Positions 1 through 64,000 of a stretch of 64,000 nt of DNA are shown piece after piece. Source of the DNA: Malacoraja senta (lineage: Eukaryota); the NCBI GenBank assembly GCA_038087875.1, contig CM075987.1, positions 21,638,001 to 21,702,000 on the forward strand, given 5' to 3'. The notes below the pieces were generated by a model, which had not been told where the DNA came from, ran no database searches, and saw only the letters and a list, made by a program, of their open reading frames with translations. Both the position numbers and the translations under genes were made by a program. How positions within the stretch are numbered: position 1 is the stretch's first letter; the number at the start of each line of letters is the position of its first letter.

Positions 1-1229
1 CTGCTGCTGTTGTTCTTTTAACTAATAAAATGTCCCTGCTTTGGAAGATGCAGATGTGTCTCCAATGCATCTTGTTGATAGCAGACACGGGAACCAGAGT
101 TTGCTGTGGTTGAGGGAGTTAATAGTTAAGGAGGTAGATGAGGCATCTTATCACACAGGCTGCCTTTTTCTGGATTACAATGAAATTATATTATGTTATG
201 TTATTGGTGCTACAGTGATCCAGGCGAGCAGAGAACATGCAATGACAAGTTCATCTTCAAATTCTGTGACGTTTCAGGTCGAGACCTTTCTTCAGATGCG
301 ATAGGTGACATTTCAATCTGAAGGAGGGACCCATCCCAAAATGTCACCTATCCATGTCCTCCAGAGTTACTGCCTGTCCCCCAGAGTTACTCATTATCTG
401 AGGAGTTGTAAATGAAGCCACATATTGTGCAATCTTAAGCAACCATCCCAAACATTCATGTTTGCAATGGAGGGAAGGTCACTAATACAAGCGACTCCCA
501 TGAAGAACTCCTGTAATGATGCTCCATGGCTGTTGACTACTAACTTTGTTATTGTATGATTCCAGATAGTGGAATGTTCTTCTTCACGATTCTCACAGTC
601 TTGAAAATTCTATATAGTTCTATAATATCACCTTTATCAACTGCTGTTTTGATGTCATTATCTTCTCACTAGGGTCATAATGAAGTCAGAAACTGACTAA
701 GCAATAATGAACAGTAGATTGCCAAATAAGACTATCTAAATAAGACTCGTCTTATTGCTAAATAAGTGACATATTTCTACTTTGCAGGTAGGTATCAGTG
801 TTGTAGCTGTACTGGAATATCATCGCTGAGGGAGTGACATGTCCTCAAGACTACAGCCATGACCCTGCTGAAATATTCTGCTTTTATGGTGAAGGGTGTG
901 CACTGTTCTTTCTGAATGGCGCATGAACGTCCAATCTGCTGAAGATGCTGAGAAACATCAGAGGAAAAATACTTATGGGTTGTGATGGATTCTAATACTA
1001 CTGCTGCCTCACCGGACTTCACATATGCCCGGCTTTTAGAGCTAAAATGTGTTCTGATTCTTTATGATTTAGCATGATTTTAAGCCTTGCAACATAACTG
1101 AGGGCATTCTCTGTGTGTGGTCTTGCCTACCAATACAGTTATGGGCAGGCATATTGGTGTGGATGGCGTACCAAATGTTTTTCCCTCATGTTGGTTCTCT
1201 TACATTCTACACACCCAATCTTGCAGCTA

Positions 1230-2866
1230 CAGTGCCCTCCATAATGTTTGGGACAAAGACCCATCATTTATTTATTTGCCTCTGTACTCCACAATTTGAG
1301 ATTTGTAATAGAAAAAAATCACATGTGGTTAAAGTGCACATTGTCAGATTTTAATAAAGGCCATTTTTATACATTTTGGTTTCACTATGTAGAAATTACA
1401 GCTGTGTTTATACATAGTCTCCCCCATTTCAAGGCACCATAATGTTTGGGACACAGCAATATCATGTTAATGAAAGTAGTCATGTTTAGAATCTTGTTGC
1501 ATATCCTCTGCATGCAATGATTGCTTGAAGTCTGCGATTCATGAACATCACCAGTTGCTGGGTGTCTTCTCTGGTGATGCTCTGCCAGGCCTGTATTGCA
1601 GTCATATTTAGCTTATGCTTGTTTTGGGGGCTAGTCCCGTTCAGTTTTCTCTTCAGCATATAAAAGGCATGCTCAATTGAGTTCAGATCGGGTGATTGAC
1701 TTGGCCACTCAAGAATTGACCATTTTTTAGATTTGAAAAACTCCTTTGTTGCTTTAGCAGTATATTTGGGATCATTGTCTTGCTGTAGAATGAACCGCCA
1801 GCCAATGAGTTTTGAGGCATTTGTTTGAACTTGAGCAGATAGGATGTGTCTATACACTTCAGAATTCATTATACTACTACCATCAGTAGTCGTATCATCA
1901 ATGAAGATAAGTGAGCCAGTACCTTCGGTAGCCATACATGCCCAGGCCATAACACCCCCACCACCGTGTTTCACAGATGAGGTGGTATGCTTTGGATCTT
2001 GGGCAGTTCCTTCTCTGCTCCAAACTTTGCTCTTGCCATCACTCTGATATAAGTTAGTCTTCGTCTCATCTGTCCACAATACCTTTTCCAGAACTGTGGT
2101 TGCTCTTTTAAGTACTTCTTGGCAAACTGTAACCTGGCCATCCTATTTTTGCGGCTAACCAATGGTTTGGATCTTGTAGTGTAGCCACTGTATTTCTGTT
2201 CATGAAGTCTTCTGCAGACAGTGGTCATTGACAAATCCACACCTGATTCCTGCAGAGTGTCTATGATCTGTCAGACAGCTGTTTGGGGATTTTTCTTTAT
2301 TATTGAGAGAATTCTTCTCTCATCAGCTGTGGAGGTCTTCCTTGGTCTGCCAGTCCCTTTACGATTAGTAAGCTCACCATTGCTCTCTTTCTTCTTATGA
2401 TGTTCCAATCTGTTGATTTTGGTAAGCCTAAGGTTTGGCTGATGTCTCTAACCATTTTATTCTTGTTTCTCAGTCTCATAATGGCCTCTTTGACTTTCAT
2501 TGGCACAACTTTGGTCCTCATGTTGATAAACAGCAATAAAAATGTCCAAAGGTGATGGAAAGACTAGGTGCTGAGAGCTCTCTTATACCTGCATTAAGGC
2601 GGCAATTAAACACACCTGAGCAATTACAAACACCTATGAAGCCATGTGTCCCAAATATGATGGTGCCCTGAAATAGGGGGACTATGTATAAACACAGCTG
2701 TAATTTCTACAAGGTGAAACCAAAATGTATAAAAACACCCTATAATAAAATCTGAAAATGTGCACTTTAACCACATGTGATTTTTTCCATTACAAATCTC
2801 AAATTGTGGAGTACAGTGGCAAATAAATAAATGATGGGTCTGTCCCAAACATTATGGAGGGCACTG
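1230..2866 (-). mobile_element. Tc1-family DNA transposon (IR/DR type, DD34E), full length, frameshifted transposase
   Basis: ~230-bp TIRs starting CAGTGCCCTCCATAATGTTTGGGAC (1230 and rc at 2866), each with an internal repeat (CCATAATGTTTGGGACA); TA TSD at 1228-1229 and 2867-2868. Transposase split over 3 frames (ORFs 2300-2536, 1971-2240, 1486-2079) with WTDETK, QQDNDPKY, SPDLNSIE motifs; D-E spacing 34. Confidence 0.96.
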
Positions 2867-3446
2867 TATGTCTTTAAGAAACCCAGTAACACATAGAAAC
2901 AGTGCAGCACAAGAACAGGCTTTTCAGCTCTCAACGTCTGTGCCAAACATGATGCGATGACCATCACTTATCTATCTGTGCATAATCCTTGCCCTTCCAT
3001 TCCTTACATAACCATATGCCTGTCCAAAAGTCTTTTAAATACCATTACCCTATTTGCCTTCACCACCAATCCTGGAAGCACATTCCAGGCACTCGCCACC
3101 CTCTATGTTAAAAATGTTGCCATGCACATCTACGAAGGCAAGCATATCTATCCACAGTAATACAGTGAAGGCCACTCCCTTCCTAGAGTATATTTTCAGC
3201 CCACTACCCGTGTCATTAGGTGTTGCAAAACCACATATAATTGGATTTCCACACTGGCTGTTATGAGATGAGTCTCCATAGCCTTCAAGTACATGAAAAG
3301 TACAGAGGACACCAGAATCACATTTAATTAGCCAACAAACTGTGTTGCAAGTTACAACTAAACAGAAAGAGAATCAAGTAATTTTTACCCCAAAATGCAC
3401 ATTGAACATGCACAAGGAAGTACACAACCTCCAGGAAAGAACTTAC

Positions 3447-3566
3447 GTTCAAACACTCAAGAAACAACTTCATTCCATTGCAGTTTAGGAACATCTCGCA
3501 GTTGTCAGGAGTCTCATCTGTAATGTTCCACAGTGCACTCCATGAAAACTCCATTACTTGGTCACA
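3447..3566 (-). CDS. ZER1: ZER1 coding exon (CDQVMEFSWSALWNITDETPDNCEMFLNCNGMKLFLECLN)
   Basis: AG/GT bounded, 120 nt, phase-consistent; ZER1/ZYG11 armadillo-like region. Gene continues beyond the window start. Confidence 0.95.
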
Positions 3567-4968
3567 CTGCACAAAGAAAGAGAGAGATGGAAATGGGGCA
3601 TGTTAGAAACATTTCATATTTTATGTTTTAGTTCACAAATATGCAGAACATTGTTCAATATAATTCACTATTGGGCAGAAGTTAAAAGAAAATTATTTCA
3701 AGCTCAAAGTCTGTGAAAACTCTGTGAACACAATGCTAATCACATCCTGTATCTAGAAAGAGGAACTGAATCAACATTCCACTGTTCTTGATGAAAGGTT
3801 TAACTATTTATCCACTTTCCACCAATGTTACTCAACCTGCTTAGTGTTTCTGCTACGGTATTTTCTAATTGAGCAACTGACTCGGGGGTTGACCACAAAA
3901 AGTACAAAAACACTTTGGATACTGTTATATGTGCCTTAAATTTCTCCTAAATGTTTGATTGAGGTCCATTTCAGAATGAAAGTGAGCTTGAAGTGTAACA
4001 CATGTGGGAGGTGGATAACAGCTGGTCCATTCTCTCTTCAATCAATTTTTGCCCAAGTTTGCAATTACCGTAAGGAGTCCAAATATTTTTGGTCATGTTT
4101 GTTTCTGTTCTTACAGGTGCCAAGCTGTCATGATCGGCTGCATCATTTGAGCTTTATCAGTCACTGTTATGCAGTCTGGGTAATGAACTAGTTACATTTG
4201 TCAGACTTGCAGCAGAACAGGCTCACCCATTGCCACTATCTATAGTTTAATGTGAAAAACACCTCACTAGGAGTAACAAACTGCAGTGCCCACCGAAGAA
4301 AAGGTTATTTGCCAGCATCCACCCGAGATGAGGAGAAACCACTGGGGGAGAAAGAACAGTGCTTTCAGTCTTGGCTCAATGGGCAGCATCTTCATGTCCA
4401 AGTTAGAAGCTTGAGTGTTTAAGTTTCATTCTGATAATGAAAGTGTCAGAGTATGGTGTAACATTTAATACATGGTCAATTATTGCAGAAGTACTGTGAT
4501 GTCAGATGAACCTTGTAGTAGGCGAGTCATTATAATGAGGTGGATGATACCGACTGCAGACATTGGAGTTTGTCTCTGGAACTGTTGCGCTAAAATGCTG
4601 AGAACTATACTTTGCACTCTATCTTTCCCTTCGCTCTACCAATTGTACTTGAGTTTGCCTTGATTGTATTTTCTGTGGTATTATCAGATTTGATTGGATA
4701 GCATGCAAAACAAAGCTTTCACTGTACCTCAGTAAACGTGGCAATATTAAATCTTAAACTAAAGGTTTTATACCATGCAGACTAACAATATTTAAACCTC
4801 AATGAACATCACTAAATGGATAATATGGTTATAAATCTTTGTTGGCCCTTATTGTTTGCAAATATTCATCCACTTTTCCTACATTACAACTGTGACTTGA
4901 TAGGCTATAAAATGCTTTGAAAGGTTATGAAACGCATTCAACAAATGCAAGTTTTTCCTTGAACTTAC

Positions 4969-5010
4969 CACTTTGTCTGTCAGTTTCTTTTGAATCAATT
5001 TCAACATTGT
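4969..5010 (-). CDS. ZER1: ZER1 coding exon (TMLKLIQKKLTDKV)
   Basis: 42-nt exon, tttcag acceptor and gtaagt donor, in frame with neighbours. Confidence 0.92.
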
Positions 5011-5697
5011 CTGAAACATGGATTAAAATAGGTCAGAAACATAGTTCACGAGGTCCAATGTAAAACATATTTGAACATTTGGTATTCATTCTGCTTTCTA
5101 AAGGCAAATATTTTAGAGATCTTCTGAATTCAAATTAACCATCACTCCAGTCCAAACTATTCAACCCTGTGACCATTGGGAGTACCAAAGCATTAAATGC
5201 ACAAGTAGCTTATATTCCATGGAAAGCCTGCTGAGAGCTCTAGAAATTAATTTCAAAAGTTGATTCTTAATGGAATGCGAGTAAAGAGTTAAGAACTTTT
5301 TTGCTTCTGCCAAACAAATGTACAAAAAAAATCATAAATGTTTGCAGCGAAGAAATAGGTGATTCAACCTGACCACCTCTACTATAGTAGCTGACTGCTC
5401 ATAACTGGATTGTTTCAGTTTGTTCGTCATTAATCGCTTTGTGCATTTCCTATAATGGTGACCACCTTTGTAAATTCTTTACTGGCTGTAAAGCACTTTG
5501 GCTCAGATACAACTTGTTGTGATGATGTTGGGTTTTGTCGATTAAATAATGGCAGAGTACAACTTAGAACATACCATTATGTCACACTTCTATCCACCAA
5601 CCTCCCCACCCTAACATATTCCACCAGCATAGTTAAGACTGTTACAATGACACAACTGTACAGTGCTTCTCCCAATCCTCATTCTCACCATACTTAC

Positions 5698-5913
5698 CGT
5701 AACAAAGCCCATTTTGCCTACAGCTTCCTTGTGGTCATTGTCAACTTGGCAGACCAGTGCATTGCAAAGATGTACCGCTATTCGCTGAATAGATTCATCC
5801 TGCCGTGTCTGATTGAGGATGCCGAGGAGCAGCTCATTCACCCGCCGGTACTGGAATTCCAGCTCTTCTGGAATACTGAAGTTACAGAGCGTCAAGCAGC
5901 AATTCCGTTGTAC
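5698..5913 (-). CDS. ZER1: ZER1 coding exon (VQRNCCLTLCNFSIPEELEFQYRRVNELLL...KMGFVT)
   Basis: 216 nt, AG/GT bounded, matches ZER1 sequence. Confidence 0.95.
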
Positions 5914-6510
5914 CTACAAAGCCAGGGTGGAACCACAAGATGGAGTTAGGCAAACGAGTGCCACGAAGCTCACCATACAAATTAACAGCAAGAAAAAGCT
6001 CATTTTAGAATCAGAGCCAGCATCAGACAGCGTTGAAACAGGGTCTTTGGCCCAACTTGTCCATGCCGACCAAGTAGCCCCAACTAAGCTAGTCCCATTT
6101 GCCTGTGTTTGGCCTTTCCATGTACCTGTCCACATGCCTCTGGCAGCTTGTTCCATATACCCACCACGTACTGGGTGAATTTTGTGGGAGCAAAGTTCAT
6201 GGGTGAGGATTGGAGGGAGAGTGATACCAAACAAAAATAGCCTGGTTTTACAAGACTGGGGAATCAGGGGCAAGAAAGACATTTGGAGAATGGAGAAGGT
6301 GCACAGGGAGCTCCCACAAGAATAGCCAGAATTCAGCCATCAATCTACAGTACTGTATATCACGCTTTTGTATAAATCCTCAGAGACTAACTCAACTGAG
6401 TAAGTATCTATACTGAAGGGAATTGTAATATCTGGCATACATAATGAAGAGCTCAAGTCTCACACAGTTTACAGACGTGCATAGGTGTTGAATTAAGGTA
6501 AATTTCATAC

Positions 6511-6684
6511 CGTCACCTCGTGGTAGGACTCCATACCATTCAGCACCACCTGAATAACCTGGCGACGGAGCTTAATGCTCTGTTCTTGCCGGTAGTCAGA
6601 GCCAGTCAGGTAGAAGAGCGCTGCGCTGCCCGTCACCTGAACACTTTTGTCAAATTTGTGATACTTCAGTGCAGAGATCACCAG
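6511..6684 (-). CDS. ZER1: ZER1 coding exon (LVISALKYHKFDKSVQVTGSAALFYLT...YHEVT)
   Basis: 174 nt, AG/GT bounded. Confidence 0.95.
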
Positions 6685-7415
6685 CTGCAAAAAGAGAAAC
6701 GATTTTCAAAACATTCTCCTTCTATCTATTTTATGACTAGCTTTGTGGTCAGTACATCTCTTAATGATGCTTTCCACATGTAATTATCCCTTCATGTTTT
6801 TAATGGAGATTCACACTCCCACCGTTTGCTTGATCACCTTTAGGGTTCATAGGGGAATCACCTAGCATTTTTCCTTAATTGGTGCAAGGTTTTATCCTGT
6901 CTCTTTCGGGGAGATGATCAGACTGTAGTGTGGGTGATTAGGGATATTGCTGCATGCCTTAGCTTTCCCCTGCATCCTCTATCACACAGAAAGTTAAAAG
7001 CTAAATTCAATATCATCTAATCACTGCCTCCCAATTTATCATGCTATATCTTACTGAGAAAGTACTGCACTACTGGAGGTGGCATCTGTCAGATAAGACA
7101 TTGCACAGAGGCAGTTTCCCCGCAGGGGAAAATGGTTCATGTAAAGACATAACTAATGTACCAAACATGATTGCATTCAGAATCTAAAGGAGGTAGTATT
7201 TGGGCAAAATGCTGGAGGTCTGTAAAGCTATAAAATCAGTCAGAATAATTAATTTTAAGCAAATTGCCCCTGGAGCAAAATAAAACATCAAAAATTTGAC
7301 TAAGCACCAGGCCTGCCTTCCAGATGCAAGCAGCAATTTTTTTACATTCAATAGTTTTTAAATTGTCACCTTCCATTTCATGCACTCTTCCTTACTTTTG
7401 ACTTTTGAACCTTAC

Positions 7416-7562
7416 CCGTAGGGCACGCAATGGCTGGTCACATTGTTCAATACGTGCGATATCAAAGAGATGATTTATTGCACGTGAAGCAATCTCTGGT
7501 CGATATTCTGTATAAGCCTCAATAGCATTCAGGATTTGATCCTCATTCGCTTCCCCGGTTAT
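7416..7562 (-). CDS. ZER1: ZER1 coding exon (ITGEANEDQILNAIEAYTEYRPEIASRAINHLFDIARIEQCDQPLRALR)
   Basis: 147 nt, AG/GT bounded, manual translation. Confidence 0.94.
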
Positions 7563-7781
7563 CTAGTAACAGTAGCAGAACTGTAACACAATCTGCAGAT
7601 CAATTGTATGAAAAAATTCAAATGGTGCTACAGGCTCCACTGTGCTTATCATTGAATGTAAGCAATTACAGCTGATCATGTATACACACATTGGCATACA
7701 AACACACATGCTTACACAACCCTAAACTAGCATTTTAACTGATGTTAGAAAGAGCAACCAAGGAATGGCAGCCTCACTCAC

Positions 7782-7896
7782 CTTATAAGAAGGTATATGA
7801 GTTAGATTGCAGAGAGTGGTGTCAAATAATCCCAGGAACTGAAACGACCTATTCAGTGCACGGAATGGTTCAATGCTGCTCTTTTGTGGCTCATTA
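7782..7896 (-). CDS. ZER1: ZER1 coding exon (NEPQKSSIEPFRALNRSFQFLGLFDTTLCNLTHIPSYK)
   Basis: 115 nt, AG/GT bounded, phase 2 to 0. Confidence 0.93.
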
Positions 7897-8777
7897 CTGA
7901 ATACATAAAGTAAATAAGATAAATTAGTGTGAAAACTGGCACAGATTTCTTAAGTTTCTCAGAAACATTATATATATTGAAACGCTTTTTTTTTTTGCCT
8001 CACCCTTACCAACTGTTCTTTCACTTTTTAGGTCCTTAGACGTTTTATATAATAGAGATGTTCTATGTATTGTTTTAAAGTGCAAAATGACAAATGGCTA
8101 ATTAGATGGTTATATTTATGAAACCATAAATAGGATCTTGTGAGAACATTCCTGCTCTTTTCCAGTGCCTCCATTCTATCTTCAACTTTCAGTCTCAATA
8201 ACAGCAACAGGGCATGAAACCTTAGATCAACCTCTGATCCAAAGGACTGTATTGGACTAGAGTAACCAGCTTGTGCACTCAATAGAGTAGCATCAAACCC
8301 AGGACTTTCTGACTCAGAGATGGGAATCTCTGTACATGTAATGCGACTCTGGTCATTATGCAAAGAAGGGCAGGAAGTTCAGAGTGTTTTTGCCAAGCAG
8401 ATTAACCAAATTGACAGCATTGAAACAGGCCCTTTTGCCCAATGCCGACCAAGATGCCCCATCTAAGCTAGTCCCATTTGCCTGCATTTTGCCCATATCC
8501 CTCAAAACCTTTCAGATCCATCTTTCTGTCCAAGTGTCTTTTAAATGATGTATAGTACCTTCCTTCAACTACCTCCTCAGGCTGCTTGTTCAGTATACCC
8601 ACCACCCTCTAAGTGAAATGTTTGTATAATTTGCATACATTGGCTACTGCTCTTGCCTACATACCAATGATTGCCCTTCAGAACTAGTACGCTGAGTTAT
8701 CCTAGTTTTTTTGCCAGGTGACATATCTATGGTCAATAAAGAAACTTTGTTTTTTGTGATTAAGCCTCAGGTCTCAC

Positions 8778-8954
8778 CTTGCAGGGCCCAAGGCCTCATC
8801 ATGACTTGAGATTGCAGAGTTATCCAGCATCAGGTGTCCTGAGATGTCTAACGAGACAAGGTTTTTAAGGTTCTGCACAAAGGCAGTGAGGACTTTCCGA
8901 GTCAGCTTGAATTTGTAAAAACTGGAAGTTCTGTCACGAGAAATGTCTAAGTGT
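8778..8954 (-). CDS. ZER1: ZER1 coding exon (HLDISRDRTSSFYKFKLTRKVL...LVSLDISGH..., LRR)
   Basis: 177 nt, AG/GT bounded. Confidence 0.94.
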
Positions 8955-9064
8955 CTGTAGAAGAAATTGAAGCAAGATATTTGAGATGAATGCATTGAAT
9001 GACTCATCAATAACAATAACTTACTCTCTCCCTATCACTCCAGCTTTGTAGTATCTGAATGAGA

Positions 9065-9545
9065 CAGTTAACAGTTTAGTTTATTGTCACGTGTACCAAG
9101 GTACAGTGAAAAGCTTTTGCTGCGTGCTATCCAGTCAGCGGAAAGACAATATGTAATTACAATTGAGCTATTTACAGTGTATGGATACACGATAAAGGAA
9201 TTACGTTTAGTGCAAGGTAAAGCCAGCAAAGTCCGATCAAGGATAGTCCAACGGTCACCAATGAGGTAGATAATAGTTCAGGACTGCTCTCTGGTTGTGG
9301 TAGGATGATTCAGTTGCCTGGTAACAGCTGGGAAGAAATTGTTCCAGAATCTGGAGATGTGCGTTTTCACACTTCTATACCTTTGGCTTGATGGGAGAGG
9401 GGAAAAGGAGGAGTGGCCAGGGTGCGACTCGTTCTTGATTATGCTGTTGGCCTTGCCGACGCAGCTAGATAAAAATTGAGTCAATGGAAGGGAGGTTGGT
9501 TTGTGTGTTAGTCTGGGCTGCGTCCACAATTCGTTGCAATTGAGA
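9065..9545 (-). mobile_element. Rex1/Babar-type LINE 3' fragment
   Basis: RT C-terminal motif ANSIIKNESHPGHSSFSPLPSSQRYRSVKTHISRFWNNFFP and 3' tail; a similar tail lies at ~20635-20810. Confidence 0.75.
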
Positions 9546-10862
9546 CATGCAGAACATAATGATTCCAGGTCAGATTTCTGATCTGTGTTGACCATGCTTA
9601 ATTTGCCAAGAGTAATCCAGAAGCTCCCTCCCTTCGCTTGCCCAAACCGACTCATGCAAGTTCAAAGGCAAGTTCTACCTGACCCTAATGATGATCCTAT
9701 GGAGGCAAAAGTGGACAAATTAGAATTGCCAATGGCTCTCCTTTAGGATTTAGGCTCCTTGTATACCCCTCTGGAAGGTCAGTGCATGTCATTCACTCTA
9801 CCTTTTCCTTGTGAACGGGCAAAGCATGGGCCCACCTTGCAATGAAGAACAAAAGAACAATAAGCCCTTGGTGAAGTTCATTTCTCCTAGATTTGCTTAT
9901 GGAGGAAAAAATTTGATACTTTTGTTATATTAATTCTGACCTAAAGGCATTAAAGGTGTTAGTAAAGGCCATAGACCCTAATTGCAGGACATGTGCTAGA
10001 CAAGGGTTATGGAGACAGAGTGAGACAATGAGGGATAATGAAAATAAGAAAGAAATCCTTACACTTGAGGAATTATTAAATATTGAATGTGTGCCAATTA
10101 CGTTGTGGAATTCTGGTACTGTCATTGGTACCAATTTAATATCTGGTCATGGGTCTAGTGCAAGTTTTACTTGCTTCCTTTCATGCTTTTGGTCAACTTT
10201 TCTACTGATAAACCCCTATATAACGATTTAGAACACCAGATGGATTGGTATCTGGCTTACTGGGCTGCAGTTCCCACTCTTCCCTTTACATAATAGGCCC
10301 TGGTTCATGGTTCCCAGTGCTCCCTCGAAACTCACCTGGTTTTGTTTCCTGAAATGCCTAGAAACTTCCCACGCTTCCTTTTAATTAACTTACTGGGTTC
10401 GTGAAACAATTTATTATTTTCATCTAGAAAAAAAGCGAATTGAACAATTTGAAGAATTAACAGGGATAACATCCAATATTCTGTTAATCCAGTACCAGCA
10501 ACATTCTAGGCATGCTGGAGTTTTATTGTACTTCATGAGGCCTGGTAACAATTATTGTCCACTATTTATCATAGTAAGTGTTAGGAATGTTGGACTCCAT
10601 TAAAGGAGCTATTGAATTACGTTCCACTGTGACTGAGACACAGGGAATGCAACAATTACGTTTGGAAGGTTTGAAGATGGGTCCCAACTTGAAATGTCAC
10701 CCATCCTTTTTCTCCAGAGATGCTGCCTGATCCGCTGAGTTACTTAGCACTTTGGGTCTATCTTCGGTATACACCAGCATCAGTAGTTCCTTTCTACACA
10801 ATAAGTTCTGAACTTTGGGCCACCATGCAATCATGACCTAGAAAAAAAATAGGTTCCTCTAC

Positions 10863-11305
10863 CTGAGGTTAGTGAGCTGCAGGAGGACCCAGATGTGCTC
10901 CTCAGAGAGGTCCATGTTGTACAGCACTAATGACCCAAGCCGCTTCTGCCACTGCAGCAAAAATTGGATGTCATTCAGCTGGATCCCAGAGAGGTCAAGT
11001 GAGGTCAGAGTGGTCAGTGGCCGCAGGAGTCGGTCCACGTTCACTCCATCAGTTATATGACCCAGATTGAGAAAGCACAGCCGGTGGAAGCCAGTGAAGG
11101 AGAAGTCCTTGACGAGAACCTGCCGTGAGGGGTTCACCATGCTGTTGTTGTCCCCTTCGCAGCCGCCAGGATTCTCCTCTTCGTAAAAAATGTTATTGCA
11201 CCCAAACAGGCTGAGTGAAACCAGCGTGCTGCGGAAGTTATTCAGAGTCTGTAGGCTTTTGGCAGAGAGTCTATCGCAGTTCACAAGGCGAAGCTCAACG
11301 AGATC
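10863..11305 (-). CDS. ZER1: ZER1 coding exon (DLVELRLVNCDRLSAKSLQTL...LTNLR, LRR region)
   Basis: 443 nt, AG/GT bounded, LRR motifs. Confidence 0.95.
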
Positions 11306-12044
11306 CTGAAAAACATAGCAAAACTAAATGTCACTGGAAGAAGAGTCAGCGAGTCCAGATTACCAAACAAAAATGTTAGCTGCAACTTTACAGTCTGCAA
11401 TTAGCAAACAAAAAACAGTAATCTCATAAAAAAAATAAAATGCTGGAAGAACACAGGGTGTCACGTAGCGTCTATGGAGGGAAATAGACACAGCATTGTG
11501 GGTTTGGACCCTTCTTCAGATATCGTCTATCTATTTCTCTACATGCTGCCTATCCTGCAGAATTCCAAGGATAGTTAATTTTTTACTCAAGGTTCCAGCA
11601 TCTGCATTCTTTTCAATGTAAGTTATATTTAAAAAAACATGGACTAACAGTCCAGAAGCCTGAAACAGGAATCGCGAAGTCTAGGCTATTAATCCAGAAT
11701 GTTCAAATGCTGCTGTAATACTCTGAGAATTTAAAATATTGCTCAAGGATAAATATCATATAGCAGCAAAAATGACTATGAGATTGTCTGATTGTAAAAA
11801 CGATTTCCCTGCTGCCGTACTCATTCCAGACCCATTCTCTTCCACATCCACAACATGGTTGACTGAACTGTCCTTGAATCTTGCAAAACTATCAATTCTC
11901 GGGCAAAAAGTATAGGAAATAAATTGTGGCCTTGGCAGGGACTTCCATATCGTAGGATGAATAACATTAAAATAAAACTAACCCCTAAGCTCCTAAAGAA
12001 CCCCTAATTAGTTTTATTAATACAGTTTTCAGCATATCTATTGT

Positions 12045-12352
12045 TCAGTTTAGTTTAACGATACAGCATTGAAACAGTCCTTTGGCTCATCGATGCCATG
12101 CTGCCAATCACTCATTCACACTAGTTTGATGTTATTTCTCATTCCCTCTCCACACACTGGGGACAATTATTCAGAGGCCAATTAGCCTACAGACCCCTTG
12201 TGTCTTTGAGATGTGGGAAGGAGCTGGAGCATCCCGAAGAAACCCAGGCGGTCACAGAGAAGGTGTAAACTCCACACAGATAGCACCCGAGGTCAGGATA
12301 GAACCTGGGTCTCTGGCGCTATGAGGCAGCAGCTCTGCCCGCTGCGCCACTT
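12045..12352 (-). mobile_element. HE1-like tRNA-derived SINE
   Basis: Minus-strand head GTGGCGCAGCGG...CCCAGGTTCTATCC (A/B-box like) with a CR1-like tail. Related copies at ~28814-29105 (+), 39075-39270 (+), 40025-40300 (+) and 44445-44740 (-). Confidence 0.75.
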
Positions 12353-12656
12353 TGCCGTTCTGTTGTCTCACCTTTTTCAGAATGTTTCATATTTTCCATA
12401 TGGTTTTACACACAGCAAAAGTGGTATGCACAGAATGTTCTTAGAAGCTCATACCTACCTCAACCATTTTCAAAACAATATTTGTTCATTAGCAAAATAT
12501 TAATAGCAGCAGTGAAGAAATTGTAGTAAAAATTTACAAGGATATGACCAGAATGTAGAAGTTGCAATTATTACAGAGTATGGAAATTCAGGTGTTTTTC
12601 TCTGGAAGAAAATAAGGATGAATTAAGAAACATAACGTTACTCATGTTACTCATAC

Positions 12657-12816
12657 CTGTTTGGAAAATGCCACCAAGTCCTCATCATGAATGATATCCT
12701 CATGAATCCCCCTCAGGTGTACATGCGTCAGACGGGTGCTCCGATGGTCTGAGAACAAGCTAAAGAAACTCAAGTGTCCTGGGAAGCTGTTGTCTGTGTT
12801 CACTAGGTCCATGTAC
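12657..12816 (-). CDS. ZER1: ZER1 coding exon (YMDLVNTDNSFPGHLSFFSLFSDHRSTRLTHVHLR...FSKQ)
   Basis: 160 nt, AG/GT bounded. Confidence 0.93.
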
Positions 12817-13892
12817 CTAGAGGAAGCATTGGGGACAGGATGAGCCTTTTTAAACCTACTCGAGTTCAGAACTGAAAAGAATGATTCAAATGAGGGGTCA
12901 GCAAAACATGGAAAATATTTTTTTCTTGGAACGTCACCATATTTGGTTACAAAATGCAAATTGCCATTATATATTGCTTCACTTCCAACCCATCAGTCTT
13001 TCAGCATCTCACTCAAGCCAGCCTTCAATCCTCTAAACTCAAATTTACGCAGCCCAACCTTATACTTTAGCTTTTCTAACATATTCTTATCTATTTTCCT
13101 GTTAAATCTACCTGTAATTTTTGCCTCAACTATTCCATCTAACGGTAAGATCCATAGTTTCATTATTTTCTTATTGATTGCGTTCTGCTAAGATTTCTGT
13201 TTAGATATACAGTATTAGTGACCTATGTCAGTTGGCAGCACAATACAGAAGCATCTTTGTAACATAGTTTTAAAAATCTGGAGCTCTCTGCATCTAAAAA
13301 CTCTACAAGTATCCGAGGTTAGATAAAGTACTTGAGGCCGAGACCAATAGAATTTGTGGGTAGATACATCAAGAAACCTGGAGCCAAGATGTGAAAATTG
13401 AGTTGAGATAAAGACCACACAAGGTAGATCAGGTTTGAAGGGCTGAATTGTCTCTTCTGCGTGCTAGATGGGCTGATTGGACCTTACTGCCCATAATTAC
13501 CTTGGTCACTCTTGATTACTTCCTGTTGAATCATTTCGTTTCTGAAACCACATAAACCTTGAGCCACTCAATCTTGTTCTGCCATCCAACCACGTCTTGG
13601 CCAATCTGCACCTTAACTTCATCCAACTTTCGTGGTTCCTTACCCATTTAATATCCTTGTCCAACAAGAATCAATTTCAGTTTTTGAAATTATCATCTCA
13701 CTGGCAGTCATAAAAACTTTTCAGGATGGTTAATAAAATTTTTTTTATAAAATGCCTTTTATGATCATGGGACATTACAAAATTCTTTATAGATAAATAA
13801 ACATTTTAAGTGTTATTGCTTTGTAATATAGGAAATTGGTAGACAATTTGGACAGAGCAAAGCAACAGCATTCCAGATCTTCTCTACCCTAA

Positions 13893-14427
13893 TGTGAAAG
13901 TTAGTTTCTTAAAAAAGCAGATAGCAACAACCGTTGAAGGTAGACCATGGCAATCTTTAATTAAATCGTCAGACGGAAGTGGCGAGATACAATGAGCACA
14001 AACGTTGCTCAGTGCTTCTCGGGCTCCCACTCACAGAACAAAGGCGAGTTAGCACAATTATACATTTTTCTTATCAGTAAAACACTCCTACCTAGTCTAA
14101 ATATGGCATGACTGAAAGATTCTGTAGCCTTTCACAATATAGGAAAGCTGGGTCCAAATCGAGCTCCTCCAATGACAAGTTATTACTTATCTCTGGAGCG
14201 TCAGCTATTTTTTAAATCTTGGCTTCTTTATGGCCTTGAAGAAGAACATGTTATTACTGCAGGCTGCCATCTTAATGTCTTTATTGAAAAGACAATCTGT
14301 CCTCCATATTGTGTTCCATGTAATTTACAAAGTCATTCAGACTTGGCACCGAGCCATTCTTTGTTCTACTAGTCCATGCTTTTGTAGAAGAACGACTCCA
14401 TTTTAGATTTGACTATTAGCTCTTTCA
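13893..14427 (-). repeat. 3' LTR of the ERV-like element
   Basis: 535 bp, near-identical to 19581-20126; preceded on the minus strand by the polypurine tract AAAAAGGAGAGAA (14428-14440). Confidence 0.95.
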
Positions 14428-14632
14428 TTCTCTCCTTTTTATCAAACGTGATAACATTCACAGTCCTTGATAGGTACACACAAAGGTCGCAGGTATTAGA
14501 GCAATGATTAGCTGAATGATAGAGCCATAATGTATCACAGTACCCCAAAGTCCACCAAACCAAAGGTATGGCTACCAGTTCAATAGTACCCCAAAGTCCA
14601 TCAAACCAATTGTATGGCAACCAGTTCTCACT

Positions 14633-15354
14633 CTCTTCATTGACAACCATCCTGATGAAGCTTGTTTAGGGTCGATGGATCAGGTGCCACCTGTAGGCGG
14701 TGTAATCCTTTCAGCCGATATTGGGGTTGTGCCATAAAGTTCGCACCTGTCTGAGGGTGTTGTCAGTCTCTTCGTAGATTGTTGCACAGGTGAGGTGCTC
14801 CCCCCCTCTCGTCCTGTGGTGGGGTTCATCACCTTGTAGTATCCTAGCGTATCCGTGGGTTTGGGCAACTTCTCCTAGTAGATTTGGGTGGACTGCTTCC
14901 ACATCACCACGTAGAAGCCAAAGACAAAGCTAGCGTAGATTGCAGTCTGTGTTGATGTAGAAGGTGCCATTGAAATTGATGTCGTTGAACTCAAATCCGA
15001 CAGTAAGGCCAGGCTCAGAGTTGGCGGTCTGCAGTAACTCCCTGCCCTTGTTGTGCACTACCCAGTTAGTATTGATCTGCATCGTCCCCTTTGGAACTTC
15101 CTCAGGTCCGTCTCACTGATGGCGCTGTTCTCAGGGCACATGTCATAGATATCTGGGATGCTGTTGTCAAAGTCCTTGCAGGTGTCTCCTCTGCTGTCAC
15201 CATCGGCATCGATCTGGTTAGGGTTGGGAACAAAACAGCAATTGTCCTTCTCATCAGAAACGCCATCATTGCCATCCACATCAATGTCCTGATTGTCTTC
15301 ACACTGATTAACCACCAGGTCTGAGTCATTGTCTTCCTGGATAGGGTTATAGAG
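14633..15354 (-). pseudogene. Intronless, degenerate thrombospondin (THBS2-like) fragment: type-3 Ca-binding repeats plus C-terminal L-lectin domain, inside the ERV
   Basis: Translates (with frameshifts) [114 protein letters not shown]. Collinear with THBS1/2 across several exons with no introns. Confidence 0.92.
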
Positions 15355-15359
15355 GTCCG

Positions 15360-15510
15360 TCTTTTTCAAAATGTTCAGCTTCTCTCTCTCTAGGCCCTTG
15401 GTCATACGATAGAGCTCAAAATGCTTCAAGATTGTTGATCAAATGTGGTTGTCTTTCCGAAGTTGTGACCAAAGGCTTTGCACTTCCTCCTGATCTGTAA
15501 AGATGTTCTT
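15360..15510 (-). pseudogene. Short degenerate fragment resembling the CRACR2A/CRACR2B/RAB44 coiled-coil region, inside the ERV
   Basis: [31 protein letters not shown]...[10 protein letters not shown] compared with recalled CRACR2A [22 protein letters not shown]...EKNELECALKRK. Confidence 0.55.
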
Positions 15511-15512
15511 TC

Positions 15513-16465
15513 TTCTGCATGGATCAGCTGTACATGGCACTGCTGGTAGCGATCAATCAGAAACACCTCGTTACCTCCTGGGTGGGGGCAAGGTCTTTCA
15601 CGCACCTGTTCAAGCTGCTCTTTTATGTGTTTCTTAAGTCCGTCAACTCCCCTGTAACAGCACAGTAACCCTTATACTGACATCGATACACGGTGGGGAA
15701 ATTTTCCCTTTCCAAGTTTGACTTTGGTTTCCGGCCACGTTTTTGTCCAGATTGTTTCTTCACATCCTTAATATTGCACTTCTTAACTGGTAACTTACTC
15801 TTCTTCTTCCAAATGGTTGAAAAGACTCATCTGAAGAACCATTCTTAACTTTTATTTCTCTGTCATCTTCACTTGATAAATACCTTTCAGAAAGATCACT
15901 GGACTCCAATCCATCCATAACATAATTTCTTATAGAACAAGTTGCTTCATTGCAGTTAACTGTTTTTTTAATGGTTGAGTTGCATCTTGTACCTGAACCT
16001 TTTCCCAAGAGCACTCTGTATATTCAGGATATGAGCGCAAGAACATATCCTTCTTCAATGGGGATTCCGAGTTGTCCACACACACCGACCGTAAAGTGGT
16101 TCCACTGTATGTACAAGGCTGAAAGTCTGTTAACACTGGGACAGGTTGATGCTTCGCAACATTATCACCCTCACCATTTTCAGTCACTGTTCTATTCCAA
16201 GGTGAAAAGGTTATTGAACCATCCAGAACTTCCTCCACCGAGTCCTTATTTCTACTGTATGGGCACTGTCAGCCATGATCATATTGGAATGGCGGATGAT
16301 ATTGGATCATATTGGATGATCAGCCATGATCATATTGAATGGCGGTGCAGGCTTGAAGGGCCGAATGGCCTACTCCTGCACCTATTTTCTATGTTTCTAT
16401 GTCCCTCATTCAAAACAACGCTGCGACTTGAATGCATGTCCAGGATGTAACTGTGGCCCTCTGTT
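15513..16465 (-). pseudogene. Intronless degenerate ZNF276 mid-region fragment (acidic region plus first C2H2 fingers), inside the ERV
   Basis: SSDLSERYLSSEDD...SSDESFQPF, ERENFPTVYRCQYKG, YRGVDGLKKHIKEQLEQVRERPCPHPGGNEVFLIDRYQQCHVQLIH match recalled ZNF276 (ELPTIYKCPYQGCTAVYRGADGMKKHIKEHHEEVRERPCPHPGCNKVFMIDRYLQRHVKLIH). Interrupted by a CR1 3' tail at ~16247-16402. Confidence 0.9.
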
Positions 16466-16825
16466 ATCAGAGTTCTGAACAGTGCTTCCAATTGCTAGTA
16501 TTCTGCCTGATGCACCTCTACCCCATTGCATACATTGGACTTTGTCTCTGGAACTGGTGTGCTATAATGCTCAGAACTATATTCTCCACACTAACCTTTA
16601 TCTGAAGAAGGGTTTCGGCCCGAAACGTTGCCTATTTCCATCGCTCCATAGATGCTGCTGCACCCGCTGAGTTTCTCCAGCATTCTTGTCTACCTTTCCT
16701 TTGCTCTACCTTTTTTAGGTGAGCCTGAATTGATTACAATTAATCATGTTAATCCTTTGTGTCTTGCTGACATTGAAAAAGGGTGCAAGATTCTTTAGAC
16801 TCATCATTTAGCTGTTGAATAACTA

Positions 16826-17023
16826 TTAACTGGGTTCCTGCTTAATTAATGTTTCCAAACTTAGCTCACTTGATTCAATTTCAATACGTTTGTTTTTATC
16901 TGTATTCTGGGTCAAGGGATGAACCATGGACATATGAACATTCAAATTGTGAGCCTTCTCGAACCGCTTCTCACATTGGTCACAAGCAAATCCAAGTTTA
17001 GCTTCCGTCTTGTGCTTGGTCAG
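16826..17023 (-). pseudogene. ZNF276 C-terminal fragment (last zinc finger to stop codon), inside the ERV
   Basis: Open 66 codons: LTKHKTEAKLGFACDQCEKRFEKAHNLNVHMSMVHPLTQ...IKQEPS*, versus recalled ZNF276 MTKHKAETELDFACDQCGRRFEKAHNLNVHMSMVHPLTQ...VKPEPT. Confidence 0.92.
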
Positions 17024-17066
17024 TGTTATAAATGTAAGGACAGTTGTCAGCCTTATTCAGGGCGTC
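17016..17066 (-). pseudogene. 5' piece of the thrombospondin fragment (DALNKADNCPYIYNTDQ)
   Basis: TSP type-3 repeat matching recalled THBS2 DVFNERDNCPYVYNTDQ, which lies just upstream of where the main fragment resumes. Confidence 0.8.
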
Positions 17067-17189
17067 TTGGTGCAGCGGGTGTTTCCCCAAGTCCAGCTCA
17101 TCTGGGCCAACCTCAGGATAAAAAGTAGGGCCAATAGCCCCATTGTCCTTTCTTGGTTCTCCTCCATTTATAGTCAATCGTATCAGATG

Positions 17190-17492
17190 TCTTCAATGGG
17201 AGTAATCTTCAATCTTCACGGCAATTGGTGTCGTAGTAACACCTGGTACAGTCCCCTCCAACATGGTCCCGATTTTGTCCGATCCCAGTAGTATGGACTG
17301 TATCTGTATTCAACTGGCAGTGGCGTCTGCGTTTTCAACCTCTGTGAATACAAGACTGACAAGGTTGTGCTTAATTGCTGTGCGTATGCAATTAATTCAT
17401 TGCTGTGGGCCTGTAGGTCAAAACTAACTTCCACACTCTCTAGTGTCCTAGTCATTCCCTCCACTAATCCAGAATTCTACGGGTAGTGGGGG
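17190..17492 (-). pseudogene. Retroviral integrase C-terminal remnant
   Basis: PHYP*NSGLVEGMTRTL (cf. YHPQSSGxVERMNRTL) and PCWRGLYQVLL...AVKIE (GPY/F module), internally deleted. Confidence 0.8.
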
Positions 17493-18599
17493 ATGAGAGA
17501 TCACTCTTTAACTACCTATAAGGCTGACCCTTTAAAAATAGATCATTATATTAAAAAAAAACAATTTAAAAAATATTCCCAATTGTTCCAATCTATCTCC
17601 CCAAATTTACAATTTCAAATTAACAGATTTTGTTCTGAGATAAAGGCATCTCCAATCTCCTCTAACACATCTACCTGAATGTCACGTGGCCATTGTGGAA
17701 TTCAGGTCTCTGTTTGAACTCAATTCAAAAGGTAAGAAATAAGGAAAAGAAAAAAATAATAAACCTAAAGTTAAGAGAAAACAAAGAATCAACAATTAAT
17801 TTCCATAGATTACAAGCTCATTCAATGACTTCCTATTTCATCTGACATGGAGCATTTCATCAAAAGGGGTATATATATAAATATAGCCTGTAACTTTATG
17901 TCAACTATCCCGATAGGCTTTGGGAGAAATAAAAAAAAACATAGCTAAATTCTAAACACAGTAAAATTAAGCTGCCAGTATCCTGTTATCATAGCCTTGA
18001 AAAGAATACTGAGCTTCTGTAGTCAGATAAGAGACAGAACTTGGATGAGTGACAACTCAAAAGAACACGGAGAACTATAAGAGCCAGAACTTCCTTGAAT
18101 ACTTTTGAAAGCTTTTCGGTTTTAACAAATACTAATCTTCGAACATTAAAATAAAACGAATACAAATAAAAACCAGGCAAAATATACATCAATTAAACAA
18201 ATTTAATCCGAGCGGAGTTAGCAAAAGTGGAGTAGCCCCCTCGTTTCCAAAAACCATGCAAAGCATTAGAGACGTCTCTCACTATATTAATTTTTTTTTT
18301 CCTCCCTTATCTGACAAAAGCCGTTCTGTTTAAAAGGGAATTGTTTCTATGGGAACCAATTTGCAGAATTGATGCAGAATTAGCAAGCTAGGAAATTCCC
18401 CAGGCAGATTTTGTGAACTCGGACTGGGAGGTTTGCAAAAGTTGTCTTCTTGGTTGGAGTGAGAATTTAAAATGAACAAAGGGAGTAGTTCAATGTAATG
18501 GTGGGCGTGCTAATGTTCAAAACGGGAGTGGTCTGAGCTGTGATTGGACAGTGATCCAGATTGTGTTTGGCCACCTCCCCCTTCTTCTATAGACAGAGT

Positions 18600-18966
18600 C
18601 GCCATTGCCAGACATAGGGTCTCGAGAGGTTCGAGAGGACCTAGAGAAGACGTACCGGTACCGGCTTATCAGCGGGCTCCGAACTCTTATCAGCGATTTC
18701 TTTCTCTGCCTTAGCCCTTATCTCCTATTCCTCTGCCCACTGAAATTCCATCTGAAGTACTTTCCATTCTTTTAATAGTTCTGTCTTTGTACACAATTCA
18801 ATTCCTCTTTTACAAGCATAATTCATCCAACCACCATCTCGTGTCTCCACCATATGCCTCCTACTGGTCAAGACACATTACTCAAACGTTTGGTCAATTT
18901 ATAATTCAATATAACACATGTGTTGTACAGCTGTCTTTTCATCACATTTATCCAAATTATTTCCAT
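18600..18966 (-). pseudogene. Possible gag matrix remnant
   Basis: With a frameshift reads M(G)NNLDKCDEKTAVQHMC...LTKRLSNVS*PVGGIW...ELLKEWK; position after the leader fits gag. Confidence 0.45.
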
Positions 18967-19558
18967 GTTTATCCAATCACCAAATCACATCTTAGTACAC
19001 AACTTAGTATACAAATTGTAACTAAACTTTTTTTCAGCCTGCTAAGCCCAATCCTTTATTTGTAACAAACCTTTGCAGTCTGTAAAGTCCAATCCTGCCT
19101 ACTCTCTCTGGTAGCAAATTCACAAGTCTTTTCAAAACACTGTCTCTTCAAGACACATTAACTTCTTAATACACATCATTTCAAGACACCCAGTCTTTTC
19201 AATACACAATTAGTGACAAAAACGTTGTAGTCCGTCGTGTCCAGTCCTTTAATTGTGACAAAACCTCTATGGTCTGCCGTGCCCAATCCTTTACTCATTT
19301 CCAATACACAAGCCAATCATTTACTAATTTCCAATACACAAGCCAATCCTTTACACAAGTGGTCTTACCTTCGCTCTCTGCTTCAAAGGATCTTGTCTGG
19401 AACCAGGCCAACCTCAGACTGAAGGACCTTAGTTTTTCACCGAGAGCTTCTTCGGGAGGCCAGACTGCAAAGGGTCCGACTAGAGGTCAATTTTCTCCCC
19501 TTCAGATCCCGGTCAACTGCACCCTCTTACTCAGTCATCTGTTGCTGGTTCCAGCTAC

Positions 19559-19578
19559 ATCCCTGCCGACTACAGCCA
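19559..19578 (-). promoter_or_regulatory. Primer binding site, tRNA-Ser-like
   Basis: TGGCTGTAGTCGGCAGGGAT begins 2 nt after the 5' LTR; near-complement of the vertebrate tRNA-Ser 3' end (ATCCTGCCGACTACGCCA) with small insertions. Confidence 0.8.
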
Positions 19579-19580
19579 AA

Positions 19581-20126
19581 TGTGAAAGTTTGTTTCTTAA
19601 AAAGCAGATAGCAACAACCGTTGAAGGTAGACCTGGCAATCTTTAATTAAATCGTCAGACGTAAGTGGCGAGATACAATGAGCGCAAACGTTGCTCAGTG
19701 CTTCTCGGGCTCCCACTCACAGAACAAAGGCGAGTTAGCACAATTATATATTTTTCTTATCAGTAAAACACTCCTACCAAGTCTAAATATGGCATGACTG
19801 AAAGATTCTGTAGCCTTTCACAATATAGGAAAGCTGGGTCCAAATCGAGCTCCTCCAATGACAAGTTATTACTTATCTCTGGAGCGTCAGCTATTTTTTA
19901 AATCTTGGCTTCTTTATGGCCTTGAAGAAGAACATGTTATTACTGCAGGCTGCCATCTTAATGTCTTTATTGAAAAGACAATCTGTACTCCATATTGTGT
20001 TCCATATAATTTACAAAGTCATTCAGACTTGGCACCGAGCCATTCTTTGTTCTACTAGTCCATGCTTTTGTCGAAGAACGACTCCATTTTAGATTTGACT
20101 ATTAGATTTGACTATTAGCTCTTTCA
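19581..20126 (-). repeat. 5' LTR of the ERV-like element
   Basis: By eye differs from the 3' LTR by about 8 substitutions, two 1-nt indels and a 13-bp duplication. Confidence 0.95.
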
Positions 20127-20213
20127 CTAAGACATTGCCATCCTGACATCGCCATCCTGAATCATCGCTCTGCCTTCCTTCCCCTCCTTTCCAATTTCGT
20201 ACACAAAACTCAC

Positions 20214-20371
20214 ATATTGACGAGATGGTTACAGATCTCACTGGGAAGGAAAATATCAGGGTGCAGTCTCAGCGTCTCATTATCTTGCATGTAGCACAGA
20301 GTTCCCTCGAGGTTCCACAAACAATATTTGGTACAAAGAGTCATCAGTGATTCAGGGCTGTATGAAGCCAT
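20214..20371 (-). CDS. ZER1: ZER1 first coding exon (MASYSPESLMTLCTKYCLWNLEGTLCYMQDNETLRLHPDIFLPSEICNHLVN; BC/Cul2 box)
   Basis: ATG at 20371, gtgagt donor at 20213; matches the ZER1 N-terminus. Exon acceptor (ttccacag) puts the exon start at 20451, so there is a 5'UTR portion. Confidence 0.94.
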
Positions 20372-22604
20372 GTCTGAAAGCACCCTGCACCTCTTTCACA
20401 GCCAGCGAGTGGAGCAATGGTGACTGGAGCTACACAGACATCGGGAGAGAGCTGTGGAAGATGAAAGCAAAATGAAAATCAGTCTCAGTTACAAGCATTC
20501 CTTTTTTACTATTTAAATCTAATGAAAATTTTAGACTCAAAATTGGAATAACTTCAATCAATTATAGTCATAGACTTTGTACAATACAAAAATAGCCCCT
20601 TTGGCCCGTCACGTCCACGTTGACCGAGTTTAGCTACGTTTAGTTTAGTTCATTGTCACGTTTACCGAGGTACAGTGAAAAGCTTGTGTTGCATGCTAAC
20701 CAGCCAGCAGAAAGACAATACATGATTACAATCAAGCCATCCATAGTGTACAGATACATGATAAAGGGAATAACGTAAAGTGCAAAATAAAGTCCAGTAA
20801 AGAGTTGCAGAATTGATTTAGTCGCACTTGCCTGTGCCTGGCCCATATCCCTCCAACCCTTTTCTTTCCATGTACCTGTGCAAGTGTATTTTAACCATTG
20901 TAATTGTGCACCCCTCGATCCATCCTCTGGTAACTTATTCCCTATACCCACCAGCCTATGTGAAAGAGTTGCCCCTCAGGTCTCTTATAAAACTGTTCGC
21001 ATTCACCTTAAACTTCATTGAGCTATAATGGACAAAATGTAGTGTCAGGTTCCAGGCTACAAAGCCTCCAACAACACAATGGACAACAAGAGATTGCTGG
21101 AGTCTTGAGCAAAAAACAAGATGCTGTAGGAACTCATTAGGTCAGGCAGCATCTGTGGAGGGAATTGGAAGAGGAAGTCTAAAGAAGGGTCCCAACTCAA
21201 AACTCAAAATATCATCTGCCTATTTCCTTCCACAGATGCTGCCTGACCTGCTGAGTTCCTCCCTGTTTTAACACAACAGATAACCTGAAGTTCTGAGAAA
21301 TACTGTCAGCCATGCTGGAATTGTTCTCCTTATACAAGAGAAGATTAGCACAAGCAAACAGAATTCTTCAAAGATATGAAGTGTTTAAATGAAATAAATA
21401 TTGTCCTGTCACAGATCTTGCCTGCCCTTCAAACTTTATACATTTATCTGACAGGGTGGTATAAAGCCTCCCCACAAAAGCAGGATTTCCATCAACATAG
21501 CACTCTCAATGCTGCATTTGGAGTGTTAGCCAGAACTGTGTGTTCAAGTCCCAATTGTGTCCATAATCTTCTCGTTCAGTGTTGAGCCCACTGAAATGAT
21601 TCTTTCTAAATACTGCTTTACCCAATCAATTATATGCAACCAACCACAGGACAGGATTCTACATTAAATTATATCAATCAAGACACAGATTTAATTCTTT
21701 ACACAACTAACCATGAACAGGCCAGCCCCCATTCAAGGTCTCAGCCTGAAACATTGAATATCCCTTTGCCTTCTCAGATGCCACTTGACCTGCTGAGTTC
21801 CTCCAACAGCTTGTATTTTTGCTCTAGATTCAAGCATTTGCCGACTCTGGACCCAAACAAAGATTAGATTAGGGTGGTCAACAATCAATTGTAAGGAAAG
21901 AGGGTTTGGTAGTCAACCAAATTACCCCAGTGGTTCTGTACATACCAATCACTGTCAAAGATCTTGTGGCAAAGGCAATATTTTGCATATCTAATTCCTT
22001 TGTTTGAAATGCATTTTTGCTGCAAGAAAATTTAGGGGGTAGGGTGGATTAGTTGTAAGTTAATTGTTGAAGCCTTGTCTTTCGCACATTCTCTCTCTTC
22101 CTGCCCCATCATAGTCTGTCGCTCTATCATCCATTGCCTCATGCACTCAACCTACTACCGACACACAGATACTCCCCAGCAAGTGGTGACTCCCAAACAC
22201 AAACAACCTCACTCTCTCAGTCAGAGTCATAGTTACACAGCTGTATACACTTTGGCTCAATTTGCCGACCAAGTTGGCGAAGATACATGAGCTTGAAAGC
22301 TCGAACGTGCAGACTTAAGCACAGCTTCTTCCCCACTTCTATCTGACTCCTGAAACAATCAGCTCCTTTACACCCCATTCCCAGAGGTGCTGCCACATAC
22401 TCGTATATTTAACTCCACCTCATTTGGTTATTCTCTTATTGTACTTTAATATTCTTATGCACCATTGGATTTTGCACTGCAATCTTACACCATTCTGCTG
22501 TTTTGCACTCATTGTCGTATTTATCATTATTTTATGTATATTGTTTACTCTGCGCGTTTCATGTTCATAAGGAATTTCAATGCACATATAAAATAGATTA
22601 ACCT

Positions 22605-23130
22605 ATCCATGTACCTGTCTATGTTTTTTTTTTAACATCATCAATATACCCACCTCTATCTCTTCATCTGGCAGCTTATTCCATGTACATACCACCCTGT
22701 GAAAAGATTGCCCCTCGGGTTCCTTTTAATCTTTCCCCATTCACTTTGAATCTATGCCCTCTAGTTTTTGACTGTCCTACCCTGGGGGAAATCACTGGGG
22801 CTATTCACCATATCTATGCCCCTATTGAGTTTGCATACGTCTATTAAATCCCCCCTCAGCTTCCAGGAATAAAGGGCCCAGGCTATCTTCATAGCTCAAT
22901 CCCTCCAGACCGAATAACATCCTTTTTTGGATGCTTTCCAGTTTAATGCCATCCTTTCGATAGCAAGATGACCAGAACTGTACACAGTACTCTAAATGTG
23001 GCCTTACCAATGTTTTGTAATACTGGAAAATGACATGTCAACTCCTGTACTGAATACCTTGACCAATGCAATCAAGCATTCCAAATGCCTTCTTCACCAT
23101 TCTGTCCACCTTGTATCGCCATCATAATCT
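22605..23130 (-). mobile_element. CR1 LINE ORF2 3' fragment
   Basis: VRPHLEYCVQFWSSCYRKD..KLESIQKR and GLEGLSYE motifs typical of CR1 ORF2. Confidence 0.85.
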
Positions 23131-23739
23131 AGGATGTCATCACCAATACAGCAAACCACCCAGCATCTCACTCCCCTCATGATGATCCATAAGCCAAACA
23201 GATCCGCCTCCCTGCTACAATCCCACACCTGGTTCCAAACCCTCCCCTTCTCTGACTCCCTCCCCTCCCGTCCCCGATTCCCTCTCAGGTGACTCGCCCT
23301 CTCCTGCCCCAACTCCTCCCTCCATCGACTTTCTTTGGACTACACTATCTCACTCTCCCTTCGCTGGATCCGCCTCCCAAACTCCCTTCCACCTTTCCCT
23401 CTCACCTCTCCCCACTTCCTCTCCTCCCTCCCTCTCCGTCAACCCCCTTCATCCCTCTACGATCTCCTGTCCCTTCCTCCCTCCCACCACCATCGCCCCC
23501 TCCCCCCGAGTCTCTCTCTCTCTCCGGTCCCCACACTCGTTGGCAGCCTCCGCCTCTCTAACTCTCAGGCCCCGCTCCGATCACCATCCCTCTCCCCGAC
23601 TGATGTTGTCAGGCTGGTTCCCACCACCCACTACCCCCCACCCTCCGCCACCACCTCACCCACCTCCTGCTGCTGCTGCTTCTCCTCTTCCTCTGTCTGT
23701 TTTCTTAATGTTATTTGTTTTTAAATCGTCTTCTTTTCA

Positions 23740-24320
23740 AACGGGACTCGCCGCACCGCTCTCAGCAAACTCCAGCTCCACCTCCGGGTTACCGGAGCCA
23801 GTCTGTCAATGGCCAGCCGCTTCCGGGGTCAGCTCGGTCCGTCTCTCCGTCAGGTCCCGGAGACAAAACCAACCATTCGTTGCCCTGTTGTTGGTGCTGG
23901 TGCAACAGCAGCTTCCGCGTCTCTGTCTTTAGTGACACCTCCAGTCCCTCTAATATCACGGCTAATTCTGTCATTTCTTCCGTTTCTGTGAGTGAAACGG
24001 GGAGTAAGATTTTACTTTATCGAAATATATTGCCGTTTTAGTTTCGTTTTTGAATAAATCCGAATACATCCACGTCAATGTATAATTTTACAAGACAAAT
24101 CGACTGTCCCTACGGTTGGAAGAAATAATTAATTTGGCAGCTATTGCACTTGTCGGACGTAATATTGACGGCACCGGTTTCCGGGCGGCGGAGAAATAGG
24201 AAGTCAACATGTCGACTCTGTACAAGAATAGGTGAGGAGCTGGGAATGGGTTCAGGTCCGGGGTCCCGTGAATGACGGGTCTTTTGGTCAATGGGGTCGG
24301 GGTTTGGTGGTTCTCTGCGA
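23740..24320. promoter_or_regulatory. CpG-rich bidirectional promoter shared by ZER1 and TBC1D13
   Basis: CpG-dense, head-to-head genes, ETS-like CCGGAA/GGAAGT and GC-box sequences at 24172-24204. Candidate ZER1 non-coding exon 1 donor (CCG/GTAACC, minus) at 23792. Confidence 0.75.
24209..24231 (+). CDS. TBC1D13: TBC1D13 exon 1 (MSTLYKNR)
   Basis: ATG plus 23 nt then gtgagg donor; matches MSSLHKSR N-terminus. Confidence 0.9.
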
Positions 24321-25865
24321 GCAGCTCTGAAAGACTGGATGAGGTGTGAAGGATTGTCCAGGGATGGAGGGATGTGACAAACTCTGGGCACCTGGATGTC
24401 CTCAGGCCAAACCCTGTTTAGGACAACTGTGCTTTCTTTCAGCAGAGCTAATAGCTGGAACCAACGTAATTGCTTATCTCCACCTCCGTACCTCCGACAG
24501 GTGTCTGAAGCCATTGGGATCCCCACACCCCACCCCACCTCTCTCTCTCTCCCTCTCCCTCTCCCTCCCCCCCCCCCCTCCTCTCTGCCCCAGGGCATAT
24601 TTTTAAATATATAGTTGGGACATCTTGGAAGAAATTGATGATGTCTGGTATTGTGGAACTTAAAACGTTGGCCTTCTGTCACCTAAAATCATTTAAAGTG
24701 TTTGCCTCTACTACAGATGCTGACTATTTTGATTTTTAGATTTCCAGCTTGTGGATATTTTGCATTGACTTTGGTTTGCAGCTGATCCGCTTTTTCAATT
24801 GTTTGGACATTTGTAAATGTGATATGGGATAGACATGGGATGCTGAAATGGCTGACTTTCAATACAGCATATGAAATGTTTTAAAAAGAAAAAAATGCAC
24901 ACAGTCCTACTGCTCCATGCTGGTGCTTATGTTTCATGCAGACCATATCTCGCTTGCTAATTGGTATAACATTGTACTCATTCCTTCCTCGTATTTGTGT
25001 TTATCTAGCCATCCTTTAATGCATCTCTGCTACTCAGTGCTACTTATATTATGGACTTTGTTCAATTTGTTTTGGTTAACTATTTATTGACTATTGCTTA
25101 AAAGTCTCTAGATTTGCACTCTTCACAATTTGTAACATCTTCATACTCTTGTACCCTTTCACAATCTTAAAGACCTCTTAGGGCTGCAATGAGAAAGATT
25201 GGGAATTCATTCTGAGTATACAAGAAGTCTGTTAAGAATCTGATAGTGGCTGTTCTTGAATCTGGTTACACATGCTTTCAAGCTTTTGTATCTTTAGCCC
25301 AAGGGGAGAAGAGAGAATGACAGGGATGTAAGTGGTTCTTGATTATGATAGCTGCTTTCTTGAGGCCTGAGGCAGTGCGAAGTATAGATAGAGTTTGGGG
25401 GGGGACGAGGGTGTAGGCTGCTTTGTGTGATGGACTGAACTACGTTCACAATTCTACAATTTTTTTCAGTCTTGGGCAAAGCAATTGCCACACCAAAGCA
25501 ATTGCCACATCCAGATAGGATGTTTTTTAGGATACATAATTAGAAATTGGTAAGAGTCACTGGAGACATGCTGAATTTCTTTAGTCTTCTGAGGCATTGA
25601 TGCGCTTTCTTGGATGTAGCTTTAGTGTGGTTGTACCAGGGCAAATTGTTGGTGATATTGCCACCTACTAACTTGAGACTTTCTTATCTCCATTCAGATA
25701 CAGACTGGGGTGTTCACTCCACCCCACTTGCTGAAGTTGATGACCAACTCTTTTGTTTTGCTAGCATTGAGGGAGAGGCTGTTGTTTTGACACCATGCTA
25801 CTCAGCTTGCTATTTCCTTCCTGTAGTCCATAATAAAAATAATTTTGGAGTCAAGGTAGAGTCTT

Positions 25866-27101
25866 GTATTGTATTGTATATCTTTATTGTCATTTCCTGA
25901 GTATTCACATACACAGAGGAAACAAAAAAACGTTCCTCAACCAGTGTCCATTTCAGTGTGCAGTAAAAAATAAATAGAAGTAAAAATACGTATATCATGA
26001 ACAAATTAACACTCTACTCTCTACTAAACATCAACAGGCGTTCTGATCGGCAGTGGCACGACAGTGGCTCTGCTGCAGTGTGTCCAGGTTGGTGGTTGGT
26101 GCACGATACTTTGGCAGGGGGCAAAGTCCGTTTATCAGTCTTATAACCTGCGGGAAGAAGCTGAGGAGCATCCTGCTGGTTTTGCACCTAATGCTCCTGT
26201 ACCTCTTCCCAGATGGCAGGATGGAGAATATGTGATGCGATGGGTGGTAGGGGTCTTTGATGATGGAGATGGCTCTGCTGATACATCTCTTCCTGTATAT
26301 GTCCAGCAGGAAAGGGAGTGGAGCACCAATAATCCTGCTGGCGGTCTTCACAATCCTGTCTAGTTGGTGCCGTTCGTACGCCTTGCAGCTCCCGAACCAG
26401 GAAGTGATGCCGTAGGTTAATGTGCTCTCGATTGTCCCCCTGTAAAAAGTTCGTAGGTGTGTAGTGGGGAGACCTGCTTTACGTAGTCTTCGGAGAGGGT
26501 GTAGTCGCTGCTGGGCTCTCTTGACCAGTGCTGTGGTGTTGGTCGTGGACGTCAGGTCATCTGACAGGTGGAGTCCTAGGAACTTCACGCTGTTGACCCT
26601 TTCCACATCAGCTCCATCGATGTGCAGAGGTGTATGGTGTTGTTTTCCCGCCCTCCTGAAGTCAACCACCATCTCCTTGGTTTTTCCCACGTTGAGAATG
26701 AGGTTGTGGGATTTGCACCATCCTGTGAGCAGCTCCACCTCCATCCTGTACGCCGACTCATCATTGTCACTGATGAGACCCACCACTGTTGTGTCATCAG
26801 CGAACTTGTTGATGAAGTTGTTGTTGAGTCTAGCAGTACAGTCGTGTGTTAGCAGACTAAACAGCAGGGGGCTTAGGACACAGCCTTGGGGCGAGCCAGT
26901 GCTCACGGCTATGGTTTTTGATGTCCTACTGCCCACCCTGACTGTCTGCTGCCGTTGCGATAGAAAGTTCAGGACCCAGTTACATGTGCCAGCATCAACC
27001 CGCAATAGCTCCAACTTCTCCACCAGCTGCTGCGGAATGATTGTATTAAAAGCAGAGCTGAAGTCTATGAAGAGGATCCTGGCATAAGTATTTTTCCGGT
27101 C
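25866..27101 (-). mobile_element. Rex1/Babar LINE, 5'-truncated, open RT-coding frame
   Basis: Uninterrupted ~350 codons with [31 protein letters not shown]; 3' AATAAA plus (CAATA)n tail. Older Rex1-like debris flanks it (~25220-25830, ~27200-28100). Confidence 0.9.
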
Positions 27102-29459
27102 TTACTTGCACAACAGATCACTAAACATAGTACTTAATAGACACCATAATAAAGAACGAAAAGATGTTGAGGAAAAATTGATGTAGTGCAAAGACAAAAA
27201 CATTGCCCCCCAAGTCCCTCGTGCAACCAAGGCAGTTTGTAGTTCGGGATTTGGTTGGAGTTTGTCATGTTCAAAACTATGCTGTTGGGAAGAGGCTACT
27301 CCTGGAGATTTCCGTTTTCCGGCTTCTTCCTGATGGCAGGAGTGAAATGAGGACGTGGCCAGGGTGGTGTGGTTTCTTAATGATGCTGGCTGCATTTTGA
27401 GGTAATGCCTCCTGTTGATACCTTAGATGGTGGGGAGGTCAGTACCCAAGATGGACTGGGCAGTGTTTACCATTTTTTTGCAATCTCCTTCATTCCTGGA
27501 CTTCGAGTTGCCGAACCAGGCTGTGTTGTATTCAATATGCTCTCTACCGTACACCTGTAAAAGTTTAAGAGAATATTCGTTGACATACTGACTCTCCTCA
27601 ATCTTTTAAGGAAGTAGAGGCATTGGTAGGCTTTATGATTGAATCAATGTGCTGCATCTAGGATAGATCATCAGAGATATGCGTGCCCAGGAACTTGAAG
27701 CTGTTGGCTCTCTCCACTGCTGACCCATTGATAAAGACAGATTTGTGGATCCTCAGCCTTCCTCTTCTAAAGTCAACAATCAGTTCCTTGGCTTTGCCGA
27801 CTTTGAGAGTAAGGTTGTTCTGGCACCATTCAGTCAGACAATCGATCTCCCTCCTATACTCTGATTCATCATAATCCGTCCAATGACAGTGGAGTTGGAA
27901 CTGTGTCTGCCTGCACATTCATGGGTATAGAGCAGGGGGGTGAGCACACAGCCTGAGATGCTCCTTCCTCTTCCTGTTATCGAGGAGGAAGTGTTGCTGC
28001 CAATTCATACCGATTGTGTTTTGTTGATGAGGAAGTCGAGGATCCAGTTACAAAGGGATGAACTGATAGTCAGTTCCCTGAGCTTGGTGACAAGTTTGGA
28101 AGGGAATTACTGCAAAATTAATAACCTAGTACCCTTTAGACTTCGGTGCCAGACTGGCTGATTTTCTGGAATATTGTATATTACCCTTATTAGTTCTCTG
28201 GTGCACTTTAAATTGTCTTGTTATAGATGTTATACAGTAGTATAATAAATAATTAGTATAAAAGTATCATTTTGTTTCTAGTAAACTTGATGAGTTAAAA
28301 GTATTGAAAACAGAACCTATTTGAATCAGATGTTGAATCATCGGGATTTCCAAACAATCGCAGGGTAGATTATTGGTGTTTTATCGTAATTATCTTAAAC
28401 TAAAAACAAACACTACATTTTATACGTAACCATTAAATTTATAAAATACGAAAACATGGGTCTTGCAGTTGTGTCTCTTTCTTAATTATGTGTCAATTTA
28501 GATTTGTCAAGATTTTATATAACCCCTATCGCTTTTGAATATAATCCATTTTATTAATATCTTTCTCCACTAGAAAACTTTCAATCTTGGTTTTATATTT
28601 TCCAATTGAGCTGCCCTCCACATCTTCATGTGCTTATTGCGACACACTTTAACACCAGGCCAGGAGTGATGTTAGGAAACATAACCAAATGTTTCGACAG
28701 AGGTTTTATGAGGCAATATAGAGAAAACTGGAAAGCTAGATGAGTTTTAGGAGTTTGCAACCCAGGAAGACAAGGACAGCTGTCAGTGGAGAAATTTTTT
28801 TTTTTTAAATGGGGTGGCATAGTGTTGGAGTTGCTGCCTTACATCACCAGATACCTGGTTCCAATCCTGACTATGGGTGCTGTCTGCACAGAGTTTGCAT
28901 GTTTGCCCTGTGACTGTGGGTTTCCTCTGGGTACTCTGGTTTCCTACCACACTCCAAAGACGTACAACTTTGTAGGTTCATTGATTTTGGTTAAATTGTA
29001 AATTGCCTCTAGTGTGTGGGCTAGTGTACGGGGTGATCGCGGGTTGATGCGGACTTGGTGGACCGAAGGGCCTGTTTCCACGTTGTATCTCTAAAGTCTA
29101 AAAGTCTAAAAATAGGGACGAGCAAGAGACCAGCTCCGAGATCTCAGGGAAGTGCAGGGCTTGCAATTGCCGTGAAAGAAAGGCTCAAAAACATATTTGG
29201 GAAATATGTTACAATCGAGTTTGCCAAATGTCTGTGAGAACCTGAATGATGGGTGAAGCGACTTCTATTTTAGAAATAATATTTTGTGCATTAGGTTGTG
29301 GTTCACATTTTACTCCTTTTTAGGTGATGTTAAAATTAAAATGTAGGTTTAGGTTTATTCTATGTACACCAAAGTTCAGTGAAAAGCTCTAGAAGGGCCA
29401 TTCAGAAGCACGATAAGAGTGAAGACCAGCTCGACCCTTACTTCCCCCCCCCCCTTGTT

Positions 29460-30340
29460 GCAACAGACCCCCTAGTCCTTACCTTTCAACCCATCAGCTG
29501 TCGCACGCAACACAATCCTCCCAAATTTTCGCCACCTCCAACGGGATCCCAACACTAGTCATATCTTCCCATCTCCACCCCTTTCCGCCTTCCGCAGAGA
29601 CTGTTCCCTCTGCAACTCCCTGATTAACTCGTCCCTTCCCACCCAAACCACCCCTCCGCAGGTACCTTCCGCTGCAACTGCAAAAGATGCAACACCTGTC
29701 GCTATACCTCCTCTCTCGACTCTGTCCAGAGACCCTGACAGTCCTTTCAGGTTAGGCTGAGGTTCACCAGCACCTCCTCCAACCTCATCTACTGTATCTA
29801 TTGTTCAAGATGTAGACTCTTATACATCGGCAAGATCAAACATAGTCTGGGCGATCGTTTCGCTGAACACCTTCGCTCATTCCCCCTGAACCTACCTGAT
29901 CTCCCGGTTGCTGGACACTTTAATTCTCCTTCCCATTCCCACACAGACCTTTCTGTCCTAGGTCTCCTCCATTGTCAGAGTGAGGCTAAATGCAAATTGG
30001 AGGAACAACATCTCATAATTTGATTGGGCAGCTTATAGCCCAGTGGTATGAATATTGATTTCTCTAACTACATGTAATCCCGGCATTCCCTCTCTATCCC
30101 TCGTTGCACTAACTTCTTGTTTTCACCCAGCAAACAGCTTACAATGGCCTGTTTCCTTTATCATCGTTACTTTTTTGCATATCTTTCATTCATTGTTCTT
30201 TATCTCTCTACATCGTCCATATCTCTCGTTTCCCTTATCCCTAACCAGTCTGACGAAGGGTCTCAACCCAAAATGTCACCCTTCTCCCCTCTCCAGAGAT
30301 GCTGCCTGTCCCGCTGAGTAACTCCAGCTTTTTCTGTCTA
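29460..30340 (+). mobile_element. Penelope-like retroelement 3' fragment (GIY-YIG endonuclease) with terminal repeat
   Basis: PLVLTF linker, CxxxRCNTC motif, FTSTSSNLIYCIYCSRCRLLYIG...RFAEH; ends in the CTGACGAAGGG...CCCAAAATGTC terminal motif. Confidence 0.85.
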
Positions 30341-30622
30341 TAAGAGTGGAAGAAATCTGTAATACCTGCTGAATGTCAATGGAAAATACATTTGATCGCC
30401 CAGATGTTAGTGGACATAAATTTCAATTAGAATCATGCTGCAGACCATGCTCTTATTGTTTAAGAAGGAACTGCAGATGCTGGAAAATCGAAGGTAGACA
30501 AAAATGCCAGAGAAACTCAGCGGGTGAAGCAGCATCTATGGAGCGAAGGAAATAGGCGACGTTTCGTTATTGTTGATGTTTTAAAGGACCTATACCTATG
30601 GACTGTAATTTTCTGTTGTTAG

Positions 30623-30696
30623 GATTGAAGAATTCAGGATCGCTTTGAATGAACCAAAGATCAGCCTCATCAAACTGCGGGAACTCTGCTTCAGTG
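30623..30696 (+). CDS. TBC1D13: TBC1D13 exon 2 (IEEFRIALNEPKISLIKLRELCFS)
   Basis: 74 nt, AG/GT bounded. Confidence 0.93.
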
Positions 30697-31609
30697 GTAA
30701 GGTGCATCCTTTCAATATCAGATTCTGGAGAATGGGTGGCAAGATGCCTGTGAACATTTGAATCAGTCCTTAATTGAGGGCTGTTTGATGCAGCGAGTTG
30801 CTGATTTATGCTCCTTTACAGAAGTATTTTGTCTCTCAAAAATTCAACAAAATCCAAAATCTGATCTCTCTATCCCTGTGATTAATAAATTGTAATGTTT
30901 TAAGATTGTGCTCTTACAGATTCATGTGACGGAATATATGTATTACTTGCAACAATCTGCTTTCAATTTAATATAATCTCAAAATTAACCTAAAATATTG
31001 GTTTATCCACAATTAGTAATATGCTGTAGCGTAATATCAAAAAAAGTTCATAATGGGTTGAAAGTACTGCAGATAGAAAAGCAAATATGATGACACTGGA
31101 CTGCAGATGTTGGAATCTTGAGCAAAACACAACACTGGAGGAACTCAGCAGGTCAGAAAGCATCTGTGGAGAAAATGGATAGAGAATATTTCGGGGTGGG
31201 ACACTTCCGTCTGAAGAATGGGTCCCAACCTGAAATGTATTATGTCCATTTACTCCACAGGTGTTGCCTGGCCTGCTGAGGTCCTAAAGCCAATGTAATC
31301 CTTATGTCCCACTTTGTTATTCTAGTGCATTATTCAGTATCCGTTTAGATTGTATCCTGGTGTGTGGCTGAGTGGTAGAATCTATGGGATGTTGATGAGA
31401 ATGTGAGGACAATATTTTTTTTAAAGGGATTAATGTAGGTTTAGTGTAAATAAATGGTTGATGGTTGGCATTGACTAGGTGGGTAGAAGGGCCTATTTCC
31501 ATGCTCTATCTCTGTACGACTCCATAATTGTGAGCGTGATGTACCTTTTCTCTTTTATATTTCACAATGGTCTTTAACCAAGTCTGAGCTTTTTACCTGC
31601 TTCTCACAG

Positions 31610-31650
31610 GAATTCCATTTGAAGGAGGACTGCGTTCGCTTTGCTGGAAG
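31610..31650 (+). CDS. TBC1D13: TBC1D13 exon 3 (GIPFEGGLRSLCWK)
   Basis: 41 nt, AG/GT bounded. Confidence 0.94.
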
Positions 31651-32082
31651 GTAAGTTTTCATTTGAGATCATTAGGGTTGCCAGCATTGGAAGATTTCCT
31701 TACATTTTTATCACATGGCCTCCTGTGCCCATTTGCTGTGCCTGGTCTTTTATTATTTCCCACATTTTTAATAGCCGGTAAACAAAGGTGTTCAGAGAAA
31801 TAAAACAATTTTCTTTCAATTTTTGTTTTCAAGTTTACTCACAGCACTGTCCAGAAAATGTCATTACTGTAGATTCCAACAACATATAGGAAGTTTGGGA
31901 TTTCCAGCTAAATTGTGTAATTGCTCTCAAACCATTTGTGTGTGCTGAGGTCATGAAAGGGGAATGTGAAACTGATTCTTCAAGGGAATTGGTCTGTCAG
32001 AATCCACCTTATAGAAACCATTAGATTAGAAAATGCTCCTAGGCTGTGGGCCGAGCATCAAAAATGTGTCTAGGAGTCAACT

Positions 32083-33422
32083 TTCGTGACCCATGTCTCG
32101 GAACTACATGATATTTTGCACAGATTTAGATAAAATGTAATTGAGAAGGAAGTCATAACTCGTCAGTGCCAAAAGTTGCACATTAATTAATTAAACTAAT
32201 TAGAAAATGAGATCGAAAAAGTAAGCGCCGTCTGGTGCCCAATGCCCATATTACACCATGGGGAGCCTATTTCCATATTGCAGTCTCTTTAAACCATATG
32301 TGGTTTGTGAATATGACTGTAATCATATATAATTATTATATAAAAATAATATAATGAATATAATTGTGAGGTTTTTTTGAATGAGACTGCTGCTGAGGTC
32401 CTCTTGAACCAGCCTAATTAATGGGTGAGTGCAGTCCCTGTGGGTTCCCCCGTTTACTGAACCCCACTGACTGCCAGTGTGCAAAATGGGGGTCACGGCC
32501 ATAGTGGGACTGGGGCAGTGCCAGGCTGGGGGAAGGCTAAGGCAGGAAAATGCCTAACCATAACTCGCCCCCCCCTTCCAGAGCTGCCCAAGGCTGGAGC
32601 CGCTTTGGGACCGGCTGCGGGCTCCGTACGTGTGGCCCCGCAGCGCGTCCACCTTGGCCAACATGCCCTTCTGGATCATCGTGGTGATGATAGTGGGGAG
32701 CAGCACTGCCCTGCACGCCGCCCAGGCTGCCTTCAGCACCCCCATAGCACCGGCTCCGCCAGACCGCCCGCTCACTTGCTGCAACACCGACAGCCTGACC
32801 GACCCCTCACCGCACCCACCGGAGGCCTGGCCAGATGCTCACCAACCCGGCGGAGGCCCGGCCCGACGCTCACCAACCCGGCGGAGGCCCGGCCCGACGC
32901 TCACCAACTCGGCGGTAGACGGCCCAACTCTCACCACCCACCGGCGACCTGACAGCCTGATCGATCCTCCACAGCATCCATCGGCCTACCAACAAGCCCG
33001 ACTGATTGACCGACCGACTGACTGACCCTAACCCTAACCCTAGCTGTACATTTGTTATTTATCATTTTAATTTAACAGTTCACATAATAACTTTATAAAG
33101 ATAAATCAATTGAGAAACAAAATGATCAGCAAGGTGAACATTACCTTTATTCCTTGGAAACCTTGTTATTGTTTTGATGTAATGAGGAGGCAGCCATGAT
33201 ATCAGGGTCCTCGTTGCCTAGCGACCATAAAACAAAGCGCGGGGATTGGTCAATTTGCGTCCGACCTCAATGTCAAACGTGCATTGATTGGGCAATTACT
33301 ACTCAGAAAATTTGAGGTTTTTCTCATATTTCTTAAAAATGTGCAGGTTTTGGTCTTGACGAGTTTCAGGTATGATTTATATATTATTTTTACACAATAT
33401 GTTCCGTGAGGTGGGTCACGAA
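32083..33422. mobile_element. Putative non-autonomous TIR DNA transposon
   Basis: Imperfect inverted ends TTCGTGACCCATGTCTCGGAAC / rc TTCGTGACCCACCTCACGGAAC, plus inner ACTCGTCAGTGCCAAAAGTTGCACA / rc ACTCGTCAAGACCAAAACCTGCACA; no TSD resolved. Confidence 0.55.
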
Positions 33423-33564
33423 CCTGAACGAAGTAAGTCTCGGTCTCAGTGTCTGCTGAAATATTTTTTTTAAATTACAACATTAATGTAAAGTAAACTA
33501 AATCATACATTTTTAAAAGGGTTTTGCATAGAAGCGTATTTGAAGATGAATATAATATATATAT

Positions 33565-34237
33565 ATATATATTACTAAAAGTCTCGTCTTGTTTCTATCT
33601 ATCTATGCGCGCGTATGTGATCTGGGGACCTACGCCAAAACAGTACACAGTGGCGCTAAGATTTTTGCACCACCTTACTCACCTTTGTCCCGTGGTCGTT
33701 CATATAAAGTTTTGTTCAGATTGATGTTATATTTCACAAGTTATTCATAATTTTTAGAAATTCAAGTTTAAGAAGAATTTAACAGCTTTTAGGATGCAAA
33801 TTCTTGCTGGCCCAGCTTACAACAAAGTTGCATACAAAGTTGCAATCGAGGAACAGTCAATCCTTCCAGCAAGCTTTTACCTGAACAGGTGGGGGGAGGG
33901 GGAATTGCATTCTTTTTTAAAAAGTCCTCGAAGCAGCCCCTGCACAGTTGGGGGCTATGGGTGAGTGGTGGATTATGGGGGAATGGATGAGTGGTGGAAT
34001 ATTGCATTGGTGAACGCGTCGCATTGGGGGGGACCAGGCCTCACGTGGGGGCTATGGGTGAATGGTGGAATATTGCCTTGGGTGGAATATTGCCTTGGGG
34101 AACGGGTTTGTGTTGGGGAACCAGGCCTCCCGTGGGGGGCTATGGGTGAGTGGTGGAATATTGCATTAGGGAACGGGTTGCGTTGGGGGACCAGGCCACC
34201 CTTGTGACAGGGACCCAACGGGTCCCACATGGTCTAG
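33565..34237 (+). mobile_element. Non-autonomous Helitron, unit 1
   Basis: 5' TATATTACTAAAA; 3' hairpin GGGACCC-AAC-GGGTCCC (34210-34226) then CTAG|T; subterminal GGGGGCTATGGGTGAGTGGTGGAATATTGC repeats. Confidence 0.8.
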
Positions 34238-35522
34238 TATATATTACTAAAACTCTCTATTTGTATGCGTGTGAGTGCGTGATGATTCAAAACTCCTGGG
34301 ATGGAAAAGGGACATTTTGTTCGGATTATTATAGTTTACAAGTTATTGACATTTTAAACTTCACAAAAGCTACTTTTTTACACTTTTCCACGTGCCCTGC
34401 CCGTCAGCCGTGTCACAAAGGGAACCCGAATCTTATTTACATTAAAAAATCACGATTTAAAATAATAATCAGTTTTAATCGAATTCTTCCATTTTCATTT
34501 AAAGAAAAACCGTGATTTTCATTGAGAATTCCATTTTTTTTTAAAATTTCGATTTTCATTGCGGGGGGAGCTTTCATTTAATAAAAAAGCCAGCGATTTT
34601 CATTGTGGGGGGATAGGATAGATGGGAGGTGAGGAGTGGGGGAGCAGGGCATAGAGGTAGAGGAGGGGGGTAGGGAGGATAGAGCGGTTTTAGAGGGAGG
34701 GAGGGCGTGATTGAGGGTATCCGCGTGTGCGGGTTTAAAATAACAAAGTCTCCCCGCGCGTGCGGGATTTGAAATGACCATGCGGTTGGGGCGAGGTCTG
34801 GGGGCGGCGGCGCTGCTCCTCTGGGCCCACAGGCCGAGCGGTCTGGAGCCGCGGGAGGGAGAGGCTGAGGCCTAGTCCTTGCCCCGGGTCCCGCTCCTGT
34901 CCCTCCCGCAGCTCCAAACCCGCCCGGCCCGTCCCCCCCCCGACAGCCCCCGCCTCAAATACAACTTAATCTCCTACGTGGTGGAGCAAACGGGGCCGGC
35001 GGTGATTTCATCGAGATCCTGGGGAGGTGAGGAGGGTGTCTGGGGGGGATTGAGGGAGAGGGAGGTGAATGTGGGGAGGTGAGTGGGGGAGGAGGGGGTA
35101 GGGAAGGGAGAGGGGTTATGGAGGGAGGGGGGAGGGGAGGAGAAGAGGGGAAAGAAGAGGGATGGTGAAGAGGATGGGGCGGGAGTGCATAGGGATGAGG
35201 GGGGATGGAGGAGGATAGGGGTAGGAAGAGGGATGGCGAGGTAATGGAGGAGGGGAGGGGGAAGAGAGATGGGGAGAGAGGGGGCGAGGGAAGGAAGCAG
35301 AGGAGGGTTGGTGGAGGGTGGAGAGAGGGAGGATAATGGAGGCGGGGAATAGTGGTCTGAAGAGGGAGAGTGAGATGTGTTCACATTGATCTTATATTTT
35401 ACAAGTTTTTGCCACTTTAAACTTTAAAAACGTCAGCCGCACCTGTCCAGTTGGGGGCTATGGGTGAGTGGTGGAATATTCCGTTGGGGGAACGGGACCC
35501 AATGGGTTCGCACTTGGTCTGG
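34238..35522 (+). mobile_element. Non-autonomous Helitron, unit 2, carrying an HTRA2-like exon fragment
   Basis: Starts TATATATTACTAAAA directly after the CTAG of unit 1; ends GGGACCC-AAT-GGGTTCG...CTGG|T. Confidence 0.75.
34780..35032 (+). pseudogene. Captured HTRA2-like exon 1 fragment with splice donor
   Basis: GLGAAALLLWA...PPPDSPRLKYNLISYVVEQTGPAV/FIEILG(R)|gtgagg versus recalled HTRA2 ALGAGGAVLLLLWG...[32 protein letters not shown]; one stop and one frameshift. Confidence 0.85.
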
Positions 35523-36010
35523 TATATTCCTAAAACCTACCTTTACAACTAAGGTTTTGATCATAGTACTTAATATCTTTTCTATTATGTGGATTGGGTA
35601 ATACACATATAAAGCTCCATAAATCAGTCTGCCATTATATGTTATATAAATGCATGTAGTTAGTCCAGAGTTCTTAATGATTATATAAGAGTTTGCTGAT
35701 GGGGACTGTTTACTCAGGGGAGAGACCAAACTAGGAGCCATAAAGATAACACTAACATCCAGATATCAATTAGAAATTCAGGGTAAATGTCCTGAACAAA
35801 ATAGTGGTAAAATTGCAGGACTCGGTGAATAATATAAGTAAGTTGAGAGTGTAAGAAATAAAAAGGAATATTGATGGTTATGTGAGGTAGTGCCATGGAT
35901 CAAAGGATTACAAGATTATTTCTGTGCTCTAAATGGTGTAAAAAAAATCACTCTTTCCTGGTTTGCCAGCTGTTTCTTAATCCATGATTATTTTTTTTGT
36001 CTCCTCTCAG

Positions 36011-36072
36011 ATTCTCCTCAATTATCTCCCCCTAGAACAGGCTCAGTGGAGCTCTTCCTTGAAGAAACAAAG
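36011..36072 (+). CDS. TBC1D13: TBC1D13 exon 4 (ILLNYLPLEQAQWSSSLKKQR)
   Basis: 62 nt, AG/GT bounded. Confidence 0.94.
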
Positions 36073-37380
36073 GTGAAGAACTGCATACAAAAATACAAAT
36101 AAAAACATCCATCAGGTGCTAGAAAACTAAAATAAATACAAAGGGAAAGAGAAACCAAGCTAACATTTTGGATTGAAGATGTAGTCTTACCTTCTGTACA
36201 TTTTCAGAATTTTTTTCATGTTAGTGCAGAGCTGCATTTTTCTAAGTGCTTAGGAGAGACCTCTCTTCTTGGAATTGTAAAATAAATCCTATAATTTGGT
36301 GAGGATATTGGTGAAGGGAAGGCTTGATGCATGTAAAAAACAGGGATGCAGTCTTCGAGCAATGAGATGTCATTTTGTATTTTAGGGGAAGAGGGAGAGA
36401 GAAAGGTTTAAAACCTATTGCCACTTTGACATCAATTCCCACAGTCATTTTACAGAATCTGAAAAAAACAACCAGAGGAAATAATGTTATGTTTGTACAC
36501 AGGCCTTTTTCACCACTTATTCCACTTATTTTCCCTGTTCTTTACACTGCCCCATGGACTCTCTGCAAGTAGAATGCATGAATAAAACAAATAAAAAAGG
36601 GATGATCTTTAAGTTTCCACCCTTTGTGCATGTGCTGTGGAATATAATGGGAATTGCCTGAATGAAAAGGTTCTGCCCCATGAATTTACTTTTTATGGAC
36701 TCCGTGTTTTCAAAAGGATTTACACAAGGAGAATGCTCTACTGTAATTATATTTTAGTCACCGTTTTCTCCAGTGATAAATTTCATTAATAAAATTTGTT
36801 CGACGTATACCAGTGCATTATAACTGTCACAGATCATGAAGCGTGATTTTGTTAAGTGCAAAATCAATGCACTCAGCATTGTCTCATCCCACTTAAAAGT
36901 TGTTTGTATATTTTGGTACAAGCAGCCTAAGATTATATGCAAGTGCTAGCATCTCGGTGTGATAAGCCAGGATGCTCTTAATATGTGGCCTTCACCACGA
37001 AGATCTAGCAGTGCATCAAGCTGCACTACATTTCCTAGCACAATGTTCTGGACCTTGACGTATACCTCCCGTTAGCCCATAGTCATGGATAGCTCTTTGG
37101 TCTAGCGCCAGCTTGTTTCAGGGAGACCAAATAGATTCTTTCACTGAATCTCTGGGTATTCCAGCAGTAGCTGATGTTTGTGTCGGCGTGATTCCTTCGG
37201 AACAGCTTGTGGCGCATAAGATTCCAATGTTACAAAGTTGTCAGGATGAACACTGACAAAAAACAGTGCATCTCTTTCTAAATCTTATTTGTCAATGGAA
37301 ATTCCCGAAGACGTGACAGGTTCTTCCCCACCAGAGCTGTGATATTGTGACTGCTGATTTGCTTGAAGGATCTGACTTTA

Positions 37381-38114
37381 GGGCCTGTCACACTGCGAGT
37401 TTAGAAGAGGTCACTGGAACTCTCCTTCGTGCTCGAGGGAAGTTCCCGCATACTCGCGGCATCAGTTTGGTCGAGGAAACATTTTCAGCAGTGTAAATTG
37501 GTCGGCATGATTCTTTTGATCTCATAGTGCAGTGGAGTGGGGCCGCTAGGCAGTCGAGGTAGCCGGAGGCAATCCCCTATGCTGACTGGGCATTTTAATT
37601 GGCTCATTGGAGTTTTCAGAACCAAGGAAAACCGACCAGTAATGTTAAATGCCCGCTAAACTTTATTAAAAGTTGTCTGGCTTCTTAAAAGTGTTTCCAC
37701 TCCTTTTCTCCCCCCCCCCCTCTCTCCCCTTCTATCCCCCTCTCTCCCCTTCTATCCCCCTCTCTCCCCTTCTATCCCCTCTCCCCCCTTCTATCCCCCT
37801 CTCCACCCCCCCCCCCCGCACGCTCCAAAGGACTTACCGTACACTGTTGCAGCTGTCTTTTATCTTCCTGTTCATCGCGGGTGTAAATTTCAAACAGCGC
37901 TCCCCCGCTTTCCCTGACCCCCGCCTTTGCGGTGTGTGTGTGTTCGTTCGTGTGTCTGTTCGTTCATGTGTGTGTGTTCGTTCGTGTTCTCTGTCGATCC
38001 AGCTCGCAGTTTTATTGCTGACGCTAGATCCAACTGGAGGTTTTTCAGGCGAGTGCCCTCCGAGCTTGGAGGTGGAAGACAGTCGCTGAAAAGTTGGGTT
38101 AGTGGGACAGGCCC
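37381..38114. mobile_element. PIF/Harbinger-like MITE
   Basis: TIRs GGGCCTGTCACACT / rc GGGCCTGTCCCACT; flanks TTA and TTT (degenerate TWA TSD); internal CT and GTTC microsatellites. Confidence 0.7.
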
Positions 38115-38866
38115 TTTTCTCATCACCAGTCATGCTGCACCCTGGTACTTGTTTGAGCATTCTCGTTATGTCATGTGTTGTCAAATGGCTGACACGCACT
38201 CAATCAGATCCGGTATCTTTGTTCATAGTGCCCTGAGGACATTGCATGAAGCCTTACTGATTTGTATACAAAGGTGTTTCTTTGTACAAACTTGTTATCA
38301 AGGTCGTGTTGCACAATTCAAAAACCCAGAAGCAATGCACATTGCTTTAAGTTGAAAGGCCGTCAATGGTATCAGTGGAAGGATCCTGTTTCCTTGTGTG
38401 CTGGATAATTCTATGGTCTATTTTAAATAACTTCCATTAGGTATCTGTGGGCTGATTTTTCTAGTTTAGTTATTTTAGATTGACTTAATGCTGTATTTAT
38501 AATATTTTAAAGAACTGGTATTTTGTTTTTTTGTACCTTTGTTGTAAAAACAAAGTAGTCGTATAATGCTGAAACATTTCAGCTCTGCAGCCAAAAACCT
38601 TAATTAAACTGCCTTCATTGTGTGTCATCATTTGTTGCCTTAACGGGGGACACATTTGTGCTGCCAGAAAATAAATTTGGTCTTTCATAGCAATTTAGAA
38701 AAAAAAATATTCGGTACAGCATTATAAATGCCTCTTTACAAAGGGAGGAAAGATTTAAGCAGGGCAGTCATCAGGATGAATTTTGATAGCATAAGGAATG
38801 CATTTTGTTTGGCCATGTGAATCGATCTGTGTTTGATCTGACCCCATGTGGTGTATTCATTTGCAG

Positions 38867-38966
38867 GGAAATTTATGCACAGTTTTTGAAGGAGATGATT
38901 ATTCAGCCTGGCATTGCCAAGGCAAATCTGGGCCTCTTCCGGGAGGATGTCACATTGGAAGACCAC
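38867..38966 (+). CDS. TBC1D13: TBC1D13 exon 5 (EIYAQFLKEMIIQPGIAKANLGLFREDVTLEDH)
   Basis: 100 nt, AG/GT bounded. Confidence 0.95.
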
Positions 38967-41040
38967 GTGAGTCTCAATTTGCTTTCTTTCTTGACGGGAA
39001 AGAACTTGCAATGGTCAATGAATTTTAGATGTTGACTACTATATCATCTTGTTTGTTTAAGATTGGCGGTGACCTCTGGTGCTGTGTAAATAGGTTTCCT
39101 CTGGGAAATCTGGTTTCCTCCCACATCCCAAAGACATGTGGGTTTGTAGGTTAATTGGCCCTCGTGTCTGGGTAGCATAGAACTAGTGTGCACGGATGAT
39201 CGATAGTTGGTGTGGACTTGGTGGGCCAAATGGCCTGTTTCCATGCTACACCTTTCAATCAATAAATACAACATTTCAATGCCAGGAGTAGAGCATTAGA
39301 AGTGGCATAGTGACTTCTGCATGACTGCAATGATCTTGGTTTATAGAGTCTTCCAGTATTTTTTTTTTAAAACAGGCCATTTGGCCCACCCATGTTGACT
39401 CATTTGTATTAATCCAATCTTCCTGCACTTGGCCTGTAGCCTTCAATGCCAGTGTGATTCAAGTGCTTGTGTAGTACTGTTTAAATGCTCTCAGTTACTC
39501 TGTTTCCATTACTCTCTCTGGCATTCCAGGTGCTCACTACTTTGTGGATGTAAAAGATCCTCCTCGGATCCCCTCTACATCTCTTGCCCCTTGCCCTAAG
39601 TCCATGTCTTCTAGTTGTATTCACCTTTAAGAGGAAAGGTTTCCTGAAGCCTACCCTTACACCTCTCAATTTTATATACCTTAATCATGTCTGCACAAAT
39701 GTTCCATCCCTGGCAGCTTATTGATCAATGGTTTCTGCATATTCTTCAGCTTTATCACATCTTTTCAATAGTGTAGTGACTAGAACTACATGCAGTAGTT
39801 TGAGGTCTGATCACCGTTTAAAGTTGGAGCATAAACTCATCCTGATCTTGGATGCTTCCTGTAGAATTTGCAAGTTCTCCCTGAGACCATGTGAATTTCT
39901 TCCAGGTGCTCCAACATCCTTTCACACCCTAAATATGTGCTGGTAGTTAATTGCTAAGTGTAAATTGCCCTTGGTATAGGTGTGTGGGCAAGAGAGAGAG
40001 AAATAAATGGGAGCATAAATGTCGACGCAGTGGCGCAGCTAATAGAACTGCTGCCTCTTGGCGCCAGAGACCCAGGTTCGGTCAGAGACCCCGGTGCTGT
40101 CTGTGTAGGGTTTGCGCATTCTCCCCACCACCGCTTGGGTTTCCTCCCACATCCCAAGGATGTGTGGGTGTTTAGACTAATTGGCCTTTGGAGTGTAAGG
40201 AGAGAAACCAAAAGTAGGAGAACATAGAACTAGTGTCAAGGGAAGATCAATGGTTGCCGTGGACTCAATAGGTCGAAGATCCTGTTTTCTTGTACCTTTC
40301 AAATGATCATTCGAAGAGGCCTGATGGTAATGCTGTGAGAGCTGGCAAAGATTTAGTGGGTTGAATGGCCTCCCATATTGTGAGAAAACATTACATGAGA
40401 AATTCAGCTGGTGGTTTCTGCTGTTGTTGGTCGGATAACTATTTGTGTTAAAATTATGCTTTACATCTTTAAGTATTTTTTACACATTTCAGTGAAAGAC
40501 AGAAATAGACAAACAAGAAAGGAAACAATACAATGAAGACGACCAAATCTTTACTATGAGCCTCCATTATATATTTAACATTCATTGTCTCCTGGTCCGC
40601 CAATATCTTATTACTTAGAAATCTTATATTTGTTTTCAAATGGTTCTCGGACTTCCCTCCTGCTCTGTAACATCAAACGTTTTCAATCCTGGGCTCTTGC
40701 ACACCCTTTTTTTGTGTTTTTTTGCTCCACCATGTGCTAATGTTCTAGAATTTCTTCTCTAAATTGCTGTCTGCCCTTGTTAGATGTACTTTTAAACCAG
40801 TCTGTGGCCAAGTTGTTGATCATCTGTTCTACTACATTCCAATGTAGTTTAGAGTTAAATTTTGTTTGATAATCTTTCGAATGAAGGGTCTTGGTGTGTT
40901 TTACAATGACAAAGGTTGCTGTGTAACTACAAGTTGTCCTTGCCGACAAATATAATTTTGCTTCTAAAAAATATGGTTCCATTTCCAGTAGGGTTTCCTT
41001 TTTACATATTGCAACAGAAATTGTTCTTATCCTAAATGTG

Positions 41041-41263
41041 TAAGAAAGAACTGCAGATGCTGGTTTAAATCGAAGGTAGACACAAAATGCTGGAGTAACT
41101 CAGCAGAACAGGCAGCATCTCTGGAGAGATGGAATGGGTGACGTTTCGGGTTGAAACCCTTCTTCAGTCTGAAGAAGGGTCTCGACCCGAAATGTCACTC
41201 GTTCCTTCTCTCCAGAGATGTTGCCTGTCTTGCTGAATTACTCCAGCATTTTGTGTCTACCTT
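41041..41263. repeat. Palindromic Penelope-terminal-repeat-derived element
   Basis: Two inverted ~95-bp arms centred on CTTCTTCAG-T-CTGAAGAAG. Related copies at ~270-390, 10670-10800, 11440-11610, 16600-16695, 21090-21265, 30460-30570, 31100-31280 and 61570-62270. Confidence 0.75.
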
Positions 41264-41300
41264 TGTTCTTATCCCATTTCTTTATTTCTTTTCTGAACAG

Positions 41301-41383
41301 CCCTTGAATCCTAACCCTGATAGTCGATGGAACACTTACTTCAAAGACAATGAGGTTCTCCTGCAGATTGACAAAGATGTCCG
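41301..41383 (+). CDS. TBC1D13: TBC1D13 exon 6 (PLNPNPDSRWNTYFKDNEVLLQIDKDVR)
   Basis: 83 nt; IxxDxxR arginine-finger motif of the TBC Rab-GAP domain. Confidence 0.96.
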
Positions 41384-41553
41384 GTAAGAAATGAAAGACT
41401 CTATACTGAAAAGGCATATTTGGTTCATTGGGATAATCAGGAGATGAAAGCTCGGGGAGATTAGAAAATAACTTTTTGTATTTTAAACTGAAGTGACACA
41501 TTTCTGCTTTTTAAACTCTTTCTAATGCACTCCACCTAATTTCTCTCTTCCAG

Positions 41554-41713
41554 GCGACTGTATCCAGACATGGCATTTTTCCAGCGGCCCACTGACTATC
41601 CATGCCTTCTGATTATGGATCCCCAAAATGAGTTTGAAACACTTCGCAGGCGGGTCGAGCAAACCACTTTGAAATCCCAGACAGTTGCACATAATCGGAG
41701 CGGTGTTACAAAT
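41554..41713 (+). CDS. TBC1D13: TBC1D13 exon 7 (RLYPDMAFFQRPTDYPC...SGVTN)
   Basis: 160 nt, AG/GT bounded. Confidence 0.96.
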
Positions 41714-42216
41714 GTAAGTTCTGCACAGCGGCATCTTTCTTATACCTTTAATAACCGATTCAGTCTGGCAAGGACTTGCATTTGTATCATCTAATTTTTG
41801 CTCGGGTTAATCTTGTTGGCATTTTCCCCTCAGTGGTCAATCAAAAAGATTCGTAATCTTTGTTGATAACTTGTCTCATTGATTAAAGTTTCGTCTTTCT
41901 GCATTAAATTGTACCATTGTGTTTTAAGAGCATTGTGTTTAACTACCATTCAATGAATTTAAATTAATCTATCCTGTACATTGCGATGATAAAATGCTCA
42001 CAGATATGATGGCGATATTTTAGAGGCTTTAGATAAGCATATTCAGAGGATGGAGGGATATGGATCACATGCAGACAGAAGAGATTAGTTTGACATGGCA
42101 TCATGTTCAGCAAGGACATTACGGGCCGGAGGGCCTATTCCTGTGCTGTTTTACGTTCAATGTTAACCAGCTTTGATTTCCAGTTGCATCCTTCACTTTT
42201 CTCCCTCTTTCATTAG

Positions 42217-42418
42217 GTTTGCTCCCCTCGCAAAACAACCTCGGCCAATGAATATGAAGTGCTCCCCAACGGCTGTGAAGCTCACTGGGAGGTGGTCGAG
42301 AGGATCCTCTTTATTTATGCCAAGCTGAACCCAGGAATCGCTTATGTGCAGGGAATGAATGAGATTGTGGGTCCAATTTACTATACCTTTGCTACAGATC
42401 CTAACACTGAGTGGAAAG
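42217..42418 (+). CDS. TBC1D13: TBC1D13 exon 8 (VCSPRKTTSANEYEVLPNGCEAHWEVVERILFIYAKLNPGIAYVQGMNE...)
   Basis: 202 nt; YxQ glutamine-finger motif. Confidence 0.96.
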
Positions 42419-44257
42419 GTGAGGCTCTAAAAGTTCTGTTGTAGAAATACTAGAAACAAGATTAATGAATGATATATAATATCAACAATACAAGATTAAT
42501 GAATGCGATATAATTCTGACATCGTGCTCTCCCTACAATCCCATTCCTTAAGTGGTATTCAACCATTTTCCATCACCTTTGTTGGATGGGGCAACAATTG
42601 GATGGGGTTATTCTTGACTACAACGAATTTGTCACAGAAAGATGTCCTTTGAACCAACTCGCATATTGCAATCTTTGTAGGGGATAATAAATACAAATAC
42701 CAGTATTCATACAACTCCTTGAGCCTGCTTCACTTGTGTCAGATCCACTTTTTCTATTCTTTCTCAATAACTATCGATTCCATCAGTATCTAAGTCTCTA
42801 TTATCCCAGCCTTGAATATATTGTGACTAAGCATTCACAGCCCATTGGTAGTAGAGAATTCCAAAAATTCCCAACGCACTGTGTGGAAATTCTTTCTCCG
42901 TTCTGGACTATCATCTGCTTTTCCTCATTCTCTATTAAAAACTGGTCTTAGAACTCACTCTGTTAGAGTTGCCAAACATTTTGTGTATTTCTGAGATCCC
43001 TTTTCATTTATGTGTAAACATGGAGGATAAGCCGCTTCTACTTTCTCCTGATAAGAAAGTCCTCTCATCCCAGAAATAAAAGGGGGTTTTCTGTATAACT
43101 TTCTTTCAGTATGTCTTACCATTAAATGTTTATCCATCTTTCCCTGAAAGGACATCTGAAATATTTTCATCAGCAATCCCAAATAGTAATGCAATCCATA
43201 TTATTATTATAACTGTAAGACATTTTAGAATTATGGCTATTGATTTAAAAAAATCATTCCAAAGTTTGACAATGTGTATTTGTAATCTACTTATCCAAAT
43301 AATGCTTTGTAACTGACCTTGTCCTTCCTGATCATACGTACTTCCAATCTGGGTCATTGGACATTTATCAGTTCAAGAGGCATGAGTGGTTTTATCATTT
43401 ATCCTGGGGACGGGAGGCCTGGTGACAATTGGAGTACCCATAACTTCGTAACTCAGCACTGACTTTCAGTCAAAGGTAGTCGTTCTCAGTCTGTGTGACT
43501 GCAGGTGCCATCAAATGATGAAGGGTTTTCCATCTCCTTGCTGTTTTGAAGAGTACAGCAGCTGTCTGTCCTTTCATCTTTTATTTTTTATTTTAGTTAG
43601 TTAAGTGTTTTGTTTGGAGGTCTAGACTTCTTTGTGGGGGGGGGGGGAGGGGGAAACTACCCGACTATGGGTGAACTGGGGTTGGGGACTGGACTTTGCG
43701 CCTTCCCTCATGGTGGGAGCCATTGTGGGGGGATGTCCTTTGTGTTAAGACACTCTTGGTGTTATGTCTGTATTCTCTTCTTTTGTGTGCTGCATAATGG
43801 CAAGAAGCATTTCACTTCACTACACCTGGGTGTATCTGAATGTGACTAATAAAAATACTTTACTTTACTTTACATACAACTCATGAAACACTTCAGCTTT
43901 AGGATTTTAATTCTAGATTTCAAATTCCTCCCAGAGTTTCCAGTCTATGTAATATCTTCCAGCTGTACAACAACCATAAGCTATGACATTATCATCCCCA
44001 AATTTCTCTGCCATTCTATCTCCCTTAAAATACTCCTGAAAACTGACTAAATATTTTGCCATTTGCCTTCCTATTTAATAATGAGGCTTGGTGTTAGATT
44101 CTGACTGTTAAAACACATTTTGCAATGTCAAGGCCATAACATAAATCACAAATTATTTCAATGTTAGTATTTTTCTTTCCAGATAGAAATTTGGGGGGGG
44201 GGGGAGAAAGGAATTCTGAATATTTTACACTTTTTCTTGTTTCCCTGAATTATACAG

Positions 44258-44421
44258 AACACGCAGAAGCAGACACATTTTTTTGCTTCACGAACCTGAT
44301 GTCAGAAATCAGGGACAATTTCATCAAGAGCCTAGATGACTCGCAGTGTGGGATCACATACAAAATGGAGAACGTTTACTCTACACTGAAGGAGAAAGAC
44401 ATGGATCTGTATCTTAAATTG
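44258..44421 (+). CDS. TBC1D13: TBC1D13 exon 9 (HAEADTFFCFTNLMSEIRDNF...LYLKL)
   Basis: 164 nt, AG/GT bounded. Confidence 0.96.
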
Positions 44422-45583
44422 GTATGAAGTGATGTTTTAGATTTTAGTTATCGAGATACAGCGCGGTAACGCCACGTCGGACCACAGAGTCCGCTCTGAC
44501 CATCAATCCCCGCGCACTTATACTATGTTACACACATTAGGGACAATTTACAATTATACCAAGCCAATTAAACACAAATCTGTACGTCATTGGAGTGTGG
44601 GAGGAAACCAGAGATCTCGGTGAAAACCTGCGCAGGTCACGGGGAGAATGTACTAACTCCATACAAATGAGCACCTGTAGTCAGGATCTGATCCGGGTCT
44701 CTGGTGCTGCAAGGCAGCAACTCTACCACTGTGCCACCCACTAATTGTATTAACTAATTGTATCAAAGGTGTATTGAGTTGAATAAGATTGAACAGTGAT
44801 GAGTGTTTCAAATCCATTCAACCTTTTGCTCACTGACAATAGCAATTGAAATGACAAGGCCTAGATTTTAATGTTTGTGATCAAACTCTTTGATAGTCTT
44901 GTTCCTCTATAAACTCTTCCAACCCACCGATTCTACGCTCTCACTTCCAGAGATTTCTGCACTCTTCTGGGTACATTACTCATTTATTTCACTCAACCAT
45001 TGGCAGACTTGCATTCAGCCATCTAAGCCAAAGCCCTGGAATTCTCTCCTTAAATCCATTGCCACTCCTCCTTAAAACACCTAAGTTTACCAAGCTCATA
45101 GTTAGTACTAGATAGTTGTAATCGGATGTAAAACTTGTATTTGATAACTGTCCTTGGTATACTTTTCCGGGTATTTATTAAGCTCAATTCATGCATCGGA
45201 TGTGGGTTCCATCAATGACCCAGTTTTTGTGTTGGATTCTACAAGCTTGAACCCATCTTTAGGCTTATGCACCAATTCAGTACAGGGGAAATGACAAACT
45301 GTTAGGATGACATATCTTTTAGTATATTGTGCATAATATTGATTATGCTGAAGGAATATTGTAATAATTGGCAGGTGAGATAATTGGCACAAATGTAATT
45401 AAAGGGAAGCTTGACAAATACACAAAGTGGCAGAAGATCTTACTGATGACACTGAGCTGCGTGGGAGGAAGCCTTGAGGGAGCATTAATGCCGTGGAAAT
45501 GTAATGGCCTGTATTTGCACTTTAAATACTATACAATAACATTTATGTAATTCAGGCCATTGCTTGACATGTTTACATTCCAG

Positions 45584-45744
45584 CAAGAACAGAATATCAA
45601 GCCACAATTTTTTGCCTTTCGCTGGCTCACACTGCTGCTGTCTCAGGAGTTCCTTCTTCCTGACGTTATCCGAATATGGGATTCCCTCTTTTCTGATGTC
45701 GACAGATTTGATTTCCTCATCCTTGTCTGCTGTGCCATGTTGAT
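45584..45744 (+). CDS. TBC1D13: TBC1D13 exon 10 (QEQNIKPQFFAFRWLTLLLSQEF...CCAML)
   Basis: 161 nt, AG/GT bounded. Confidence 0.96.
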
Positions 45745-47331
45745 GTAAGTTGCAAAATCCATCATTTTTCTGATGTGGGAGAGCTGTTGCGCCCTTTCAA
45801 AGATGCTTTCTTTTCAATTTGTTTTTAATGTGAGGCTAGCCAAGGCTGTCTGACAGTCAGGTTCATTGAAATTGCCTGGTCTGTTTATTTGGAAGCTTCT
45901 TCATGTCGCCTGCTGTGGAACCAGAGGTGGTCGGAAAAGGTTTTTGCACAAAGTATTGTGTGCCCCAAACATGCTGCCAGAAGTAGTGGTGGAGGTAGAC
46001 ATGATAGTGGCAATTAAGAGGCTTTTGGATAGGCACATGGATATGCAGGGAATGGAGGGATTTGGATCGTGTGTGGACAAAAGAGATTAGTTTAACTTGC
46101 ATCATGTTCAACACGGACATTGTGGGCCAATGAGCCTGATTGTATGCTGTACTGTTCAGTGTTCCAACAGGTTATCAGAGCATTAGAGTAATCCATTTAA
46201 CTAATTTGTACATGGCTGATACTTTTTAACAAATGTTTTATTTTTAAGAGCAGCTCTCAGCATCTTTCACCCCTTGTTCCTAAGCCAGTTCTTTGAAAGT
46301 TCTATCTAATTTGTCTCATTACTCTTGGTCCATACATAGATCTTTGAGAATTTACCTTTTTCAAGTATTTCTGAAGCTTAATTCATGCATCGGATGTGGG
46401 TACTATCAATATGATCTGGAATGGAACTTGGTATTGAAAATGGACTGCTTTGATGTAAATGGTGTTGAACATTTCAGTTGTGGAGCCCACCTTTAGGTTT
46501 ATGCACCAATTCAGTACTGGGGAAATGCCAAACTGTTAGAATGGCCTTTCTTTTGGGTGCACTGAACCCCACCTATCCTTATAGCATTATTTCAAGAGCA
46601 GTGGAGCAGGGTTTATTTTCCGGTTACCCTGGGCATTATTTATCTTTCAGCTAATATGACCGGAACAATTTACGTGGTCATTATCTTATTTCTATTCATG
46701 AAATCTAGCTTTGTTCAAATTAATCTTCATGTTTCCTACATTGTTAACAGTGACCAATTCTTTATTGAGTGTAAAATATTTGTGATGTTCTGAAGTTGTG
46801 AAAGAAATGTGCATTTTTAATTGCTATTATGAATGAGAAACGAAAAATAAACCTAAGTGCGATCAGGGAATCTGCAAATCAAATAAATGTATTGAACACA
46901 TTTCCTTTGGTAAAATTGAAAGAGTGCAGGGTGTCCTGTCAAATATGAACGTATTTGAAATAGAATGTACATTCCTGTCGTACCTCACTGTCAAGTTGGA
47001 AAGATTGTAATTAAGTGCAATCCTGGAGTACTAAAACTACACGATTTCTTGCAAAATAAAAGCGGGATTCAGTAAGTTGGAAGTGCAAATTACCTCGCCA
47101 ACCAAGCAAGGTTAAAACTTACCCGCTTGTACAGCTGATTTGAAACTTTACAAATTTTTTTTTAAAGTTGATGCTGGAATACAACTAAATAAATTTATTT
47201 GAGCAGATTTAAATAACTTCAGACATTATCACGATAGTTTTGCCTCACGGACTGTGAAAGGCCACCTATATCAAGATTTTTTTAAATTTAATTATTGCAT
47301 GTTAGTGAAAGCTGTTGTGCTTCTCTTGCAG

Positions 47332-47389
47332 TTTAATTCGGGATCAGTTGCTAGTTGGAGACTTCACAATAAACATGAGATTGCTACAG
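47332..47389 (+). CDS. TBC1D13: TBC1D13 exon 11 (LIRDQLLVGDFTINMRLLQ)
   Basis: 58 nt, AG/GT bounded. Confidence 0.94.
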
Positions 47390-50300
47390 GTGAGGAAATG
47401 TTCAAAATATAATCAAATCATGAAATTGCATTTTAAGATTGTTTAGGTTATTACTGAAGAAACAAAATAAGATTCCGACCACTTTAGCTGTTCATCTTGT
47501 AACTTTTGAAGAGCTTAGACTGATTAACAATCCAGGAGGGCGGAAGTGTTGTTGTTTAGGTATCTCCACACTTTTATCATACTCTGGCCTATGATGTGAA
47601 TGCTCCATCCATGCCATAATAATTTTTATGAATTAATTGGGGAGAGGTGGAGTCGGTCCTGTTAACATGGAAAGGTGTTTTGAATGCACATCGTTGAATG
47701 GGTTCACCAATTTTCATTAAAATGAGTATCCTTCTGGGTGCTTGCACATAGCTTGAGCTCTGACATCCATTCTCAGGGACTGATGAGAGTGTGATTTCTG
47801 CACCATCTTATTTAAAGGCATCAATGATAGCACTTGGCTAAAACATTAGTCTGCTATTCTACAAAGGACATTAACCATTCCAGCACAACCAAATAGCACT
47901 ACTTATTGTAGCATTTAATATCTAGCCCGTTGCTGTGGAGTGTGCTCTACAAGATGTACAGGAATTATTAAATAATAATGATAAATATTTGTTTTCTGTT
48001 ATGTCTTGTGCTAGCTTAGTGCTCCCTTTGCTGGACCCTTTTGTTTGTAGCTTGTATGGTCACACTTTTGGGGATGGCTCTCCTGGTGCTGCCCAGCCTT
48101 CTTTCCCATCTCCCTCACCCCAGTCCCCACACTGATGTGCTTTGGAGATGCCTTTCACTCCAAGGTGCAAGCAACTGCAATGAACATAGATAGTGCTGTC
48201 GTAGTACCACGAGATCCAACAGCATTGTACAATTGACTCTGGCTTGTAATTTCCAAAATAACCAGCCTCTCGTATCGGAGGACACAAAAAGCAAGGTCAC
48301 TTTTCAGAGACTGGAGGTCAATTCTGCAAACACACAGAAGACAAGGGAAGCCCTGAAGGAATTCCACTCTTATTGCCTCTTTAAATGAGGAATTCCATTT
48401 ACTTTTTTTCATCTTCCTGCCTCTTTCACTCTTAACCTGCGGAACTCCGAAACTCTGCTGTCCATATCTCAACTTGCATGATCTTATCCTAATGCTCTGT
48501 GGGTGTGTTAAGCGATAATGCAGTTCTCGCTTTCAATGCTGTCATCTTTGTTTTCAAACCTCAAGCCTCCCGCTTTCTGTATTCTCCACTTTTCCAGCGC
48601 CCTGTCCCTCATCCAACCCCCTGCAAGGAACATGAGTGTCTTCAGTGGTTGTCTCATGAGTGTCTGTGATATTGATAGCTCCAGATATTGGCAGATGTCG
48701 CTGTAGGTGCCAAGGCCCTTGCCTCCTGTAACACATTTCTAAAGATTGCCACTTGGAGTCATACAGCATGGGAGGAGATTCTTTGGCCAACTGGCCCATG
48801 GTAACCAAGATGCCCCATCCAAATTTGACCCAGTTACCCATGCCTGGTATGGTATATCTCTCTAAACCCTATCCATTGTTATCTCTTTCTTCCTCTAAGT
48901 TGCTCTTTGCAAGGATATGTCTGACCAAACTTTTGATCTTCTGGTGTAATAGATGTATTAGTGCAAAGTCTTATTTGGTAACACTTCAATTTGGATATAT
49001 TACTACATGAAGGACACATAGTTATGGTAGCAATCTGGCAGGTGAAAGAAGCTTCAGAACTGGTTAGTGTGAGATTTTTGTTTTCTTATTAGCATTGAGA
49101 CATTTCAGGCAATGGTCACTAATAAATCATATGAAACCATAAGAATGAGGAACACACAACTGCTTGGGATTGTTGATGAAAATATTCCAGATGCCTTTTC
49201 AGGAAAGATAGATAAACACTTATTGGAAAGACATTCTGAAAGGAATTAGAATGGGGGGAGATTTACACACCATTTATTCCTGAGATGCGAGGGTTTTCTT
49301 ATCAAGAGAAAGTAGAATAGACTTCTTTCCCTGTTTTTAGAAAAAGATGAGGTCTCATTGAAATGCTCAAAATTCTTGGCAACATTAACAGAGTGAGAGT
49401 ACTAAGAATATTTTTAATGAAGGGCTAGGATAGGAAGATGATCATCCAGAACTAAAATAAAGAATTTCCACACACAGGTAGGAATCTTTGGAATTCTCCA
49501 ACCAATGTTCAGTCATTTAATATATTCAAGGCTGGGACAACGGACTAATGGAATTGAGAGTTATTGAGATAGAATAGGAAAAGTGGAACAGGCCCAAGGA
49601 GCTGTATGATCTAGAAATATTGGCAGTGATTTGTTTGGCAATAGTACTTCCACAGCAGAAGGTTTCAGGACTGTAACACAATAGTGAAGAACCCATGGGC
49701 AGTATATATCCAGGGTGGGATGGTATTTGATCCGGAGTGGAAATTGGTATTGAAAATGGACTAATTGGATGGAAATGGTGCTGAACATTTTAGTTTTGTA
49801 TACAGGGGTTTCAATAATAAAGTTTAACTAATATATTTAGCTCTAATGGAATTGAAAATGGAGCAAGAAATTAGATGGAGGCAAGAGAAAACATTGGGTT
49901 TATAGTTAATTTGAAGACAAAGTGAATCTCTAAACAACCCTGAGCTGAAATTCTGGACATTTGTATATTGAATTATGTTTAGCCCTGTGCAAAGCAGTGT
50001 GGTAAATTGAAGTACTTTACTTAAAATAATTTTGGTCTTGTGTGGTGGAGTTTGCTCGGATATCATATGTAGATAAAACGTGGTAACATAATTTGATAAA
50101 ATGAAATCCTTCAACTTGTGCAGAATATTGCACTGTCAGCTAGCGGACGGACCATGTGCCTAGAATAGTTTCCTCCTATTATTTTGCTTATTGTCCTCCC
50201 AGTTCACCAGAGATCTGTCTCTGCTGCCATGCAATCTTGCTTTATAATAAAAAATGATCCATGTAATGGCATGGACTTACAGTAGGCGAGGACGTTGCTT

Positions 50301-53300
50301 GTTTCAGTCTTTTGAAAAGTTGAAATGCTTTTAATCAAAAGTCATTTCGTTTCAGAACTGCACCATAGAAAATGGCCAAATTATATTTGCATTTGCATTG
50401 CAATGACTGTGCATCAAGTTCTGCAACAAATTCTCACTTAAAAGGGGAAGCAATATTCATCAATCCAAATCTGGGTATAAGGTCATTTTTCTTCATTTTC
50501 TGTTTCTTCATTTTAAGAATTAAATTGCTTCAAATGCACTATTCTTACTTTGATATTTCGGATCTCTGCTGCCTTAGGATGGCGACTTCTGCTTTGGAAC
50601 TGCAGTAGACTTTGGAGTTGGTTCAGCACGCTAAAAGCAGAATTAGTCACTTAGTGAGCGGCTGTCCTCAGACATATTTAACTTGACCTTCCTAAATTCT
50701 CTAATTCCTTCCTCTAATGATGTTGCAAGGAATTTTTACAAAACCTGAGCTTTTAATTTCTGAACATTTGTAATGTATATACTTCACACTGGAGTGTCTG
50801 TGCTCATCTCAGCTGATCTGAATGTGTCTGTCTATCTCAGTGTTTATGACTGTGTTTATCTGCCTCAGTCCTCCCTGTGTGCGACTGCGTGTGTTCATGC
50901 GGATGTTGGACATAAATATCTGTCTATTGTTTATCTGCATGTCAGTGATTGCCTTCTGTGCTTTATCTGCCATTACCTACATCTGTAAAATTAACTTCTT
51001 ATCCCGCTTTCCGCCCATGCATATTTGCTTTACTTGTGTGTGTCAGTCAGTACCTTTCACCGTCTGGGTGTGTTTGTCTAAACATATGTTTGTATTAATA
51101 CTATATATACTATTTCTAAATGTTTAACTTGTCACCTCAGTTCTCATGTGTCTCATGAGTAAGATGCTTCCTTTTTTCAAACTTGATAAGTGAGTTCCTC
51201 TTATCAGACAGTGGGTTCCTTTCGAAAAGCAGCACGCTGGGAAATGCCTTTGGGTCCCATCTCCAAAGATCGGGTGGGGGATTTCTCTGTCCCAAAGGCC
51301 CAGTATTTGGTGAGTACTAGAAAATCTATAATTTTAACAAAAATTAAGGCCACGGCTGGGCTGATCGCAGTCAGTTTGTAGTTTGATTTGACACAAGCTA
51401 GAAAGTTTTGTCTCTCAGAGTTGTAGTCCAATAATGTCTCCTCCATTTGGGCACAGACATTAATAACAAAACTTTAATAGGCAAATCACTAAACTAAAAT
51501 CAGCATACTATGGATGCTGGGAATCTGAAATAAAAACACAAATAAACTGGAAAGGCAACAGATCACGCAACATCTGAAGAAAAGTCTTACACTTCTATCA
51601 CATTTTTCATGACCTCTGGACTGTGCCAGGTTGTTTTGCCAATCCTCAAAACCCTCTCCATTCTCCTTTCAACTGTATATTTATTTCTGTTCCCCTTAGG
51701 GTTACTAACCCACTGTTAGAAAGTGGGAGTGGGTTGAGCAGTTCTTTTTTCACCATCAACAAGATGGATCATATAGTCTTATGTTTTAAAGTTTCTATGT
51801 TTTCTGTGAAGATAGCCACGGGGCAGTGGATAAGAAGGGATACCTTGCCTAGGCTAGCAGACTATAGTTCATCAGTGTATCTGTGCCCAAGGTCTCTGTA
51901 CTTCAGGAAATAGGATGGGGATTGAACGGGATTACAAAATTGGCATGGGGTGGAGGGGGTGTGCACATAGGCTGGAGGAATTTGAACAGTGAGAATTTCA
52001 TTTTGGAGGTGATGGGATACTAGGAATCATTGTAGATCAGCAAGGATGGTATAGGTGAGTGTAACTTGATGCCAATTCAGATACACTTTCTGGTTGAGCT
52101 TTGTGTGCAGATGAGCCTCATCAGGAGAGTGTTGGAACCATCTGAATCTGGAGTTTGAGAGTTTTGACAGGAATTTGTTGGCTGATGTACTGCAGACATT
52201 TCTGGCTCAATCGGATCAACAATCTGTTGGCATGCAATGTTCGCAGAGTTTCTTGAACTTCCAATGTACTCTCCAAGAGGATCATAGGCTAAGGAGGATC
52301 TCCCTGACTATGGTATAATAAAGCTCTTTCTCTGGAGGCCAAACACGAGGACTGAAGAATACTTGCTTGGAGTTGCCAAACATGTGATTCCTTGCTAGAC
52401 AGTTGAAGTCAGTACTGACTTCCAATTCCTAGCTCGGCAACTCTTCCTGCCCAAAAACCACTGAGGTTGCTGCACTCATCCAATTTCTTTTTTTTTGTGC
52501 ATAACCTTTTTCCTTTCATTGCCAGAGATCTTTCCAAGATTCTTTCCCCCAATCCCCTAAAATCTCTCTCTTCCATTTTTGTCCGTGGTCTTTTAAAGAT
52601 GCAGCCTGCCTTGCTGAGTATTTCCACCACTTGCTTTTTTTTCTGTGAAACTTACTCTAATCAAGCTTTGGCCTCCCATCCTTGTGACTACATTACATTT
52701 TGTTTGATTAAACACTTGTGAAAAGCCATCTTTGGCTATACTTTTAAACTCTGGTACCTTTCATCCAAAATTCGGAGGCTCTGATTTCTTTATTATAGCA
52801 AGTTATGATCTAGAGTACATTGTCTGACAAGTATAGTGAAAGTAGGTTCAGTAATAACTTCCATTAAGTATTAAGTATACATAAAGGAAAAAAAGTCACA
52901 TGGCCATGCGGATGGCACGTGGGAGGGAGGCTAATTGCATCCCATTTAGAGCTCGTACAAACATGTCAAGTTAATTGATGCCCTGTGCTGCAAGACTTTT
53001 ATGAAATTGTTACAAATTGTATGGCTGCTGAGACAAAGTCGAGTTGGCTCGGTCCCAACTCGTAGAATGTAACCATAGCAACTTATTCATATTAACCAGA
53101 GCACCATGTGGGCAATGAAGACCTAGTTTTCATCTGTTCAGAGTTTGGATGTAAATATATCTGAAAGTTCAGCAGGGTGTGAAACCGCGACCCATATATT
53201 CAGTGATTGGAATGCTAGTGTTGAATTCATGTCCGGGTTTTGACTCGGAATAGTTCATGTGATTCTTGGAGACTCCATTTCCAGGGGACAAGAAAAGCAG

Positions 53301-53819
53301 GGTCACCACAGCAATTCATCTCTAAGGATTTGTGAGCTGTCATTAGAAGTAGATTGTGGCTCTTTTGGGAACATTCTTTGCCTCTGAGTTAGATGTGTTT
53401 ATTCTTATCCTACTCCCAAATATTATAATCCAGACTGACACTCGCAGTACAGTTTTGAGGGAATGTTGTATTGTTAGAAAGGCCACACGTGGGACATTAA
53501 AGCAGGTGCATTTCTTACACCTCAAATGACGGTAGAAGTTGCAGGAGCATCAATATGCCTCAAATTTGATAGCCAATATCTATTGCTTAACCTTCACTGA
53601 TTAAAAACAAAACAAATTATACAGTTACCTCATTGTATGGAACTTTGCTTTGCGTAAATTGATTACTGCGTCTTCTATGTTTAAAAATACTGTATTCTTT
53701 TTAAAGCTACAAACATGGCCTATGTAATATTCTGACAGTGGAAGTGTTCAAATGTTTAATTGGTATATATTTTGTCTCCTCTTCCCCCCCCCCCCCCCTC
53801 CCCTCACACTGCTGACCAG

Positions 53820-53885
53820 GATTATCCAATTTCCGATGTTGACCTGATCCTGAAGAAAGCAAAAGAACTACAGGATTCTGCATAG
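53820..53885 (+). CDS. TBC1D13: TBC1D13 exon 12, terminal (DYPISDVDLILKKAKELQDSA*)
   Basis: Polypyrimidine tract plus CAG acceptor; the 12 exons total 1194 nt = 397 aa plus stop. Confidence 0.94.
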   Translation, partial: DYPISDVDLILKKAKELQDSA

Positions 53886-56800
53886 CAACGTTGCAGCTCT
53901 GTTCAATATTCCAAAAACTGCCAGATACGCACATACAGCAAATATTTGGTGTGAAGGTGATCAAACCTACCTCTGTAGTGCCTTCTGAGATAACTTCTCC
54001 ACACTGCTATGCAGTGTGTGGCGAAAGAGGTCTTTTACTCTGTACTTTGCAAATCTTGTGATTTTTCTCATCTCATCCCATTTATGTCACCACCCACCAA
54101 TCCCTCCCCACTCTCCCCACCAATCCCTCCCCACTCTCTTCTCCTCTTGTCTTCCCCCTCCCCAAACCCATGGGTAAAAAATCCTGAGAGATTCTTGATC
54201 TTTCTCTCTCCGCTGTGAATCAATGTGCACTGATGGTGCTAGGTGTGGTCTTTGTTCATTCATAGGCACTCCAAATGAAGGCAATGACCTTTCCTTTAAT
54301 GAAGGAATATGGTTGAAGATTATAAACCATCCCTTATCACAGAACTAAAGGAAGCAAAAGCACAATTCTCTAACATTGAGTCGATGCTAGATGTTTGCTG
54401 TCTTTATTGCTGTGATGGAGAGCTGGTCATGAGAGATTGGTCAGCGGGTGAAAGATCAGTTACTGAGTCAAGCACTTCAAATGGAACTGCCCAACCCACA
54501 CCAGAAACACTTAATCTAATGTTGCTTTAAAATGCAAACTGTAAACTCCTCGCTGTCATGAATTTTGAAACATACAATAAGCTTTACCATGTTTTCGGTA
54601 TTAACAGGAATACGCTCACAAGAAATGAAAGTTTTGTCATGTTTTGAGGGACCAGGAGGTGCTTGACCAAAACTTTTCTAGGCATCAAAGCAATATTTTA
54701 CAGGTCTAAGCCACTGCCTGTGGTAGTTAATATTTCCACCACATCCTACAAGAGAACATTGTGGAAGTTCTTCTTTCACAGTTGTGAACAGCATTTGAAT
54801 GATAGTATAGACTTTCACTGATTGCCTCCCAGAGTAAGATCTGTTAATTGCTGCTGATTTGGACAAAATGCAAAATGTTTTGTTCCTTGACATTTCAGCT
54901 GCTGATAACTCACACTAAGCACTCAGATTTGCTACATATCATATGAACCCGTGGTCATATCACCAGAGTTACATAAGATTTATACTACCCTCGAATTTCC
55001 CATGTTGAAGCTATATAATATTTTTTTTGATATTTTGAGTGTAACTCTTGGCGAGAGCAGTGGAAGGGTTAAACATAAGGAGCTTTGCAAAACATTGTCC
55101 AAAGTGAAATCAGTTCTCTTAAATTTCCACCATTAACCCTTGGTTACTTTTGCTTCAAACACAGTTCACAGTTCAATTTAAATTTGAATAGTTATAGTTA
55201 TACAAAAGATTTCAGCCAAGATCCAAAGCATACAAAAGCAGTTTGTACGTGTTGTAAAAGGAACCCATCTGAAGTTATCAAGTTTAATCTTTTAAATGCA
55301 AATGTCAGGTTTACAGCTAATATTGATTTTCCTAAAGTTGTATTTCTTTAATTTCTTACCTATTTGTTACTTGATACAAAATCACCCTGACATTTCTATT
55401 TAAAAGAAAGCTTCACCTAACAAAAATGACTGTATTGCTGAGATGATACCAGATCTGTTAGACCTTGTAAAACATCATGGGAAAATTCCAGTTTCGATTT
55501 CTGACCTTAACCCCTTTTTAATCCCCTATTAGATTCGCCTGTGATTTCGGATTTACCCTGACCTTATTGAAAATATATCATTGCCCATATAAATCAATAT
55601 TAGCTTATAAATGGGCTGGACTAAACTTGCAGCCTTTAATTCCTATAATTGGTCTTATCTTTCTACCAATCCTGATAGTTCCTGGAGGACAATTACACAC
55701 CATAATGAAGTGTGAAGGCTGCATGAATTAGTGTGTGACGAGTGTATAGATTCGGAAAATATCATCATTCTACTTTTCAATGTTTGCATGAATTTAAAAT
55801 CAACCCGTAGTTCAGTTAGTCTCCAGCGTATGTAATGTGGTTTGTATTTTGATAATTGGTGCAAACAATATGTGACCGTGACAGGACCCACAATTCTTAC
55901 CAGACATCACTACTTCACTGATCAGACACCATAACTCTCGAAGTTCTTGCTGTGGACCTAGGGTTAAGGACCTGGAGTTGCCCCTTCCACCCACCTAATA
56001 GTAAGGGTCATTTAATGCAATGACTGCTGTTACTATGTCAGTTGATCTTGTATTTCGCCTGTACTCTGCTCCCATCTCGGCGTTCTTCACAGTTTAAAAG
56101 AAAAATTTGAATGGAATAGGCAGCACAGAGGAAATTGCAAGACCAACTGAACACTTTCAGTGTTGGGTAAGCAAATGGAGCTGGTAACTTTAAAAACACA
56201 GAAATTGATGGAAGAAACTGAGCATTCAGCTGCCTGCTGTCAAAATATATAACAGTGAACTTTCTGCTGTAAATGCTCAGTGAAGTTTTCACACAGGAGC
56301 TCACTTCCTTTGACATATACATCTGCAGGTTTGTTAGTGTGATGTGATGTTAAGATATGGAGAGTATTCTGATGTTTTGAAGCCCTGCTTTGCCTTGTTC
56401 CTTCTCCCATTCGATCTTTGTCTGACTGCCTTGTTTTATTCTCTACGAAGAGAGGTCTTGTGTTGTTTTTTTTTATGGGAACAAGAGCCCTTGTTTGTCA
56501 AATTGACAGAAGCCCCTCTGGTGCATGCATGATGTCAATGTATCACAGTGTGCAAACTAACTACACCTGACAGTATTCAAACATTTATTTTCAAATGACG
56601 CTGGGAGAATCTCATAGGGGTATGGACTCTATTTAAATCTTGTTCAATTTCCTCCAATTAATCTTAAAATATCCTTCAGATTCACAGCACGTAATAATAA
56701 AATAATTATTTCCAATCCTCCATAAATCCTATGAATTTGAAGAGATAATTTAGTCACTCCCATCTGTTTTTGCCACTCAGTCGAATTGTGGTCAGGTTGT

Positions 56801-59800
56801 AACTTAACTGTCCATCTGCTTTTTGTTTTGTTTTTGCTTTACTATATAAACTTGGTCTTGAAATATCAAGTGTGTTTGATATCCATCACACTTTGTTTCG
56901 TGACATTATGGCTGAGTAGCAATGGCGTCAATTTAATGGTCGTCCCCTTTGTTCTGCACCATACCGAGGGAATTTTGCTATATCATCCTCACGGTTTGTT
57001 CACCTTTCGTTGGGAGAAACCATTGAAAATTTTGAATGAAGGTTGCCGAGGCTGTCATAGTTGGATTACTGGGTCTCAAACTGTCTGAAGGAGGCCGTTT
57101 TGAGACTGCAGTTTTATATAATGGTGGACCAGACTTTCCCTTGCACATCTTCTCATCAAGGGAAAATTCCAATTTAATCTTGATTATTTTTCAAATTTTA
57201 TAAGTACATCAATTAGTAAGCTCATCTTGAATCTCATATTAGCCGAGTCATTGTCAGCTGCAATCTTAACCCCTTTGACATCTCTCTCCCACTGATATTT
57301 CCCCACTTGTGAATGCAGGTGTCCATGTCTACCTTACTTATGTAATCCCGTCTTCTATTGACCGCCTGGCTAATGGTGCATAGGATGCAGTATTGTGTTC
57401 GAAACAGTTTTTCTTGTTTCAAATGCAATAAATAGTAAAAAGCTTTAAAAAAAAAAAATTAAAACAAATCTTTTTCTGGTGAATGGAGTTTAGTTTTACA
57501 AGGTTGTCATATACTCATTATTTCTCTAATCTCTGGCAAAAGTATAATATACTCAACTCGGGTAAAGGAAAGATTACCAGCACTGCAAGATGAATTTGAA
57601 TTAAGTGGGCATACGGAAAAAACTGACAGTGCCCCACAGCTGCAGTAGCGATCCCGGTTTCTATGCATGTTGTGCATGTTGCATTTTCTGCATAACTGTG
57701 TCTTGCATTATTCCTCAAGCACCCGATATGCATGCAAGTGCTTCCTATTGCATTGTATCTGCCACTCCCTGTCTTACCTTTCATGAAACCCAACAAAAAG
57801 TCTGTATCTTGTATACGCTCTGACTGCTTTCTGTTCATTGGTATTCTATTTCTCATATACTGTACTTATTTCCCCTTACAAGCTTGCAGTCTGTAGATGT
57901 TGGTTTATCTCCTTAAATGAGAGAACATAAATTGTCTTTCATGTACAGTCTCAGTGTCTGTTTTTCACTCATTCACACATTTGTGTCACACTCAATGCCG
58001 TCTCTTTGTGTGTTATGGGAGAGGTGGTGGTCAGTGTTGGAACAAAGGTGTTAAAATAAGTGGCAACAGAAAGACTTGTTTCTGCAATTGTGCAGTGTTA
58101 TTTTAGAGTTGCTTGAAGCAAGTTTAATATGGTTAGAATTGTGTTCATTTATAGTTAGATATCAAGTGAACGGTTATCGTTTATTGTGCTGATGCCACAG
58201 CTATCAGGGCATGTCGACACTAACGAGAGACCAAAAACTGTTTCAATGAGTAGTTTCACCTAAATGTAGTAACTATCTATCTGTCAAACTGTGAATATTA
58301 CTTTTATGTTGCTTTACAAGTTACAATAGGTTTGGTTTTCAATGTTGGGATTAATGTACAGGAGCTCTGCAGTTTATCCCATCTGTGAGCAAAGCCCAAT
58401 AGTGCTTATGGGGTGAGTGGAGATATTGGGAATTAGACATCGAGTTGGAAAACCGATTTCAAGCTTTTACTTTGACACTTGCACTTCACTGCTGCTGAGA
58501 GGCTGTGGTGAATGTCATGGATGCTGTGGGGCTGGTGGATGTAGTTTCTAGGTGTGGGAAAGAAGCTTGGGTAAGCTTCCAACTGCTCCCAGGGTTCATC
58601 TGCAGCTGGATTAAGATGCAACTCACCATTAATAGATGGTTGATGGTCCACCTGAGCCCAAGCTTGTGGAACTGTGATCCAACAGCAAGGGTGCTGCATT
58701 TCTGCCTGCTCAGATATGAAATTGCTAAGTCCAACGGAGGGTTAATACGGATCTGTGCTTTCAGAACAGAAAATGGCCTTTGTGTGCATGGTGGTAGAGA
58801 GGGAAGGAAAAAGAGAAGATGGCAGGTAATTTTCCTACAGCAAGCTTGCCATACGCCAGAGAGAACTTAATTTTGAGTTAAGTGATACTAATTGCATTCA
58901 CCGCCCAAGATTTGTCATAATTGAAAATGTTGAACATTCGTGATTGATCTGGGATTGAAGCATGTTAAACAACCACTATAAATGGAATTATTCTCTGAAG
59001 CTAATAATGCTCCACCCACAACTGCTGATTATTTACAATGACAGTCATGGAATCCTATATAGGAGAAAACCATTGATACGTTTGTGTTTCTCTACTTAAA
59101 CATTTGCATGTGCCATCAAAAGCATAAATGCGGGAATAAATGGCATGTGTTTTCATTAAATTATTTGGGAATTGACTAAGGCAGCAATGTAACATACTAA
59201 ATTACAGTGCAGGAAGGAATAAATATCAATTGCCAGTGTATGATATATAGAGACTGGAATATGTTGCATTGTAAGAGCCAGTAAATTATTTTTGCGTCAT
59301 TAATAATGTAAACTTTTATTTCATGCAGAAAATAGTCATTTGTTGAGTGGCAAGTTTATAATTTGCTGCATTTTGCACAGGTAAAAAAAAATCAAATCAA
59401 TCAATTCAGCGTATCAGAAATGCAACAAAGAAAGGAAGTTTATTTACTACAACAGCACAAATGTTATTTTACTGAGGAATTATAAGACAATGGTATATAA
59501 AGGGATTATGTTTTTTTCTGTTGATTACGACCTTGGATTTGTATCTTCCCACATCCTCCTCCATCCCTGTGTGTCACCTGACCAATGGTCACTGTAAACT
59601 TAAACAGGGTTCATTATCTAAATGCCTCCAATTCTTAAAATAAATAAGTCTACAAGCCATTAGTGTCTAGCACCTAATGAAGGTTTTGGAGGAAGGGGCA
59701 TTTCATTTGAGCTTCTTCCACGTAAGCTCTTAATTGTGTTTTTGGTTTCAATGAAGGTTTACTTAGTGTGATATTCCAATGACTGTTAGTAATGTTTTCC

Positions 59801-62336
59801 CAAAACGATGTGCACTTGTATTTAAAAAAATAAATTTTTACAAATTGCGCTTAATGTCTGTCTGAATTTTAGAATTGAAATAAAATTATTAGCATATTTT
59901 GTTCAAAATGCACAATGTATATTGTTGTTTTGAAACAATAATTAAAAAATATATCCATATTATTTTGGTTGTTTGATGTAATCTATGTGCATCATTAGTT
60001 CCAGGTATTTGTCCATCTTCAATTTTCTGCCATTTTTTGGCCAAGCTTTATCTTTCTAGGCATCAAGCTGTTTAATTCTATTCATAAACTTACTGCCCTT
60101 TCCATGTCTGAAGATGCTCCATGAAACCTACGTCATTGCTTCCTTCCATCTTCATGGTGCATTGCATCAGGAAGGCTGGAAGTACTGTCAAGTATACCTA
60201 TCATCCTGGCCATTCCTTTTTTCTCTGTACTTTCTGGAGAAGGTACAGGAACTTGAAAATTTAGATATCCAGACTTAAAGTTTAAGTCACCTGCCCTAAA
60301 GGTTTCCTTCTGCGGCTGTGTCAAATTTAGTTGGCTGATGCCTGGCACCTTAGGGCATTTAACTATATTACGGATGCTGTATAAATATAGATTTATATGC
60401 ACGCCCTAATGGAAATGCAGCCTGACCAGGCAGTATCACCGTATTGCTTGTTTTTGTTTAAGAACAACAGAAACAGTTGAACATGAACACTTCCTTCTAT
60501 TCAGTCCATTTATAAACTCATCTAATCAAACTGATATATTTGTGCTCCAAGTATTGTTCCCCAATTTTCCTACCAAAGTGCCCTACATCACATTTACACA
60601 GTTTATATAGCAACTGTCACCACCTTGCTCAATTGCTTAATCTGTGTCTATATCCTGATGGTTCACTTTCTAACCATAGTCTGCATCAAAGCCAAGTTGG
60701 ATAAACTGCTGACGGCCAAGAACTGGTCCCTCTAAAAATATTTTGAAAGGAACTTGATTCTGATTCCCACATTCTCGTGAAACTTAGAGGGGGCCTTCTT
60801 TCCCGCGCTCCTTTTAAATTGACCAGTTCCACTGTCACATCTAAAACAAAATTAAGTGTGTAAATTAATAATTGAAAGTCGTCTGGCCTAGCGTCACCGA
60901 AATGCCGGATTTCGGATTAACTGAGTTTAATGTGATGTTTAAAACATTAGCAATTTTACATTCTCTACAAAAAAAAACCGAGGTGTTGTTTCTATGGACG
61001 CGCGTTTGACGCTGCTTTGCCGTCGTTTCATCAGCGGAGAATTTAAGTCGTCACGATCAAGGCAACTGAGTAAACCAGCCAGACAGTTTTGATTGTTAAT
61101 ACTGGAGAATCAAAATTCTAACATATTACCAGACAGTTGTTGCAGAGCCCGCTGATCCTTTAACGTCAGGTAACCGTATTAACAAAAGTCGCGCAATCGA
61201 TTTCACGTAAGAAGACTGGTGTTTATCCAGGTGTAGGAGCGGATCCTCGGGTCATCCCATTCCCCATCACCGGCAACCACGAGTTAAGAGCGTAACCCAA
61301 ATGTTTCATTGGCAAGACCAGGGTGATGAAAATGTGCAGCATTTTCCCCTCAAAGTGGTTCACAAGAATAATTGATGTTTAAGAAGGAACTGCAGATGCT
61401 GGAAAATTTTGTCTACAAGAATAATTGATGTGGTTTTCTGATGCAGATTTTCGATTCGAAATGTCGATAATTCGTTCCAACGCTGATGATGCCCAACCTG
61501 CAGAGTGCCTCCAGTAGTAAAATGGTCGGAGAGAGAACTTCTTCAGAGAATGCTTCTAGTGGATGCTTGAAGAAGGGTCCCGACTCGAAACGTCACATAT
61601 CCACGTTCTCCAGAGATGCTGCCTGACAGCTGTTACTCCAACACATGGCGTCCTTTAATGTAAACCAACATCTGCAGTTCCTTGTTTCTACTTTTCGTAG
61701 ATCGTTGCGCAAGAATAATTGTTGACATTACCATCAATGCCCAGAAACCGAAAAATAAATAAATATCAACGTCATTTAAGTTGTAATTAATGATTTAATT
61801 TATGATCAAAAAACAGCACTGACAAGTCATCTTCATAAAGATAGACACAAAAAGCTGGAGTAACTCAGCGGGTAGGCAGCATCTCTGGAGAGAAGGAATG
61901 GGTGACGTTTCGGATCGAGACCCTTCTTCAAGCGTCCTGGAAGCAGACACAAAATGCTGGAGTAACTCAGCGGATCAGGCAACATCTCTGGAGGGAAGGA
62001 AAAGGGTGACGTTTCGGGTCGATTCCTTCTCTCCAGAGATGGTGCCTGACCCGCTGAGTTGCTCCAGCATTTTGTGTCTACCTTCGATTTAAACCAGCAT
62101 CTGCAGTTCTTTCCTACACATCCACTGGAAGCATTATCTTTGAATAAGTTCTCTCTCCGACTATTTTACTACTGGAGGCACTCAGCGGGAAAACGTCGTC
62201 CATTCCTTCTCTCCAGAGATACTGCCTGCCCCGCTGAGTTACTCCAGCTTTTTGTGACTATCTTCCTTGCTTTGATATGGGTTTGATTTGGACACATTGG
62301 GGCGTCACTTGCGTCGGTTACACTTGTATCGGGCGG

Positions 62337-62348
62337 CGCGCATGCGCC
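62337..62348. promoter_or_regulatory. NRF1-type palindrome in the ENDOG promoter
   Basis: GCGCATGCGC (62338-62347) about 55 nt upstream of the ENDOG ATG, next to a GGGCGG box. Confidence 0.65.
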
Positions 62349-62402
62349 AGGCGTGTGACATTGACACAGTCCCATTCACAGAAAAAGTTGCAAGGTTCTA
62401 GA

Positions 62403-62939
62403 ATGCGCCGCGCACTGAGCTCACGGTGGCTGTTGGCGGGAGTCTCCTTGGCTGCAGGGGCCGGTTTGGGGGTGGGATACGGAGCCCACCGGCACCAAGA
62501 TGCTTCCGACTCCTTCCTTCATTGCCCCGTGATCCCTATCCAGTCTGTAACCGCGGATGCCGTTGCCAACGAGTCCTTGGTGCCGGTCAGTCCGGCACAG
62601 CTGACCCTCGGCAAGACGACCGAAATCATGAAATTCGGTTTCCCTTCTCTGTCCCATATCAAGACCCGCGAATCATACGTGTTGGCGTATGACCCACGCA
62701 CCAGGAACGCCCTGTGGGTGCTGGAGCGATTGGACGCGGGCAGACTGGGCCTGACTGGCTCCGACCGCAATCGTTGTGTATTTAGGGAGGATGAGTCTGT
62801 GCATGAATACCACCGAGCACAGAACAGCGACTTCAAAGGTAGCGGTTTCGACCGGGGTCACTTGGCAGCAGCCGCTAATCATAAGCACAGCCAGAAATGC
62901 ATGGATGATACCTTCTACCTCAGCAACATGGTGCCTCAG
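62403..62939 (+). CDS. ENDOG: Endonuclease G, mitochondrial, exon 1
   Basis: Arg/Leu/Ala-rich presequence MRRALSSRWLLAG..., KFGFP, RESYVLAYDPRTRNALWVLE, catalytic FDRGHLAAAANH, DDTFYLSNMVPQ then gtaacc donor. Confidence 0.96.
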
Positions 62940-63760
62940 GTAACCAGTAGGGAAGCATAAAATTCCAGATCCTATAAATTCGAAACACAGACAGAAAGCT
63001 GGAAATGCTTAGCAGGTCGAGAGATATCAATGGGGTAAGGACACACAGGGAAGGTTTGGAGATTTAGAACTTCATCAGAACCGGAATGCTGAGAAGGCGA
63101 AGTTGCAAAAACAGGAAGTGGAGAGAGAATCGTGGGAATGTTTGTGATAGGGTGCAGATCCAAGTTGCCAATTATTTAAAAAACAATATGTTTAAGAGAT
63201 AATTGAAACAAATGTACTGCTGCATTTCGAGCGGAACAGTATATGATAGGAGCATCCCACAATGTCTGTGCCAAACATGATGCCAAGTTAAACAAATCTC
63301 CTCTCCCTTCATTCCCTGCATTTCCGCGTACATATCTAAAAGCCTAAAAAATGCCACTATCACATCTGCCTCAAACACCATACCTGACACTGTGTTCTAG
63401 GCACCCACCACACTCTTGAGTTTAAAATAACTTGCCCTGTACCAAAGGACCCCTTTCCATGATTTATTGTTGATTATTTTTTTCATTCTGAAATAAGGTA
63501 AATTTATGATAAAATCATAGCTTTTTATGGTTGAAAACCAAGCTGCTTTGAGAAGGACATACATACAGTCTGAAGCATAACATTCCTTCAGTTTTGAGGG
63601 GAAGAAGTGAAACATAGTTAGATTCAGTTGGGATATGTTTATAGAACATGCAGTCTGGACCAACAATTGAATTTATTTTCATTTTGGTAACTTAAACACA
63701 TTTTACTATCTATATACTGTCCTTTTCTGTGCTAGTCTTAGATTTACTTCTTCCCTTTAG

Positions 63761-63870
63761 AATCCTGATTTAAATAAGAATGCCTGGAACAATCTGGAGA
63801 AGTATTGTCGGAGTCTGACCAAGTCCAACACAAATGTGCACGTCTGCACGGGACCCCTTTATTTGCCGAG
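63761..63870 (+). CDS. ENDOG: Endonuclease G exon 2 (NPDLNKNAWNNLEKYCRSLTKSNTNVHVCTGPLYLPR)
   Basis: 110 nt, AG/GT bounded; the gene continues past the window end. Confidence 0.96.
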
Positions 63871-64000
63871 GTATGACTCTGACCCTTCCGTTGGGTTACT
63901 TACAATAGCAGATGTGAAAGTATTGCTTTTGAGGAAGATCTCGTAGCAAGTACCCAGTTGGTGTTAGTTGATCGCAGACAGAGCAACGCATGGCTTTACA

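Follow-up and report, generated by a model that had tools for sequence, protein, structure and literature searches.

v-sis, v-sea and v-mpl are env–host fusions of transducing retroviruses. v-mpl itself is described as an open, active fusion which uses the host's transmembrane part (PMC5374145), LTR-mediated retroposition has been reported from many animals, multi-parent cases included (PMC5131818), and in the amphibian endogenous retroviruses (ERVs) reported to have captured OGFr the cargo lies in pol, most carriers have an intact env and some frames are intact and expressed (10.1101/2021.11.23.469661). Here we describe a family of Malacoraja senta proviruses, one copy of which lies in the window (the whole 64,000-nucleotide stretch of DNA that was analysed), in which pieces of the host THBS2, ZNF276 and Bicaudal-D mRNAs occupy the interior of env; these were probably captured serially by template switching and then amplified in trans as dead cargo. 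We found no description of this element in the literature, though it might be listed in subscription journals or in bioRxiv supplements, the ERV tables of 10.1101/2021.11.23.469661 among them.

Anatomy of the provirus

A 6.2-kb defective class I endogenous retrovirus occupies positions 13893-20126 on the minus strand, and the target-site duplication CTAA flanks it on both sides (13889-13892 and 20127-20130). Its features, in the order in which the element reads, are:

19581..20126, minus strand: 5' LTR, paired with the 3' LTR
19559..19578, minus strand: primer-binding site (PBS), from its position adjoining the 5' LTR; we take it to be tRNA-Ser-like
about 17170..17476, minus strand: integrase C-terminal remnant (its relative L091 matches rve, RNase_H and MLVIN_C)
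about 17090..17167, minus strand: env signal-peptide remnant, aligning to the env starts of relatives L096 and L097, out of frame with the THBS2 piece
17020..17066, minus strand: short first THBS2 piece (about residues 811-826), weak on its own (E 6e-4 to 3e-3), matching the large piece in gene, order and strand
16460..17022, minus strand: ZNF276 3' end, stop and 3' UTR (here residues 567-631; fuller copies start at 518), interrupted by an inserted repeat at about 16600-16696
15515..16467, minus strand: spliced middle part of ZNF276 (here residues ~240-518; fuller copies start at ~105), interrupted by an inserted repeat at about 16270-16402
15355..15514, minus strand: family-wide stretch of ~160 nt between ZNF276 and THBS2, without a match in the non-family loci examined
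14640..15354, minus strand: intronless THBS2 fragment (residues about 843-1130 of 1175), with shared losses, frameshifts and stops
14893..14916, minus strand: FYVVMWKQ motif of THBS2 origin, in a frame different from the anchor's
14458..14637, minus strand: env remnant with a Trp-rich membrane-proximal stretch, a hydrophobic anchor and the env stop codon (14460-14458), from identity to env-bearing ERVs
14536..14627, minus strand: 46-bp tandem duplication of env sequence (14536-14581/14582-14627), 40 of 46 positions identical
14428..14440, minus strand: polypurine tract (PPT), from its sequence, adjoining the 3' LTR
13893..14427, minus strand: 3' LTR (TG...CA), with 8 differences from the 5' LTR in 533 columns

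Most of gag-pol is deleted, the integrase end at about 17437-17200 being left over, and reverse transcriptase (RT) is absent from the element; the sole RT match among the copies (in L157) was rejected as part of the family, as it sits in a nested, unrelated LTR element. Searches for tRNA or Rfam matches returned none. An own-genome search with the integrase end led to intact-looking relatives with RT, RNase H, integrase, MLVIN_C and TLV_coat frames: L097 and L104 have a gamma-type env (matching PF00429 and showing CX6CC) and L091 an MLV-type integrase end (MLVIN_C), and the element's own env and integrase remnants align to relatives with these features. With its LTR pair, target-site duplication, PBS and PPT, the element is a defective class I (gamma/epsilon-like) ERV. 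The relatives L091-L099 and L104 belong to further class I ERV families of this genome, whose pol and env frames are long and open (up to 596 and 437 residues); some of these families are helper candidates.

In the window copy the LTRs are 1.5% apart, and the THBS block departs by 4.4% from the commonest letters in the family. Seven other LTR pairs are 4.5-6.1% apart, so the window copy either moved late or had its LTRs homogenised or converted. Elsewhere in the window, inverted repeats of ~170 bp at 1257-1423 and 2676-2841 (92-97% complementary, ~1.25 kb apart) are a possible non-autonomous DNA transposon, and SINE-like copies lie head-to-head in near-perfect hairpins at 41045-41291 and 61945-62079.

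THBS2 cargo between the two ends of env

From 15354 to 14640 the final type 3 repeats of THBS2 and the greater part of its lectin-like module are spread over several frames, and the Pfam matches on the minus strand (TSP_3, E 2e-6; TSP_C, E 3e-19) bear out the thrombospondin signature that an earlier, sequence-only reading had seen here. The best named match of the fragment is THBS2 (84% to Callorhinchus), and PDB entries 2rhp/1yo8 rank above THBS1 and COMP. That reading took the C-terminal domain to be present, but the module is cut: the TSP_C match ends near position 158 of the 198 in the Pfam model, the final ~45 residues of the protein are missing, and Cys1172 lies beyond the captured part. 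Nor do the type 3 repeats keep their Ca-binding Asp, as 33 residues are lost in 41 of 42 copies (the remaining copy does not cover the site) and 7 of 30 invariant Asp are changed. The fragment crosses the exon ends of a THBS1-like paralogue without introns, those of THBS2 being assumed alike, and has element sequence on both sides and no poly(A). In the host protein the segments matching the two THBS2 pieces almost adjoin (811-826, and 843 on), so a single THBS2 fragment probably filled the env gap first; it is now interrupted by spliced pieces of ZNF276 and, in other copies, also by one of Bicaudal-D.

A processed THBS2 pseudogene of the L1/CR1 type inside one provirus, or an assembly artefact, is scarcely credible as the origin of this structure: the genome is rich in LINE and SINE insertions, some of them inside copies, but the THBS2 piece also lacks an mRNA 3' end, the identical junction recurs on many contigs in 55 distinct stretches (among 110 loci), contigs of two other organisms cover the stretch fully (all 30 bins), and two Leucoraja erinacea gene models have a matching context. 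The family thus numbers at least 55 distinct copies in the genome, a count which refutes the artefact outright. Both gene models (XP_055486697.1 and XP_055497229.1, ‘thrombospondin-2-like’) are copies of the element and not host genes, sharing its upstream context, the 33-residue loss and the shifted reading.

The env signal-peptide remnant lies directly behind the integrase end and is followed by the short THBS2 piece; its alignments to L096 and L097, in DNA and in protein, have scores attained by none of 2000 shuffles. The sequence-only reading had overlooked this remnant, the second, short THBS2 piece and the upstream ZNF276 cargo. At the other end, the env tail (about 14637-14449) shares 73-87% DNA identity with the env ends of seven ERVs (L092-L096, L099 and L104), and L099 terminates env at the homologous stop. 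When the natural one-unit junction was compared with 1.84 billion representatives, 57 matches were found: four fit the tail half and are env C-termini (by Pfam or sequence), none covers both halves of the junction, and the seven inspected are THBS or env, never both. The anchor just before the PPT is therefore retroviral env, as had been proposed. The stop-free frame 14665-14372 on the minus strand reads TSFIRMVVNEESENWLPYNWFDGLWGT; the THBS2/env 3' junction is in frame and env keeps its own stop. THBS does run in frame into env at this point, but just about the last 10 THBS2 residues stand in the open frame, with stops and frameshifts upstream, and most copies have just 5-10 THBS2 residues between the last break and the env junction. 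The env anchor, the in-frame 3' join and the signal-peptide remnant 5' of the cargo together make the layout signal peptide/THBS2/anchor real. The 5' junction, from the signal peptide to the first THBS2 piece, is in frame in 1 of 22 scored copies, through private indels (34 loci entered, 33 matched, 11 of these without an anchor).

The 46-bp tandem duplication was correctly placed from the letters; the best other period in the range 40-51 reaches at most 45%. It puts the anchor out of frame. One unit is carried by 4/4 env relatives and two by 30/30 copies of a biased sample, chosen for likeness to the window, and by 35/42 in a wider set; the 55 junctions divide into 38 with two-unit spacing, 8 with one-unit spacing and 9 not scorable. 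In one-unit copies the final THBS2 codons enter the anchor in frame, which speaks for the layout that had been reconstructed by removing one unit, but upstream of the junction the seven one-unit copies in the table of breaks have 3-6 frameshifts and 2-6 stops. Three diagnostic positions are G,A,G in three env relatives, T,A,A in unit 1 (27/27) and mostly A,T,G in unit 2; G,A,G is absent from all nine one-unit copies, among which six different mixtures are found. Repeat collapse is reported as a known habit of reverse transcriptase (PMC3187697), and the one-unit copies are best read as later collapses of the repeat, not as the ancestral state. This reading follows the letters at the diagnostic positions and not the clade test, in which the one-unit copies form no clade in the free tree and p-AU is 0.074. 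The two units differ at three core positions in most copies, which, on small numbers, makes the frame-breaking duplication old.

The FYVVMWKQ motif, put forward earlier as an intact CD47-engaging peptide, is present at 14916-14893, but its frame is separate from that of the anchor and it is shared with both other host THBS paralogues seen. Of 42 copies, 16 have it intact, against a median of 18 across 157 windows of eight residues. Inherited and not specially conserved, and reported to be buried with peptide effects that are CD47-independent (PMC4029904), the motif makes a weak argument for CD47.

Shared breaks and change among the copies

An own-genome search with the THBS block gave 44 matches from the 40 that were scored of 258 candidates, and another with a 50-residue piece gave 84. 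Breaks were tabulated against Mobula THBS2 from 81 loci, of which 79 matched and 64 had one unbroken block, leaving 42 copies after duplicates were collapsed. Frameshifts near residues 972, 1027 and 1060 are each found in 41/42 copies, a stop at 1107 in 38/42 and another at 1122 in 32/42. Every one of the 42 copies has 6-12 frameshifts plus stops, with a longest unbroken THBS2 run of 41-142 residues, and the single frame from signal peptide through THBS to membrane anchor that was to be sought across copies is open in none of them from the env start into the host part. The window copy had been called dead through its own stops and frameshifts: broken it is, but the duplication and most of the breaks are family-wide and not private decay. 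As all examined copies are broken, mostly at identical sites, passive cargo is likelier than a working surface protein. Between-copy difference has a median of 7.5% on a star-like tree (terminal 1.34 vs. internal 0.165), and cargo is freely deleted or interrupted from copy to copy. A more divergent, locally multiplied sub-lineage (L032, L053 and L166, on C385 and similar small contigs) is without the ZNF276 part and a few shared breaks and keeps the others. Three loci considered as host genes (C2:18.5 Mb, C8:29.9 Mb and C5:58.2 Mb) were rejected and are family copies.

Change among the copies is neutral and purifying selection is not seen there: pN/pS is 0.70 in the THBS2 frame against a neutral expectation of 0.67 from the observed mutation spectrum, and 0.85 in the ZNF276 cargo against 0.78 expected. 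Before amplification, of 182 columns in which five fish THBS2 do not vary, 25 (about 14%) had come to have another commonest residue in the family; these include 2/7 Trp besides the Asp already mentioned, and 0/4 scored Cys. The five fish THBS2 differ from Mobula at just 8-16 of 206. Host THBS2, at C2:108.10-108.12 Mb (L115-L117), is represented by its first three coding exons only, the third ending at a 200-N gap, and its 3' exons were not found in own-genome searches and 230 kb of neighbouring DNA; with these exons absent from the assembly, the silent rate before amplification is only roughly bounded. A host-like contig from run X1, intronless and with stretches missing from the copies, probably represents host mRNA. 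Of 272 letters compared, 26 differ between it and the window; 10 of these differences are found in the window alone, and no fewer than 9 of the remaining 16 alter a residue. The resulting rough pre-amplification ratio, at least about 0.3, or about 0.5 allowing for silent drift of the host, is compatible with neutrality, with no sign of strong constraint, and is too weak to argue against a short selected phase. An AlphaFold model of host THBS2 was set aside (mean pLDDT 43.7).

It is very unlikely that the copies have a role in the host as RNA or DNA, having been kept or spread by LTR-driven transcripts or small RNAs acting on THBS2 or ZNF276. Such a role could draw on 19 polyA reads of one RNA run which map to the stretch, and on the LTR-driven transcription reported for such retrocopies (PMC5131818), but the reads are very few, fall in 16/30 bins and possibly come from host mRNA or env relatives, and both the free loss of cargo and the neutral change speak against it.

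The sequence-only reading had proposed that an ancestral version displayed the thrombospondin domain on virions or cells. For a working display, the shared breaks, the truncated module, the 5' junction off frame in 21/22 copies, the changed invariant residues and the lack of selection among copies all tell against the proposal. A narrower version, that a transducing virus once displayed a membrane-tethered THBS2 fragment, selected for adhesion or immune modulation, and broke after germ-line entry and before the copying burst, is improbable without being negligible: what earns a brief functional phase this minor share is that both env ends, the signal-peptide remnant and the anchor with its stop, are neatly kept. 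The in-frame 3' junction, the near contiguity of the THBS2 pieces, the unchanged Cys and the precedent of v-mpl as an env–host fusion (PMC5374145) fit such a phase as well, but the last ~45 residues with the final Cys are gone, the duplication is old by the differences between its units (again on small numbers), the X1 contig gives no hint of strong constraint, FYVVMWKQ is neither specially kept nor, as described in PMC4029904, exposed or dependent on CD47, and the load of residue changes is heavy.

Probable order of capture and comparison with known systems

The ZNF276 cargo has 92-100% DNA identity to host exons in the own genome (C2:152.64-152.66 Mb), joined without introns, and its closest named proteins are from skates. 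The piece nearer the N-terminus lies downstream of the one with the 3' end, and just past the exon start at residue 518 the two have a few bases in common. This circular permutation, with 3' end and UTR before the middle part (15515-17022 in the window; also L069 and L167), might come from a circular intermediate or from duplication with losses. The ~160 nt at 15355-15514 are possibly a further captured gene. A Bicaudal-D fragment (L149:4746-5130; PF09730, E 1.5e-10) is present in most copies and deleted in that of the window. The open 50-residue piece also trails the first THBS2 piece in most copies; own-genome searches with it and with six follow-up stretches found family copies only, and the lead from an Atlas search (best 0.85, recognition below threshold) was rejected. 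The order in fuller copies is signal peptide, short THBS2 piece, Bicaudal-D, the extra piece, ZNF276 3' end and UTR, ZNF276 middle part, the ~160 bases and, last, the large piece of THBS2. A comparison of the ZNF276 cargo with the host gene shows differences at 13 of 250 silent sites and at 8 of 956 non-silent ones, and the few non-silent differences point to late capture; we infer that ZNF276 entered shortly before the burst and THBS2 well before it.

Under serial capture, host mRNAs would have been co-packaged and taken up one by one through template switches in reverse transcription. THBS2 would have come first, a single piece replacing the env ectodomain. Its decay would have followed, with ~14% of invariant residues changed, the frame shifted three times, 33 residues lost and 46 bp duplicated. 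Shortly before the copying burst, ZNF276 and the remaining pieces would have entered THBS2; in that burst the non-coding genome, with intact LTRs, PBS and PPT, was probably multiplied in the germ line by the enzymes of intact relatives, and some copies would afterwards have dropped a repeat unit or some of their cargo. At the 3' end, the in-frame junction could be either a one-in-three accident or the trace of a short-lived state, and the out-of-frame 5' junction is hardly informative on the state at capture, because at least three later frameshifts lie in the body. A counterpoint is the neatness of the junctions: in an env of ~1.3 kb, the 5' one follows closely on the signal peptide, and the 3' one, which is in frame, immediately precedes the membrane-proximal stretch. 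Such neatness is unlikely by chance; by analogy with transducing viruses, such junctions may be the outcome of selection.

As a fossil of serial host-mRNA capture in cartilaginous fish, with at least three genes and dozens of copies, the family would be well resolved, its order of events readable from divergence. It is also a warning for annotation, as such copies crowd out real THBS2 and ZNF276 in searches. Should an ancient skate retrovirus have swapped its entire env ectodomain for the adhesive end of THBS2, with the env signal peptide and anchor retained, and shown it on virions or infected cells, which we consider unlikely, this would be the first case of an env fused to a matrix protein, and cartilaginous fish would have yielded their first transducing-virus fossil of such a type. 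An older skate relative with a selected open frame would mean that a retrovirus had replaced its entry protein by a host matrix domain, and would bear on viral gene piracy and the spread of defective ERVs.

As a protein, the cargo resembles the thrombospondin signature domain (2rhp, 1yo8) in its type 3 repeats followed by the lectin-like module, with THBS2 the nearest, but it has no EGF repeats and only a partial type 3 wire, with the internal loss and the missing end. With LTR-mediated retroposition as described in PMC5131818 the family shares lost introns, cargo flanked by the element, no poly(A) and several parents; relative to the cases described there, what sets it apart is a class I ERV from a cartilaginous fish as carrier, a chimera that was itself multiplied into dozens of copies, and a first cargo placed between the env signal peptide and anchor. 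v-mpl is likewise host cDNA fused into env, using the env N-terminus in a defective, helper-dependent genome (PMC5374145); compared with that account, both env ends are retained here, the cargo is from an extracellular-matrix protein and no copy examined has an open fusion. The nearest anamniote case among the accounts consulted is the OGFr capture in frog ERVs (10.1101/2021.11.23.469661), also an intronless host gene in multi-copy elements with gamma-type env; set beside that description, the present family has its env replaced, carries three or more genes and has all of their frames broken.

Follow-up and report, generated by a model that had tools for sequence, protein, structure and literature searches.

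The capture of host transcripts by long terminal repeat (LTR) retroelements has been described for several systems, which are outlined here from the parts of the publications that were covered. In LTR-mediated retroposition, according to the main text of Tan et al. (2016; PMC5131818), intron-less partial mRNAs occur in LTR elements with microsimilarity at the joins, and one mouse retrocopy combines four genes. In the endogenous retrovirus (ERV) CrocERV31, nectin3 mRNA is present in place of env in several copies that have env-bearing relatives (PMC4299795). The maize element Bs1 contains segments of three host genes and is reported to form a chimeric open reading frame (ORF) (PMC13317346, PMC5131818), and dozens of mouse pseudogenes derived from circRFWD2 are found in the context of the LTR element MMERVK10C, with non-colinear exons joined at an exon 6–exon 2 back-splice (PMC4897178). 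Multi-gene capture by LTR elements is thus known, as illustrated by Bs1, the mouse four-gene retrocopy and the capture in CrocERV31; no case that combines nesting with two permuted inserts and a surviving intermediate was encountered in the parts of the literature searched. That search, with most subscription papers and supplements outside its scope, also yielded no description of the skate element treated here or of permuted LTR retrocopies.

The present element, 6.2 kb long, was encountered in a 64,000-nucleotide stretch of DNA from the skate Malacoraja senta, hereafter called the window. With good confidence, we consider it to be a copy of a non-autonomous ERV family in which intron-less pieces of THBS2, CRACR2A, BICD2 and ZNF276 mRNA, nested in one another and likely captured in rounds, have taken the place of env, and in which a later deletion has left the 8-mer TGACCAAG as its scar. 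As in the cases of Tan et al. (2016), mRNA pieces replace an internal region, microsimilarity occurs at several of the switches, chimeras comprise several genes and further non-autonomous rounds are involved; unlike those cases, as presented in the main text, where the word 'circular' does not occur, the skate pieces are nested three deep and two of them are circularly permuted (PMC5131818). The family shares with CrocERV31 that it is a vertebrate ERV with host mRNA replacing env and with env-bearing relatives, whereas CrocERV31, in the part of the report covered, carries a single gene whose ORF is under purifying selection and the skate element four broken gene pieces (PMC4299795). Like Bs1, the element is non-autonomous and holds several host-gene segments, but according to the sections covered it differs in having no chimeric ORF and a vertebrate ERV as carrier (PMC13317346, PMC5131818). 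The non-colinear exon order, the large copy number and the LTR-element context recall the circRFWD2-derived pseudogenes, as far as these are described in the part covered, but the skate joins lie mid-exon or in a 3'UTR, both at short repeats of 7–8 nt and not at back-splice sites (PMC4897178). The parts of the window copy, in element order, are as follows.

13893–20126, minus strand: whole element, non-autonomous class I-like ERV copy with LTRs, primer-binding site, polypurine tract and 4-bp target site duplication
19581–20126, minus strand: 5' LTR, TG...CA, 98% identical to the 3' LTR; preceded by the duplication TTAG at 20127–20130
19562–19578, minus strand: primer-binding site; the same motif directly follows the 5' LTR in 9 of 10 sisters examined
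17083–17473, minus strand: decayed integrase C-terminal remnant and env start, 71–82% DNA identity to relatives L160 and L161
17016–17063, minus strand: THBS2 5' piece, type-3 repeat ending in NKADNCPYIYNTDQ; contigs extend THBS2 upstream and bridge to the 3' piece
17015–17022, minus strand: TGACCAAG, read from sister comparison and junction pattern counts as the scar of a ~510-base deletion
16457–17022, minus strand: ZNF276 last exon (C-terminal finger, stop, 3'UTR), 93% identical to skate ZNF276 and upstream of the earlier exons
16601–16692, no strand given: short dispersed repeat of family D5 inserted in the window copy, missing here in sisters
16457–16463, minus strand: CAGAGGG, second microhomology deletion scar, which removed the original 3'UTR-to-exon-2 join of ZNF276
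16270–16400, no strand given: second short repeat inserted in the window copy, from sister comparison
15506–16457, minus strand: intron-less ZNF276, from part of exon 4 through exon 9 to the first bases of exon 10
15354–15511, minus strand: CRACR2A/EFCAB4B pieces, three exons joined with one internal deletion, from the host locus match
14635–15353, minus strand: THBS2 3' piece covering type-3 repeats and the C-terminal domain; frameshifts and internal deletions occur in it
14428–14640, minus strand: env tail remnant and polypurine tract; ATGAAG at the junction is common to THBS2 contigs and the env relative L161
13893–14427, minus strand: 3' LTR, followed by the duplication TTAG at 13889–13892

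Paired TG...CA LTRs with a primer-binding site and a polypurine tract identify the carrier as an LTR retroelement, and the 4-bp duplication on both sides of the window copy is of the kind found with class I ERVs. The primer-binding site is presumably of the tRNA-Ser type. The relatives L160 and L161, which have no cassette, match its outer flanks on both sides and have env sequence between them, running on into env past the region that matches 17083–17473; since env occupies the position of the cassette in these relatives, the cassette has replaced most of env. We take the motifs in 17083–17473 to be those of integrase and env, and those in L160 and L161 to be those of integrase and the env TM. 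Searches of Pfam gave Gag_p30 in L160 (E 0.004) and RNase H in L154 (E 0.002), both under the cut-off, and no match for window-type integrase/env remnants; the integrase remnant was likewise unrecognised in a PDB search, no reverse transcriptase remnant was recognised in the family copies, Rfam gave no matches over the element and the window contains no tRNA genes. The carrier is best described as a class I-like ERV, an assignment based on the target duplication, a sub-threshold Pfam match and motif resemblance, not on a reverse transcriptase tree.

The family is dispersed. Sister copies are 87–92% identical over 1–1.8 kb among the 40 of 5663 candidates scored in a first search, and the 87 matches to its junctions lie on many contigs, with differing flanks in the copies examined, as expected of secondary non-autonomous spread; no intact helper element was identified. 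About a third of the element words are also present in DNA runs of four other organisms. The LTRs of the window copy are 98.1% identical to each other, compared with 85.7–95.6% in nine sister pairs, which may reflect LTR conversion or a recent new transposition of a copy that had already decayed. The window interior differs by 5–10% from the sisters despite this near-identity of the LTR pair. Stops, frameshifts and deletions break the cargo ORFs in the window and in the other copies translated, and therefore no function is proposed; none is evident, and the cassette is likely a passenger.

In its full form the cassette can be written as THBS2[CRACR2A[BICD2]CRACR2A[ZNF276]CRACR2A]THBS2, and it comprises four genes, not three. 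Along the element, the THBS2 5' piece is followed by about 30 bases of a late CRACR2A exon, BICD2, the continuation of the same CRACR2A exon, an earlier CRACR2A exon, ZNF276, the rest of that earlier exon with later CRACR2A exons, and the THBS2 3' piece. The CRACR2A pieces were identified by their EF hands, with EFCAB4B (6PSD) as best PDB match, by a Ras domain and by the host locus at G000:C3:72.20-72.22 Mb (72.207-72.219 Mb compared); homologue and Atlas searches with them gave nothing usable. The BICD2 exon pieces are 96–98% identical to G000:C4:87.08 Mb (Pfam BicD, E 2e-10) and are not visible in the window copy, from which they were lost with the ~510-base deletion. For ZNF276 the host locus is G000:C2:152630676-152673244, where the exons are 86–100% identical to the Amblyraja protein P0021. 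Introns are missing for ZNF276, CRACR2A and BICD2, that is, wherever the host locus could be compared, and intron-less partial mRNA within a discontinuous LTR element is what an LTR-mediated retrocopy looks like; the proposal that capture took place at the RNA level is supported by this. The further proposal that ZNF276 and CRACR2 had entered as one block did not hold, as the intervening sequence is not a single unit.

A single THBS2 transcript does appear to surround all of this. In the window THBS stops at YNTDQ near 17016 and starts again at 15354, exactly where this had been noticed, and the gap, first estimated at about 18 residues, is 17 residues against the THBS2-like protein P0003 of Mobula (YNTEQ ends at 826, MHNP starts at 844). 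The restart had been read as LYNPIQED, of which NPIQED stands, whereas the 'LY' is peculiar to the window copy and the sisters have EIMHNP. For comparison with host order we used assembled contigs, obtained from runs guessed to be RNA and mapped to the sister copy L041, in whose coordinates joins are given here. Since contigs from 4 of 4 runs join both THBS pieces (5469->7436), these come from one gene, and the predicted nested insertion inside one THBS2 transcript is thereby supported. Both internal THBS deletions are real as well, although the lost residues of one are MVHLDP and not the MVPLD first given: a 19-base piece reading MVHLDP occurs in one run's contig and is missing from the element. 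The other spans 33 residues against P0003 of Mobula (DIDEDG ends at 871, the NDGV stretch restarts at about 905) and is already present in the copy L133, which at L133:4320-4455 also contains an insertion of ~130 bases with a short flanking duplication in its THBS2 piece.

The 3' exons of host THBS2 were found neither by a protein search of the assembly, nor in the 160 kb that follow the 5' exons (C2:108.12 Mb), nor with a 25-base motif allowing 2 mismatches. At G000:C2:108.12 Mb the gene is present only to about residue 261. A THBS paralogue at C2:44.76 Mb was considered as source and rejected, being 74% identical over just 76 bases of the element. In the little skate, Leucoraja erinacea, proteins P0001 and P0002, annotated as 'thrombospondin-2-like', look like copies of the skate element; P0002 starts with CRACR2A-derived residues fused to THBS2, and therefore the same junction exists in that species.

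The original prediction had placed the entry of ZNF276, together with CRACR2, into THBS2 at TGACCAAG, by a template switch at this 8-mer. The motif is indeed located at 17022–17015 on the minus strand, can be read in both frames in the window and occurs in host ZNF276 exon 11. Nevertheless, we consider this explanation very improbable, since fuller sisters carry TGACCAAG twice, ~510 bases apart, with the spliced CRACR2A, BICD2 and ZNF276 exon 10 between the two in host register, and since the long-form THBS2/CRACR2A junction is already present in older copies without ZNF276. Among the 37 stretches tested, the two anchors lie apart in 16 (14 by 506–520 bases, one by 585 and one by 349) and the short form is found in 4, including the window, the remainder being without an anchor; genome-wide, junction patterns with at most 2 mismatches gave 80 long-form versus 7 short-form matches, counts that include assembly duplicates. 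Because the missing stretch is spliced host sequence in register, and the older copies without ZNF276 have the long junction, the short form is the derived one. Judged from these copies, TGACCAAG does not mark a capture point but was left by a later deletion between two 8-mers inside the finished cassette; this deletion took away a CRACR2A piece, BICD2, more CRACR2A and, of ZNF276, exon 10 and the beginning of exon 11. Of the expectation that both parents contain the 8-mer, the part concerning ZNF276 is correct for the downstream copy, in exon 11, whereas THBS2 contigs diverge after TGACCA; as they leave the element at this point, the upstream 8-mer appears to straddle, and thus to be made by, the THBS2/CRACR2A junction.

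Similar deletions occurred elsewhere in the cassette. Within ZNF276, the CAGAGGG form is found in 20 copies, including the window, and an 8-nt GCCACAGT deletion in 11, while exons 2–4 are kept in 4, and probably 5, copies. Five copies with the 8-mer deletion have 5.2 minor letters per kb in common, as compared to 2.8 with other copies, which suggests that they form a subfamily; a tree of 46 copies gives no resolution of single versus repeated deletion, and L047 has a different, neighbouring one. The 8-mer deletion may have had one origin followed by recombination, or two origins.

Both ZNF276 and CRACR2A are circularly permuted, with closures mid-exon at 7- and 8-nt microhomologies. In 40 of the 40 copies that retain both parts (93 stretches), ZNF276 runs from exon 10 through exon 11 and the 3'UTR to mid-exon 2 and on to exon 9, the 3'UTR being joined to exon 2 at AGAAGCT, which is found at both host sites. 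In CRACR2A a late exon is joined to an early one at AGGTAAAT, a motif that both exons contain in the host gene, where they are separated by 11 kb; this rotation already exists in L133. Contigs restore the host order of ZNF276 (7264->5832, 6 shared letters, 3 of 4 runs) and of CRACR2A across the ZNF276 insertion (5808/5810->7263/7265, 3 of 4 runs), and the outer ends of CRACR2A are rejoined in host order by a contig from 1 of 4 runs (7436->5667). ZNF276 sits at a single point of CRACR2A, with the 6-nt AAAGAA at both ends; this motif, which ends the ZNF276 piece at 15511–15506, is common to ZNF276 exon 10 and the CRACR2A target. The CRACR2A pieces that flank BICD2 are 7 bases apart within one host exon.

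The microhomology is 6–8 nt long at four of the junctions; one junction has 4 nt and another about 1 nt. Three further junctions are not scorable, among them the two between THBS2 and CRACR2A, which would have to be compared with the missing host THBS2 3' exons. Random joins of host exons gave overlaps of 6, 7 and at least 8 letters at frequencies of 0.0023, 0.0008 and 0.0003. The weaker cases are the two sides of BICD2, with 4 letters towards the following CRACR2A piece (chance 0.02) and about 1 base at the preceding one; at the 3' end of the cassette, THBS2 contigs and the env of the distant relative L161 overlap by 6 letters. About 19 bases before THBS2 have no assigned source. Microhomology-guided jumps are supported as a general mechanism, as had been proposed. 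At the 5' end of the ZNF276 insert (L041:5811-5831 and sisters) a 14-base filler resembles the bases after AAAGAA in exon 10; from this resemblance, it is likely a local tandem duplication.

These structures are best explained by reverse transcriptase switching onto co-packaged host mRNAs at microhomologies over successive rounds, presumably with THBS2 replacing env first, CRACR2A entering THBS2, BICD2 entering CRACR2A and ZNF276 entering CRACR2A last. For a rotated insert, most likely the enzyme would enter the mRNA, copy upstream, jump downstream on the same transcript at a 7–8 nt repeat, copy back to about its entry point and return to the element; for ZNF276 the same AAAGAA would be re-used at the exit, giving a product equal to one pass round a circle. 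The family would then have spread by helper-dependent retrotransposition, gathering further microhomology deletions.

It is also possible, although we regard it as the less probable course, that the rotated inserts derive from circles of RNA or cDNA which already existed, had been closed at short repeats within exons, and entered the element by one crossover or enzyme pass. A single crossover with a circle predicts what is seen at ZNF276, which opens at a single point, flanked on either side by AAAGAA, without any loss of sequence; two of the four captures are permuted, and circRNA-derived copies within an LTR element are known from mouse, in the part of that report covered (PMC4897178). At the CRACR2A opening, however, sequence was lost between the ends, and since neither closure is at splice sites an ordinary back-spliced circRNA is unsuitable; a circle and two jumps on a linear RNA would otherwise leave indistinguishable sequences. 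The related notion that reverse transcriptase takes up host mRNA as whole-circle units, closed at a 7–8 nt repeat without back-splicing and inserted at one point of cargo already carried, an event that would be recorded twice here with the pre-insertion element surviving, is likewise tentative. DNA-level acquisition, with an integrated element being repaired from processed pseudogenes or cDNA, seems unlikely to us. Short microhomologies and the local tandem duplication at the ZNF276 5' end would also suit end-joining, but that one small element was hit three times in succession speaks for the particle, and no stand-alone pseudogene of the four genes was present among the loci fetched, which is not a systematic survey.

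Under the preferred reading of capture in successive rounds, earlier stages may survive as copies. Three of them (L133, L155 and L157) contain THBS2, CRACR2A and BICD2 but no ZNF276, and their CRACR2A exon is continuous. At 23 diagnostic sites, defined by a non-host letter common to ZNF276-bearing copies and including the junction itself as one site, the host letter is kept at 7 in L133, 4 in L157 and 3 in L155, as compared to at most 2 in the ZNF276-bearing copies (n=47). Because L133 is host-like at 7 of these sites, ZNF276 is likely the last capture, and the predicted entry of ZNF276 after THBS2 is supported. A search with the exact ZNF276-less junction yielded no matches, a false negative, since each of the three copies departs from the pattern by substitutions.

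Alternatively, all four genes could have been captured in one round, the ZNF276-less copies being later clean deletions between the duplicated AAAGAA. Such a 6-mer invites exact loss, this ERV family deletes repeatedly at 7–8 nt repeats, and L155 has 20 of the 23 derived letters in common with ZNF276-bearing copies; taken alone, L155 and L157 could indeed be clean losses. We nevertheless judge a single round improbable, since L133 combines its 7 host letters with a diverged LTR, older copies of the type on contig C385 have 4–6 host letters at 9–10 scored sites, and the base adjoining the junction in L155 is still the host T. In the star-like tree of 46 copies, from which L133 was excluded by the length filter, L155 and L157 are not placed together as a basal group. 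The older copies (L104, L162, L163, L170 and L171, on contigs C385, C1195 and C3064) have multiplied many times on unplaced contigs along with one set of LINE and SINE insertions, a pattern that points to amplification at the DNA level; the LINE has removed the site where ZNF276 would be.

With ZNF276 thus placed last by the more probable reading, the order of the first three captures is given by the nesting alone. Sisters with an uninterrupted THBS insert had been suggested as a target for searching; an exact gapped pattern for intact THBS2 matched neither a copy nor a host exon, and it is therefore the geometry alone that places THBS2 first; no copy lacking only BICD2 was present among those fetched, and the three genes could have entered in one multi-switch round.

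The family would preserve the history of serial mRNA capture by a vertebrate ERV with unusual completeness: env-bearing relatives, a three-gene stage, a four-gene stage and deletion derivatives all occur in one genome. It indicates that capture can permute exons and not just fuse them, which would provide a route to circularly permuted gene pieces without back-splicing. Microhomology in a single copy may reflect later decay instead of capture, and such copies become annotated as host genes, as illustrated by P0001 and P0002 of the little skate.

Elsewhere in the window, inverted repeats at 1257–2841 surround a transposase frame (1486–2142) that we take to be Tc1-like. Exon-like frames at 5611–12992 (minus strand), presumably of a ZER1/ZYG11-type gene, are on the same strand as the element, and therefore the ERV copy may be intronic in that gene. 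A frame at 62238–62960 (minus strand) with a DRGH motif seems to us to resemble endonuclease G.

Follow-up and report, generated by a model that had tools for sequence, protein, structure and literature searches.

A circularly permuted, intronless ZNF276 copy inserted into captured cDNA of a skate LTR element

Non-colinear retrocopies are usually taken as traces of back-spliced circular RNA. Defective transducing retroviruses carry host cDNA and spread in a helper-dependent manner. LTR-mediated retrocopies, in the accessible part of Tan et al. 2016 (PMC5131818), arise by microsimilarity switching onto co-packaged mRNA, with about 6 bases of microsimilarity at the fusion points; maize Bs1, HERV-K/FAM8A1 and the mouse four-gene 'Super' retrocopy are cited there. 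As far as that part of the text goes, the Drosophila retrocopies in every case took the place of some element sequence, and a continuous element was never interrupted. For circRNA-derived pseudogenes, such as that of mouse circRFWD2, the available portion of Dong et al. 2016 (PMC4897178) describes exon-to-exon back-splice junctions. The open-access literature searched gave neither a unit-length permuted LTR capture nor a description of the element family reported here; supplements and subscription papers may differ.

We analysed a stretch of 64,000 nucleotides of Malacoraja senta DNA (contig CM075987.1), referred to below as the window. It contains a non-autonomous LTR element that works like the LTR-mediated retrocopies, differing by a clean permuted insertion of ZNF276 mRNA; it is a variant, not a typical member. 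The decayed, non-coding element lies within a ZER1-like gene, in an intron and on the same strand as that gene. Its frame and its cargo other than ZNF276 are as follows.

10865 to 11305: ZER1-like exon (LRR_Zer-1, E 3.4e-8)
13893 to 20126, minus strand: non-autonomous LTR element, 6.2 kb, with a 4-bp target duplication TTAG at 20127-20130 and 13889-13892
19581 to 20126, minus strand: 5' LTR (TG...CA), 8 mismatches in 533 bases aligned with the 3' LTR
19559 to 19578, minus strand: primer-binding-site-like sequence directly after the 5' LTR, recognised from its sequence
17170 to 17700 (approximate), minus strand: putative broken retroviral-integrase-like remnant
17015 to 17066, minus strand: THBS2-like cDNA, 5' piece, joined through the word TGACCAAG to ZNF276 mRNA 1706
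15351 to 15511, minus strand: RASEF-like cDNA, 3' half (model bases 450-543 and 990-1056), overlapping ZNF276 at AAAGAA
14620 to 15350 (approximate), minus strand: THBS2-like cDNA, 3' piece, type 3 repeats and C-terminal domain, with deletions (TSP_3, E 1.5e-9)
13893 to 14427, minus strand: 3' LTR, preceded by a polypurine run at 14440-14428

The hallmarks of an endogenous retrovirus, i.e. TG...CA LTRs, a short target duplication and a polypurine tract, are present. The primer-binding-site-like sequence is one that we take to be for tRNA-Ser. When a family copy of the integrase-like remnant, with X at the stops, was compared with PDB, the top matches were mainly retroviral integrases, weak in score (E 0.4-1.3), and the broken remnant gave no match to the integrase family in Pfam. 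The long frames with an ATG start in the element consist of a broken piece of thrombospondin and an antisense overlap. Among 13 LTR pairs measured, that of the window was the most alike (1.5% vs 3.5-7.6%). This copy, with similar LTRs yet two repeats not seen in other copies, is either a recent insertion or a case of LTR conversion. A tandem duplication of 43-46 bases lies just before the polypurine run (window 14539-14627). Elsewhere in the window, long inverted repeats with a transposase-like frame (1486-1950) mark 1257-2841, presumably a Tc1/mariner-like element, and a frame at 62277-62960 (plus strand) resembles, on our assumption, the first exon of endonuclease G.

The host ZNF276 gene was found via its zf-AD domain. 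It has 11 exons and a 633-aa frame (G000:C2:152.63-152.67 Mb). In an independent public run, one contig has the two ZNF276 coding ends joined in host order, which supports the spliced ZNF276 model. The 3'UTR region of the host gene is a repeat, and its mRNA 2128-2306 stretch is itself an old-repeat derivative. Two further zf-AD matches, L025 (G000:C2457:191730) and L026 (G000:C2682:247783), had open frames of 179 and 416 aa without a ZNF276 match. To our knowledge, zf-AD proteins besides ZNF276 are uncommon among vertebrates. On the spliced model, the window copy consists of the following parts.

16732 to 17022, minus strand: ZNF276 mRNA 1706-1996, with the end of finger 4, finger 5, the stop (16828-16826) and the start of the 3'UTR; 94.5% to the last host exon
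16457 to 16738, minus strand: ZNF276 3'UTR, mRNA 2128-2306, after a deletion at an 8-base word; cut by a short repeat at 16697-16600
16457 to 16463, minus strand: permutation junction of the window copy, the 7 bases CAGAGGG, mRNA 2300-2306 = 728-734
15506 to 16463, minus strand: ZNF276 mRNA 728-1561, from mid exon 4 through exons 5-9 into exon 10, intronless

By tblastn with the skate ZNF276 protein P0002 and by blastn, residues 568-631 and the stop fell at 17022-16826, with the 3'UTR continuing to 16457, and residues 242 to about 518 (acidic region and fingers 1-2) at 16463-15506, both on the minus strand. The order by blastn is thus 1706-1996, 2128-2306 (3'UTR) and then 728-1561, with no introns; relative to the parent, exons 4-10 are fused. 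The pieces matched the host exons at 91-100% (E 1e-27 to 1e-130), and the last UTR piece matched the host gene at 87%, a figure lowered by gaps. The nearest named proteins are the ZNF276 of Leucoraja and Amblyraja (91%). A sequence-only reading of the window had ended the mid piece at 15513 and the probable 3'UTR at about 16740; the ends are now placed at 15506 and 16457, the UTR being interrupted by the 98-bp repeat at 16697-16600. The mid piece has three frameshifting indels and a second inserted repeat at 16399-16271. Neither repeat was seen at the same place in other aligned copies. Fingers 3-4 (mRNA 1562-1705) are missing from the window copy.

The element belongs to a multi-copy family: a first look gave 163 candidates for one ZNF276 piece and 127 for the other, of which the best 40 were scored for each. 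A total of 79 loci, including the window and five near-duplicate pairs, were examined; as they come from the best-40 lists, class proportions among them are not family frequencies. All 51 copies that hold both ZNF276 pieces show the permuted order, and none of these 51 has ZNF276 in host order or in tandem; likewise, no host-order crossing of mRNA 1540-1580 occurred among the 79 loci. Hence, the order claimed from the window alone was borne out, and so was its reading as a retro-copied ZNF276 mRNA reshuffled by template jumps; there is one intron-bearing parent and no assembly error.

The insert starts at about mRNA 1556 in 45 of the 79 loci and ends at about 1561 in 52, with both ends seen in 34. 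The longest copies (L067, L081 and L092) run from 1556 to 2315, with a UTR deletion, and then from 320 to 1561. By these starts and ends, the original insert was a single full turn of ZNF276 mRNA 320-2315, circularly permuted (1556/1562-2315, then 320-1561). A start at about 1706 was found at only 6 loci, the window included, at the 8-base word shared with the upstream THBS2-like piece; here, a deletion in the window subfamily removed fingers 3-4, the BICD piece (described below) and the 5' RASEF-like half. The absence of fingers 3-4 is therefore real for the window copy but not original: it is a secondary deletion confined to the 6 copies. The gapped two-piece insert, which had been the premise of the sequence-only reading, does not hold at the family level, where the gap is a later deletion.

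The original closure is the 7-base word AGAAGCT, at which mRNA 2309-2315 equals 320-326, joining the middle of the 3'UTR to the middle of exon 2. In none of its 8 registers do a donor and an acceptor (GT/GC-AG) occur together. The comparison of breakpoints with splice sites and microhomologies that had been proposed thus gave short shared words and no splice register at the ZNF276 closure. The CAGAGGG junction of the window is a deletion product of the older AGAAGCT closure. The exit word, AAAGAA (6 bases, mRNA 1556-1561), is common to ZNF276 and the target. On the entry side, AAAGAA is repeated, together with two extra target bases and a templated ZNF276 stutter of 13-19 bases. Later losses comprise the window junction (a 7-base word), a deletion of 367-734 and the UTR deletion (8-base words each). 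At seven measured junctions the microsimilarity was 6-8 bases: 7 at the closure, 6 at the exit and 8, 8, 7 and 8 at later deletions. The chance that random position pairs share at least 6 bases is 0.0019, and at least 7 bases 0.00064. Such words at the closure, the exit and the later deletions argue for repeated microhomology jumps in the family. Judged by eye, the junction of BICD to RASEF-like sequence has about 4 bases and one RASEF-like deletion about 0-1.

The pooled divergence from the host was 4.05% and 4.57% for the two ZNF276 pieces (4.6% and 5.2% in the window copy), so both are about equally far from the parent, which fits a single event. The RASEF-like halves are at 7.9% and 9.7% from their host sequence; the lower divergence of ZNF276 is expected if it was one later capture. 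The C-terminal frame, described earlier as open and well preserved beside a frameshifted mid piece, owes this state to chance: 13 of 46 copies have neither a stop nor a frameshift in it, and the density of frameshifts is 4.98 per kb in the C-terminal piece compared with 3.32 in the mid piece.

Both flanks of the insert are captured RASEF-like cDNA (P0128), whose parent is at G000:C3:72.2 Mb. At four loci that lack ZNF276, the RASEF-like target is contiguous as in the host, save for a one-base loss common to nearly all copies. At one flank site the host state was found in 4 of 4 empty copies and the derived state in 33 of 41 filled ones; at a site on the other side of the insert, the counts were 3 of 4 and 46 of 49. 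At 17 columns vs 2, the states of the empty copies are those of the most diverged subfamily, six of the 17 being one block. A tree rooted on that subfamily (54 rows, after exclusion of 20 loci with fewer than 1100 aligned bases and 5 near-duplicates) has the empty copies branching first, followed by the full-length ZNF276 copies; support for the sequence empty, full, deleted was 27-85 at the key nodes, with two diagnostic columns contrary and the rest blurred by recombination. Deletion classes are dispersed across the tree, and copies recombine and delete often. In the outgroup subfamily a LINE-like insert covers the target site and hides its own state there. Judging from these states, the four ZNF276-less copies are ancestral in form and not products of deletion. 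They make ZNF276 a clean insertion into a previously captured RASEF-like cDNA. It may be noted that a diverged subfamily (L094, L095, L106, L132 and L133, on contigs C385, C1195 and C3064) has two LINE-like inserts in the cargo zone.

The cargo of the empty copies reads, in order, THBS2-like, a bit resembling RASEF-like exon 11, BICD, RASEF-like 1386-1418, then 329-543, 990-1065 and THBS2-like. The short exon 11-resembling bit is about 82% alike by eye, and is uncertain. The back-jump within the RASEF-like cDNA, from 1386-1418 to 329-543 at an 8-base word, is out of order in 49 of 49 loci. One of its 9 registers has GT and AG (AG|GT), in mid-exon and with an acceptor lacking a pyrimidine tract, so that a cryptic back-splice is possible at this closure. 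The fourth fragment was identified as BICD from HMMER, cluster names and the host gene, while ESM Atlas gave only generic coiled-coil leads. The BICD piece, which has deletions, and the THBS2-like pieces are in host order.

A parent of the THBS2-like cargo was not found in a TSP_C scan (150 of 251 candidates scored) or by protein searches. The sole intact THBS gene retrieved is only 71-80% alike in DNA and was rejected, as was a second THBS-family locus, which is too distant. The missing THBS2 gene in G000 is likely to reflect an assembly gap or the limit of the search. Many THBS-domain matches lie on C385, C124 and C4083, suggesting local amplification. A Leucoraja erinacea entry of 223 aa named 'thrombospondin-2-like' (P0121) is 85% identical to the element cargo and has the same deletions. 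From this resemblance, other skates probably have the family too, with its copies mis-annotated as genes; in practical terms, such cargo copies get annotated as genes, P0121 being an example.

Fingers 3-5 had omega values of 0.86-1.26 and the mid piece values of 1.21-1.68 (assumed transition weight, no CpG correction, L081 excluded from the counts), and 7 of 40 copies were intact. With omega near 1 in both ZNF276 pieces, the insert is neutral cargo with no sign of function. In some copies (such as L039 and L041) the stutter keeps the RASEF-like frame continuous with ZNF276 fingers 3-5, which predicts a three-finger chimera (P0006). Selection on this chimeric frame was rejected by the omega near 1 and the 7 of 40 intact copies.

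The structure, the junctions, the order of events and the neutrality are read directly from the copies, and they can be accounted for by a single pass of reverse transcription with three microhomology jumps on a linear ZNF276 mRNA. We put the probability of this reading at about 0.6; the agents (reverse transcriptase and RNase H), the linear template and a helper virus are inferred. Reverse transcriptase on the element RNA would leave the RASEF-like piece at AAAGAA and enter, at this word (1556-1561), a linear ZNF276 mRNA packaged alongside. It would copy to base 320 and then jump at AGAAGCT to base 2315, on the untouched 3' fragment of the same mRNA. Entry at 1561 would spare a 3' fragment beginning at the entry point, RNase H having first cut there. 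From the established behaviour of RNase H, the back-jump onto this fragment would force run-off at the entry point, and the enzyme would fall back, with a short stutter, onto the element RNA where it had departed. Later rounds would delete parts at 7-8-base words, one of these deletions taking fingers 3-4 in the window subfamily.

Because the template would be destroyed behind the polymerase, exit equals entry in ZNF276 and the target is rejoined at the same place; independent captures or duplication and deletion predict neither. The linear route is favoured by the 7-8-base jumps common in the family and by the closure lacking a splice signal. Against it, the later deletions are forward jumps while the closure needs a backward one, the untidy 5' junction could also come from DNA end-joining, and a pre-formed circle yields an identical product. 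The route is further limited by the host order of BICD and THBS2-like sequence, and the reach of the host mRNA to base 2315 is predicted.

Such a circle would be a non-canonical circular RNA, spliced, spanning 320-2315 and closed at 7 bases, around which reverse transcriptase went once, with RNase H destroying the template behind it, before returning to the element. This would give the unit length and the same-site exit from only two jumps. 'Interior' circRNAs with junctions in short homologous sequences are reported in the accessible text of PMC8153647, and in what is available of that paper and of PMC7565381 the junction words match those found here. The element also has two out-of-order captures, with an AG|GT register at the RASEF-like closure, but the ZNF276 closure has no splice register, and words of the same length mark ordinary deletions in the family. 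We regard this circle as possible but rather unlikely. Of the earlier proposal that a circularised RNA was copied, the back-spliced form falls for want of a GT/GC-AG register at the closure and the non-canonical form survives to that extent. In its wider form, spliced germ-line mRNAs closed at short words would be copied whole by retroviral reverse transcriptase, ZNF276 and RASEF-like being two fossil captures; we hold this equally tentatively. If true, circle capture could be searched for in LTR elements generally by the mark 'one full turn, entry = exit'.

Polymerase-theta joining typically leaves templated repeats at its junctions. The repeats at the present junction resemble such joining and fit a circle of DNA, in which a ZNF276 cDNA circularised by microhomology would have joined the element by one crossover or by end-joining at AAAGAA; a single crossover predicts a duplication of the shared word and an intact target, both of which are observed. 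This route, however, needs a free cDNA, its circularisation and a target of about 300 bases in an element already holding three other spliced mRNAs there, and captures clustered in one zone are more simply explained by switching at the RNA level. We consider it improbable.

Frequent recombination and deletion, with deletion classes scattered on the tree, lend something to two separate captures, to sister-genome recombination or to deletions after a tandem duplication. Two of these, separate jumps and sister-genome recombination, had been put forward for the window. Breakpoints of independent origin would then have to fall within 6 bases of one another, in ZNF276 as well as in the target, which these events would not give. 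None of the 51 copies is in host order or tandem, the pieces are equally diverged and empty ancestors exist, so that such origins are very improbable. Finally, a canonical back-spliced circRNA (to which the non-colinear order and LTR flanks have a likeness, going by the accessible part of PMC4897178), different paralogues and a local assembly error merit hardly any credence, as the closure, between mid-exon 2 and the mid-3'UTR, lacks a GT/GC-AG register, one host gene accounts for both pieces, and 51 of 51 loci, spread over many contigs, agree in the order.

The element can be set beside the known systems. Like the LTR-mediated retrocopies in the accessible text of PMC5131818, it has partial intronless mRNAs of several parents between LTRs and further non-autonomous cycles. 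Unlike the Drosophila set in that text, ZNF276 is a clean insertion that kept its target, as one permuted full turn, with surviving empty ancestors and deletion steps. It shares with circRNA-derived pseudogenes, as presented in the available portion of PMC4897178, the non-colinear order, multiple copies and LTR neighbourhood, with no poly(A) seen in the insert; it differs from them in a closure from mid-exon to mid-UTR at a 7-base word without splice register. With the interior circRNAs, in the part of PMC8153647 at hand, it has in common a junction in a short shared word and no splice signal; those are RNA-seq observations, whereas this is a fixed genomic copy across many spliced exons.

The host cDNA lying 3' of a pol-like remnant and a presumably helper-dependent spread would, by analogy, liken the element to defective transducing retroviruses, from which it differs in that its cargo is scrambled and neutral (omega near 1), with no selected product. 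What it offers is an exact one-turn permutation without splice signals, with the empty ancestor and the decay steps in one genome. Either reverse transcription can loop back during capture and permute a coding sequence in one step, or a non-canonical circle was captured, and both are testable. If linear looping is true, scrambled gene copies need not derive from back-spliced circular RNA.
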